A DNA stretch of 63,343 bases, filler included, from Neoconidiobolus thromboides FSU 785 (GCA_025603075.1; 11 parts of 11 records of this genome joined end to end with filler, not necessarily neighbours in it), one strand, 5' to 3'; counted from the whole stretch's first letter, positions 1 to 63,343 are shown. Notes: generated by a model not told the origin, from the sequence alone. Numbers and translations: made by a program.

Positions 1-89
1 AGTAACAATAGTAATAAAATATTAACACTACAACCACTATTAAAAGTACAAAAAAGCAATAGAAACACAAGACATTAAAGAGGTATTTA

Positions 90-407
90 CATTTTATTGA
101 CTTAGCAATATATCAATAATGTAATCAAACATTCAAATAGTTTATTTATTTGATAACAAATGTACAATGTTGGTTATAAAGCAGTTGATAATAAACATTT
201 CTCAATAAAGTTTTATAAGAATGTGTATTTAAGATCCAGTAGAAATTCAACTAACTTATAGTATAAACTATAATAGAATGATTTAGAACTGTGTCCGGGT
301 ACTTTTATTTAATAAGAGATTCGATTTTATAGAATTTTAAGGGAAGTTTTTAAAATACAAAATATTTGAAAATTGAATAAAGTAATAAAAATAATTCAGA
401 TATCCTC
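90..407. mobile_element. Diverged right arm of long-TIR non-autonomous DNA element (same family as 5599-6142 and 10391-10726)
   Basis: Aligns by eye with 5830-6140 (tgtacaatgttggttataaagcagttgataataaa ... ttagaactgtgtccgggtactttt). Ends in terminus gatatcctc|atat. Left boundary uncertain. Confidence 0.75.
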
Positions 408-454
408 ATATTGTGTTAGTAAAAACCTTGTTAATATGGGAATTTTTACTAGAT

Positions 455-553
455 GGGAATGCTTTTTTTGGCTTCATTACTTTTTCCATATTTTGAGTGC
501 TATTTGAGTGGAAAGATTATTAGTAAAATTCTTGGACAGAAAAACACATCCCC
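455..553. mobile_element. ~100-bp MITE copy
   Basis: gggaatgctttttttggcttcattactttttcc ... aaaacacatcccc|atat; matches family consensus. Confidence 0.8.
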
Positions 554-730
554 ATATTGTATATAAATTAAACCAATTTTTATTTTTACTTTTTAAATAT
601 TTCTTGTAGTTTAAATTAAACATTTTATTAATAAAAGACAGTTTAAGTGTTATTATTATTATTATTTAATACATTGTAAATAAATTTAATATAATTTGTA
701 ATAATCAAGCCTGCTAAAAATCTTAAAATA

Positions 731-826
731 GGGGTGTTTTTTTTGACTTCACTTTTTCCATCTTTTAAGCGCTATTTAGGTGGAATAACTTGCTAGTAAA
801 ATTCTTAAACAAAAAAATACATCCCC
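731..826. mobile_element. ~100-bp MITE copy
   Basis: ggggtgtttttttgacttcac ... ttttaagcgctattt ... aaaatacatcccc|atat. Confidence 0.85.
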
Positions 827-914
827 ATATATTCAAGTTTTATAAAAAAAACGATTATAAGGATATAAAAATGTTTTGTTTAATAATTTTTTTACAGTAC
901 ACACTCAGAAAATA

Positions 915-986
915 CTTCCTCACGGGGAATCGAACCCCGGCCGTTCCGGTGAAAGCGGAAAATCCTAACCACTGGACCATGAAGAA
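915..986 (-). tRNA. tRNA-Glu(UUC)
   Basis: Reverse complement TTCTTCATGGTCCAGTGGTTAGGATTTTCCGCTTTCACCGGAACGGCCGGGGTTCGATTCCCCGTGAGGAAG folds as a cloverleaf with anticodon TTC and a GGTTCGATT B box. Confidence 0.97.
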
Positions 987-1056
987 TGTTTAAGTGAACA
1001 AGTGATAATAATATATTACGAGTTATCTAAACAATGTGTTTAATGACCATAATTAT

Positions 1057-1148
1057 AGAGATGTATTTTGTTTGAGAATTTTACTAACAAATTTTCCGCT
1101 CAAATAGTGTTTAAAAGATGAAAAAAGTGAAGTAAAAAAAACACTCTC
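1057..1148. mobile_element. MITE copy (opposite orientation, degenerate ends)
   Basis: gatgtattttgtttgagaattttactaacaaattttccgctcaaatagtgtttaaaagatgaaaaaagtgaagt. Confidence 0.75.
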
Positions 1149-1552
1149 TTGTGAATGCTCAATATTAAACTATCAAACACTATAAGATTTAATTTCTGAA
1201 TTTTTTTAAAATACCAGGCTATATACAATATTAATTAAAAGATGAAATAAGTACAATACATCCATTTTAAATTTGATGCTATATAAATTTAAAAAGACTA
1301 CTATCCTTTATAATTTTTACAAAGCTATTTACTCTCAATCTATAATTTTTGCTTTTATATCATCAAAACAACCTTATTTTGTTTTAATAGATCTTACTAG
1401 CACTAATTATTTTTATAGCTATGTTTGATTTAACACATAAATTAAATATGGAGGTTATATATCATGAAGTTTATTTTTATTTTGTATATTAAAACATCTT
1501 TAAAGAGTATTATACATATGAATATATTTTTGAAATTCTATAGCTCTAACTA

Positions 1553-3990
1553 TTATTCTAAATTGATGTTGAATACTCTAACTGAGTTGTCATTAGCCAC
1601 TGCTGCTAATTTAAGTTGGCTATTAATAGTTTTAAATGCTAATTGATTGACCTGTTTAGCTGGAGAATCGCTATGAAAAACAAAATTAAATTTGATATCA
1701 ATTAAAGCCAAATGTGTATACCTTTGATCAACTACAATAGGATCTAATTCGTTGTCTTTAAGTTTATATAATGTTATGTCACCGGATTCTAAACCAAGTG
1801 CAAGGAGATCATAAGATCCAAGGTTAATCGAAGTAATACATGTAATAGAGACAGATATATCTAAAGAAGTTAATAAAGTGATACCACTTTCTTGGATGGT
1901 CCATAATTTTAACTAAAGGGTTAATATGATATAAAATATGTATTATTGAAATTACCCAACCATCTCGGGAAACGGAAGCTAAGATTGAATTTTTAATAAT
2001 ACTAAGCCCCCATACAATTCTAGAATGCGCTTTTTCTAACTTGTATAAAAGTTTATATGGATTCCCAGTGGATTGCATCTTAATGAACATTGAAATGCTA
2101 CGATCTTTTCCTGAGGAAAAGAGATATTTATCATCATCAGAATAAGTAAGGCTAGTTATGCTAAGATGATGTGATTCTAAAGGGGGTAATAATTCTTTAA
2201 ATGTATTTCCATCATAAATTCGAATCACAGCATGTTGGCTTGTATTTGCTTTGCAAGTGGTGGCTATGTATTTATTTACTGGGCTAACAGCCAGTGAAAG
2301 TAATTCATAACCATGGCCGTATCTAAAATTAAACAAATGAGTAAGTAAAGATAAATGAGACTATAGAACAAATTACAATTTGTCAACCTCAGGCCAGAGG
2401 GTATATTGAAGTAATTGCTCTTCAGAAGGTGGATTTTCTAAAATAATATGTGATTGGTCAATTTCTTTGTTTGACAACCCTAAGGCAGGTAAGTTAGCAT
2501 CATTAGGACGAGCATCAATCTGTTCTTGGTTGAAAATAGATTCATTTTTAAATTGATTATATAATTTTCCGAATGATTTGGGTGCTTCTAACAACCTTAA
2601 TACTTTTTCATCTGCTGCTGATGCTAATTGTAAACTTTTAACAAAAGCTAATTGTGTCAAATCATACCCATGAATTTGTGGTCGTGCAATTTCTTGCCAT
2701 TTAGTCCCTTGATTAGAAAAACAACGAGTAGTTTGATCCAAACTAAATAAATAGTTAATGATATCGTATAATCAACAATAACAATCTAATTACCTTAAAG
2801 TCACAAAATAGTCCAATTTAGGATCAAAAGCAATGGATTTTACCTGATTAAAATGTCCAGAATAAAAGGGGATTGTTTTCCATTGGTCATTGTTAAATTT
2901 AAAGCAATGAACTGCCCCATAATATCCTCCTGCATAAAGTGTATCGTTTAAAAATAAAATCGAATAAAACCCCAAATTATACCCTCCCATTTCACCTAAT
3001 TGGGCTGTATTTAACCACAGCCCATTTTCGCTATCAGGTTTCCATATAATAATACTTTTATCCGCAGATGATGAAGCTAAGACCAACTCGTTTTCCAAAG
3101 AATGGAATTTAACTGAGTAAATCCACGAAGAATGAGAAGATAAGAATGTATCTAAATTGATTGTATAATTGTATGAATTTAAGTAAAACTGAAAGCTGTT
3201 ATTATTAAGCTTTCCTTCTATCTTATTGCTATTATCCTCTTCTCTTTGGTTGCTACTAATTTTGTAAATTCTTATAAATGAATCTTGACATCCGGTAGCA
3301 ATAAATAATTCTTTATTTACTATCTTGTGGTCAATACTTCTAATCCAGTCTTCATGGCCACCTAAATCTACTATTTTTTCTAATTCGTTGCCAAATTTAT
3401 ACAAATATAACTTTTTATCGGTGCCGCCCATTACGATAAGAACTTGGTTTTTAAAGTATATCGCCTTAACACATAAAATGCTGTCTTTATTAAAACAAAT
3501 AGTTTGTACTTCTTTTTCCAAATTAAATACTCGTACGTACCCCCCATTATCGCATATAATAAAATAGACTGTTTCATTTTTTTTAAAGGAACTAACGTGG
3601 TTGATACTATGGTTTGATTGAAATCTTTTAGTAATTTTGAACCCATCTTCATAACTCCAATAGATTACTTCACCTTCGGCATCTCCACTAATTAGTCCTG
3701 AGCTTTCTATGTAATCATGAGTCAAAGCTACGCGCAATAGTTATTGATTTACCTTTTTCCCCAATAACAAAACTAACTCTGGCTTTATGACCCTTTAAAG
3801 ACTTAGCATTACCATTCTAAATAAAAGTGTTAAAAAAAATAAGTATTAGTAACTAGTTACCAACCTCACAATTCAATAAAACAACATTATTATCTGAACC
3901 GAAGCAAAGGTGATCAACATTATTTATTGTTATATGGTTTAAATTGTTTGCTACTCGATTAATTCCGCTACTTAAATATTCAATTTCCAT
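1553..3990 (-). CDS. ELP2: Elongator complex subunit 2 (tandem WD40 propellers), multi-exon
   Basis: Exons translate to [121 protein letters not shown] and end SVRVFNINLE*. These are hallmark Elp2 motifs. Confidence 0.93.
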
Positions 3991-4330
3991 TTTCTGATTT
4001 TTTGATAAAATAAAATTGTAAAAGTTTGAAGGAAAAAAATTTTATAAGTTAAATTTGTGCTTAAAGCTTACAAGATTTTAAGCAGAATGAAGCGATATTT
4101 TTCGAACATTTACACATAAAGTGAGGTTTGAAAACCATAAGCTAAATAAGTTAGAAAAGGCTTTTTATATTAAAATTAAAGTTACTTGTTTCCTTGGTTA
4201 AAACTTTTAGATACATAAAAAAAGTAAATTTCCATTCTAAAATATCTACTACCAAACTTCATAAAGTTGCTTTTAGCATTTAACATTCAAGATTTAAGAA
4301 ATTATATAACAATAGCTTCAGTTATATTTA

Positions 4331-4402
4331 TTCTTCATGGTCCAGTGGTTAGGATTTTCCGCTTTCACCGGAACGGCCGGGGTTCGATTCCCCGTGAGGA
4401 AG
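4331..4402 (+). tRNA. tRNA-Glu(UUC), identical to the 915-986 copy
   Basis: Same 72-nt cloverleaf, anticodon TTC, followed by a T6 Pol III terminator. Confidence 0.97.
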
Positions 4403-4748
4403 TAGTTTTTTGATTTCACATCATTTTTCATAGTTTAGGTAGGAGAAAATTGTTGGGAAAATCCTCAAAAAAATTTCCCTAAATATGAGGACGTATTTTT
4501 TTAGATTTTATTTAAATAGTATTCAAAAATTTAAAAGACCTGTATATATAACTACTCATAAAAAGCTCAAGTTAACCTGATCAGCTGTTTTTAAAAACAA
4601 ATATGGGGATGTCTAGATTGGTTTCATTTTTTTATAAAATCCTATAAACTCTGAGTTGCTATGAACAGTTGTTAAAATTGATGTAAACGAATTATAACAT
4701 TTATATAGTGTACTTCTTCCTATTGTATTGAAATTTAATTAATCATAT

Positions 4749-4846
4749 GGGGGCATTTTTTTGGCTTCATTACTTTTTCCATCTTTCAAGCACTATTTGA
4801 ATAGAAAAATTATTAATAAAATTCTCAAATACAAAAATACGTCCCC
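4749..4846. mobile_element. MITE copy
   Basis: atat|gggggcatttttttggcttcattac ... aaaatacgtcccc. Confidence 0.85.
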
Positions 4847-4907
4847 ATTAATTATATAAATACACTTATTTGACTTTATTTTTTGTTGAAATAAAAATAA
4901 AACATAT

Positions 4908-5006
4908 GGGGATGTACTTTCATGCTTAAGAATTTTATTAACAATTTTTCCACTCAAATAGCGTTTAAAAGATAGAAAAAGTAATGAAACCAAAAAAAAC
5001 ATCCTC
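4908..5006. mobile_element. MITE copy (inverted relative to 4749-4846)
   Basis: atat|ggggatgtactttcatgcttaagaatttt ... aaaaaacatcctc|atat. Confidence 0.85.
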
Positions 5007-5189
5007 ATATAATTAAGAAAATTAGCTATTTAAGAAAAAGAAACAATTAAAATAAGTTTTAAGTATAGATATTTAATTTTAAGCTTTTTAGGTTTAACCA
5101 TCACATTAGACACAAGTTAAAAAAAATTTAATTTGGATTAATTTCCAAGTAAATTCTGAAACCAATTCGGACAACCCCATTTACTAAAT

Positions 5190-5598
5190 GACTTACCTAT
5201 TTCATCAAGATTTAATAAAAAACAATGATAGTAAATATTCATAAGATAATATATATGGGGCTGTTTTTTTTAGTTTCATTATTTTTCCATTTTTTAAGCG
5301 CTATTTATGTGGAAAAATTTTCAGTAAAATTCTTAAATACAAAAATACATCCGCATATATTAAATAAAAGTAGAAGAATGGTTTGAAAGATAAAGCAATA
5401 GTTAGGTCAACATTCTTTAAATATATACCAAGTAATTTTAGAAATGCACCAAGGAAAACAGATCTATGTAATATATGTGCCCAGTATACAGTTAGAAAAA
5501 AGTTATTTGAAAATAAAATAAATACAGCAAAAAACAAAGCAGAGATAGAAGAAATTTTCAACGAAGAAGAAAAATTATATAAATTACATAATATATAT
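5190..5598 (+). pseudogene. Transposase-like relic (F-x-P-x2-T-D-x-C-x2-C motif) interrupted by a MITE and a long-TIR element
   Basis: ORF 5383-5610 reads KAIVRSTFFKYIPSNFRNAPRKTDLCNIC. The frame continues upstream (TYLFHQDLIKNNDSKYS*) once the MITE at 5257-5354 and one ATAT are removed. In-frame stops are present. Family assignment is by motif memory only. Confidence 0.45.
5257..5354. mobile_element. MITE copy inserted in the transposase-like relic
   Basis: atat|ggggctgttttttttagtttcatt ... aaaatacatccgc|atat. Confidence 0.85.
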
Positions 5599-6142
5599 GG
5601 GGTTGTCTGAATTAGTTTCATTATTTTATCCAATTTTTGAAAAATTTTGTATTTTAAAAACTTCGCTTAAAATTCTATAAAATCACATCTTTTATTAAAA
5701 CAAAAGTNNNNNNNNNNNNNNNNNNNNNNNNNNNNNNNNNNNNNNNNNNNNTTAATTAATTAANNNNNNNNNNNNNNNNNNNNNNNNNNNNNNNNNNNNN
5801 NNNNNNNTCCCTCCCATCCAGCTATTTATTAACTTGGCAATATATTAATAATGTAATTATAACATTAAAATAGTTTATTTATTTGATAATAAATCTACAA
5901 TGTTGGTTATAAAGCAGTTGATAATAAATATTTCTCAATTAAGCTTTATAAGAATATGTATTTAAGATCTAGTAGAAATTCAACTAACTTACGGGATAAA
6001 CTATAATAGAATGGTTTAGAACTGTGTCTGGGTACTTTTGTTTTAATAAAAGATATGATTTTATAGAATTTTAAGCGAAGTTTTTAAAATACAAAATTTT
6101 TCAAAAATTGGATAAAATAATGAAACTAATTTAGATAGCTCC
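5599..6142. mobile_element. Long-TIR non-autonomous element spanning an assembly gap
   Basis: Starts atat|GGGGTTGTCTGAATTAGTTTCATTATTTTATCC. 5599-5707 is the near-perfect reverse complement of ~6030-6142. The interior is lost in gap 5708-5807. Confidence 0.75.
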
Positions 6143-6202
6143 AAACAATTTATCACCAAAAGTAGTTGATTAAATATTCTCTTTAAAGTAGAGATTTAAA
6201 AT

Positions 6203-6275
6203 GGTCCCGTGGCCCAATGGATAAGGCGTCTGTCTACGGAACAGAAGATTCCAGGTTCGATCCCTGGCGGGATCA
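6203..6275 (+). tRNA. tRNA-Arg(ACG)
   Basis: GGTCCCGTGGCCCAATGGATAAGGCGTCTGTCTACGGAACAGAAGATTCCAGGTTCGATCCCTGGCGGGATCA; anticodon stem TCTGT/ACAGA, anticodon ACG. Confidence 0.96.
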
Positions 6276-6384
6276 CACAATACATATTTTTAATATTGGG
6301 CTTTTTTGTAATATAAATATGAAAAGTATTCGACAATTGCCAATTAAGATAGTGATGGGTGGTGGCAGGTCAATAAAATAATAT

Positions 6385-6482
6385 GGGAGTGTTTTTTTTG
6401 ACTTCATTATTTCTTCCATTTTTAAGCGCTATTCAAGCGGAAAATTTGTTAGTAAAATCCTTAAACACAAAAATACATCCCC
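6385..6482. mobile_element. MITE copy
   Basis: atat|gggagtgtttttttgacttcatt ... aaaatacatcccc|atat. Confidence 0.85.
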
Positions 6483-7149
6483 ATATCATTGTACAAAAAG
6501 GGAAAAGTCAAAACTAGGGGTTTTGCTTAAAAATGTTATACATAGATTTTGTAATTTTATGACAATGGGTTACAACAGTAAATTTACCTTCTATAAAGTA
6601 TTTAGTTTTTAAAGAAAATTAAATTTTAAAAATGCTAATAAAAATTAGCTATTAACATCGTTTTTCATAGACTTTGCTTCTAATTGAGGCTTTATAAAAA
6701 CAAATTTTTTCGATCGTAATTTTTTTAATGATACTCTTTACTATTATTATTTGCAGAAAATATTTCCAGCTGTTACAAAAATATAGAACTAAAAATGTAT
6801 TTTGTAATTAATACATTGCCCTGACTTTAAATTTAACTACTTTAACCCTAATCTAAACGTAACTTGTCTGTTTAATTCAGCTTTAATAAATAATACAGTC
6901 TAAATAATTCTTAACCAAACCAACCACCCTCACCTTCTCACTTAACTTCTATAAACTTTAAATGGGATCACAAAAAAAGAAGTGATGGTAAAAAGTGCTA
7001 TTATAATAGGAGCTTGATAAAAGCCTATTTTTAAAACGGATTCAATTAAAGAATTTGTCTGTCTAATTAGATTTTACCACCAAGTACATAGGTTAATAAT
7101 CATATAAATACTGTTTTAAAGAAAACAATAAATCATTAACAATGGGTCA

Positions 7150-7650
7150 TTAGCATTAAATTAAAATTATACATAAGATTTTAGTTATTATATTAGACCT
7201 TTGGGTCAATGAATAAGCCAACATGGACATTAACAATCTTATTTTTCACTAATAAAAGCGCTATTCTGGAAATTGACTCCCATTGGGTCAATCGGAAGAG
7301 AGGGGGTCTCCTATTTGAAAATCAATTTGGAATAGTGTTTGTTAATGATCTCTCAATTTACAAATAATATTTTAATAGAGAATAAATAAATAATGAACCT
7401 TGATAGGACGGATTATTTATATTGAACAAAAATCCATTATTTTCTTCATCAAAATTAAATATCACTACCCTATTTATCTATTTTTAGTAAAAAATCATTT
7501 TTTCCAAAATTTACTTTATTAGATGTGTTTATTAATAGATGTATATCGCTCACTAACTCACTAACTCCAAGGGTTTACTATATTAAAACTATCGATATTA
7601 CAAGTTAATTTATAAAGTAATCTTCTGGATCTTTTTGATTTAAACAAAAA
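7150..7650 (-). pseudogene. Heavily decayed non-LTR reverse transcriptase fragment
   Basis: Minus-strand frames give ILFVN..., FQIGDPLSS (cf. QGDPLSP) and MLAYS (cf. LAYADD), with many stops and frameshifts. Confidence 0.35.
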
Positions 7651-7909
7651 ATAGGCCCCCCATCCCATAGAGGGCTAATATACAGAATGGTTGTTTCATT
7701 TTATAAAATTTTTAGTAGTAATTATTTGAGTTTACAATTTTAATCTTTTACTCTTTTACCTCGCTACATAATAAAGCAGTTACTTCAATTCTATTTTATA
7801 ATCACTAACAATCTAGCGTTAGATACTTTTTATTGGTTATTCAAATAGCTTTTTCAAAGACTAAGACCTGATATTATAGTTGAGAACATTACTTTTAGTT
7901 TACTATAAG

Positions 7910-9730
7910 CAATAAGATTTTTTCGCTTGAGATTCCTTTTAATATTATAATTTTCATTTTCTATACCAATACAAACCAAAAGGTGTTTTTTTAAATATCT
8001 AACTGTTTAGGGTTTAAGTTCAATAGAATTTTCAAAAGCTTTACTGCTCAACTAAGATTTGAATCAATCCAATTATTTGAAAAATAAACTATCATTAAAT
8101 AATATGTATCAAAAATAGAAAACTTAATAAAATTACACTTTTTATATTTTTTTACTTATTCAACATAAATACTGTTTAATACTAATTTATCGCATGTAAA
8201 TATTGTCTAACAAGTCAATCTGGTTTGGCTTTTGACTTGATTTTGTTGGGATTATAAATGTCATCACAAAATGTTTTACGACATTCATTGATCCACATGA
8301 TGAAACAAACTTTTTGTATATTTGGAATAAGTTGAGCTATAACCTATATTAGTCTAAGTACATTAGAATATGATTCCGCAAAACATAAAAAGGAATTTGT
8401 GTTGAGACAACTCCTAATACTTTTGACCCAGGTTTTTCATTTCTTCGAATCTTTTTCTAAATCATGTGTCTTCTGGTATTATCAAAAGCGTGACATGGTT
8501 TTTTTCTATCTTTTGTTTTATAACCCAATTTATAAAAGTCCACTGAATTCATTATTTGGTAATTTTAATCCTGAAAGTATTACAGTATAATCACATTAGT
8601 ATTAGTGTTAGTAAACATGGGTTGAAATTATTTTTTCACCTTTTTCTTCAAAACAAACCATCGAGAAACCTATTATGGTATATCTATCAAAATATGAAGA
8701 CAAATACTTACATATAAAGATCAATTCCTCCTTGGTTTTCTGCTTTGATTTAGCTGGATAAAAAGTTGATGGTTTGATTTAATAATAATAATATTTTTAT
8801 TTATCATTCCAATTTTTAGGAGTTCCAGCAACAACCACTTTATAAAAATATCCATTTTGATTTTTAATTGGACTTATTATTGATATTGATAATTTTTTCC
8901 CATGCTTATCTGATCCTTTAATTTTTCTAAAGGCCAGTAAAGTACTATTTTTATTAATTAATACATGCTTTAAATATAAACTCCCTCGATTCTTTTTTAT
9001 TGCTGCTTTTTACGTTTAAATCTTCGTAGCTTTTGATTTTCGCTTGATTTTGTGCTTTTACTAGAAATTTTTGAAGACCATTATTTTGTACTCTTACGTC
9101 CGATATCTATAGTTCAGTTCTTCCTTTGATAGTTATTATTTATATCATCTGTAACTTTATCTATAGTAATTTCACTTTTAACTTCCTTTTCTAATGAATT
9201 TATTTTTAAGTTTTAGATTATCATATGGAAGATATTTTTTTGTGCTTAAGAATTTTACTAACAGTTTTTCCGCTGATCAAGTGCTTAAAAAATAATGAAA
9301 CCAAAAAAAATATCCCCCATCCGTATGTTCTACTTTTTTTCAACATTAAACATTCTTTGAAATCCCAACCCCAAGTACAAAAGTAGCTTTGTTTTTTTTC
9401 TGCAAAATAAGTTATATTTTATTCTGATGATAAGATAGCTAGGTATATAGTTTTATATTGATAAACTTTTGTTGTTTTTAAAAACCAATTTCATTTATAG
9501 CTTGGTTTAAACGTATTGTTGTCAATCAGACTTAATAATGGTATAATTATTCAGTGGTTTATTTTTATTCAAGGAGTTGGATTGACTCAAATCTTAGTTG
9601 AATAGTTTTTGAAAATTTATTCAATTTGAACCCCAAACAGTTAGATATTTAAAAAAACACCTTTTGGTATAAAAAATGAAAATTGTAATGTAATAAGTTA
9701 AGAGGGAGCCTGACTTGCAAAAACCAATCT
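7910..9730. repeat. Imperfect ~190-bp inverted repeat pair (~7910-8105 / ~9540-9730) enclosing decayed coding-like DNA
   Basis: ccaaaaggtgtttttttaaatatctaactgttt...ctcaactaagatttgaatcaatccaa is matched in reverse complement at 9570-9690. Confidence 0.7.
9227..9318. mobile_element. MITE copy
   Basis: atat|ggaagatattttttgtgcttaagaattttactaac ... aaaatatccccc|at. Confidence 0.8.
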
Positions 9731-10074
9731 TACAGTAGTAGAGCTGGTCACCACAACTAATTTTGTGGCGTAAGCGACAAAAAAAAGTTAGCTCATTATA
9801 GGATTATAGAATTACCTTATAGAGCAGCCTTGAAATAAAGTTATAAGTAAAATCAATCAAACAATTAAGGATTTTAAAAACGTGGACATACACAGTAAAA
9901 CAATAATAGCAATAATAAATTAGCAAATTAAAATAAATAAAAATAATAGCTTACAGATAGAAAAAGGAATTTGTGAGAAAAAAGAAAAAGCATAACATTA
10001 AACAACTTACTGCTATAGCTGGGATTAATCCATTAATTAAATAAGTGCGGATAAACTCTAAGGCTTTAGATATA

Positions 10075-10169
10075 GGGATATATTTTTGTATTTAGGAATT
10101 TTACTAACAATCTTTCCACTCAAATAGTGCTTAGAAAATGTAAAAAGTAATGAAACCAAAAATATCCTC
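10075..10169. mobile_element. MITE copy
   Basis: gggatatatttttgtatttaggaattttactaac ... aaaatatcctc|atat. Confidence 0.8.
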
Positions 10170-10390
10170 ATATTTTGGAATTTTAGATAATGGGACCTAT
10201 TATTGAAATTTAATACAACAGAAACAAACTCCAATATGGTAAATTTATTAGAGCAAAAGAGAGAGGAGGAGGGGTTTTAAGAGAAAAATATAAATCCGTA
10301 GCCTTTGTAAAAGACTATACTACTGGGTAAGATGATATTATATTTTATGTATTTTTTGATTTCTCAAATGAAAAAACCAAAATTACATGT

Positions 10391-10726
10391 GGGGTTGGTC
10401 TAAATTAGTTTCATTATTTTATCCAATTTTTGAAAAATTTTGTATTTTAAAAACTTCGCTTAAAATTCTATAAAATCATATCTTTTATTAAAACAAAAGT
10501 ACCCAGACACAGTTCTAAACCATTCTATTATAGTTTATCCCGTAAGTTAGTTGAATTTCTACTAGATCTTAAATACATATTCTTATAAAGCTTAATTGAG
10601 AAATATTTATTATCAACTGCTTTATAACCAACATTGTAGATTTATTATCAAATAAATAAACTATTTTAATGTTATAATTACATTATTAATATATTGCCAA
10701 GTTAATAAATAGCTGGATGGGAGGGA
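10391..10726. mobile_element. Left arm of long-TIR element, truncated by gap
   Basis: Essentially exact reverse complement of 5808-6135; begins GGGGTTGGTCTAAATTAGTTTCATT. Confidence 0.8.
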
Positions 10727-10845
10727 NNNNNNNNNNNNNNNNNNNNNNNNNNNNNNNNNNNNNNNNNNNNTTAATTAATTAANNNNNNNNNNNNNNNNNN
10801 NNNNNNNNNNNNNNNNNNNNNNNNNNATAACACTAATAAACAGTT

Positions 10846-12144
10846 TTAACTTAATAAATTTGGAGCATATAGAGAGATAAAGGCTGAGAAATTAGGCATC
10901 CTTGGGCACTCAAGTTTTAGTAAATTATTTAGTTTGAAATCTGTTAACTCCAAATTAAAGGTATTACCAATCATCTCATTATTGTATATGTTACTCATAT
11001 TAGTACGAATAATCAACTGAGTGAGATTAAGTTGCATATTTAGAAAGTTTAAAAAATCCAAATTAAAAGGTGAATCAGCTAGTCCAATTTCAATATGATT
11101 AATATTAAATCTAGTGGATAGATATGTAAATTGTTTCAATGAAAAGTAATGAACACACTTGAAATGCTTTAATCTTTTCAAATGTGTAAAAATATTTAAT
11201 AAATTTGGTTCGATCTCTTGGTTTTGATAATGAGTAAAGTCGACAACTTGGAGAGTCAACTTGACTAAGTTTGGGAATTGTTGGTAATTTACTTGAGTCA
11301 ATAAATCAATTGACAGTTCGCTCAAGTTATACCATATTTCGTCTGATTTAAATAGGTGCTGTGGAAAATAATCATAATTGTTAAAGATAATAATAGCTAA
11401 ACCATTTAAATTGTTAAAATTGTGCTTTGATAATTTAAATTGATTAAAATTGTTATTCCAATTAAAACTTAAACTAAATGCTTTTAATTGTAAAAACCTA
11501 CCATTAGTAATGTTAGTCAAAAACAAGTCATTATTCACACGTTCATTATTATAAATGTTCAATTTGTTTAAATTGATAAACTTTTTACTTATCATTTCGA
11601 TTATATTACTATTCACTTCATTTTTGACTCGAATCATATTCAATTCTTTTAAATTAAAATGATCCATTTGAGATAACATCGTTTCAATATTATTAACTGA
11701 CTCTTTATCATTATTACCATGAACAGTGATATATTTTAACTTGTTAAAGACATCAGTTAATTCTTTATCACCTTTATTAAATAAGCTGAATTTGAAATTA
11801 TAAAAAGTTAACATTTTCAAATACTTAAAGTGACCAACCAATGATATAAACTCTTGCTTTCCCTCAATCATTTTCTCATGCATTATAACTAAACCATTTA
11901 AATTCCTAAATTCCTTAATATCTTTCAAATATTCTTCATAATAAACCACATGTTGTACCAAATGGCTATACTTTCGACAATAGTTCAAATTGTTGTCGTC
12001 TATTGTTAAAACCTGATAAAAATAAACTTCTTTTAGTAGTTGATTCCACAGTTTACAAACCATTTGATACTGAATCCTTTGGATTGGATCAAAGCACCTG
12101 AATATTTCTATTAATATATTGGATGGTAATAAATTTATTTTCAT
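10846..12144 (-). CDS. F-box / leucine-rich-repeat-like protein (432 aa ORF)
   Basis: N-terminal F-box pattern LLPSNILIEIFRCF...VCKLWNQLL, followed by L/N/F-rich LxxLxL repeats. The C-terminus lies next to a gap and may be incomplete. Confidence 0.8.
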   Translation of the reverse strand: MKINLLPSNILIEIFRCFDPIQRIQYQMVCKLWNQLLKEVYFYQVLTIDDNNLNYCRKYSHLVQHVVYYEEYLKDIKEFRNLNGLVIMHEKMIEGKQEFISLVGHFKYLKMLTFYNFKFSLFNKGDKELTDVFNKLKYITVHGNNDKESVNNIETMLSQMDHFNLKELNMIRVKNEVNSNIIEMISKKFINLNKLNIYNNERVNNDLFLTNITNGRFLQLKAFSLSFNWNNNFNQFKLSKHNFNNLNGLAIIIFNNYDYFPQHLFKSDEIWYNLSELSIDLLTQVNYQQFPNLVKLTLQVVDFTHYQNQEIEPNLLNIFTHLKRLKHFKCVHYFSLKQFTYLSTRFNINHIEIGLADSPFNLDFLNFLNMQLNLTQLIIRTNMSNIYNNEMIGNTFNLELTDFKLNNLLKLECPRMPNFSAFISLYAPNLLS

Positions 12145-12542
12145 TTTAAAATTATGATATCAAAAAAGTTTATTTTATCTTGCTAAAGTAAGCTTTTTAG
12201 TTTTTAAAGCTGTTAGCCAATGAAACATAAATTTAAAAAATAACAAATTTACAAAATCAAATTGCAAGTTATTACAAAGGCTTTTTACTAGCAATAAATT
12301 ATATAGACATGTAAATCAAAGATATTAGCAAATTTATAAAAGTTCCCATTACTTTGACTTTGGTACTGACTTTTTTATTTTATAATTTAGGAAAACAAAC
12401 AAAAACTAACCTTTTTTTAGCAAGATTTTCTAAATCTATCAACTGTCCAATCAGATTGATTTCTATCAACACTTAAGCAAAATATGCATGTTTACTATCT
12501 AACTTGTCAAATAAATTGTTTTTGTTCATAAAAAATCCAAGT

Positions 12543-15500
12543 ATGAGCAACTCGCCACCGCCAGTCAAGAAAATAAGGCGGCATTCAAGTAAAGAGCCCC
12601 GGAAATTTTACGATCCGAGCAGTTTAGAGGTTTTTTCAATATACTTAGCTAATAGCCATTACTTACTAATTTAAAGGTAAAAATCGAAGAGTTTCAAAAA
12701 GAAGCTATTTATCGTCAACTTTTGGAATATAAAAGAGATGTTAGCAGATTAGAAGCTCAAGGAAAAGATAATCTCGCGCGTCGCGAAGCTAGGGAAGAGC
12801 AGGTTGGTGTTGTTTTATCAGAACTTCAATTGGTATGGATTATTTGAATATTTGTTTTTATAAAAGAACTAATAAAAACAGATTTATGACCAACTTGAGA
12901 GCTTGTTTGAAGAACTCGGAGTTTCTGAAGGAATACATAGATTTGGTATTAATTGAAAAATAGATGCAAAATTAAACTAATAAATTTTGCTAGATTCACT
13001 TGAACTTTTAGGTCAAATCCTTGATAACCAAATTGAAATTAATGACTTTAAAAGGAAGCTCGGATCGCAACGAAACTCAACTGTCAATCTATTTTGTCAT
13101 ATCAAGAATTTACTTAACAATTTACATAAAAATAGCCGAGACTTAAATAATAAAATTAATAGCTCAAAAGGTAAGTTGGTTAATTTCTAAAGTATACATT
13201 CTAAAAAAAATTAGATAATCAAGATAAAACTGCTTCAATTAAGGTTTTTCTGGAAAGTCAAATTAAATTACTAAATGATATTGGAGATTTATCGAATTCA
13301 TCTAAAGAATTAAATGAAGTTGATAAACTCAAGGAACAGGTATTAGTTTATTTATAAACTAAAGTATTGTTGTATTGATTTGTTAGGTTCGGTTTTTACA
13401 ATCAGAGAAAAAGAGTGATGAGCAAGAAATTTTAAGTAAAAATGAGAAAATTGAAGAAATGACTGATAAATTAAAATCATTGGAAAAGAGTGTTGATCGA
13501 CTTCGAATGGAATTAAGTAAGAAGCCAAAGGATGTTGAAACTAGTGAGAAAGAAGCCGAAGTAGTACTATATTTAGAAATTAAGTAAATTATTTATCATT
13601 TATTTCCAGAAACCAGAAGTTGTCAATCTTCTTAATGATAAAGTCCTCGAAGATTTAAAAGAAAAGTATGGAAAAGAGATCAAACAATTAAGAGAAGAGA
13701 AGGCAGAATTATCATCACAGCTTGATGTAGCCAGAACTAAAGTAAGTAACTAGTATTTTTATATCTTATTTTAAACAATTATAGTCACATGATGTGCCGG
13801 AAGAAGCTATTCGTGCGAGCTATGTGTACAAAGATGCAGTTATACAGGCAAACCATTTTGAACATGAACTTGAAAACCAATTTAAAAGAAACAACGCTTT
13901 AAAAGCAGAAATCGATCTTCTTTTACAAGAAAAGTCCGAATCTTTGGAACGATATTTGGTAACTATAGCTAATTGATCAGAAATCCTTACTAATTTATTT
14001 AATTAGCATGAAGAAAAAATTCGTCAAGAAACAATTGAAAAGGAACTTAAGAAAGTTGTAGCAGACGTAAGTAAATTTAAATCACATAGGGACCATTTAT
14101 TAGCTGAGCTTAATCGAGTTCAAAATCGCGAAAATATCGATCTTAAGGAAAAATCCGAGTTAAGAACTTTAGTTACATCACATGGAGTAATATTGTTTAA
14201 ATATATTAATTTGATTATAATAATATGTTTTAGCTTCTTATACAACAGCTTAAATCAGAGAATCAGAGATTTAGGAAAGTATTAGGCTATTATAAAAAAG
14301 ATAAAGAGGCTATAGAATACATAGAAAGGAATCCAGAAGTGCTAAACATTATTGATCCATATTCTACAATCACGTATAGTTTTATACTATTTAATATAAA
14401 ACAACTGACACATTTTAGTGAGCTTCAAAATGAGAACAAGGATCTAAAAGAAAAGTTTAATGCTCTAATGAAAACATTAAATGATAGTCATGATACAGAC
14501 GAAGTAATCATAATTTTTTTATAAAAATGGCATACAATTAATTTAATTACAGTTTTTTAAACAAAACAAAGGTTTGGTAGATAAAGTCTTTAATTTAAAT
14601 AAGGAAAATTCTAGGCTCGTAGAAAAGCTTAGTCTTGTTGAAGGGAAAGAGAAAGAAGCTTTAGCTGCTGAGATTGTAGAACTTAAAGAGAAGGTCGAAG
14701 AATTGATAAGGCTACAAACCGCTCTCGAAGAAGTAAACTAATCTATATATTTAGAAATTATGTACTAAAACTGATTAGGGTGAAGCTAAAGCGCAAAAAG
14801 AAGTTGATCTTCTCAAGGATTCTATATATGAACTCAATACATCACATCTTAGTAAAATGACTCTTTTAAGGAATAAAGAAGATCAGATAATATTTGCCAA
14901 TGAAGAGGTATTTTAAATTTATCATTAAAAAAAGGCAAGGCTAAATCAATTTCAGAAAGCCAAACTTGAGGTTCGATTTACTAGAATTTCTAAGGATAAT
15001 GAAAACTTCAACTATTTAACCTCTACACTGAAAAATCAAACGGAGAAATTAAAAGAATACATACGTAAATTAGAAGATCAATCTAAAGCTTTGACTTTCC
15101 AATTGGTTAGCAAATTTTGATATTTTTAAATTTATCTAATAAGATTTAGAAAACAATGGAACGGGAAATCAACGTTAACAGTGAAGCTAGAGATCATATG
15201 GAAGAAAGATTAAAGTCTCTTTCACGACTTAATCATGAATTTAAAGATCAAAGAATGAATATGCTCGAAAAAATTTCAGAGGTATGATATATTGCTAATA
15301 ATATAGAAAGAGATTAATTATAGTATTAGCTTGAATCTGTTGTTCATAAAAAAACTCATCTATTGGAAGAAGAAATCAATTCAAAGAATCGCTTAAATGA
15401 CGAAGTGACAGTGTTGAAAGGGAAATTGAAAGCATTAAGTTCTAGAACTTCAAAAGATGAGAGCGAGGATTTAAAGGAAACTTTAAAACAATATAGGGTA

Positions 15501-15716
15501 ATCAATAATAACCTAACTTTTTTAAATCTAAACATTTTTTAGTCATTGATGACTTGTCCAACTTGCGATATGAGATTTAAAAGTCATGTTCTTGTACGTT
15601 GCATGCATGTATTTTGTAAACAATGTATTGACTCTAGGTTAGAAACTAGACAACGTAAGTGTCCAACTTGTAATGAGTCTTTTGGTGCTAATGACGTTAA
15701 GACTATCTATCTATAA
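12543..15716 (+). CDS. BRE1: E3 ubiquitin ligase Bre1 (histone H2B monoubiquitination), multi-exon
   Basis: N-terminal FQKEAIYRQLLEYKR, long coiled-coil exons, and C-terminal RING CPTCDMRFKSHVLVRCMHVFCKQCIDSRLETRQRKCPTCNESFGANDVKTIYL*. Confidence 0.92.
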
Positions 15717-15905
15717 GATTTAGCTCATTATTTTAACATTGTCAAACGTAAATCAAATTAAAAAGCATAAGTTAATTTATATTATTTCTATGTTATTAAT
15801 TATACTTAGTTCACAAATTCAAATTTATTAAAATTAGCTACTATTTAACTTTAAATATCTAAAGTTTGTTAAAAATTTATTAAAATTAAAGTTAGAAATT
15901 GGGAG

Positions 15906-16643
15906 TTATATTAAACCATCATAAATATTTAAAGCTTTAAGTATTTCTTGATCTTTTTGAGCCCCTTCTTTAAACTCATTAAAGTTTAACTTATCATCAT
16001 GATTTTTATCCATCATTGAAAATATCTTATCCACTCGCATTGTTGGAGTAGCTTCATCCTCTGGTAAATGTACCATACTTCCCACCATTTTATAGATCGC
16101 ATTGACTATTTGAAGCATCTCGTCCCTGGTTATGTACCCATCTTTATCAATGTCATATAGTTGAAAAGCCCCTAAAGAATAAATTATATTCATCTTAAAA
16201 GTATAAAATTAAGCACTTACACTCTAACTTTTCATCTGGGTTACCACGGGTGGTGATAGATAACGCGCATATGAATTCTTTAAAGTCAATCGCTCCATTT
16301 TTATTCACATCAAATACGTCAAATGAGTATGTAGCAAACTCAGTTGCATCTCCAAAGGGAAAAAACTGTTTATAAATCTTCAAGAATTCGGTCCGGTCCA
16401 GTTGCCCGCTGGGACACTCTTGGATAAATCCTTTGTACCTAAAAAGTATGTCAAGGCCTAAAGCTATGAGTTTATACTTTATTAAATGTTACCATTGTTG
16501 TAGCTCTTTTTTATCAACTATATTAAATAAATGGGTTAAATTATTAAGTTTCTATTTATTATGGATGGTAAATGTTTACAATAAGTTATTTTTTGTAACT
16601 CGGCTGCTTGATCTGGAGTCAATTTACTGTTCTGTTTTCCCAT
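15906..16643 (-). CDS. FRQ1: Neuronal calcium sensor / frequenin (N-myristoylated EF-hand protein)
   Basis: [12 protein letters not shown]..., [96 protein letters not shown]. Confidence 0.96.
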
Positions 16644-17549
16644 TCTACTTTAAAAATTATGAAGTTATTAAAAGTGCAAAGTTATTAAAATATAAGTTAT
16701 CATTGTCTCTTTTTATACTTTTAAAACTAGTAAATACTTAATTTCTATTTAGAATTTTAAAGCTTCCAAATTGTTGGTTTACTCATCATTGAATCACTTA
16801 AGGATGATTTTTGGATTTTTCTAATTTTTTTTGTCTTAGTGGTTGTTTCAAAGCTGAGAGTTTGGAATATCATTTTGAACTTGCATTTAAGGCGCTTAGT
16901 GTTTAGTGTAAATGTTTTTGGGCTTTAAACTAAGTCCAGTTTAGCTTTAGGATTGCTCTTCTTTTTATATATTTGGTGACATCATGAATGAAGGTGTTGA
17001 TGGGTTGTTAGGAGGTTGAAGGATGCAGATTTATTAACTATTATAACATGAGAGGACTTATCATTAAGATTCGCTGCTCCCTTCTCAACTTCTATAAGTA
17101 CTTGTTAAAATAATAAATGACTTTTTTTTACTAATAGTTTTAAGTATATTAATTTGATTTATAATTGAGAACAAAATATTTGTTCCAGTCTCAATGGTCC
17201 TATTTATTAAAAGTTAATTATATTTCAGACAAATGGAGTTAAGGTTTTTTTAAAGTTTTTTAAAGCCTTTTAATTATAGTAAAATTACTCTTTTCAAAGA
17301 GATCATGATCATACTAAAGCAACCTACGCTTATTCCTTTAAATGGAAAGCTACTAAACAAGTAAATTTAAAAACAAAGAACACTAAGTCTGTTAAAAATG
17401 CCGTTTTAATATATTTTCTAGCATAAGCCATAAAGTTTGAAGCTTTTTTGATATACAATAGTTCCTTGAGCTTTAAGTTAGTAATTTCTATTTATTAAGA
17501 ATTCTATATACAAAGATTTATTTAGTATTTTAATTTTGTATTATTATAA

Positions 17550-17737
17550 GAGTTCGGCTTCACCCTGCGGTAGTGCAATACAAGGGAAACCTGTGGAGAG
17601 GCATTGAGCAAGCCCAATGCTTTCTCCGAAAACCAAAGATTGAGTTAATAACATTTAAGTCCGTAGACTTAATTTCAGTTATTAAACTGAAAAGAACAGA
17701 TACTACACTTGATCTTAGCCAAAAGGCTTGAGAGGAT
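17550..17737 (-). ncRNA. U2 spliceosomal snRNA
   Basis: Reverse complement ATCCTCTCAAGCCTTTTGGCTAAGATCAAGTGTAGTATCTGTTCTTTTCAG carries the branch-point recognition GTAGTA. Stem-loops IIa, IIb and III are present, as is stem-loop IV with loop ATTGCACTAC. Confidence 0.96.
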
Positions 17738-17768
17738 TGTAAAGATCAATCAATGAGAGCGATTACTG

Positions 17769-17813
17769 TTTTATACAGTGGGAGAGATTATGTCAAGGTT
17801 CTAGTTGTGGGAT
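17769..17813 (-). promoter_or_regulatory. Putative U2 promoter: TATAAAA (~-38 to -32) and ATCCCACAACT (~-76 to -66)
   Basis: Positions counted from the U2 5' end; resembles the USE+TATA architecture of plant snRNA genes. Single example, inferred. Confidence 0.4.
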
Positions 17814-18208
17814 TGCTTAAATAATTTTACTCTTGCAAAACATACTTAATTGGCTAGAGTTCAAAACTCGGGGAAGCCAATTAAATGATAGTTAAGGAAA
17901 AAATTTATTTTGTAGAAAAAAAATTGAATTCAAAAAATCAAAACTAAAGCAAAGACCTACCAGTAGATAGTTCAACAATTTTAGCTTATTTTATAACTTT
18001 CAGTATTTGGATATACTAATTTACAATTAATATTTGATAGAGGAAATGTTATAGTTAAAGTTAAAGTTATAATGAAGAAACAATGTTAATGAAGAAATAG
18101 CTAAAGGTTCATACACAATTAAATTTCCATTTAAAATTCTATCAAATCAAAAAAAGCTCAAAACAAAATCAAAAAAATGTATCAAATCTTTTTACCTTTC
18201 TTTACAAA

Positions 18209-20670
18209 ATGGCCGAGAAAAAAAAGATGTAAATCATATTAACACCAAACCCAACACGAGCCAACTAACACTAAGAATAGTATCTGTTTTGGAAGCATCA
18301 ATGGAGCCTTTGAAAAACTGGCAGAAAAAATGAAAGCATTAGAATCCAGTAAGAGTGGGCCATTTGATTTATTTTTAATTACTGGCGCACTTTTCGATGA
18401 TAAAGATAAAGAAGGAAGCGATATAATAGCTAAAAGGTTGGTTGCTGGAGAGTTTAATTGTAAGTCTAAGTTTCTTGAAATATAACTAAAGATGTGAAGG
18501 ATTGCAAAAGGTCACAAGTTATTAAATAGTGTACTAAATGCTGATTTGCTCTTTTAGTCCCAGTACCAACTTATTTCATTGGAACTGAACAGCCATTCCC
18601 GGCTAAATTTCAAGAGTGCTTTTCTGATAATAAATATACTGTTTGTAATAACTTTACTTTTTTGGGTAAGGATTAATTTATGAAGATAAACAAAATTTAA
18701 TTTTTTATTTCAGGAAAAAAAGGAGTTATGAATACAATAAGTGGAGTTAAGATTGGATTTTTAAGTGGAAGCTATAAGGAAGAAATAGTAAGAGATGTAA
18801 TTCAAATAGAGACAATAGTTGCTAATAATTTTAAACAAAGGCTATTAAAAATATAGAAAGCAATTACCATGAATATTGTGATAAAGAGATCAATGAGTTA
18901 GCTTCTGAAGCCAAGAAAGATTACATTGATGTATTATTAACGAATGAGTGGCCTTTAGGGCTTGAAAAATACTCAGAGAAGGGACCAGAGCTAATGAATA
19001 CAAGGGTTAATTATAGCACAACAGTAACTAAATTAGTACAGTACTATCAGCCTAAGTATCATTTTATTTCAAATGGCGATACTTACTTTGAAAGAGAACC
19101 TTATCTTACTAAGATTAATGATAACGAGTTTTTAGCTACTAGAATTATTTCATTGAATCACTTTAATAATTCAAAAGCTAAAAAAGTATTTTTTTTTGTT
19201 CATATTTTATAGAGTTGATTTATTTTTCAAATTAATAGAATATCTATGCGTTTAACCTCCATGCAGGAAAAGTAACTTACACGAATGAAACGTTACCATC
19301 AAAAACTACAGAGAATCCGTTTAGCTCAGAAAATGGGAGCAAAAGAAGTTCAGAAATGGTAATTAATATTCAAACAATAAGTTTATTGCTATTGCTGATA
19401 CTTTTATTGTTATTAAAAAAACTTAATACTATTGACAGCCATTTTGTCGACTATAATTATCGTTTCATAATTGTTGTTAACCATTTATTTATTTAGTTAG
19501 AACCTTCTTCATTCTTCTTTGGTCAAAATGTTCCACCAAATAAAAAAGCCAATTTGCCGCCCAATTATATTTGCAAAAAATGTAAACAACCAGGTCATCT
19601 GGTAAGAGATTGTCCTAACACTGGAAATACTACAAAAGGTAATCAGAAATTTAATAAGTTTTATAAAATAAAGTTAAATTTTACTATAGATGATATTCCA
19701 CCAGAAGGTTACATTTGTAAAATCTGTAATATCCCTGGGCACTATATCAAAAATTGTACCAATGGTGCTAAGAACGCTAGCAGTAATATTCAATTAATAA
19801 TGAGTTACTTAATTTAATAATTTTGTATTAATAGGCAGGGATACAAGCCAATGCTGGTTCTGTGTAGCTAACGAAAATATAAGCAAAGAGTTGATCGTCT
19901 CTATTGGTACCGAGTTTTATAGCTCAATAGCTAAAGGAAGTTTGATTGATCCATTTTCAAAAGATTGTATCATTCCAGGCGGCGGCAACCTTCTTTTATT
20001 GCCCATTGAGCATGAAACGAACTTACAAAAGGCACAGATAAATAACAAAAGCTTCAAGAAGGAGCTTGATGAGTACAAGTCAGCATTGAGAACTCATTTT
20101 AATGCATACAATTGTTCCCCAATCTTCTTTGAGATCAACCGCCCATTTACTAATACACATGTTCATATTCAAGTAACGATTTTCATTTTATTTTTTTTAG
20201 TTTGTTTATGATTTGTTTAGGTCATTCCAGTACCAAATGACCTCGAGTCTTCGTTGCAGCAGGCATTTATAGACCATTTTAATCAAGATGGATTTAGCTT
20301 AGTTGAGGATTTTAAAGTAATTTTATATCAATATTATCTTTCTTGTTTTAATTCATTCTACTAGCCAAGTGTAGAAGCACCATATCTATCTATTGAGTTA
20401 GCGGACAAGAAGCTATTAGGCTGTCTTATCCCAAGAGGGGCTAGACTTAATCTTCAATTTGCTAGGTAAGATTCATGCTATATGAGTATTTATTGTATGC
20501 TCACTTTTTTATTTAGACACGTGATGGCTCAATTATTAAAAATTCCGGAGAGAGGGGATTGGCGCAAGTGTGTCTATTCAAGCGAAGAGGAAGAAAAAAT
20601 GAAAAGGGAGTTTTTGGACGCTTTCAAAGAGCTTGATCCTTTTAAAGAGGAAGCTTCAGAAGATGATTAG
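18209..20670 (+). CDS. CWF19L1: CWF19-like 1 / Drn1-like protein (inactive metallophosphoesterase N-terminus, two CCHC knuckles, CwfJ C-terminal domains), multi-exon
   Basis: FGSINGAFEKLAEK...SGPFDLFLITG, DVLLTNEWP, YQPKYHF, YFEREPY, WFCVAN...LIVSIG, HVHIQVIPVP, RHVMAQLLKIPERGDWRKC. Confidence 0.85.
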
Positions 20671-21283
20671 ATCCGCATGATTTCACGCTACTTTTATGGA
20701 TGTTTAAGCTATTTTTTATCCTTATAAAGTTTGCCATTTATTTAGGCTGATAGAATAGGCGAACCATTTTACTTGGCTTTAGCTTCCATAATAAAAACTG
20801 ATTATCAAGTATTAAGAAAATATATGCCATTTTGGAGAAAGGAAGTCCTTTGTATTACATAATGTGTACATAAAACTTTGCATATAAATATTTTTTATGT
20901 TGTAATAGTTGATACTTTATAGCTTAAAGCAGACTAAAATTAGCTTTGAAATATTGTTGTTTTCAGTACTGTGTAAAATCGATCCAACTTAAAAGTAAAA
21001 AGCTGTTTTAAGAGATAGTAGAGTAGAGGTATTGGTATATATATTAAGCTATAATTTATACAAAACTAAAATAACCCAAGATATTAATGATCAAATAAAA
21101 TTACAGAAAATAAAAATAAAAAACGTAGAGAATTGCAAAAATATAATTAAAAGCATAAAAATAAGTTTAAAAATATAAATTTTACACCACGAAGCAAAGA
21201 GATTGAAAAAAGAATAGATGGCCAAAAAAATATAACGAGCATTACGTATTACGAGATAAATAAGAGACAGTGTACATTGTTAG

Positions 21284-22767
21284 CTAGTTAAAACTACAAT
21301 CTGAGAATGATCTTCTGGACCTAGTGTCAATATCATATTGCTGAATCGAATTTTCAAGCCCTAATAAATAAATAACTAAAAACAACAAATAATATATTAA
21401 ATTTACCAATGAAAATTGATTTAGAACTGGGTGAAAAACAAAGCCCTGCAATATTTAGATCATAACCTTCAGGTGCTACTCGAACAACTTCGTGTGAGTT
21501 GAACGTACGTGCATCCACAATATTAAAATATGACATATGCTAAACATAAGATTTACTTTTTAATATACACTATAATAAAAACTAATACCTCACTAAAAGC
21601 CATCAAATCAATCGAACCAGTGGTAGAAAATTTAACACATCTTGCAGCACCTTTAGAAGGGGACTAATAATATAAATAAATTTACATCAAATAAAGCAAC
21701 GAAAAAGTTACCTGTTTGCTACAAAATTTAGCAATTGATTTTGTTGACCTTAAATCCCACACATGAACAAACCCATCTTGAAAAGCAGACGCAAACACTT
21801 CACTAGAGTTTTTCCATGCACATGAAAAGCCGGAATCATTTGAACCTGATTAAATTATAATTAATCATAAAAGTGGTTTATCAAACATAACATACCTTGT
21901 AAAACATGCATAAGCTGGTAATCATCTCCGCGAATGTTATATAAAAAGATTTCATTTGTATCCCCAACTGCAACCAATTTCGTTCCATCAGGACTTACAG
22001 AAGCTAAATAAAGCGATTTACTAATGAGTTTTAAAAATTTTGACTTAATCCTTACCATGATTAACAGCTGTAGGGAATCTAAGACACTCCACTTTAACGA
22101 AATCGGGTAGTGAATAAATCTTTATTGATTCATCATTGTTACAAACCAATAATCTCGTTTTTCCATAATGATCATAAATAGATAATGAATTATTAATTGA
22201 ACCACTAACAGAAGTATATACAGACCTTCAAACTTGATTAGCTAATATAATATAAATAAGCAAAAAATAACTACCAGTTTGTTCTCAAGTGCCTTAAAGT
22301 GAGTTGAGCGCGTTGGCCACCAACGGCAAGGTAGCCTTTTCTATTAAAAAATATTAGAAAAACGATTAAATTATTTAGCCTTTTTACCCTATAGTAATTG
22401 AAGCTGGCTCGAATGTAAGATATTTAAGAACTGGGGTGGTCTAAACTTAAATTAATTTAAGTTGTAAATAAATTGAAGTCCTCTTACAATATGTGTTTTA
22501 CAGTTATATTTTAGTACGGAATAATGGTTGACATAATATATCTCGTTTTCATCACCTGGACATGATATTAAATCTCTTAGCTGCCTATAAAAATTAGAAA
22601 CTAAGCTTCAGCCACTGAATGAATTACCAGTGTTGTATTGTCAAACTCTGTTCAAAAACCTTTGGCAAGCCAATTGTAAATTTTGTTTGTTCTTCGCTAA
22701 ATTACTAGTAAGCTAATATTTTTATTAGTCGAAATAAGAGTTACAAATCACTATATTTTATCGTCAT
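21284..22767 (-). CDS. WD40-repeat protein with DUF2415-type C-terminus, multi-exon
   Basis: QHWQLRDLISCP, ASVSPDGTKLVAVGD, FSCAWKNSSEVFASAFQDG, AARCVKFS, YFNIVDARTF, IAGLCFSP. Confidence 0.75.
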
Positions 22768-22981
22768 TATTATTATAAATTTAAAAAATAAAGAAAATCA
22801 AATTTGGCTTAAGCCCTAATAGTAGATGATCTCACTCTCTCCATTAACTTTTTATTGGTTGAATTTGAGCTTATTTTTTTAGTTAAAGTGCTTGATATTT
22901 AACTGCATTTATATTCTCCTATAATTATGATAGAAGTAAATGACTATTATTGGAATAATGTTTTACTAGTATTAATTATAT

Positions 22982-23079
22982 GGGGATGTATTTTTTCGTT
23001 TAAGGATTTTGCTGATAATCTTTCCACTCAAATAGTGCTTAAAAATGGAAAAAGTAATGAAGACAAAAAAAATATCCCC
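22982..23079. mobile_element. MITE copy
   Basis: atat|ggggatgtattttttcgtttaaggatttt ... aaaatatcccc|atat. Confidence 0.88.
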
Positions 23080-23462
23080 ATATATTATTTTTGACTTCAA
23101 TGTATTTCATTGATTTTAGTAATACTTGTTGTATCTATTTATTTAAGTAATAAAAATCTCACATAATAGTATTAATAGATAATAAAAAACATAAGTTTAA
23201 TTTGAAGTTATTAGTATTTAAAACTGTTGTTAAAAATACATAAAACGCCTTAAAATCATAAAATCATAAAATCTACAATAAAAATATAATAAAATATACT
23301 AATTTAAACAAAAACATCACATGTATTTCATCCAACAGATATTCACATCTTTTTCTACTCTGCCTTTTTTGCAAAATGAGTCCAGTATTTACCATAAAAT
23401 TAAGCTTCAAATTATTTAAAATGTCAACCTTCAAAATTTTAGTTCGCTTTTAACAAACCAAA

Positions 23463-24753
23463 ATGAGTGACGAGTTTGATTACGAGCATGATGAAGTGTT
23501 TGAAGGGGGCGATAATAATAATGACATGTATTTGGATCATCTTATAAGTGACGATGTAAGAGAAGATGGTACATTAAAAGATGATTTGATGGATGAAGAG
23601 CTTGATATGACAAATATTGAGCAAGAGGTGCACTTAATTAAAGTAAATAGAGAATAAATTTTGATGGATAATGGATTGAGATTAATGATTTAGGTACCAG
23701 ATTATGTTTATCAAGCTCTATTCGAAGATGAAGAAGAAAGAGAGACAGCAGTACTTAAAAAGTTTAATCAGTAAATAATTAGCTATGATTTAAAAAAAAA
23801 AAAAATGGAAATTTAACATTTAGGTTGATATCTGCTAAGGATGATCCAGTTGTCACAGATGTAATGATACTTTCATAAATTAAAATAGGCATTAATTTAA
23901 ACCATTAGCTCATGTTACACTTACCCGAAGAGTTTGTTACAATTCCAAGGGATTACACTATTAAAGAGACTAAGAGTAATATTGAAAATACTTATCTGTT
24001 TGAAGAATATGGCAATCGAGGTAAAATCAGTTTATTTCTAATTCTATCTAATACCCAACTATAGTTGGTAAACGCATAGTTGGTAAAGTAACAAAAGAGT
24101 CTATAATGAAACCGTTGATTAATGACCCGAGATATCGAGTGATATTAAGGAAAAGAATCATTGAAGATGGAGATAAAAGAGAAACTATTAAGTTTGATAA
24201 TACTGGAAAGAACAATAATCTGGATTATCTTAGACCTAAAGCTTATCAAAATACCCCTTCAAGCTTTGGGGTACATGGTGTAAGATAATTAAATTTTTAT
24301 GTGATCCAGCTTTATATGTTTTTTATAGAAACGTGCTAAAACCAGTCCAGAGCATAAAGCCAGTCGTATACCAGATAAAGAGTTGCGCGATCTGTTATTT
24401 AATTGCTTTGCACAGTTCAAATATTGGACATTTAATGCACTTTCAAAGAAAACAAACCAGCCACAAGTAAGATAACAATGTATCTGTATAAAAAGCATAT
24501 TGATCTCATCCCTTAGGCCCATTTAAAAAATATTTTAAGTCAAATTGCATCTTTACATCGAAGGGGTACCTATTTCACTTTGTATGAGCTAAAACCCGCT
24601 TTCGCACAAGAACCAGATTTCCAAGATGCAGATGATAATCCTAATAATAATCCTTATAACGATGGTAAGTTTAACACCAATCAAGCTGATCAGCAAAATT
24701 TGGATGTTGATGATGAGGATGAAGAGGATGAGAACTTTGAAGAAATTGACTAA
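23463..24753 (+). CDS. TFG2: Transcription initiation factor TFIIF beta subunit, multi-exon
   Basis: C-terminal winged helix SRIPDKELRDLLFNCFAQFKYWTFNALSKKTNQPQAHLKNILSQIA...YELKP, acidic tail ending EDENFEEID*. Confidence 0.9.
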
Positions 24754-25459
24754 AAAGTTTAAAGTCGGAAGCAAAGCTTGGTATCAATTATTACATTTGT
24801 TAAGTCTAATAAACAAGAAGTATCCTTGATACTTTTTTATGGTTGCTTTATTATATTATATAGCAAACACTCGTGCTTGTTTATTTGTTATAACAGTTTG
24901 ACTTAAGTGTATATTGTATGAATTTTCCTGGACAGAGTTATAGACAAAAATATTTTGAAGCTAATATTAAAAACAGTTGAAGGTAAAACTAGAACCTTAG
25001 TCAAGTATCTAGTTTAAAGATAAATTAGAGCAATAAGGTGAGTTAAAATATTTATATAATGGTATGTTTTCTTATTTGAAATATTATTTTGCAAGTGAAT
25101 TATATAAAAATCATATTATTAAACTAATTTATTTTAAAATTATACTAAGGATATTCTCAAACTTGTAATTCTTGAAAGTATTGTTTATTAAAATAAAAAT
25201 AATCTGATAGTTATAAATAACAAAATTTGAAAGTTCATGTAGAAAAGGATAGAAGTATTTTAACTATTAAAAATCATCAATAAAATATAAATTGTGTTAA
25301 ATTGGGGCAGCATTATAATTGTTATTTTATCAACAAATCTTAACTATAGGCTATAAAATAAAAAACATAAAGGTGACATCAAAATAAATCATATCATAAC
25401 AAAATCTGTTTAATTGACTAGATTTTATCACTTAAGAATTCTATGTTATAAAACGATAT

Positions 25460-25553
25460 GGGGATGTATTTTCGTTTAAGAATTTACCAACAAATTTTCC
25501 ACTTAAATAGCGCTTAAAAAAGGGAAAAGTAATGAAGTCAAAAAAAATACCCC
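25460..25553. mobile_element. MITE copy
   Basis: atat|ggggatgtattttcgtttaagaattt ... aaaaatacccc. Confidence 0.85.
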
Positions 25554-25753
25554 TGTTTTAAAACTAGCCAAAGTGCTTACTAAAAGTACCATATAGATGT
25601 AGATTTTACAAGTGGATAAACTAAAAATGATACATTTTATTGTTGTAAACCTTTTGATTTAATTGTTAATATTAACAGTGTAAAAAAATAGTCTGAAAAA
25701 AATCGCTGAATATAAAAGTTTCAAATGTAATATCCAAAAAGAGTAGCTGATAT

Positions 25754-25849
25754 GGCGATGTTTTTTGGTTTCATTACTTTTTCCATTTTTAAGCCCTACT
25801 TGAGCGGAAAAATTGTTAGCAAAATTCTTAAACACAAGAATACACCCCC
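25754..25849. mobile_element. MITE copy (inverted relative to 25460)
   Basis: atat|ggcgatgttttttggtttcattac ... aatacaccccc|atat. Confidence 0.85.
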
Positions 25850-26289
25850 ATATATTAATTAACTTAAATGTCTAAATATTATAAAAAAGTTAATACAACC
25901 ATTCATCACCATTATCACCATTTAAAATTTTTAAACTCAATCAAAGTATACTTTCAAATATACAAAACCAGATGTAACAACGTAACAATCAAATTATAAC
26001 ACTATAAAACTAAGCTTTAGAGTGAAGATGTAAAAATGATCTAAATCAGAAAATCAAACTAAAATTCAAATATCTGAGTAGAACACAATATTTTTTATTT
26101 AAAAAAAGTGAAGAGATAAAGGACTATTAAGAATATTTTATAAAAACAGGCTTCTCGTAACCTTTATAGTATAAAAAGTCGATCGATTCAGATAATTAAA
26201 TAAGTTATTCTTTTAGGATTTTTAAGAAATATCCTCTTTTATTAGTTTTATTTTAACTCTAAAATTTCACGTCATCTTAAAAAAAGATT

Positions 26290-27120
26290 ATGTTACTTAG
26301 AAATCTGATATTACCCATTTATTGCTCACTCGCATATTTAGCTATTTCAAAAAGACAAACAAGCATAAATTATTCAACTAGCAATTCCAATATTAACAGT
26401 ATGCCCACTAAACTTCATCAACTATTTGGCCGTTTTGCACCTTGGAAGTCAAGCACTTTCTCCTATGTCAATGACAGGTAATTTCCAAAAATTGTTTTGT
26501 TTAAAACTAACTTATTTCTTTATAGCTTACGTGGTGGTAAAAGCACTACTTATATTGAAGTTGGAAGCAATGGAGAGTACCTATTATTCGAAGGAAATCT
26601 AGACCCTTCAGTTTTGGGTGCTGCTTTCTCTTCCATACGTACTTTTTTTACTCCTGAGCCTGCCAAGGAGCCTTTATTGGATAATAAAGGACTGGATCTT
26701 AGTGATTATGATGGGTTATTGATCGAGACTTTGGCTGGTGATGGGAAACGGTATAGCATTAATTTAAAGAATGACATAGGGGATATCATTGACCAGAGTA
26801 GTGGAAAGAGAGAGAGCACAATTGAGTATAATTATTACTTTACACCAGAAGTGAGGGGCTATCACGAGGTCAATATGTTGGGGGGAGATAGTAATTTAAA
26901 TCCTCCAGTGAATAATTTGTTCTATGCAAAATTTGAAGATTTTGTGCCATATTATAGGGGCCGACCAATTACTGATGGAATAATCAATGGGAAAAAGGTA
27001 CCAAGTTTAGACCCAAAAAAAATTCAGGCACTAAGTGTTATGGTCGCATCGAATTTCGGTAAACAGAAAGGCAACTTCTATTTAGGAATAGAATCTATTT
27101 GTGCATTCAAGAAGTATTAA
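26290..27120 (+). CDS. CIA30 / NDUFAF1-like domain protein, 2 exons
   Basis: WKSSTFSYVND-[intron]-LRGGKS, LLFEGNLD, GAAFSSIR, DLSDYDGLLIE, GDGKRYSINL, FEDFVPYYRGR, GNFYLGIESI. Confidence 0.8.
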
Positions 27121-28337
27121 ACTCAAAGTACTTTGCTTATTTTAAATTAGTGTGATAATATAGATTATATAGTTGATTCAATGATAGTATTTTAAATATT
27201 GCTAATAAATATTAAGCATTTCATATAATAAAATAAGGTGCTACAATTTTATTCAAATTTTCAAAAATAGTTTATAAATTTATACAGACAAAGTATGTAG
27301 TAATGTTAATTTAAACTTGTTTAATAGTTAGTCGCTCTTATTGTATAGTGTATTGCAACATTACCATTGTGATAAATCTGGATTAATCTCAAACATAAAA
27401 AAGTAATTCCAACTTGAATACTTTCAAGCCAAAAGTATCTTGGTTTGGTTTATTTTACGAGAAAAAAGGAACTTTTGAATTAGCGTTATTACAGCTCATA
27501 TATAAATAATGGCTATCCACTTAATAATAGCCTCGTGGTAAAGAGCAAAAATTTATTTTTGGAATTAACATCTACTTACAGTTTATATGCATATGTTTTT
27601 TTCAAGTTCAACTCGACATTTTAAGCCATATAGAAGCCTCTCCATGGATGTATCTGAAACTCAGAAACAAAAATCGAACATAATATTATATAGATATAAA
27701 AACTAAGATAAGTTTATTAATGAGTGAGTACTTAAAATGCGTTTTTTGCAAACATTGCAATTAAGAAAATAGTCCGTTTTTATCATTTTAAAAGTAATTT
27801 TATAATTTATACAAATTAAGCTGAAAAAATTAATTGCAGTTTGATCAATTTTTTAACTTATCTGCGATTTTAGATATTTTACAAGTCAGACATTGTAAAG
27901 TGTTTCAAAAGCTTTTTATACAAGGTCCAAAATACTATTTTGACTTTATTTACTAATATACAATACTAAAAATGGCATTAGTTTTTTTATAAGTTAATTT
28001 GTGTTTTTTGGATTTAATTTTTTTAATTTTTAAAACTACTGTTCCTCTATTATATGACAATAGAACACCAGTAGGCTAAAACATAAGCGTTATAATTAAT
28101 AAAAAATATTATAGCATGTTTTAATTTATAAATGAATTTATTAGAATTAGAATTGTAGAAAATTCAAAGTTTGATTGTAACTAAAGTCTTCAATTATTGT
28201 TTTACAGTATTGTTTATTTTAAAACGCTATTGTTAGGATAAGAATCTGATAACTGAGATTTATATTGCTTTGTCTGAAAAGGTATATGGTAAACAATAAT
28301 AATAGCTAATATTAAATGAAATTCTAAATAATTTTAT

Positions 28338-28689
28338 TTATATATAAAAATATCTTTCTTCATAAGTACGATTATCTGGATCAGATTTGATTTCCGGAGA
28401 ATCAAGCTTAACAGTTACTTTCCATTTTCCAAAACCAGGGCCTACCAATTTATCTCTATTTTGGAAGGCATCTACGAGTACATCGTTATAATACCAGTTG
28501 ATGGTTATTTTCTCACCAGGGATAGTGAATTTTTCTCTATATTGACCAAGTTTAAGAGTTTTTAATACTACTTCATTGACATTATAAGTTAACGTATCAA
28601 TAAGTGAGACTCTTTGTAAAAACTTCAGCCAGATGCCCTCCTTACAAACACTACAAAATGAAGGTGAAGTCATATTTCTCATCAAGCAC
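28338..28689 (-). CDS. Peptidase M64 (IgA peptidase)-like protein, 3' fragment; remainder in gap
   Basis: CLMRNMTSPSFCSVCKEGIWLKFLQRVSLID, a C-x-MR-x5-FC-x-VC-x-E motif typical of the M64 C-terminus. Confidence 0.7.
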
Positions 28690-28789
28690 NNNNNNNNNNN
28701 NNNNNNNNNNNNNNNNNNNNNNNNNNNNNNNNNTTAATTAATTAANNNNNNNNNNNNNNNNNNNNNNNNNNNNNNNNNNNNNNNNNNNN

Positions 28790-29491
28790 CACCCAGATGG
28801 AAAGCCAAGTTTTACTAGGTTTGAGCTAGTGAAGTTTAATGGTAAGTCTTCTTTAGTTAAAGCTATTCCAAAAACTGGTAGAACTCATCAAATTAGAGTA
28901 CATCTTTTTTATCTGGGATTTCCTATTGCTAATGATCCTTTGTATAAGTTAAATAAAGATAGTGAAAGCAATAACGATAAGGAAAAAGATAGAAAGGAGG
29001 ACATGGAAGTAAAATTGAATGGAATTGACAGTAAAGAGAAAGAAGCTGGAGATGATAAGGTAGAATTAATAGATAGTAAAATAAACAAAGTAATAGAAAA
29101 CAACATAAAGGAAAAGAAAAAGGAGAAAGAAGAAACAAATGAAGCTGGACAAGAAATACCAAAAATAAAAGATGAAAATAATGAAACTGAGTTAGACCAA
29201 AATAAAACTGACGAAGTTTTACCAAAGGTTAATAATACTAGTAATTTAAATCTAATAAAAATTCAATACATGAATGAGCATACAATAGAATTAGCAAAGA
29301 AGAGAATGCAACCAAGCAAAATAAACAGCGTAGGCTGGACACAATGTGATGTTTGTAATAATTTAATACCACCGGATCCTATTGTTAAAGAAAATTTGAT
29401 TTACTTACATGCTTATTCTTATAAATTATTGGACTATCATTTTACTACCAAGAACTTACCAGACTGGGCTAAAGAAGATTATGAAGATTAA
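28790..29491 (+). CDS. RluA-family pseudouridine synthase (Rib2/Pus9-like), 3' fragment
   Basis: [43 protein letters not shown]-rich insert, [13 protein letters not shown]. Confidence 0.9.
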
Positions 29492-29654
29492 TTAAAGAAA
29501 TCAAGCACATTATAGATAAAGATAGTTGTTTATTTCGGGAGTTAAATAAATAGATAAGAATTTCATAAGTTTTAATAAATAAAAAATGGTTTCAAGTAAT
29601 TTTTAATTAGTAGTAAATTGTAGCTCTATTTATTAACTTATTAAATAAAAATAG

Positions 29655-29702
29655 AATAAAATAAAACAAAATAAAATAAAATAAAATAAAATAAAATAAA
29701 AA
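29655..29702 (+). repeat. (AAAAT)n microsatellite
   Basis: gaataaaataaaacaaaataaaataaaataaaataaaataaaataaaa. Confidence 0.8.
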
Positions 29703-29838
29703 TTAATGTTTTTTTTGATAGCCTTATTTTTTATTTATTAAGTTTTAGTATCAATTATTGACTCAATTTTATTAATAAATATCTAATAATAACAAACCAT
29801 AAAAAAACAAATTTAGGCTTTGATTCAAAGAAACATTT

Positions 29839-29936
29839 GGGGGTGTTTTTTTGGCTTCATTGTTTTTTCCATCTTTTAAGCGCTATTTGAGTGGAAAAAT
29901 TGTTAGTGAGATCCTTAAATCCTCAAATACATCCCC
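29839..29936. mobile_element. MITE copy
   Basis: gggggtgttttttggcttcattg ... aaatacatcccc|attt. Confidence 0.85.
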
Positions 29937-29952
29937 ATTTGATAATAATAAT

Positions 29953-30047
29953 GGGAGTGTTTATTTTGACTTTACTTTTTCTGTTTTTTAAGCACTGTTT
30001 AAGTGGAAAATTTGTTAGTAAAATTCTTAAACACAAAAATACATCCC
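29953..30047. mobile_element. MITE copy, tandem with the previous one
   Basis: gggagtgtttattttgacttt ... aaaatacatccc. Confidence 0.8.
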
Positions 30048-30571
30048 AATACTTAATTAAAATCAATCAATTTGTTTATTTTAATAAACTAATTATTTCA
30101 AGTTTTTATTTCTGACATATTAGCAGTACTTTAAATCTATTTTATATATTAAGACTTATTTGAATTTTTCAAAATGCGAATTTAAATCTTTGCTTAATAT
30201 GGTACTATTACAAAGTATATTGTATACTATCCATGTTTTATAAACATTAAATAACTAAAATTAATAGTGTCTTCAAACTAAATACTGCTTGTTTATATTA
30301 TAGAATAATATCTTGATTCATTTAAATTAATATAGATAGAGCTTATATAACAACCAAGTATTATCATTAAAACAAACCTTTTATTTTAATAAAATCAGCT
30401 AGAGGTCTGATAAATAACATTAATATAATATAATAAACTAGTTATTTTGAATATTTATAAATATGGAAAAAACATAGGTAACTAAAATACTGTGAGTAAT
30501 TCAATGGTTTTAAACAACTACTTATTTAAAATAACTGTATAAATGATAAACTTTAGAGTCTTTTTTTATAT

Positions 30572-30662
30572 GGGGATGCATTTTTGTTTAAGATTTTACT
30601 AAGAGTTTTTCTACTCAAATAATGCTTAAAAGGTAGAAAAAGTGACAGTCAAAAAAATCCTC
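30572..30662. mobile_element. MITE copy
   Basis: atat|ggggatgcatttttgttaagattttactaa ... aaaatcctc|atat. Confidence 0.8.
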
Positions 30663-30988
30663 ATATTAATTCAAGTCAAAGCAAAGCCTTTATAGGTTTT
30701 TATTAGCACTAAAAGAGAAAATAAAGGACAAGTCTGAGATGACATGCATTGGAAAGTTAATAAATGTTTGATTATTCAAAATTTGATAGTACAAGGAAAC
30801 CAAATAAAGTAGTTAGAAATAAAAGCTTATAGCTTATAGCTTATGTATAAAAATTTCAAAGAGTATAACTACTTATACTATTCTAATATCTTGATAAATA
30901 CGCTGTAATACCATTTATTTTAAATAAGTTTTATTTGTTTATTCTTTATTAATTCATATTCGTTTTTAATTTAAATTATCAAACATAT

Positions 30989-31085
30989 GGGGATGTGTTT
31001 TTTTGCTTAAGAATTTTACTATATTCTTTCCACTTAAATAGCGCTTAAAAAATAGAAAAATAATGAAATTAAAAAAAACAGTCCC
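30989..31085. mobile_element. MITE copy
   Basis: atat|ggggatgtgttttttgcttaagaatttt ... aaacagtccc|atat. Confidence 0.85.
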
Positions 31086-31184
31086 ATATAATATTGTTTT
31101 AGCATTAAATATTTGTTTTATATCTAGTATTCAAAATATTTAAAAAAGCTATATAAGTAAAACAGAAAGGTTTCAATTATACAT

Positions 31185-32335
31185 AAAAATCAAACGTTTT
31201 TAGCTTTATCATTTCTACTTTTTGTTACTGCTACTTTAAGTCAAGATTCAATTGGGTTAATCTACTTAGATAAGAAATGTTATCACTTGGTTATGATTAA
31301 CTATAGTTTAAAGTTGACATATCACCAAAATATTAACGTAATTGTCAGTCTTTGCATTGTTGGCTAGTAATAGTAGGAAAGTATGAACAATCAGAGGAAT
31401 GGTACAAAGGAAAAAGCTGTTTTCATAATTTTAAATACTACTGTTTGACATGGCGTCAGTATTATACTAATGCTTTCCGAGTTAAGTTTACGAATTCAAT
31501 TGATCAAATAAAAGATTCAAATATATTGTATACTATAACTCCAAATAAAGAGAAAGGTTATATATATGTATAACTTCTAACATTCAAAGTAGGAATTATA
31601 TTTCTGTAGATTTGAGACAAAACTTAAGATTGACCGTTATCCCTATGAATAGTTATTATCCAGATGACCAAAAATATTGTCAAGTATTCTAAATCAAAAT
31701 GACCGAGGGTATTATTACTAAAATCCTAAATAAGATCAAGCTATATAAAAAGAATGCTCAAACAATCCAATTTAATGAGCATATGGGAATGTATTTTTTT
31801 GCTTGAAGATTTTACCAACAATTTTTCTACTCAAATAACGCTTAAAAATGGGAAAAGTAATAAAACCAAAAAAACATTCCCCCATATATTGATCATTGCT
31901 AAAATCTGTCCTTTAGCTAATGATGTATTACGAATTGTTACTATGGGATATAATTTTAGTGATTACTTTAAATTGATTCCAAGCTCGGAAACTAAATCAT
32001 CTTGTGGTACCTACTGTAGCACATTTGACATAGATAACAAAGCTGCTGATTTAGCTTCTTGTTTTACCTATTTACCACTAACCAATACTTCATAAATATC
32101 GTATAATAGTAAAGCTTCAGAATACATGGAAGTGGCTGTCACTGTTGGGCTTTCTGCTATTCCTTATACTGATTTGGTTTTAGTGGTTACTATTAATGCT
32201 ATTTTAGGTCCTACAACAGACCAAGAGGTTCTTAGGGAGTAAGTGTAAAGATACTGAGCTCGATAAAAAATTAATTATACCTGATAGAATTGCTAAACAA
32301 GTTTTAAACGAAGGTATTAAACTTTTGAAAGGATA
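31185..32335 (+). pseudogene. Decayed gene for a lineage-specific secreted protein (paralog A), interrupted by a MITE
   Basis: Signal-like FLALSFLLFVTATLS|QDSIGLIYLDKK, then SCFHNF and KICPLANDVL. Stops and frameshifts present. Colinear with 37955-39092. Confidence 0.6.
31785..31883. mobile_element. MITE copy inserted in paralog A
   Basis: gagc atat|gggaatgt ... acattccccc|atat attgatc. Confidence 0.88.
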
Positions 32336-32336
32336 T

Positions 32337-32432
32337 GGGGGTGTTTTTTTAGTTTCATTACTTTTTCTATTTTTAGTACTATTTAGGTGGAAAAACTTGC
32401 TAGTAAATTTTTAAACAAAAAAATAGATTCCC
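32337..32432. mobile_element. MITE copy
   Basis: atat|ggggtgttttttagtttcattac ... aatagattccc|atat. Confidence 0.82.
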
Positions 32433-33341
32433 ATATATTGAAGGATATTTTGATGGACTTATCAAATCAGTTAAAAATGCGTTATAGTTTTACATTGATT
32501 TAGATAAATACACATCTTTATACTTATCACATATTTTTATCAAAGATTTTATAACAAATTTAACTATTAGACTTTCTAAACTTTATTTTTGAAACATATA
32601 CGGAAGTTCATTGATCTTATCATAAGTAATAAAAATCCTAAACAATACTTTCCAAATGCCTTAACTTTAATTTCTATTATATATGTATTTTATAAGAGAT
32701 ATGTGGTAAATTCTGAATTTGAAAAGATTTATATCTCGCTCTCATTAATACCTTTTGATTGGTTTGGCCAATTTCCTTACAAAGCCCCGCTTATTATCAG
32801 ATCTATTTTAATTCCATCCGCTTACCTTATCATAATGGTTGTCACATCAAACGAATGTTAATCAATAAAACGCTCCCTCTGCCTGATCCTTTTTCCTAAC
32901 TTTTAAACTTAAATGTTGTGACTCCTTTGAAGCTCTCTCTGCTTTATACTCTATCACCAAGTGTTTTTTTCCTTGTTCTGCTTCTTCAATTTTAGTTTCA
33001 AAAGCCTATCACTATTTGACTTTTCTTTTGACCTTAATTAGCTCTACTTTTAGACTAATAAAAAAATAAAACACAATGTCTTCATTAAATTTCAGAAAAA
33101 AGACTTAGTCTGTTTTCAGTAATAGTGCCATTATTATAATAAAATGTATAAAAGTCAATCAAAAGAATAACTGGTATTTTTATTTGATTAGTTGCATCTA
33201 ATACTTTACCATGGTAATAATATTTTATTAATGGAAACGTAATTTTTTTGATGTTTAAAGCCTTGTTTGTGAAAAATTATTTCACTAAAATTTGATTGAA
33301 AAAATCATGACTTTTCTTTTCTCAATAAAATATCACCAAAA

Positions 33342-34413
33342 ATGGAGCTGCAACATAAAAACTTGTATCATTTAAAAAGTATAATAAACCATTGGAAAGA
33401 AGATATATCTGATACAACAATAAGAGAAGAAATCAAAACTTATTTGGATGAAGAAGAGTTTTATTTGGATGCTTTAAAAAATAAAAACCAGCTATATTTA
33501 GGTAAATCATTAGCATCAAACTACTACTGTTTGCTATATAATACTTAGCTTTATTTCCCTAGGTATCGATGGAAAGCAACGACAACAATTATTGGTAGAA
33601 GAAGAGTTACTATTACAAAGTAGAAAAGAGATTGAGAATAAATTTGGTATCAATTTAAAACCATTACCACTACCAACCATATATTCAACCCTTAAGCGCA
33701 TTGAACTTAATACGCATAAAGAGATCAAAGCATTATTGTCGAAAATCCGAAGAAGTAATCAAAAACAAGTAGCAAATAAAGGAAAGAAAGAGTTGTTGAA
33801 GCAAAGTTATCTCCTGGCTTATCAGTTATTGCACAAAGATAAAGAGAGAGAAGTATATTTCATATCTATTGATTTAGAAGTATGGGAGAGAAATCACGAT
33901 ACTATATTAGAGATTGGTTATTCTATTTTTAATTTCAAATCCCAGTTATTTTTATCAAAACACTTGATAATTAAGGAACATTATGGAATAAGAAACCAGT
34001 TACCAGGCTATGATAACAAAGAACATTTCCTATTTGGTAAAAGTCAACTGATGAGCTTAGTTGATGCTTTAAAATATTTTCAAAATGATATTAACCGATT
34101 TCGAAAGAATCTTTATTTAATAGGTCATGATTTTAATAATGATGTTAAATTCTTAAAGAAAAATGGAATCAGCTTGGAATACAATACTTTCGATACTACT
34201 GATTTATATAAACATTTAAATGATCAGTTGAACTCTGTTTCTCTATCGAATTTATTACATTATTTAAATATCGATGCGTTCTGTTTTCATAATGCTGGTA
34301 AAAAGATTACTATTATTTAAGTTATTGTTTTATTTTATTTTTACTTAGGTAATGACGCTCATTATACCTTACGAGCATTTTTAGCTTTATTGAAATATAA
34401 CCCTACTAATTAA
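33342..34413 (+). CDS. DEDDh 3'-5' exonuclease of the QIP/Gfd2-like group, 3 exons
   Basis: FISIDLEVWERNHDTILEIG, HLIIKEHYGIRN, EHFLFGKS, LIGHDFNNDVKFL, FDTTDLY, SLSNLL, FHNAG-[intron]-NDAHYTLRAFL. Confidence 0.85.
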
Positions 34414-35099
34414 AAGTTTTATTTTATATCAAATACAATATATGTACAATAATTCATAATTTATTTATAAAAACTTAATTGCAGTAAACTTCGGTTTGAT
34501 ACTCTTGCTAGTCAAAATATCAAAGGTAGATAGTATAAGGTGACATCTATGTACATAATTGTTAGTTGTTAGTTTTTCCACATATACTATTACCTATTCA
34601 ATTAAGAAATTATAATGCATTAATAGCAGCAGCGTCTTTTAATCCAACCTCTTTTTTTGTTTTAGTGCTTGTTTTAGTCGATAGTGAAAAAGACAAAGGA
34701 ATTAAACAGTGTTGTTATTCCACACTCCCGTCACGATGAGCGCGTATTCAAATTGAAAACTAGAAAGCTTCATTTTTTAAGAATTTAGTAATTGTCTCAG
34801 ATCGTTTTATACTATAGTATATATATTGATTCTATTTAAATAATCACAATACTTATAAGAAAGTACTAATTAAGAACAATAATTTGATTTCCCTCTTCCA
34901 AATAAAAAGATCAATAATCTGAAGATAATAGTACTAATAATTACTATGGGCTTCTACTATCATGATCTAATGTGAACGGTACTTTAAATTATTTATGATA
35001 CTTATCTAAACAATCGTAATTATCAACTTGATACTACAGCAAGACATTTGAACTTTACGACATAGAATAAGCTATTAGCTTATAATAATATTCATTGAA

Positions 35100-35760
35100 A
35101 TAAGAATTATGAACAAAAATGCAGATCATCGAGTTTTATCAACAATATCAGTAAAGGGAGGTATAAGAGTTAAAATATGTGTAATAAAAAAGGACACATT
35201 ATAACAAATAAAGGTTTATTCGAATCTGAATGGTTGGATGGGACTCAAAGGCAGGGTGATATAGAAATTGCAAAAAAGTTAAGCATAGGGAATTGAAAAG
35301 AGGATAATACAGAAATTTGAATGGAAACAACCCTAAAAGTGATAGTCAGTTATAGAAATTTAAACAGCCTTCAACAATATATGGTATTAATAATCAAGAA
35401 ATAATTGTAAATGAAGAAAACTATAAATTGTCCAAAGTAAAAGGAGATAAGGTTGCTTATTTAGCTAGTAATATGCTTGAAAGGATAGCAAATGGTATAA
35501 ATAAAAAAACCAGAGTTATAAAGTAATAATTAGAGTTGTTAATCGCGGTGGTAAATTATACTGAAAGAGGATCAAGTTTATTATTGACATAGCATTTAAA
35601 GTAGAAAAATAAAGGTAGCTCTAGTACTATGAATAAAGTTTGTTTTAATTTTATTAAAATTTTGGATACTATCAACCAAGATGATAGCTTGAAATAGATA
35701 TTTATAATAATACCAATGATTAGGTTGACTCAAACAGGTAGTAAATTAGACCCTATCAGA
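35100..35760 (+). pseudogene. Possible decayed LINE (endonuclease-RT) relic
   Basis: ADHRVLSTI (cf. SDH at the end of APE domains) and CFNFIKILDTIN (cf. DFxKAFDxV) among many stops; weak. Confidence 0.25.
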
Positions 35761-37326
35761 GGGGCAACTTAGGTTTTATGTTATGATTATGGAGCTTTAA
35801 ATTATTTGATTAGACAAAATCAAATTAACTATCTGACAAGATCTACTTTGCAACCTGCATGAATCAACTTAATTGCCTATATTGCTGTACAAAAAGCGAT
35901 CGAAGAATTTTTTAAAACCATAGCTCATCATATTGGAATACCAACGTATTCACATATATACTATTCATGATTTTTATTTAAAACAAGTGGAGCTTGTATA
36001 TGCACAATTAGCAATGCTTGAAAATGAGGGGAAAAAAAGCTAAATACATGAAAGATTTAAAGAAGTTTATGGCTGGAAAAAGCCATTGAAACTTCTGAAA
36101 AATATTTAATAAAACAATAGAGTATTTAATTATTTTCAAGGTTGAGACCTTGGAAATTGAGAGGAAGATTGAGATATAAACGGTTTGATTTTCAAATATT
36201 GTTTCATACCTTACAAAAGTGCTATTAATGATACCTAATATTAAAAGTTAAGTTTGAAATTCTATATATATCGATTTTTTTATTTACTTAATTTAGCAGA
36301 ATAAAAGTATCTTTAAACAGCTACTTTACTTTAAAACTTTATTTTATTTAATATTTCAAAAAACTCATCAAATTTTCAAACACAATATATATATACTTCT
36401 GCAATCTTATGAAAACTAAGAACATAGTTATGTTATTTTAACTCAACTATAAATTAGTAACATCAATTAAGCAATTAGTAATTAATAATCATATATAACA
36501 TTACAAAAAAGAAAGGACACAGATTATGACGCTTTATAGATGTGGCATTTTTCTTAAATTATGACTAAATCCCGTAGTTTTTATTCAGCATTATAATAAA
36601 AAAAAAGGAAGTCTAATCTATAACAGAATATACTGTTATTTTGAGGAGTCCTTATACTTAAAAAGGACAGTGAATGTGATGGATAAAGTGCGAAAGCTGT
36701 AGAAGTTAAACATGGACAAATTTTATGGAAAATTATTAGTATATGAGCATGTCAATTTAAAGCAGCGATTCTAGAACTACTCACTTATAGTGATATCCTT
36801 TATTTCAAACAACTTGTTTTAAGACATCTTTAACAATTCTATTTATGAATTCGTAATTGAAGTTTTATTTCGTGTAAATATAATGTTTCCAAGCCTTATT
36901 TTTCAAATTAAATTTGATTTGGTTTTTTAAATTTATCGTATGTAGCCTTTAGCCAATACATTGCTTTGAAAAACATATTGCATGTAAATTACATTTTTAT
37001 AAATTTTGATTAGATAAATGAATGAATAATGTACTACAAATTAAATAATATATGTCTATATTAGGCATTTGGACTTTATAAATCAGTTTTATATAAATAG
37101 CAGCTATATAATAAATAAGCATTATTTTATGATATATCGCATGTTTTAATAATACTTACCTAACGGAAATATAATAAGTGGTGTTACTTTAACATGATAA
37201 GTACAATAAGTGGGGCATTACCAAGTAATGGCAAATGAGTGCCAATTAGAGCTGAAGTGATGAGTAATTTAACATCAAGTCAAATAATCGATTAGTTTAA
37301 AAAAATTAAAAAGATGAGAAATATAT

Positions 37327-37423
37327 GGGGATGTATTTTATTATTTGAGAGTTTTACTAACAATCTTTCCACTTAAACAACGCTTAAAAAATGGAAAAAC
37401 AATGGAATAAAGAAAACATCACC
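37327..37423. mobile_element. MITE copy
   Basis: atat|ggggatgtattttattatttgagagttttactaac ... aaaacatcacc|atat. Confidence 0.82.
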
Positions 37424-37954
37424 ATATCCAACCTTGAAACAAACATGACAAAAGCTCAGGTTAATGTAAAAATTAAAAACTATTTACATAATCTTGCCAC
37501 TATTTAATTTAAAAGTCGAAACTAAAGTTTAGTTTAATTATTCAAAAGCTTAAATTTCAAAAGACTATATCAAAATAGCACTAGTCTGTTGTGAAATATG
37601 TGCTCAATATCAATTTTGTTTATTTTTTATCTATTATATCATTATTCAAAATGAAATACAAAATATAAAGTGTTACTTTCAATTTCATTACTCACTTTAA
37701 TAGAAATGACAACCTTATTAGATTAGATATAGTTTTTAGATACTCTAGTTACTTCTATTGGTATCCTTATGTTCATATATAAACGTTAGAACTTGAAAAG
37801 AATTCGATCTATTGTTTCTCCTTTGCTGTTTCATATTGATTGTTAGCTTAAATCATTAAGTGTGAGTTGTTTATTATAATAAAACTTTAGCTTTGTATCC
37901 AGTATCTAAAGTATCAGAAGAGACTATCTATACAAAGATAAAAAAGTAATATTT

Positions 37955-39092
37955 AAAAAAATTTAATGTTTTGCTTTATTGCTTATATTTTTTTACTACT
38001 ACTACTTTAGGCTGGGACCCTCTTGGGTTGATTCACTTGGATAAGAAATATTATAGAGTTAAAGATGGCTTAGTATGATTTGAAGTTGACATAACATCAA
38101 AATATCAATGTAATTGCCATCCTTTACATCTTTGGTTAAAAATAATAGGAAAGGATAGAAAATTAGAGGGGCGGTACTATCGAAAGAGCTGCTTTCATGA
38201 CTCTGGATTATGTTGTGCAACATACTATCAATATTGCGCCGATAACTTTCGTATAAAGACTATAGATTCAATCTATAAAATAGGAAATTTGGATATCATG
38301 GAGCTAGCTCACTTCTATGAATAAAGATAGAAGAATGTTTATATGCGACTTCCAACTTTAAAAGTTTGAACTATATTTCTGTGGATTTAAGACAGGGTCT
38401 AAGATCTGTTATTGTCCCTGTAGATAATTTCCATCTAGATAACCAAAATTATCATCAAATATTTCAAATTAAAACGGAGAATATAGTCAATAAAATTTTA
38501 AACAATACTAATTTATATAATACGCAGCTTCAAACAATTCAATTCAACAACAAAATGCTAGATACTAGTAAATTTGTCTTTTGGCTAATGATGTGTTACA
38601 AACCGCTGCCATGGAGTATGACTTTATCAAATATTAAGTTAACTCCAAAATTAGAAACTAAGCCTTCTTGCGGGTTTTAAGGGTTTGATTATGATAACAA
38701 TCGTAGTTGTTTTTATAGTCTAAGCAAAGATTGTAATCGAGGAGCTATTTTAGCTAAATATCTTACCAACTTATTTTTGACTAACACCTCCAAAATGATT
38801 TATAGTAACAAAGTTTTAGATTATATGAGAAATCCCATAACTTTTTGCCTTGAAGCTCCTATATTCTGGTCTAGTTTTAACTGCTACCGCTAATGTCATT
38901 TTAGGCCTTATGGGAGATGAACTGCCTTTTAATGAACATAAAGGAAAGGAGTTTAACAAAAGGTTAGTCACCTTTAGTGACTCTCGTAGAAATTTTTTAA
39001 AAGAAAGTCAGAATATTGTAAAAAGCCATATCAAAGATCGTTATGGTGATATGAACTCTACCAAAAAATTGTATGGCTCAACCTTGTCTTAA
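37955..39092 (+). pseudogene. Decayed gene for a lineage-specific secreted protein (paralog B)
   Basis: FALLLIFFTTTTLG|WDPLGLIHLDKK, CNCHPLHLWL, SCFHDSGLCC, YISVDLRQ. Stops and frameshifts present. Colinear with 31185-32335. Confidence 0.6.
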
Positions 39093-39579
39093 ATAACAAA
39101 ATTCAGTCTATTGTGTACTCTTAATAATTTTTATTATGAATTTGAGATTAGAAGCTATAAACTATATTCTTGTTTAACCCTATGCGCTTTTGCTTATCAC
39201 AGATATTTTAAGGATTACTGTAAGCTAACAGAAAAAAATTAATAAACTAACAGGAAGTCAAATAATCTAGGTTTGTATTTATAATAATAGCTTCATCACT
39301 TCTCCTTTTCTATTTATAATAATTTTTCAAGCTTCCTTTATAACATAAATCAGCTTGCAATATAGTTTATATACAATTGTAATGCTTGTGTTTAATACGA
39401 CATAATGCAGACATAAGGATATTATAGAAAGCTAAGATAGTTAAAAATTCTAGGGTTGAAACTATATGAATTAAAAAATAAGAGCATTAAACAAATATAC
39501 AGAAAATCAAAAAATAACAAAATTAAGACACAAAATAAGATAAAGCAATAACTATTATTTATTAAGTAATTAGGACTAC

Positions 39580-39822
39580 TTAATTGTAATAGCAGCAGCA
39601 AGATTGCCAGCCCCAACCACAACATTCACCTTTCTTATATTTACCAGATGGACCTGAGCATTGTTTGCAACGGTCGTTACATAGGTCGCCTCCTCCTGGT
39701 CCTTTGCATGAGCCAGCAGCACCACATGCTTGAATCTCAGTAGCCAATTTACCATCTGGAGTAGCAGCAATAACAGTAGAAAGAGAAGCAATAGCAAATA
39801 ACAAAGCAGATTGAAATTTCAT
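39580..39822 (-). CDS. Secreted 10-Cys defensin-like (CSalphabeta-type) peptide, copy 1
   Basis: 80 aa: hydrophobic signal MKFQSALLFAIASLSTVIA, then Cys pattern C-x5-C-x8-C-x3-C-x2-C-x11-CC-x6-CCC containing CxxxC, GxC and CxC. Confidence 0.85.
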   Translation of the reverse strand: MKFQSALLFAIASLSTVIAATPDGKLATEIQACGAAGSCKGPGGGDLCNDRCKQCSGPSGKYKKGECCGWGWQSCCCYYN

Positions 39823-39950
39823 TTTTGAGATTAATGTTTTTTATAATTCAATGGGCTTGATTTTTTCCTTTATATACTTTACTGTTGCAAAGATCCTCTT
39901 ACTATAATAAATGTAATAAAGACATTATTTAACTAGATATTATATTGGCT

Positions 39951-39997
39951 TATTTCATTAACTATTGACTTATTTCATTAACTATTGACTATTTATT
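39951..39997 (+). repeat. 20-bp tandem repeat (~2.3 copies) upstream of defensin copy 1
   Basis: tatttcattaactattgact tatttcattaactattgact attt. Confidence 0.7.
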
Positions 39998-41525
39998 AAC
40001 AAAGAGCTTTTACCCTTTTTTAGAGATTATTGAAAGGTAGAATTTGCGAAATTTTAACTAATTTACTTCTATTCTTATCCCTAAATTAGCAAATATCAAT
40101 CTCACTTGAATTTGATGATAAAATTTTTTTAAGGCACACGTCACCCAACATTGACATTTAAGTTTGTAATTTAAATTTCCATACTACTGATTCCATTTAT
40201 ATGTGAATTAATATTTCCGATTTCATATTTGTTAACTATAAAAATAGAAAAAGTCATAATGGTTAAATTCCACAGATATAAAATTTCAAATTGCTTAACC
40301 CACATTTGAATTGAATCAGTTAGCAATAAATTCATTTCAAAATACAGCGAATACGAGTATATTTTAATCATTTGGGCCTATCAATAAATTTTTATTATTT
40401 AATATTTTAAAAAAAAACATAGTATTTAGCAAAAAAAACATTAATTTTGAATCTTAAGCTTATATTCGATTTATATTATATTATAAGTTAATAGGAAATA
40501 TTGAATTAAGGCATTTAGTATTAACTTTTATTATCACATACAAGAAACTCATCAAAGTGCGCACATTGATTCTTTATTTAATTATTAGTTTAATACTTTG
40601 TTGTAATTTAGCTACTTATTTTATGATGTGGGGGAACAGGCTAAATAGATCAACATTTAAAACACAGCATACAAATCTGATTAAAAAGTAGGGGATTTTA
40701 ATTTGTACTGGGTCCAATTCAAAACATAGATATAGTGTTCACAAATCAAAATACTTAGCCAAAGCACAGTCATTAACTTTACATGTATTTTTTTTAAAAT
40801 GTAGCTATACTTATTTGTATTTATTAATAAATTCAAAATAAAAATTTCATTATTTTAAAACAAGCTTATTTATTAATCACCTGTAATTTAAGAATTAACT
40901 AATCTAGCACTATGCATCGCATTTTTAATTTTAGGTTGAATTTAGCTTCTTATACCATTTTAGGAATTATGTTTTGACGTTTTATTCTTAAAATTATCTA
41001 TTAAGAAAATTCTGTAGTCACAATTCTAATATATCAAATAAAAGTGAGCTCTATAAAAAGTATAGGAATGGTATACTTTGTAGACTTATAAAGGAATTTT
41101 ATTGAGCTATTCATAGTATTATCCATAGTCAAGTTATGAAATATTGCGCTTATACCTTCTTTTTTCAAAACCTACATAATAAATTAATTATCATTAATGA
41201 TGTTTGTTTTGATCACAAATACAGGTAATATAATGGCAAACAAGTACAATATCTTATATTACCGCCGTTATTTAACATCTTAGGTAATGTCAATCTTTTA
41301 AGAAATTGATTATTTGCTAAATATAACAAATCTCTAAATAAGCTCAAAGACATTACAGTTATTTAAAATAAGTGCACAGCCTAATTATCATAATATCAAA
41401 TGGTAACAATTATAGTGGAAATAATAATAAACATTAAAATATCAGATCATAATCAATAGGATATCGAAAATTCAAGTATAAAAACCCCAACAAAAAGACC
41501 ATTAACTCAAAATAAAAATCCCAAT

Positions 41526-41768
41526 ATGAAATTTCAATCTGCTTTGTTATTTGCTATTGCTTCTCTTTCTACTGTTATTGCTGCTACTCCAGATGGTAAA
41601 TTGGCTACTGAGATTCAAGCATGTGGTGCTGCTGGCTCATGCAAAGGACCAGGAGGAGGCGACCTATGTAACGACCGTTGCAAACAATGCTCAGGTCCAT
41701 CTGGTAAATATAAGAAAGGTGAATGTTGTGGTTGGGGCTGGCAATCTTGCTGCTGCTATTACAATTAA
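41526..41768 (+). CDS. Secreted 10-Cys defensin-like peptide, copy 2 (nucleotide-identical ORF to copy 1)
   Basis: Same 243-nt ORF in the opposite orientation; upstream TATA-like agtataaaaa. Confidence 0.85.
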   Translation: MKFQSALLFAIASLSTVIAATPDGKLATEIQACGAAGSCKGPGGGDLCNDRCKQCSGPSGKYKKGECCGWGWQSCCCYYN

Positions 41769-41917
41769 GTAGTTTAATTGGTTCGATCAATAGCGCTTTA
41801 TTAAAATTCACGGATGATGAGTGTTATTAGTTCAAATACTATATACTATTGCTAAAATAAACAATGGTGAATTTTAAATTACATCAATTTTACTTTGTTT
41901 TTTCAATTTACAATATT

Positions 41918-42015
41918 GGGGATGTGTTTTTGTGTTTAAGAATTTTGCTAACAGTTTTTTCACTCAAATAGCGCTTAAAAAATGGAAAAAGTAGTGAAGT
42001 CAAAAAAACATCCCC
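41918..42015. mobile_element. MITE copy
   Basis: ggggatgtgtttttgtgtttaagaattttgctaac ... aaaaacatcccc|atat. Confidence 0.88.
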
Positions 42016-42424
42016 ATATGAATTAGAATTAGTTTAAAATCCAGTCGAATTTTAGTCAATTTAGATTTTTAGCAAAAATTGTGAATTAAGCACTTTTATA
42101 ATATAATTTTTTTTACTTACTTAATTTTAAAATAACTTATATTTTGACGTTTTGTCTGGTTTCAATAGTTTTTTAAGATTTGATGCTAAATAAGAAATAG
42201 GTAAAAAATAAAATTAAATAAAGTTTTTTGAACCAAGTTTCAAACTTATATTTATATTTATATTTATAAAAGTTATTTTTTAAGTTTAATATTAGGCTAA
42301 TGAATGATATGAATGATATAACTATAGTAAATACCTAAACTTTACTAATTCCAAAACAGACTGTAATTAGCTATAGCATTTATATTAGATTAAATCATTT
42401 TATTATTAATTTTATATATTATAT

Positions 42425-42623
42425 GAGGATGTATTTTTGTGTTTAAGAATTTCACTACAATTTTTCTACTTAAATAGCACTTAAAAGATGGAAAAAGCAA
42501 TGAAGTCAAAAATATATCGTCATATAGTACTATTTTTTTCGGCTTCATTGCTTTTCCCATCTTTTAAGTGCTATTTAAGTAGAAAAATTGTAGTGAAATT
42601 CTTAAACACAAAAATACATCCCC
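42425..42623. mobile_element. Two abutting MITE copies in inverted orientation (42425-42521; ~42530-42623)
   Basis: atat|gaggatgtatttttgtgtttaagaattt... followed by ttttttttcggcttcattgc ... aaaatacatcccc. Confidence 0.82.
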
Positions 42624-42861
42624 ATTGTGAAATTTGGTACTTAGTGTTTGGAGTCAAGAATAGCTATTGCTCGGTTGACTACACTATAAGTCGAAAGGCC
42701 TTAGTTTATGTGACTAAGATAGACTTGAATTACGAAGAATGCCACGTAATAGGTTACAAGCTATATAGGACAAATAGAATAGACAATACTAATGTAAAAT
42801 CTATGTAAAATACTATTAAGAAAACTCAATGACTTTATTAAATGTTCGAGATATCAGGGAT

Positions 42862-43124
42862 TAATTCAGTTAAAAAGCCTCGAACTATTATACTCTGTAA
42901 ACTCTTTTATACTCTGAAAAGTATAAATATCAAAATGAGAAGATAATGTTCTTTGAGATGGAGCTAGAAATTCTCATAGCAAATCAAACTAAGAGCGTGG
43001 GATTTGCTATGAGAATTTCTAGCTCCATCTCAAAGAACATTATCTTCTCATTTTGATATTTATACTTTTCAGAGTATAAAAGAGTTTACAGAGTATAATA
43101 GTTCGAGGCTTTTTAACTGAATTA
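42862..43124. repeat. Perfect 124-bp inverted repeat with 15-nt loop at a contig end (repeat family C)
   Basis: Arms 42862-42985 and 43001-43124, loop aaactaagagcgtgg; ends at a gap. Confidence 0.9.
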
Positions 43125-43224
43125 NNNNNNNNNNNNNNNNNNNNNNNNNNNNNNNNNNNNNNNNNNNNTTAATTAATTAANNNNNNNNNNNNNNNNNNNN
43201 NNNNNNNNNNNNNNNNNNNNNNNN

Positions 43225-43385
43225 ATCACCATTAACTCCAATACTTACAGTCTCAAATAGATCTGGATGATCACCTAATATTTCTGCTGGACCTACTAAA
43301 TCTAACATGGTAAACTGTTTGTAGATGATAAACTCAATTTTATACTTCTCTTGATTTGGTAAAGAAGGATCGATGGTATCTAATA
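43225..43385 (-). CDS. DJ-1/PfpI (ThiJ/InhA-like) protein, N-terminal fragment running into a gap
   Basis: KYKIEFIIYKQFTMLDLVGPAEILGDHPDLFETVSIG. Confidence 0.7.
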
Positions 43386-45020
43386 AAGGGTATTATATGT
43401 TTATAATCATTAAGTGTATTTCATTTTGCTTTTTGACTTTATAGTTGACATCTTTAAATTTTTCTAAAAACAACAAAAAATAATCTTTGGGAAGACTTTA
43501 TATGTACACGTGTATTTTTTGTTTAAGAATCTTGTTAATAACTTGTGTGACTTTTTGGTTGTATTAAAATAAATGAATAGATGTGACCAAAAAACACCAC
43601 CATATGCTCCCTTTTTATCCCAAATTACCACTTTTTTTGATTTCACATCATTATTTCACTTTTTATTAGTAAATTTATTTAGAAAAATACAACTCTTATA
43701 GGTTTATTGCAATCTAATTGATTGTTTACCCAAGAGTAAAATATAACTTAAATTAATTCAAAATCTAAAATTAATATTTAAAAAAACTAATTGAATAAAT
43801 AGCTGTTCTAAAACTTATCACTAGCTGTTACAATAAAGTTCCAGCATATGTATAACTTCATTATTTAGAATATTTTATTCCATGTACATCAGATTTAAAC
43901 TCAATTCTTGTGAAAAGAAGGTAATTATAAAAAACTAATACAATTGTAATAATTTCAATAAACAAAAATATAACGAATACGATTGTGAGTTTCGATAAAA
44001 AAGATACTAGACTACATTCAGTTTATCAAGACAGTTTAATTATAAATTAAAATGCAAATTTTATCTAAGTGAAATCTACATAACCAGAGTATTTATGAGA
44101 ATAGCGATTCATGAAATCAGTTGTTTATTGATTTCACTTTGCAATAGTAGTGTGTATCTCTATAAAGTCCTTAAACTTTAAAATAAGATTATCTACATGA
44201 TTTCTATAAACAAAGTCTGTTTATTGCTCAATAAATACTTGGGAGTGTTTTTTATCAATTGACTAATTTTACTATTTTTTAACTTAGATCAGATTTAAAT
44301 TTAGTTTTGTAATATAAATATCCCATTTAACAACAGCATTAAAAAACTTTATTATAACATTATTGTAAAAAAGCAAAAACGTGTAGAGAGTTATCATTAT
44401 ATAACGATTTACAAATAATTCCTATGTAAAGGTAGCTGTAGGTTATACATAATTTAACTAGGAAGTTTACACTCTAATTAGCGGAAATTTAAAAAATGTC
44501 CCAAATAAAAAGTTCATAAAAATGATTTTATCATAAAGCTACTTATAGATCAATGTAAAGCTTTATATTACCAATAATAAAATATTACTAATTCACTACA
44601 TTGTACAGTCTTTTTTGTTCCAGCATTTAGCTAATAACTATTTTAAATTTTACGCTACATAAGAAATGGATGAAATATTAAATAAGAGACACTACCACAT
44701 CGATAAGTTAAAAAAATACAGAATTAGAATTTAAGTAACTATTAAACAATAGATAGTGTTTATTTAATGATAGAATTCTCACCAAGTCCACAACAGTATT
44801 CGAAAAGTTCCCGAGTAGTATGACTATCACTTTTAATTTTTATTTTGCACTCATACGCTATTTGTATCGAATTCTAAAACAAATTAGTTGATTTACTATG
44901 TTTTTATTCATTTTCTATTAAAACAAAGTTTTTTTCGATATATTTCTATACCAAATTTAAAAAACATTAATTTAATTAAAGGAAAAGGTGTTCAGTAACT
45001 TAACACAGTATCAAACATAT

Positions 45021-45120
45021 GCAGATACCCTTTTTGGTTTCATTTAATTTTCCACTTTTTGAGCATTATTAAGTAGAAAACCCATTAGTAAAAATGTTGA
45101 GCAAAAAGAGGTACGCCTAT
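45021..45120. mobile_element. Degenerate MITE copy
   Basis: tttttggtttcatttaattttccactttttgagcattattaagtagaaaacccattagtaaaa. Confidence 0.55.
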
Positions 45121-45359
45121 ATTTCATCTAGGATCAGAAAATAACTATTTGATGGAAGTTTATAATATTATATTACCAATAAACTATTATCACATTTTAT
45201 TAGTATTTTAGAGATTATGGTCTATAACTACTTTTAATAAAAATAAATTGATAGCTAAATAAATTAGAGCACTCTATTTTAATCAAAATAAAATGCTTTT
45301 AAAAAGTAGTTAACTCACACATAACAATCTGTTCAATACGTTCTTTTTTATTTTTCTTA

Positions 45360-45538
45360 TTATTCATAAACTTTAGCAAAAGGATCTAAATCAGGGTCAA
45401 AGTTAGCTGTATATTCTAACACCTCAGCAAAATGCTCAGCAGCTTTTTTATCCTTAACTAAGGAAAGAATATACAAAGCTGCATCAATCCCCGCTGTAAT
45501 ACCACTGGAAGTAATAAATTTACCATGATGAACCCAAC
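45360..45538 (-). CDS. DJ-1/PfpI protein, C-terminal fragment emerging from a gap
   Basis: WVHHGKFITSSGITAGIDAALYILSLVKDKKAAEHFAEVLEY...DPDLDPFAKVYE*. Confidence 0.85.
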
Positions 45539-45638
45539 NNNNNNNNNNNNNNNNNNNNNNNNNNNNNNNNNNNNNNNNNNNNTTAATTAATTAANNNNNN
45601 NNNNNNNNNNNNNNNNNNNNNNNNNNNNNNNNNNNNNN

Positions 45639-45944
45639 CAACCTGAACCACAACCTCAACCTGAACCACAACCACAACCACAACCACAACCATGCCCACA
45701 ACAAGTCGCTCAGCCCAGTCCAAACATTTACTTAACCCAGAATGTCAACGTTAAAGGCAGTAAAGCTGAAGTCGAACAAAAACAGCCAACCCCAATTTAT
45801 GATCAAGGACAACAACAAGTTCAAGCACCTTGTGCATCATGTGGTAATATGATGCATGGTTACGGCGGATGTCAATCATGCGGTGCAGTTAATGCTATGT
45901 TCCAAGGTATTGCTGGATTTAAAAGAACTCGTGGAGGATTCTAA
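45639..45944 (+). CDS. Pro/Gln-repeat secreted protein, C-terminal fragment
   Basis: QPEPQPQPEPQPQPQPQPCPQQVAQ...APCASCGNMMHGYGGCQSCGAVNAMFQGIAGFKRTRGGF*. Confidence 0.75.
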   Translation, partial: QPEPQPQPEPQPQPQPQPCPQQVAQPSPNIYLTQNVNVKGSKAEVEQKQPTPIYDQGQQQVQAPCASCGNMMHGYGGCQSCGAVNAMFQGIAGFKRTRGGF

Positions 45945-47180
45945 ATGATGATAGGAAGATTAGGTGGTTATTTTACTATATGATATACCTGAATAAATTG
46001 ACTATATTTTAAACGACTTGTCTTTTTTAATTTTTGTAAAATTAGATGTAAAATGCTTTTATTGGTTTTGGCTATTAATGATAAGTGAGAACTATGAGAA
46101 ATAAGACAGGAATGAAATTAGGAATAAAGAAACAACTGTGGCAAGGTTTGTTTGTCTTGAGAGTTTTATAATTAGAGTTGTTAAAAGTATGATAAAAGCA
46201 AAATCTTTTAATGTTAAAAAAAAGTGTAAACAAAGCTTATAAAAATTTTAAAGCTTTGAGTAATATTCAAAGGCTCAAACATCGACTATTTTTAGTACTT
46301 TGTTTGCATGAACAATTAACTGGATGTTTGATTTTTGTCTACTATATGTTATTGAAACATTAGGCCATGTTTATCTTTATTATAGTAACAGTACATTTCT
46401 AGCTATGTATATAACTTTAGTTTTACAAAATAGGTACTTTATGATTTCCCTCTCCTTTTATTCGTATAGATTTATTTTAATACAATAAAACACTTGTCTA
46501 CAAGAGTTCAAAGTTTCAGAATAAAAGCAGCCATCTTGAAATATTCTCAGAAACTTATTTTGATCTTAGTTTTATATTAAAAATATCTTATCAGTATGTA
46601 TATTCATATATCAACTATTTATATAGAGGAACAGAGTACTTTGACTAGAAAAAAGCCCTCTATATAAGATTTATGTCTAAAATGAAAATTATACTTGAGT
46701 TTTTATGTAGTATATGTTTTTGTTATAGTTTATTTTGTTTACGAATAGCTTTAAAGTTTTAAAAAAAAATCAATTGATTCAATTCATTTCAGATCATTAC
46801 GATAATTAGATACTTTATTGGACCACTATTAATATAATTTGTGATGAAATTTCATACAATTAATATTTCAAAATCAACTTAATAATATATATAATAAATA
46901 ATATATATCTTATTAAATTAAAATAGAAAGAAATTAAAAATACTAATTATCAATACTAATTATCGATTTATATAGTAAATTTCACTACAAAAAATTAATA
47001 TAAGTTAATACAAATTTAGTGATAAAATTACTGATAATATAAGTAATCAACACAGAAAATATCAAATAAAACATTTGCTATGATAAACACATACAAGGAA
47101 AAGCTATATAAACCGAACCCCAACAAACAATAAATTACTAAAAAAAAGTATTTTGAATACTAAACAATACCACCTCCAAA

Positions 47181-47449
47181 ATGTTTAACAAACTATTCTT
47201 ATCCTTAACTATTGCTTACCTTGTAAACTCTGCCCGTTTATTTGATATCAATCAACCAAATAACATCAGTTTGTCTGGTAACTTTGGACCTGGTTTTCAA
47301 TCTGGAGCTGCTACTTGCGGAGGTATACCTTGTAACCAAATAGCTCAATCCCAGCCTCAACCTGAGCCCCAAACTTACCCTCAACCCCAACCTCAACCAT
47401 GTCCTCAACCTGAGCCACAACCACAACCACAACCATGTCCTCAACCTGA
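47181..47449 (+). CDS. Pro/Gln-repeat secreted protein, N-terminal fragment running into a gap
   Basis: Signal-like MFNKLFLSLTIAYLVNSA, then CGGIPCNQ and QPQPEPQTYPQPQPQPCPQPEPQ repeats. Confidence 0.8.
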
Positions 47450-47726
47450 NNNNNNNNNNNNNNNNNNNNNNNNNNNNNNNNNNNNNNNNNNNNTTAATTA
47501 ATTAANNNNNNNNNNNNNNNNNNNNNNNNNNNNNNNNNNNNNNNNNNNNTTAGTTTAATCTACTGTTTGTATAATCAAACTCTTATTAAGTAATATAACA
47601 ATTTCTTTAATGTACAACATTTGTAGCTTTTAATGAAATAATTCTTGAATTTTTGTTTAATTTAAGAAGATTAGAATTTGAAAAATTATTAGTTTGATAC
47701 TTTTATTTAATTGAAGATTGATATAT

Positions 47727-47825
47727 GGGGATGTTTTTTCTGATTTCATTACTTTTTCCATCTTTTAAATGCTATTTAAGTAGAAAAATTGTTAACAAAA
47801 TTCTTAAATGAAAAAATACATCCCC
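47727..47825. mobile_element. MITE copy
   Basis: atat|ggggatgttttttctgatttcattac ... aaaatacatcccc|atat. Confidence 0.88.
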
Positions 47826-47903
47826 ATATTATATTTTTGAATAAAATTGTCTAGATCTTTATATTAAATAAATTTAGTCCAAAAGATCATTAGAACTTCA
47901 TAT

Positions 47904-48001
47904 GAGGATGTATTTTTGTGTTTAAGAATTTTACTAACAAATTTTCCACTTAAATAGCGCTTAAAAATGGAAAAAATAATGAAGTCGAAAAAAACACTCC
48001 C
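47904..48001. mobile_element. MITE copy (inverted relative to the previous one)
   Basis: atat|gaggatgtatttttgtgtttaagaattttactaac ... aaaacactccc|at. Confidence 0.88.
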
Positions 48002-48144
48002 ATGTCTTTTTTAAGAATTTTAGTTAAAAAATTAGTTAACTTTAATTATAATACTAAAAAAAGAACATTTAAATAAAATAATACTAAAGCTAACTTAAAA
48101 ACAGACTGATTTCAAAATAGTTATTGATCTTTATTATTTTACCC

Positions 48145-49678
48145 TTATTGTAACAACCAAGGAGCAGCAAATTTAGCTTTTTGATTGGACATATCAGCTT
48201 CTTCCAACTTCAACATATGTTGTACTTTTGATAAACCAAAATAAAGTATTGCTGTCAATTTAGCATCTTTTAAGTTTAAACTCAAAGTGGAATTAATAAA
48301 CCTAATCAATGCTAATAATTCTTTCTTATTTAAATTAATCAATTGATTTAATTGAATCAAAATAAAGATTAATCTTAAATTGATACTATCTGGATAAGAG
48401 TTAAGGGAGATAATTAATTGAGTATGAGAATGATTCATTACATAATCATTAATAGATAATAACAAATTAGAAAAATTTAATGGGTCTTGTTTAGCTAAAT
48501 AAAAATAGCAATATAGAATTAAGTCTGAAAACACTCAAAAATTAAAAAAATTACCTTTTGTGTTCTTAGGAACATTTAATAACTCATCAATAGCTGCTTG
48601 TTTCAATTCCAATTCATTAGTAAAAGTAGCCAAACTATATAAAATACATAGTGTTTCTATTGTATAAAATTGATTTTCAATTGAATTTAATAATAATTGT
48701 TGGGCCATATCTAAATGTTGTTGGGAATTTAATTGATATAATAATTTACTCATCAATATTGTTGAATATAATTGATAATCTAAATGGTTTAATGTGGACT
48801 CAAAACAATCAAAACTTTCTTGTAAAGAATTATTAAAATAATAAGCTAAGCCTAATCCAATATTAATTTGTATTTTTTGTTCTTCAGTTAATTGATTATT
48901 ATATTTATTTAATAAATATTGAAATTGATTAATAGATTCTATATAATTTTCACTAGAACATAATACTCGTGCATAATTCAATATTACTAAGATATAAAAT
49001 CTGTTATTATCTTCTTTTTCTTTTTCTTTTTCTTTTTCTAATAATTGTTTACTATTTTTAAAACATTCAATTGCTTCTTTAAAAAATTGAAGTCTCTCAT
49101 AATATAATCCCATTAAATTAAAAGCTTTTGGATCTGATTGATTTATTTCTAAATATTTCATAATACTTAATTGACCTAAATCATATTTTTTAAATTGAAA
49201 CATTAAATTGGAATATTCATAATATAAATTTATACAATTAAATTGATTTAATTCATTAATATGAATTGTCATTTCATTACTTTCTTTTAATTTTAATTTA
49301 TTCATTAAAATTAATTTACCTATTAAATTATTGATTGAATCAGGTTGAATATCTATACTTTTATTAATCAATTGTTCACTTAATTCATTATCTCCTTGTA
49401 ATAAACATAAATAGCCATAATTTGTTAAGGAAGATGAATTCTAAAATAAAAAACGAAATAAAAGTTAAATATAATAATTGAATTAAAATTAAAATTAAAA
49501 TTACTTTATGATTTTCTAAAATAGAAGCTTGAATAAAAGCATGCTGGGCTAGTTTTGGATTCAATTTTAAATTTAATACACCTAATAAATTCCAAGCTTT
49601 GGAATAAGATGGATTTAATTGGATACAACGTAATAAATAATTAAAACTTAATTTATAATAAAATTCTTGTTGTTGTAA

Positions 49679-49717
<39 letters not shown>

Positions 49718-51202
49718 CTTATTTAATATAAAATAATTTCTTGCAATCTTATATAAAATATTAATAATTGGTGATTTATTAATTATTAATATTCTTTTAT
49801 AACTTAATATGGATAGTAATAATATTTTATTTAATTGTATTGAATTATTATTATTAATTAATTCCATCTTATCTTTTTCATTAAAATTGAGATTTAATTC
49901 TTTTATTAATTGATTTAATAAACTAATATCAATTGAATTTAATTGATTTAATAATAATCTAAAAAAATACAATGTTTCTGCAATTAATTCCCAACACATG
50001 AATGAATTCTTATCTACTTGAATCCCATTTAATAAATTTTCCAATGAATCATTCAAAATACTTGCTGCATAACCAAAATCCCCAGATTTAAAACATTGAT
50101 TTGCAAAATTCAAATATACTTCCGATAATAATAAAATGATTGGTAAATAATTTGTTTTCTTATTATTTAATTCAATTAATAAATTAATTGCTTCTTTGAA
50201 TTGATTTAATTTTAAATAAACTTTAGCTAAATAATAAGAACTAATAATATCTTCCTTATTCTGTTTTAAAAAACATTTCGAACTAGCTTTATATCTCCCT
50301 TCTTTATAATATGCTAACCCTAATCCTTTCCATACTACTAAATTATCCGAATTTAATTTTAAACTTTTTTGAAAACTAATAATTGCATTATTACTATCAT
50401 TTTTAGACTAAAAAATAATACATTGTTAATATTAATATTAATATTATTCGTATTATTATTATTAATTTTACCATATCTAAATAACCTTTTTTTTCCCAAA
50501 CCCAACTTGAATTAGGTAAGTAATGGATCATCTGATTTAATAATTGTTCAATAAATTCCCACTCTTTTTTATCAGTTTGAATTTGATAAATTAATTTATA
50601 ACAATCTTCTAATTTTGGTTGATATTTAATAGCATTAATAAAACATTTTAATGCTTTATTATGATTGAATTGAATTTGTTGATAATAATAACCTAAATAT
50701 TCTAATACTTCTCCAAATTCATTATTATTTTTTAAACTCTTTATAAGATAATCATAACTCAATTCGTATTCCTTATTTTCCCAATAAACTACTCCTAATC
50801 GATAATAAGTTTTATAATCATTTGGTTGATTTTGTATTACTTTTAACAATAACTGTTTGCCTTCTTCTATCTTATTTAATTTAATTAAACTCCAACCTTT
50901 AATACTTAATATATTAAAATTATTATTAATAGTTTCATTATTATTAATCCATTCTAATAATAAGCTATAATTCTTTTTCATTAATCCATATTCTAATAAA
51001 CTCTATAAAAAATAACAATTAATTATTATTATTATTAAAATCAATGAAATAATAGTTTACCTCAAAAGCATATAAATTATTATTATTATTATTAACAATA
51101 ATTTGTAATAATTGATAAGCTTGATTATGAAATGATAAATTATCACTTTTTAAGTAACAATTACTTATGTTTAATTTACATGAATCATAGACACTATGAA
51201 CA

Positions 51203-51234
<32 letters not shown>

Positions 51235-52937
51235 CATTTAAGTAAATATAAGATATATTTACTTACTTTTGAATTAATTCTAATTCCCCTTTAAATAAAT
51301 GTTCGATATGAGTTAATAAAGATTTGGCTACTTTAAGCGCCAAATCATAGTATTTAAAATTAAATAATAACCATAACGTTGAATGCATTGTAAACAATTC
51401 TTTGCTTTCTTCTACCTCTTCAATCAATTCCTAATAAAATGTTATATATATTTATATATTATATATTATATTAATTAAATAGTTACTTTAAAATCAATTT
51501 CTTCATTTAATTCTTTAAATTGATCAAAATCCACATGATGATTTTTAACTAATAATGCTATTCTTTTGAATAAACAGCTATCATCCTCTTCTAATTCAAT
51601 ATATTTTTTTAATTGATCATTATTGTATAATTCTATATTTAAAATTAATTAATTAATATTCTTATATAAAAATAATAATAATCATTTACCAGGATGACAA
51701 ACATTCTCAAAACTAATCAACGCTTGATAAGTAACCTTTGATTCCATCTGATGTTCAATTAAATATTGAGCATAACTTTGTAAATCAAATAATAACTAAT
51801 AATTGTATTTAATAAATATTTTAATAATAAATAAAATAATGATCTTTTTAAAAAAATTTACATTTTTTTTGCCTTTAATAAAAGTAGATCCCACAAGATA
51901 ATATAAATGTTCTAAATATTTTTTAGAATATTGAATATATTCTTCACTTTTAATATCCATATTTATAGCTCCCATTAATTGAATAATATCTAACAAACAA
52001 TTCAAATACTAAATAAAATAAAAATCAATTTTATATTAATAAAATCTTATTTTCAGAATTTAAACTTTAAATTACCTTTTTATCTTCATAAACTTCAGTT
52101 CGAACTTTAAATTTAATAGTGATCATTGAATCTTCTGATAAACTTCTTCTTTTTGATTCAATTAATTTTTCTATTAATGATTCTTTTTGTGAACAAAGAA
52201 TACTTTCAATTTTGTAATATTGAAATAATAACTTGCTTTGATCAACATAGTATTCTTCTCGATAATGCGGTGAACCAGGTAATAAATCTCTGGTCAATTC
52301 TAGAATCTAAAAGAGAACGATTAAAATGAGATTGAAGTTAAAATAGAGTAACTTACTTTTTCTTCATGTCCTGTTAAATTTTCATAATATTGAATTAAAT
52401 TTTGTGTTATTTCAAAATATTTAGCATATAGTTCACTATTATTTTAATAATTTAAAAATTAATAAAGTAATATTTTATTTTTTATAATAACAATAATATA
52501 CTTACTTTCTAAAATAACATTGTCTTGCTTTTTCATATTCAATAATTAGTTTTTCACTATTTTGTTGTTTTTCATATAATTGAATTAAACCCTATTTGAA
52601 TGAAAAATAATTAAGATTTTAAAAACATCCACTTTTTTTCTCAGTGTTACCTGATAAACTACAGGTAAATCTGGTTTTAATCCCAATGCTTTCAAGTAAG
52701 CCATTTCTGAATCTTGATATTCATTTAAATGAAATTGAGCTAAACCTAAATATAACCAACTAGATATGAAATTTGATTTAATTAATCATTTGCTTTAGAA
52801 AATAGAATGAATAAATTTTACACCTGATGATTAGTACCTTCAAATAAAAGTACTCTTTTGCATCCATCTTTTGCTTTTTTATATTCTTTATTAGCTAGAT
52901 CTTGACGTATTTTTTTAATTGTTTCTTTATTGTTCAT
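48145..52937 (-). CDS. SKI3: Superkiller complex TPR subunit Ski3/TTC37, multi-exon
   Basis: N-terminal IKKIRQDLANKEYKKAKDGCKRVL, many TPRs, SWVWEKKGYL, AIISFQKSLK...WKGLGLAYYKEGRYKASSKCF, LNPSYSKAWNLLG...KLAQHAFI, ends AAPWLLQ*. Confidence 0.82.
49681..49714 (-). repeat. (AAT)11 trinucleotide repeat encoding poly-Asn in SKI3
   Basis: KINNNNNNNNNNNLQQQE in ORF 49388-50113. Confidence 0.85.
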
Positions 52938-53192
52938 CTTTTGTTTGAAAAAATATCAAAAAAAAGTTCTTTCAATTTATCAAATTAAAATTTAATTTCA
53001 TTCATTTTATTCTTATAAAATTTCATAATGACATTACATTACATTATGCAAAAAATAAGATATAAAAATATAAAAATAAAAATAAGTTCATCTTTGTTCA
53101 ACTTTAACAATTTAATAATAGGGAGGATAGAAAATGGTTGATGGAAGGTTCAATTGAATCAAAACTCCATTGGAAAAAATACTATTAATCAA

Positions 53193-54896
53193 TTAAGCTT
53201 CAAGCTCACGTACGAAATTGAGACCCCAATAAGCTGCGGTATATTTAGTGACATATCGAAATAATTTTTGAAAATTTTCCGATTTTTCTTGATTAGAAAG
53301 GGTTAAAGCTTGAAAGATTTTACTAGCTAAATCTTCAGTATCCCATGGATTAACAATAAGTGAACCATTTAATGATTGAGCTGCTCCAGCAAATTCAGAC
53401 AATATTAAACTACCGTGATTATCTTGCTGTGAAGAGATAAATTCATAAGATACTAAATTCATACCATCTCTAGTGGAAGATACTAAACAGATATCAGACA
53501 TAGCATATAAGGCTACTAATTCTTGAAAATTAACTGATTGATACATAAAGTGAATTGGAACATATTCAATTGTGCCTAATAAATAAATAAAATTAATATA
53601 TTAAATATATTGAAATGTATTAAAATTACCAAATCTTCCATTAATTCTACCAACCATTTCATTAACTTTACATGTTAAATATTGATATTCATCAACATCA
53701 CTTCTAGATGGTACTGCTACTTGAATTAAAACTACCTATTAAATAAAATAAAATAAAATAAAATAAAATAAATTATTATTATTATTTACCTTTCCAATAA
53801 ATTCGGGATATTTTTCAAAAAAATATTCAATACCAGCTAATTTTTGAGGCACCCCTTTAATATAATCTAATCGATCCACACCAACAATGACTTTAGTTCC
53901 TTTAAACTTTTCTTTTAATCTTTTAATTCTTTCCATTACTGTTTCTGTTTTTAATTCCTATTAGATTAAAATAAATAAATATACTATTATTATTATTATT
54001 ATTATTAATTAATTACCTGTAAAAACTTTTCCGGATCAATACCAATAGGAAAAGTACCCACTTTAACTTTTCTATTCTCAAATTCAATATGATTTGGTGT
54101 CGTCTCCAAATTCATAACCAAACTACATGATGATAAGAAATGTCTTGCATAATCATAAGTATGAAAGCCTAAAAGATCAGCATTAAGTACACCTAAAAGT
54201 ACTTCTTTTCTCACCGGTAAAATACGATAAATTTCACTAGATGGAAAAGGGGTATGCAAAAACCAACCAATTTTCACATTTTTATATTGATTTCCCATTT
54301 TTTGTCTTAATAATTGAGGCAAAATCATTAAATGATAATCATGAATCCACACCAAATCCCCATCTTGTAATTCTTCAAATACTGCATCAGCAAATAATTC
54401 ATTTGCCTTTTTATACGCTTCCCAAGCTTCATCATTAAATGATATTTCTCCTGGATGATAATGAAACAATGGCCATAAAATACTATAGAATAAATAATAT
54501 ATTTAATATTGTTCCATTCTATTCTATTAAATTGAATTTACCTATTAGAAAACCCATTATAATGAGCTTCTGCTAAGTCATCCTCTAAAAATACTGGTTT
54601 ACAATTAAATTCTTCTTTTAATGAAGCGCAGATTGTTTTTCTATCATCTTCATTAAAATCCTTGCCTATAAATTTTCGATTTAATTTTATATACTTTAAC
54701 TTCAAATAGAACAAAACTTACCCGGCCAACCAATCCATTTAAATGACATTTCTTTTTTCAATCCAGAAAGTGCAGAAACAAGTCCACCTGAACTCATGGA
54801 ATAAGAATAACTAGAATCCTCTCCTTTTTTTATAGTGATTGGTAAGCGATTAGATATCACTAATAATCTTTGACCACTACTTTCTTTATTAGACAT
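53193..54896 (-). CDS. TPS1: Trehalose-6-phosphate synthase, multi-exon
   Basis: RLLVISNRLP, MSSGGLVSALSG, WIGWPG, LWPLFHYH, DLVWIHDYHL, IGWFLHTPFPSSEIYR, VGVDRLDYIKGVPQKL, STRDGMNLVSYE, LILSEFAGAAQSL. Confidence 0.98.
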
Positions 54897-57800
54897 TCCT
54901 CTTTAAAATTTAAATTAACTTTATCAAAAATTCTCTAAAAATTACTACCTCATTTACTTTTATACAATTATTAACCATTTACAAATTAAAATAAAATTCT
55001 AACCATGACATCATGCAGTAGGAAATAGATGGGAAGCCATAAATTAGCCAATAAAATCCAAAGTTAGACCAACCACTTTAATAAAATTCACTTCATTGGC
55101 TTGATTCAAAAATTAAATCCCTATCTTTTAGACTCCGATGTGGAAGTTAACATTTCAATAGGGGCAATAGTCTACAAAAGGTGACGTAGTTAAGTTGATT
55201 TTTAGGGGATGATTTCATAATTCGTACCATTGTAATAAATATTAATTTATACAAAGATAAAAGAGATAAGATAAAACATGTATAAATAAAAGTATGTGTT
55301 TCTATTTGATATTATATTAGACTTAGTTAACTTTTGTATGTGTTATGGAAAACTTATGTCTTGTTAAGAAGTAGATTAATGTAGCTGTTTTCTAAAAATT
55401 GAATTAGTTGAAGTAACTTTGTATCTTGCTGTTTTATTAGTTAGTGTCACTGTCTTTGCTATAAAAATGACAAGTTAATTTATTCTCTATAGAGGAATAA
55501 TTGAAATAAAAAATAAATTTGAGTTTTTTTTATAAAATTCGATAATTATTTATTTTGATAGGGAAATTTTATGTTCTATAATTTATTTAATATCATAAAC
55601 AAATTGATAGATTCTCTTAAAAATTCCCATATTTTTTATTATGAAGCAACTACAAAATATAATAATATTATTATATCTTACATATTGTTAAGAAGCTTGG
55701 AAAAATTAAAATCAAAATTTAATTTTAATTTGATTAACTCTTATATAGCCACTACAACTTGTTTGTAACTTTTAACTGTTCATTTGAAAAGAATACTTTT
55801 CTAAAACTAGGCAAAATTTTATATTAGGCTTAAAAAATCAAATAAATAAATAATAATTAGCTTTAAAAACTACCGCAAATTGAATCGCAATAAACTTTTA
55901 GCAGCGATAATTTTAACTTACTATTACTTGAAATCAAAGAATATTTATAATACTATTACTTAAATAAAAGACTAATAATAATAATAATAATAAAGGTTGT
56001 AAAAACACTATTATTAAATGTTTTTTTATCAATTATTAAAAGATAAGAATTGTTTATTATAATAGAAAAAGGTATTATAAAATAATTTGATGTTTTTATA
56101 CTACATTATAGCTATAAAAAGACACTTGTTGAAATTAGGAGTATAATTTTTGGTTTGATTCAAGCTGGAATTCAAATATCTGTAACGAATGTTTTATTTT
56201 GTTGTTTATCTATTTACAGTTATTAAAGTACAAATACCCAACAGCTAACGATAATTTTTATAATTGGTAATTTATATTATCATACTAATTTCCAACTCAA
56301 TGGTTGTATTTTTATTTCAAAATAACTAGTTAGTACTCGAAATTTATACTTTAAGTATATTATATTAAATAACTTTATAAAACTATTTACTAGACTTTTT
56401 ACAAAAATAACTCACGCCATCACTNNNNNNNNNNNNNNNNNNNNNNNNNNNNNNNNNNNNNNNNNNNNTTAATTAATTAANNNNNNNNNNNNNNNNNNNN
56501 NNNNNNNNNNNNNNNNNNNNNNNNGTTAATTGACTACATTGTTGAGATTCAACAATGGTAAGTAGTAATAAAGAAATAAACAAGACTAGCTTTAACATTA
56601 AGCCAATGTAAATTAAATAAGAAACAAGGTAAGGTTGTAATGCCTTAGATCGTTTGTTTATATATTTGCCATTTTAAATGAAAGCATATTAAACTATTTT
56701 TAGAAAATAATAGTCATCCTCTCCTTTATACAATAAGATTTTATGTACTTAGTAAATACTCCTTAGTTGAGAGCAATATTGCTATTTATTTATCTCAAAC
56801 TAGTTGATAAATTGAGGTCTTTAATAGTATTACTAACTTTTTTTCCTCAATTTAATAATTGAATTAACGGTATCACGTAATAAAGTCTACATTTATTCTC
56901 ATGAATAAGGTCAAAAACTACCTTTAATAGTAGTTTCCAATTACTATTATTTTATTAAACTACGATGTTTATTTATTAAATGTTTATTTTTAACCTAAAT
57001 TGATTTAACTCAATTTTTAATTCTATTCATTTTCACCTCTTATTTATCATTATAGCGATTATCATGTTTAATTGTACAAAATAGAATCAACCAAATGGTT
57101 TATGCAAATAAGGTTGGCATCTCATTACTAATAAGCATTAACTTTATCTCTTATTAGTCAATAAATTAACTAGTGGATTCTGTAATTATAATAACAAATC
57201 GTGTAACTCAAATTCGGTTTTTTATTCATAAATCAGGGATAAAATTAAATTAAATTAATCCAATTTTAATAAAGTTGATATTGAGTATCCACATAAACTC
57301 AACTTTTTCTAAAATAAAAAACGCTATAGTATAGGATTGCAATATTTGAATGCTTTCAGTGCAAAACATTTTTTCTTTTTGTCATAAGGAGGCACTACTG
57401 CTGCAGCCGATAAACTTTTAATTTTCCAGTCAAAAAATTTAAATGTTTTATAGCAATGCGTAATATATTAAAGTTAAACTATCCACTCAATGACCAAATA
57501 GCCATAGAACTAAGGCACTAACATCAACTTTCAAACGAATTTACTAGGCTTTTATATTATATTAGAATACATATTATTGAAGCTTTTATTTTTATAATAA
57601 AAAATAATAAAACAATTATATTAAAAAAAGATTTCTTATTTTATAAAATAATCTATTATTTAGATACAGAAAGTTTATTTATAGGCATTTAGNNNNNNNN
57701 NNNNNNNNNNNNNNNNNNNNNNNNNNNNNNNNNNNNTTAATTAATTAANNNNNNNNNNNNNNNNNNNNNNNNNNNNNNNNNNNNNNNNNNNNAGATGATA

Positions 57801-58242
57801 TAAATAAATGGAAGAAAGCATCACCTCAATTTGTTTCAAAAGAATCATTAAAAAAAATAAACTATAATCAGTTGCCCAATTACTTATCAATTGATTTACA
57901 AGAAAGCAATTTATTTAGCTCGAAACAATCACCTTAGTTTGCATCTTATTTAAAAGGATTGAGATTCAATAATATCCAGAGATAGTCCATAGTAAGTTTG
58001 GGGATTATCTTATACTTCAGAGTTCAAACGCTATTGACCAGTTTTTTAATTTCATTTAAATTGATTTCTAGTAATTTGATATCATGAATATAATTTTTGC
58101 TTATCTGTTTAAGATCTTATTAATTTTGTCAGTTACATGTTAGTAAACTAACTATACCTTATATTCAATTTTTTTGAATTTCGCTAATTTTTGTAACTTA
58201 CTCTTTTTATATATTTATAGACTATCAACAATAAGAACATAT

Positions 58243-58339
58243 GGGGCTATTTTTTTTGGTTTCATTACTTTTGCATTTTTTAAGCACTATTTGAGTGGAA
58301 AGATTGTAGTAAAATTTTTAAACAAAAAAGCACATCCTC
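58243..58339. mobile_element. MITE copy
   Basis: atat|ggggctattttttttggtttcattac ... aaagcacatcctc|atat. Confidence 0.85.
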
Positions 58340-58471
58340 ATATAAATTTCATTAGATTTATAAAAAGCGCCTTGTATATATTTATATATGAACTAAAAAA
58401 TTTATAAAAATAAATACCTTATTAAAAACAAAAATATCTGACAGTTTTATATTATTTATTACAGTACATAT

Positions 58472-58562
58472 GAGGATATTTTTTTGATTTCATTACTTTT
58501 CCATTTTTAAGCGCTGTTTAAGCGGAAAGATTGTTAGTAAAATTCTTAAAAAATACATCCCC
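58472..58562. mobile_element. MITE copy
   Basis: atat|gaggatatttttttgatttcattac ... aaaatacatcccc|atat. Confidence 0.85.
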
Positions 58563-59049
58563 ATATCTGTTTAGCAGAATTCCTACTAAATTTAACAAAA
58601 ATTGTTTATATTGGCAAAAATTTTGCTATTATAACCCATGTATTAATACTAATTACAGCTATAATATGGAGATAAATATATATTCTTACAAAGCTTTATT
58701 AAAAATATTTATCAGTAGCTGCTTTATGCTCAATATCCCAGATTTACTATTGAACAAATATGGAAACGATTATAATATTATAATGATATTATTGATTTAT
58801 AATTAAGTTAACAAATAGCTGTACAGAAGGGAATAATTAACTTTGAAACTATAATTTACTATCGTGAAATCTGATACTCAGTAGTTGAAGTCAAAAGATA
58901 TTAGTTTGTGTAACTGACATAGATTTAAATTATAAAAATAGCACATAATAGGCTATAGATTATGTAAGACAAATATAATAAACAATACTACTGTAAAATC
59001 CACATGAAATATTACCAAAAAGATTTAGTGACTTTATTAAAGGTACAAT

Positions 59050-59290
59050 GTTAGGGAATATTCCAATTAAAAGGTCCTAAGTTACCATGTTCTAAAACCT
59101 CTTTTATACTCTAACAAGTATGTATATCAAAACGGGGAGATAATATCCTTTGGAATCACATAGCAGAAACTATCATAGCAAATCAAAATAAAGGCTTGGG
59201 ATTGATTGTGTCTAAACTTGAGAACACGGCAACTTAAGTGATTGTTATGTTATAATCAATCATAGAGCTGATAAAGAGATGTTTCATAAT
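59050..59290 (+). repeat. Repeat family C copy (diverged)
   Basis: ctcttttatactctaacaagtatgtatatcaaaacggggagataat ... atcatagcaaatcaa ... gattgattgtgtctaaacttgagaacac aligns with 42890-43000 and 60100-60290. Confidence 0.75.
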
Positions 59291-59486
59291 AGCTTATTCA
59301 AATTTAAAGTTAATAAATTCAATTTTTATTGTAATAATAAACTGTTAAAAAAATATTAAAAATAAACAACCTCTATTTTAATTAAAACAAATAGCTTATT
59401 TAGAAATTTATTTAATAAAATTACAAATTTTTATAGAAGAAAAAAGTCAAGATTAAATTTTATTTTAATGTTTAACTCTAAGAGTG

Positions 59487-59492
59487 GCGGCT

Positions 59493-59536
<44 letters not shown>

Positions 59537-59559
59537 GCGTTCAATCCGCGGTGGGCGCA
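59487..59559 (+). tRNA. tRNA-Phe(GAA), with a G4:G69 acceptor-stem mismatch
   Basis: GCGGCTATAGCTCAGTTGGGAGAGCGTCAGACTGAAGATCTGAAGGTCCCGCGTTCAATCCGCGGTGGGCGCA. Confidence 0.9.
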
Positions 59560-59790
59560 TCAATTTTTACATGGACTTATAATTTTAAGTTGATTCAAAT
59601 TATCGACAAGTGGTAATACAAACTTAAAATACTAATAGATACTTTTTTCTTATACTATCATTGTATCGCTTTATTTTGTTGATTAAAAAGAAGAAAATCA
59701 AAATTTCTACAATAAGATAATAAATGATTGAACAATACCAAATCAACATAGTTATAGTTTAAACTTGTTATATTAAAGATGGATTATAGA

Positions 59791-59999
59791 TTAATTATTT
59801 ATAAATTTAAAAATATGCTCTGTAACGTTTCTATTTCCGGGAATTAAATTATGATCTCCAAATTTACCACTTGTAATTTGAATACTATCAAACCCTAATC
59901 CTTCTAGATGGGATGCGAATTCAGTTGTTTGTTCGGTATTTACCAGAGTATCTTCTTGTGAGTCAATTAATAAGTAATTGGGCAACTGATTATAGTTTA
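59791..59999 (-). CDS. Alpha/beta-hydrolase C-terminal fragment (kynurenine formamidase-like?); remainder in gap
   Basis: LPNYLLIDSQEDTLVNTEQTTEFASHL...GKFGDHNLI, consistent with catalytic Asp and His loops. Confidence 0.5.
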
Positions 60000-60099
60000 N
60001 NNNNNNNNNNNNNNNNNNNNNNNNNNNNNNNNNNNNNNNNNNNTTAATTAATTAANNNNNNNNNNNNNNNNNNNNNNNNNNNNNNNNNNNNNNNNNNNN

Positions 60100-60376
60100 C
60101 TCTGTAAACTCTTTTATACTCTGAAAAGTATAAATATCAAAATGAGAAGATAATGTTCTTCGGGATGGAGCTAGAAATTCTCATAGCAAATCAAGCTGAG
60201 AGTGTGCGATTGATTGCCCCTAAACTCGAGAACACAACAGCTTAGGCGATTGTTATGTTATAGTTAACCATGGGATTGACAAAGCGATATTTCACAAAGA
60301 ATTTTAGTAATAACCTTTTCACTCAAATAGCACTTAAAAAATGGAAAAGTAATGAAATCAAAAAAAAACATCTACA
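60100..60376 (+). mobile_element. Repeat family C copy fused to the terminal ~80 bp of the MITE
   Basis: tctgtaaactcttttatactctgaaaag ... then aattttagtaataaccttttcactcaaatagcacttaaaaaatggaaaagtaatgaaatcaaaaaaaaacatctac|atat. Confidence 0.7.
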
Positions 60377-61537
60377 TATACTTTTCTTTAATTTTAAAAA
60401 TATAATAACTTGGTTTAATAATAATTTCAAGACAGATTAGTTTACTTAAATATAATATCATCAATAACAAAATAATAACTCTATTACAATTTTAATTTTT
60501 AGCTAATAAAATACTAAATTTTTGAAAAAAAAGAAATTTATAATTAAAACTATTGGTTTTTTACATAAATTTAAAAATAAAATAAACTACAGCTTTTTTA
60601 TTTTTAATGAGTTATTAATCCCCATTTATTCTTTTTCGTGTTTTCCACAACCTTTAATAATACTTATAGCTTGCTGGCTATTTATTTATGCTATATCAGA
60701 TTATTAGCAGATTTTTTTCATCTCCTTAGTTAGGATCTTCAGCTTTATTTTTTGACTGGAACAATTTATTTACAATGTAAATAGAAGCGGCCTCTCATAA
60801 TCTTCCTTTTTCAAAAGTTGACATAGTAATAGTCAAACTTATACTCAGATCTAAATTAGTAGTAGCTTCTTTCTTATCTCTCAATCTTTGTTTTATCCTT
60901 TGTACTTTAACTTTTTTGTAATTAAAATATTCTAATATTTCAAATCCTCACCTTTTAAAAATATGATCAATATTTATAATTTTTAATTTTATTTAAGATC
61001 ATATGCGAATAATGCTAGTCATAACATTGATCTACAAAAATTTGACCAGCATTGTTTATCTACAATACACATGTGGTTAATAGCTTTAGCTTTCATTACT
61101 AATCACAATTTTTGATAGATCTTTTTGCATTACAGGGTAAACAAAATGGGGATAAACTATAGCAATTAGTAAAATTTTAAAGATAACTTGACTAATATAA
61201 CCCATAAGAACTCAATAGTAATAAAATCTTCAAAAAATATTAAACAAAAAATATTACAATAGACTAGCAATTCAGGCATTCTTTTCATTTATTAAAATAT
61301 GACACTTTTCCTTAGCTATTTGTATGTTTAAATTATAATTAGATATAAAATGTATATATTGTTTATCCGGTATTGAGAATATAAGTATAAATAGTATCAA
61401 AGATATGACAAAGTTAGATCAAAATAAAAATACAAACTCAACATTATAATCAAATAAAAATGGCTATTCAATACGATTTAGATAATCCAGAGTCTTATAA
61501 CCATAAGACTGTTCAATTCAACAATAAAGTATATCGT

Positions 61538-61861
61538 ATGNNNNNNNNNNNNNNNNNNNNNNNNNNNNNNNNNNNNNNNNNNNNTTAATTAATTAANNNN
61601 NNNNNNNNNNNNNNNNNNNNNNNNNNNNNNNNNNNNNNNNAAACTAAACCAGTAGTAACTTCTACTCCAACACAAATTGAACCTAAACCTGAGCCAACTG
61701 GCAACCCACAAAAACCAGATCCATCAACTTGTGAAAATGGTAAAATGTATTGTCTTGATGGTTCAACAATTGCTATGTGCTTCAACAAAACTTTTTGGTC
61801 TAACCCATGTGCTGATGGTACTACCTGCAAAGGGACTTTGGGCGACGCACAATGTAATTAG
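61538..61861 (+). CDS. Secreted/cell-wall protein with Pro/Thr linker and C-terminal 6-Cys CBM19-like module; middle in gap
   Basis: ATG just before the gap. After the gap: TKPVVTSTPTQIEPKPEPTGNPQKPDPSTCENGKMYCLDGSTIAMCFNKTFWSNPCADGTTCKGTLGDAQCN*. Confidence 0.65.
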
Positions 61862-62484
61862 ATTATACAAAAAATCACTTTAAATTTGATGTATCTGTGA
61901 TAATCAAATTTATCCAAAATCAATAAAATGTATTTATCCATAATATAGTCTTTTTTCATTTTAAGTAAACATGATTTAAATTTATAAATTTATTCCTGCA
62001 TTCAATATTAATTTATTAATTCGAATGTATAAGTAGGATATTGGTGATAAGAAACATCCCATTCTTCATTATATTAGTTAACAGTGTTTTGTTTAAATAT
62101 AATATAGAAAATCTTGCTTTTTTTAATACACTCATATAATTAGTAATTTGGATATACCTGCTTTAACTATACTGTTTTCAATTGACAAAGATACTAATTG
62201 TTTAGCACATTAGAAAATTTCATCTTTGGTTTTTTAATATAGATAATACAGCCTTAATGCTTTGCATACCTATAAATTTGTACTTCACTCTGTAAATATA
62301 TTGAATAAAAGTAATGGTAGTAAATAAATAAAACAAAATGTTAATGAAATCAATGGAACAGAATAAAAAATAAAATAAACAAATAAAATAAAATGAAATT
62401 GTATATATTGTATTGTAATTATCTAAGCTTGATTGTATAAGTCCAAGTAAATCTATAAAAGAAAAGAACGTTTTGGTTTTACAG

Positions 62485-62510
62485 GATATGATATGATATG
62501 ATATGATATA
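62485..62510 (+). repeat. (GATAT)n short tandem repeat
   Basis: ggatatgatatgatatgatatgatatat. Confidence 0.7.
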
Positions 62511-62606
62511 TCAAAAAAATAAATGAAATTATAATAAATAAAAGAGCTTGTAGTATTGAGTCAATCAATTAAATTTATAAATTTAGAATAAATGGGCTCC
62601 AATAAT

Positions 62607-62704
62607 GGGGGTGTATTTTTATGTTTGAAATTTACTAGCAATTTTTCCACTTTGAATGGCGCTTAAAATATAGAAAAAGTGATGAAGCCAAAGAAAATAT
62701 CTCC
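62607..62704. mobile_element. MITE copy
   Basis: gggggtgtatttttatgtttgaaatttactagc ... aaaatatctcc. Confidence 0.78.
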
Positions 62705-63343
62705 AATGTTAGATTTTGGAAAATAATTTTTTTGATAAGGTCCCTGTTTATTTTGATTAGAATTTGATACTCGACTTTACATTATTGGTATATTAAAATA
62801 TTAAATAGCTCAGTTGAAATCTCAAAGAAATAGTTTATGACTATGCTTAGAATATTAATATTAAAAGTTGCGTCGTTGACTATTATTTAAATCAAATATA
62901 TTAAACTATTAATATTTTCTACAATATATTGTCTCCAAATCGACCATTACAGCGAATCTTGGTATTATTCTCCAACTTGCTTTTAGTGAAAATAATGAGG
63001 TTTACGCAACGAATTTAATATTTAAAAATTATAGTTGTTACTAAAGTGGTATAGCACTATAAATATAAACATTAACTTTGGTTGACATGTAATTTAAAAT
63101 TTACTTAAGTGATGAACATCAGATCAATTTTCTTAATAGTTTAATCGATAATTTAGATAGTTATTAATTTATTAGTACAAGGGGCTTACCAAGAATAATT
63201 TATACTAATGACATTTTAATCTCAAAAATTAAGTTGAGTTATTAGAGTTAATTATTAACACCATAACCATGGTACAACAAGGTACTTGACAGAATGGTAT
63301 ATAAGCAATAAAAAAAGGACATCATACATTATCAAAGTTCAAT

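What the first reader, a model, noticed from the sequence alone, without database searches (positions are those of the whole stretch)
39580..41768. Twin divergent genes for a 10-cysteine defensin-like peptide: ORFs 100% identical, flanks diverged
Seen: two 243-nt ORFs 1.7 kb apart in back-to-back orientation. By eye they are identical at every base from ATG to 5 nt past the stop, while the UTRs keep only traces of homology (cattaa-ctcaaaa). The peptide has a signal sequence, a short pro-segment and a 48-aa cationic domain (net about +3) with Cys at 33, 39, 48, 52, 55, 67, 68, 75, 76 and 77. Established: CxxxC / GxC / CxC is the CSalphabeta defensin signature, which usually has 3-4 disulfides. 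Inference: a possibly new five-disulfide antimicrobial or insect-toxic peptide with adjacent CC and CCC clusters, dosage-doubled and homogenised by gene conversion between inverted copies.
Basis: partly seen in the sequence, partly recalled or inferred. Interest (0 to 1): 0.78.

Follow-up and report, generated by a model that had tools for sequence, protein, structure and literature searches.

The report
Twin identical fungal defensin genes
The insect-associated fungus Neoconidiobolus thromboides carries two head-to-head, base-identical genes for a secreted ten-cysteine peptide predicted to fold like the fungal antibiotics plectasin and copsin, and closely related isolates carry a second, non-identical form of the gene, which points to recent copying of one twin over the other.

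Summary
Observation confirmed. ORFs 39580-39822(-) and 41526-41768(+) are identical over exactly 248 nt, from the A of ATG to 5 nt past the stop. They sit head-to-head across a 1703-nt spacer, and their flanks cannot be aligned. The piece is contig MU626606.1 of Neoconidiobolus thromboides FSU 785.

In the probable source run the shared unitig has twice the flank depth and joins all four junctions, so both copies are real. Three related runs, with flanks about 99.5% identical, also hold a second ORF type whose listed differences are mostly synonymous. That favours recent gene conversion in the FSU 785 lineage.

The peptide belongs to an uncharacterised family: three more diverged paralogs in this genome, several Ascomycota, one basidiomycete and bdelloid rotifers. 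Pfam gives no hit. The AlphaFold model (pLDDT 80) has a helix carrying CxxxC and a hairpin carrying GxC and CxC. Three structure searches rank plectasin, copsin, eurocin and arthropod or plant defensins first.

Verdict: a new four-to-five-disulfide subfamily of CSalphabeta (cysteine-stabilised alpha-beta) defensins. It is probably antibacterial. Activity, target and disulfide map are untested. Moderately interesting, not categorically new.

The parts
39580..39822 (-). Copy A coding sequence, 80 aa, intronless; signal peptide about residues 1-20, short linker 21-31, Cys-rich domain 32-80
   Evidence: annotated as an 80-aa gene in GCA_025603075.1
41526..41768 (+). Copy B coding sequence, identical 80 aa. 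The public annotation gives a 107-aa model with an added upstream exon. That model is probably wrong, because the extension runs through the TATA-like box.
39575..39822 (-). Arm A of the exact 248-nt inverted repeat (ATG to stop+5)
   Evidence: X1 unitig with twice the flank depth
41526..41773 (+). Arm B of the exact 248-nt inverted repeat
39823..41525 (.). 1703-nt AT-rich spacer (GC 0.24) holding the two divergent upstream regions. It has no ORF of 70 aa or more, no tRNA, no Rfam match and no internal symmetry.
39869..39877 (-). TATA-like box of copy A (GTATATAAA, -55 to -47)
   Evidence: The motif count in the window is not above chance, but all five paralogs in this genome carry the motif at about -45 to -75.
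41476..41484 (+). TATA-like box of copy B (GTATAAAAA, -50 to -42)
41619..41765 (+). Copy B, codons 32-80: the predicted CSalphabeta domain. The model gives helix 44-53 and strands 64-68 and 74-78.
39583..39729 (-). Copy A, codons 32-80: the same domain

Best explanation
These are two functional, divergently transcribed genes of Neoconidiobolus thromboides. Each encodes the same secreted pre-peptide: a signal peptide, an 11-residue linker and a 49-residue cationic domain. The domain is predicted to fold as a cysteine-stabilised alpha-beta (cis-)defensin. Helix 44-53 carries C48xxxC52 and would be pinned to strand 74-78 (C75xC77). Inferred connectivity is C48-C75, C52-C77, C39-C67 (the canonical three), C33-C55 (the family's fourth) and C68-C76 (the fifth, specific to the 10-Cys clade). 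By analogy with every characterised fungal relative of this fold (plectasin, eurocin, micasin, copsin), the most likely role is an exported antibacterial peptide that sequesters the cell-wall precursor lipid II and helps the mycelium compete with bacteria on cadavers or litter. I put about 0.45 on that specific target and about 0.85 on the fold. The twins are old paralogs whose flanks have diverged beyond alignment. Their coding sequence is kept alike by intrachromosomal gene conversion between the inverted arms. In FSU 785 the latest conversion covered the whole ORF, and the tract ends where homology ends. Shown: identity, two-copy depth, family membership, purifying selection, predicted fold. 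Inferred: disulfide map, target, conversion mechanism, dosage benefit.
For: Identity and copy number.

Purifying selection on the other paralogs: dN/dS is 0.09-0.19 and dS 0.9-2.0, against dS = 0 for A versus B. GC3 of 0.25 equals that of host genes.

Fold: the AF2 model has pLDDT 79.9, with the helix and hairpin holding the framework cysteines.
- Foldseek: 36 of 38 hits are CSalphabeta peptides. Plectasin is top, TM by target 0.70-0.72, rmsd 2.0-2.1.
- VIA-align over 48,161 chains: plectasin Z 4.6, copsin Z 4.2 (48 residues aligned), eurocin 4.2, drosomycin 4.0.
- ESM Atlas: the top four clusters are Defensin_2, Gamma-thionin or plant defensin.
- The PDB profile search returns only CSalphabeta defensins, with cysteines in register.

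Other support: homologue P0041 is named by UniProt as 'Invertebrate defensins family profile domain-containing protein'. The Purpureocillium homologue has a phase-0 intron in the helix and a phase-2 intron in the c-loop. That is the organisation described for micasin-type fungal defensins (PMC4165938). All characterised fungal CSalphabeta defensins target lipid II (PMC6272156).

Conversion: runs X2, X4 and X7 hold a second ORF type. In X4 it shows 11 differences over 188 nt plus three further differences near the 3' end. Of the 10 ORF differences listed there, 8 are synonymous. X4's flanks differ from the window at only about 0.5% of positions, and X1 has no trace of the second type.

In X2 and X4 the contig from copy A's unique 3' flank runs without a break 66-72 nt into the arm. 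So no second identical copy with another flank exists in those runs.

Expression: in X7, guessed to be RNA, the ORF contig has depth 896 (bin sum 9252) against 2.5 in the upstream region.
Against: No Pfam defensin model matches any of 21 family members; the best is Gamma-thionin at E 2.2 in one member. PDB sequence similarity is weak, E 0.8-6.7, and hhalign against a copsin fragment gives only 17% probability. Structure-search scores are modest in absolute terms (Z below 5, Foldseek E above 0.5), as is usual for 50-residue peptides. The C68/C76 co-occurrence reduces to a single gain on the family tree. There is no dibasic processing site, so the mature N-terminus is unknown. One paralog (L003) has net charge -2. 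The read evidence comes from contigs, not raw reads. The second ORF type could not be phased to copy B's flank, and X1 is probably the assembly's own sample. That X7 is RNA is a guess.
Confidence: 0.66

Rival explanations
1. Same fold, different target. The peptide is an animal-directed toxin, for example a K+ or Na+ channel blocker or an insect toxin used during aphid or insect infection, like scorpion CSalphabeta toxins or the toxin-like zygomycete defensin licosin.
For: N. thromboides belongs to an insect-associated group (established knowledge). Scorpion alpha-toxins and K+ channel toxins appear lower in the fold hit lists. A paper in the library describes a zygomycete defensin with K+ channel blocking activity (PMC13199095, abstract seen).
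Against: The best structural and sequence matches are the antibacterial fungal defensins, not toxins. The family also occurs in a root-associated ascomycete, a saprotrophic mushroom, a mycoparasite and rotifers, which argues for a general rather than an insect-specific target.
Confidence: 0.13
2. Same fold, antifungal role. The peptide acts on fungal membranes or sphingolipids like drosomycin, heliomicin or plant defensins, and is used against competing fungi.
For: Drosomycin (Z 4.0), plant defensins (Z 3.9-4.0) and ARD1 or heliomicin are within 1 Z unit of plectasin. Four or more disulfides are typical of antifungal members. Clonostachys, a mycoparasite, carries homologues.
Against: The N-terminal segment and the C-terminal CxC-Y region align best with plectasin and copsin. 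A secreted antifungal would need self-protection, and nothing nearby suggests any.
Confidence: 0.13
3. The perfect identity does not come from gene conversion. Either the assembly collapsed or polished two copies into one sequence, or the second ORF type seen in the other isolates is a third paralog or an allele, and A and B are simply a very young inverted duplicate of the bare ORF.
For: In X4 the depths (35 for the reference type, 27 for the variant, flanks 22-26) do not cleanly separate a 1+1 from a 2+1 copy arrangement. The variant was not phased to copy B's flank, and copy B's 3' flank (41774-41968) is not covered in X2 or X4.
Against: In X1 the arm has 1.9 times the flank depth and no bubble, and all four arm-flank junctions are present. 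A's and B's flanks are as unalignable as those of paralogs with dS of about 1 or more, so the duplication itself is old. In X2 and X4 the contig from A's 3' flank passes the arm boundary without branching. A duplication of exactly ATG to stop+5 with no flank would be an odd coincidence.
Confidence: 0.08

Closest known systems
Plectasin (Pseudoplectania nigrella) and eurocin: fungal ancient-invertebrate-type CSalphabeta defensins that bind lipid II
   Same: Best structural match: Z 4.6, rmsd 1.9 over 38 of 40 residues, and TM by target 0.70-0.72. Both are secreted fungal peptides with CxxxC in the helix and a G-x-C...C-x-C-Y C-terminus. About 32-35% identity in the structural alignment.
   Different: Plectasin has 3 disulfides in 40 residues. 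This peptide has 10 Cys, an N-terminal extension with C33, an extra C55 after the helix (CxxxCxxC), a longer helix-to-strand loop (SGPSGKYKK) and the CC/CCC pair. No Pfam or significant sequence match. Lipid II binding is untested.
Copsin (Coprinopsis cinerea), a six-disulfide fungal defensin, PDB 2MN5
   Same: Aligns over almost the whole domain: 48 residues, Z 4.2, and profile positions 5-50. It shares the CxxxCxxC motif and the C-x7-C-x-C hairpin, is a multi-disulfide secreted fungal peptide, and targets lipid II (PMC6272156).
   Different: Copsin's extra cysteines (in the loop and the C-terminal tail) sit at other positions. It has no adjacent CC/CCC. Sequence similarity is only E about 1.3, and hhalign probability is 17%.
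Micasin-type fungal defensin-like peptides (fDEF families; Wu, Gao and Zhu 2014, PMC4165938)
   Same: The Purpureocillium homologue has the same two-intron layout: phase 0 in the helix and phase 2 in the c-loop. The precursor plan is also shared: a signal peptide followed by a short or absent pro-region.
   Different: None of the fDEF1-8 descriptions read here mentions Conidiobolus or this motif. Those papers' alignments are in figures and could not be compared. The N. thromboides genes are intronless.
Petunia PhD1, a five-disulfide plant defensin (PDB 1N4N)
   Same: A precedent for a fifth disulfide on the CSalphabeta scaffold. It appears as Foldseek hit 35.
   Different: A plant family with a different position for the extra bond. 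The structural match is weak (E 9.1).
Concerted evolution of inverted duplicate genes (for example Drosophila hsp70 pairs; from general knowledge)
   Same: A head-to-head pair whose coding sequence is homogenised while the flanks diverge.
   Different: Here the exact tract is only 248 nt and coincides with the ORF. The mechanism is inferred from contigs of related isolates, not demonstrated.

Membership tests
cis-defensin / CSalphabeta superfamily | Cysteine framework C...CxxxC...GxC...CxC | tested here: met
   C39...C48NDRC52...G65EC67...C75C76C77 read from the translation. Of these positions, C39, C48, C52, G65 and C67 are invariant across all 21 homologues. C75 and C77 are present in all 16 complete sequences.
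cis-defensin / CSalphabeta superfamily | An alpha-helix carrying CxxxC, packed on an antiparallel hairpin carrying GxC and CxC | tested here: met
   AF2 model with pLDDT 79.9: helix 44-53, strands 64-68 and 74-78. Top hits in three independent structure searches are defensins. This is a prediction, not an experiment.
cis-defensin / CSalphabeta superfamily | Disulfides C2-C5, C3-C6 and C1-C4 | not testable with these tools
Connectivity is inferred from the alignment to plectasin and copsin.
cis-defensin / CSalphabeta superfamily | Secreted precursor with an N-terminal signal peptide | tested here: met
   By inspection only, with no predictor available. MK is followed by about 17 mostly hydrophobic or small residues ending in VIAA. 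The same plan is seen in the family precursors with a complete N-terminus.
Pfam defensin families (Defensin_2 PF01097, Gamma-thionin PF00304 and others) | HMM match at or above the gathering score | tested here: not met
   0 families for the window peptide at E<=10. Among 21 homologues there is a single Gamma-thionin hit at E 2.2.
PROSITE invertebrate-defensin profile | Profile match | not testable with these tools
   Only indirect evidence: UniRef A0A0B7KNK6 (P0041, Clonostachys, an 8-Cys homologue) carries the automatic name 'Invertebrate defensins family profile domain-containing protein'.
Lipid II-binding fungal defensins (plectasin, eurocin, micasin, copsin) | Binding of lipid II and activity on Gram-positive bacteria | not testable with these tools
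   Function is inferred from fold neighbours and from PMC6272156.
Lipid II-binding fungal defensins (plectasin, eurocin, micasin, copsin) | Detectable sequence homology | tested here: inconclusive
   PDB profile hits are actinomycesin (E 0.81), BmKDfsin3 (1.2), copsin (1.3) and defensin-1 (6.7), all with cysteines in register. hhalign against copsin gives 17% probability. The intron positions in the ascomycete homologue match the micasin type.
Gene pair under concerted evolution (gene conversion) | An identical tract bounded by unalignable flanks, while other paralogs are saturated at synonymous sites | tested here: met
   248 nt exact; flank similarity all E>0.1; dS 0.9-2.0 to the other paralogs.
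Gene pair under concerted evolution (gene conversion) | The same locus in close relatives carries non-identical copies | tested here: inconclusive
   X2, X4 and X7 hold a second ORF type while their flanks are about 99.5% identical, and contigs from A's flank do not branch at the arm boundary. The variant could not be phased to copy B's flank, and only contigs were available.

The most novel reading that the evidence does not exclude
This is a distinct, undescribed defensin lineage (framework C-x5-C-x8-C-x3-C-x2-C-x11-C[C/G]-x6-C-x-C) that has moved between distant eukaryotes. The N. thromboides domain is as similar to those of Purpureocillium and Monosporascus (81%) as to its own paralogs (77-81%). 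It nests inside a Dikarya clade, and a sister clade sits in bdelloid rotifer genomes. On this reading the gene entered Neoconidiobolus and the rotifers by old horizontal transfer. The 10-Cys clade gained a cross-strand fifth disulfide that may confer unusual stability or a new target.
Probability: 0.3. Interest if true: 0.55.

Novelty: new variant of a known kind. Interest (0 to 1): 0.42.

Why it matters
Fungal CSalphabeta defensins such as plectasin and copsin are among the few eukaryotic peptide antibiotics with a defined target (lipid II) and some drug-development history. This would be an uncharacterised, hyper-crosslinked subfamily from an early-diverging fungal phylum, and it offers new scaffolds to test. 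The locus is also a compact natural example of gene conversion caught between isolates: identical twins in one strain and a second, non-identical ORF type in its relatives. In addition, four of the five family genes in the public annotation are mis-modelled, so the family is under-counted in databases.

Tried and rejected
- Pfam scans of the peptide and of 21 homologues found no usable hit.
- ESM Atlas search by sequence features scored below 0.8 and was uninformative.
- The first AlphaFold run, with a 6-sequence alignment, gave pLDDT 59.6 and was not used for fold search.
- A PDB profile search with the 6-sequence alignment gave 0 hits.
- hhalign against the copsin fragment printed gave 17% probability: inconclusive.
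- The bacterial promoter/terminator scan is irrelevant for a eukaryote.
- tRNA and Rfam scans of the piece found nothing.
- The copsin paper (PMC4263892) is not held, so copsin's disulfide map could not be compared.
- Literature searches for Conidiobolus with defensin, and for the family motif in the two fDLP papers, found no description of this peptide.
- Recent horizontal transfer was considered and rejected, because GC3 (0.25) matches host genes and the paralogs are saturated at synonymous sites.
- A palindromic assembly artefact was considered and rejected. The arms are only 248 nt with a 1.7-kb asymmetric spacer and distinct flanks, and read depth supports two copies.

Full report
**1. 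What is there**

The piece (window 28790-43124) is the whole 14,335-bp contig MU626606.1 of assembly GCA_025603075.1, Neoconidiobolus thromboides FSU 785 (Entomophthoromycotina). It is about 25% GC.

ORF A (39580-39822, minus strand) and ORF B (41526-41768, plus strand) encode the same 80-aa protein. A direct comparison gives one exact run of 248 nt, from the A of ATG to five bases past TAA. The 251-nt arms reported by the repeat finder include one mismatch at position -1.

The genes are head-to-head, and a 1703-nt spacer separates the two ATGs. Outside the arms, blastn with 7-nt words finds nothing significant between A's and B's flanks. Only a short cattaa(t)ctcaaaa trace and a GTATA(T/A)AAA box about 50 nt upstream remain. 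The box is shared by all five paralogs in this genome.

**2. Are both copies real?**

Logan contigs of four runs were laid on 38800-42600. Run X1 carries organism label A at about 450x and is probably the assembly's own sample.
- The unitig 39575-39822 has depth 853.
- The left flank has depth 452, the spacer contig 461 and the right flank 420.
- Each of these three contigs overlaps the arm by exactly 30 nt, and no alternative letters occur in the ORF.

This is the de Bruijn-graph signature of two identical inverted copies with four distinct junctions. It is not a collapsed or invented copy.

**3. The family in this genome**

The word search found three more N. thromboides proteins. Reading their loci shows that the true genes are intronless ORFs of 78-80 aa with the same ten cysteines.
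- L001:5238-5480 and L001:7009-7251 form a tandem direct pair on MU626418.1.
- L003:6950-7186 lies on MU626667.1.

The public models for these three, and the 107-aa model for copy B, add false exons or introns.

These paralogs are 75-76% identical to A/B at the DNA level, with 20-26 synonymous-only codons. Nei-Gojobori estimates give dS 0.9-2.0 and dN/dS 0.09-0.19. They are therefore old genes under strong purifying selection. GC3 (0.25) equals that of neighbouring host genes. Against this background, dS = 0 between A and B with unalignable flanks needs a special explanation.

**4. Gene conversion**

Runs X2, X4 and X7 carry other organism labels, but their flanks match the window at about 99.5%. 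In X4 the listed pieces show 13 differences in roughly 2.9 kb.

All three runs contain a second ORF type.
- X4: a bubble over 41526-41713, with one branch identical to the window (depth 35) and one with 11 differences (depth 27). Three further changes lie near the 3' end.
- X7: the ORF contig carries a largely overlapping set of changes.
- X2: only two changes are seen (codons G69 and G71).

In X4, eight of the ten listed ORF differences are synonymous; the exceptions are T16I and K53R. Both X2 differences are synonymous, as are seven of the eight listed in X7 (D46E is the exception).

In X2 and X4 the contig that starts in A's unique 3' flank runs 66-72 nt into the arm without the break seen in X1. 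So no second copy with an identical 3' end exists in those runs. X1 shows no trace of the second type.

The simplest reading is as follows. The ancestral pair was about 6% diverged, already far closer than other paralogs, which implies earlier rounds of conversion. In the FSU 785 lineage one twin then overwrote the other across the entire ORF. The tract ends where homology ends.

Limits:
- Only contigs were available, and depths in X4 are ambiguous between a 1+1 and a 2+1 arrangement.
- The variant could not be phased to B's flank.
- B's 3' flank (41774-41968) is not covered in X2 or X4, so that segment differs between isolates.

**5. Expression**

X7 is guessed by the tool to be RNA. There the ORF contig has depth 896 (bin sum 9252). 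The region upstream of B has depth 2.5, and most of the spacer has none. This fits a highly expressed transcript, but the library type is not on record.

**6. What the peptide is**

Pfam finds nothing. A profile of the mature domain was searched against 1.84 billion representatives and found 21 clusters at E<=1e-3. Their source names place them as follows:
- Ascomycota: Monosporascus, Purpureocillium, Clonostachys, Amphichorda and Thelonectria.
- Basidiomycota: Collybia nuda.
- Animals: the bdelloid rotifers Adineta and Rotaria.
- Metagenomes.

Many representatives are cut at introns. One Clonostachys member is auto-named by UniProt 'Invertebrate defensins family profile domain-containing protein'.

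The family has eight core cysteines: 33, 39, 48, 52, 55, 67, 75 and 77. Five of them (39, 48, 52, 67 and, in the complete sequences, 75 and 77) never vary in the 21-sequence alignment. C33 is not aligned in the rotifer sequences and C55 is replaced in one metagenome sequence. C68 and C76 are present together (7 sequences) or absent together (9 sequences) among the 16 complete sequences. This points to a C68-C76 bond. On the tree, however, the 10-Cys sequences form one clade, so this counts as a single gain.

**7. Fold**

With the 21-sequence alignment, AlphaFold2 gives pLDDT 79.9 and pTM 0.60. Helix 44-53 contains C48xxxC52. Strands 64-68 (G65-E-C67-C68) and 74-78 (C75-C76-C77) form a hairpin. 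This is the CSalphabeta layout.
- Foldseek against the PDB returns 38 hits, of which 36 are CSalphabeta peptides. Plectasin variants lead (TM by target 0.70-0.72, rmsd 2.0-2.1), followed by MGD-1 and copsin.
- VIA-align against 48,161 representatives, which does not depend on Foldseek, ranks plectasin (Z 4.6), copsin (Z 4.2, 48 residues), eurocin (4.2), drosomycin (4.0) and plant defensins first.
- The ESM Atlas shape search puts Defensin_2, Gamma-thionin and plant-defensin clusters in rows 1-4.
- A sequence profile against all PDB chains returns only four hits, all CSalphabeta defensins with cysteines in register, at E 0.8-6.7.

The absolute scores are modest, as expected for 50 residues. The agreement of four independent lists is the argument.

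In addition, the Purpureocillium gene has a phase-0 intron within the helix (CNDR|C) and a phase-2 intron in the c-loop (WQ|R). This is the organisation described for micasin-type fungal defensins (PMC4165938).

**8. Mechanism**

All characterised fungal defensins of this fold (plectasin, eurocin, micasin, copsin) bind lipid II and kill mainly Gram-positive bacteria (PMC6272156). By analogy the most likely role is a secreted antibacterial, with two gene copies raising output. This is inference. Antifungal or channel-toxin roles on the same scaffold remain possible and are listed as rivals. No dibasic processing site precedes the domain, so the mature N-terminus is unknown.

**9. Novelty**

The fold and the phenomenon (concerted evolution of an inverted pair) are known. 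Multi-disulfide CSalphabeta peptides also have precedents: copsin with six bonds and PhD1 with five.

What appears new is this sequence subfamily, with its fourth (C33-C55) and fifth (C68-C76) bonds and its patchy distribution. It matched no Pfam model and no solved structure. I found no description of it in the papers searched.

I rate it a new variant of a known kind, of moderate interest.

Noticed in passing
window 41917-42019, 42423-42625, 29834-30050, 30565-31081, 31781-31877, 32333-32374, 37323-37419: A roughly 100-nt MITE-like element (a short repeated mobile-element relic) with terminal inverted repeats (TGGGGATGT...ACATCCCCA) occurs at least 10 times in this 14-kb contig. Summed contig depth over it in run X1 is about 1.2 million against about 450 for single-copy DNA, which suggests thousands of copies in the genome.
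   Followed up: partly
window 42862-43124 (contig end): A perfect 124-nt palindrome with a 15-nt loop lies exactly at the end of the contig. It looks like an assembly or hairpin artefact rather than biology.
   Followed up: no
L001:5121-5480, L001:7009-7358, L003:6950-7240; window 41400-41768: Four of the five family genes are mis-modelled in the public annotation, with false upstream exons or false 3' introns (KAI9292882.1, KAI9292881.1, KAI9290803.1, KAI9291060.1). The plain intronless ORFs of 78-80 aa restore all ten cysteines.
   Followed up: yes
L006:8001-8277, L007:4448-4724 (Rotaria magnacalcarata); P0016, P0025: Bdelloid rotifers carry 8-Cys homologues, 49-60% identical in the domain. 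The Rotaria magnacalcarata gene contains an intron and sits in 46-52 kb contigs of two assemblies, next to genes with kinase, WWE and APH domains. This may be horizontal acquisition from fungi, or an old animal defensin lineage.
   Followed up: partly
L004:8001-8397 (Purpureocillium lavendulum): The ascomycete homologue is named 'retrovirus polyprotein' in GenBank and UniProt. This is evidently a naming error for a 90-aa, two-intron defensin-like gene.
   Followed up: yes
alignment A3; tree: The N. thromboides domain is as similar to the Purpureocillium and Monosporascus homologues (81%) as to its own paralogs (77-81%), and it nests within Dikarya sequences. That is unusual conservation across phyla for a defensin, or else an old cross-phylum transfer. 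Codon usage is fully host-like.
   Followed up: partly
window 41774-41968: The 3' flank of copy B is covered in X1 but has no or very little cover in the related runs X2 and X4, although the sequence from about 41969-41985 onward is covered again. This segment seems specific to the isolate.
   Followed up: no
window 31560-31958 and 38335-38626: Two dispersed segments are 70-75% identical and overlap ORFs 31754-32095 and 38366-38680. This is another repeated element or gene fragment of unknown nature.
   Followed up: no
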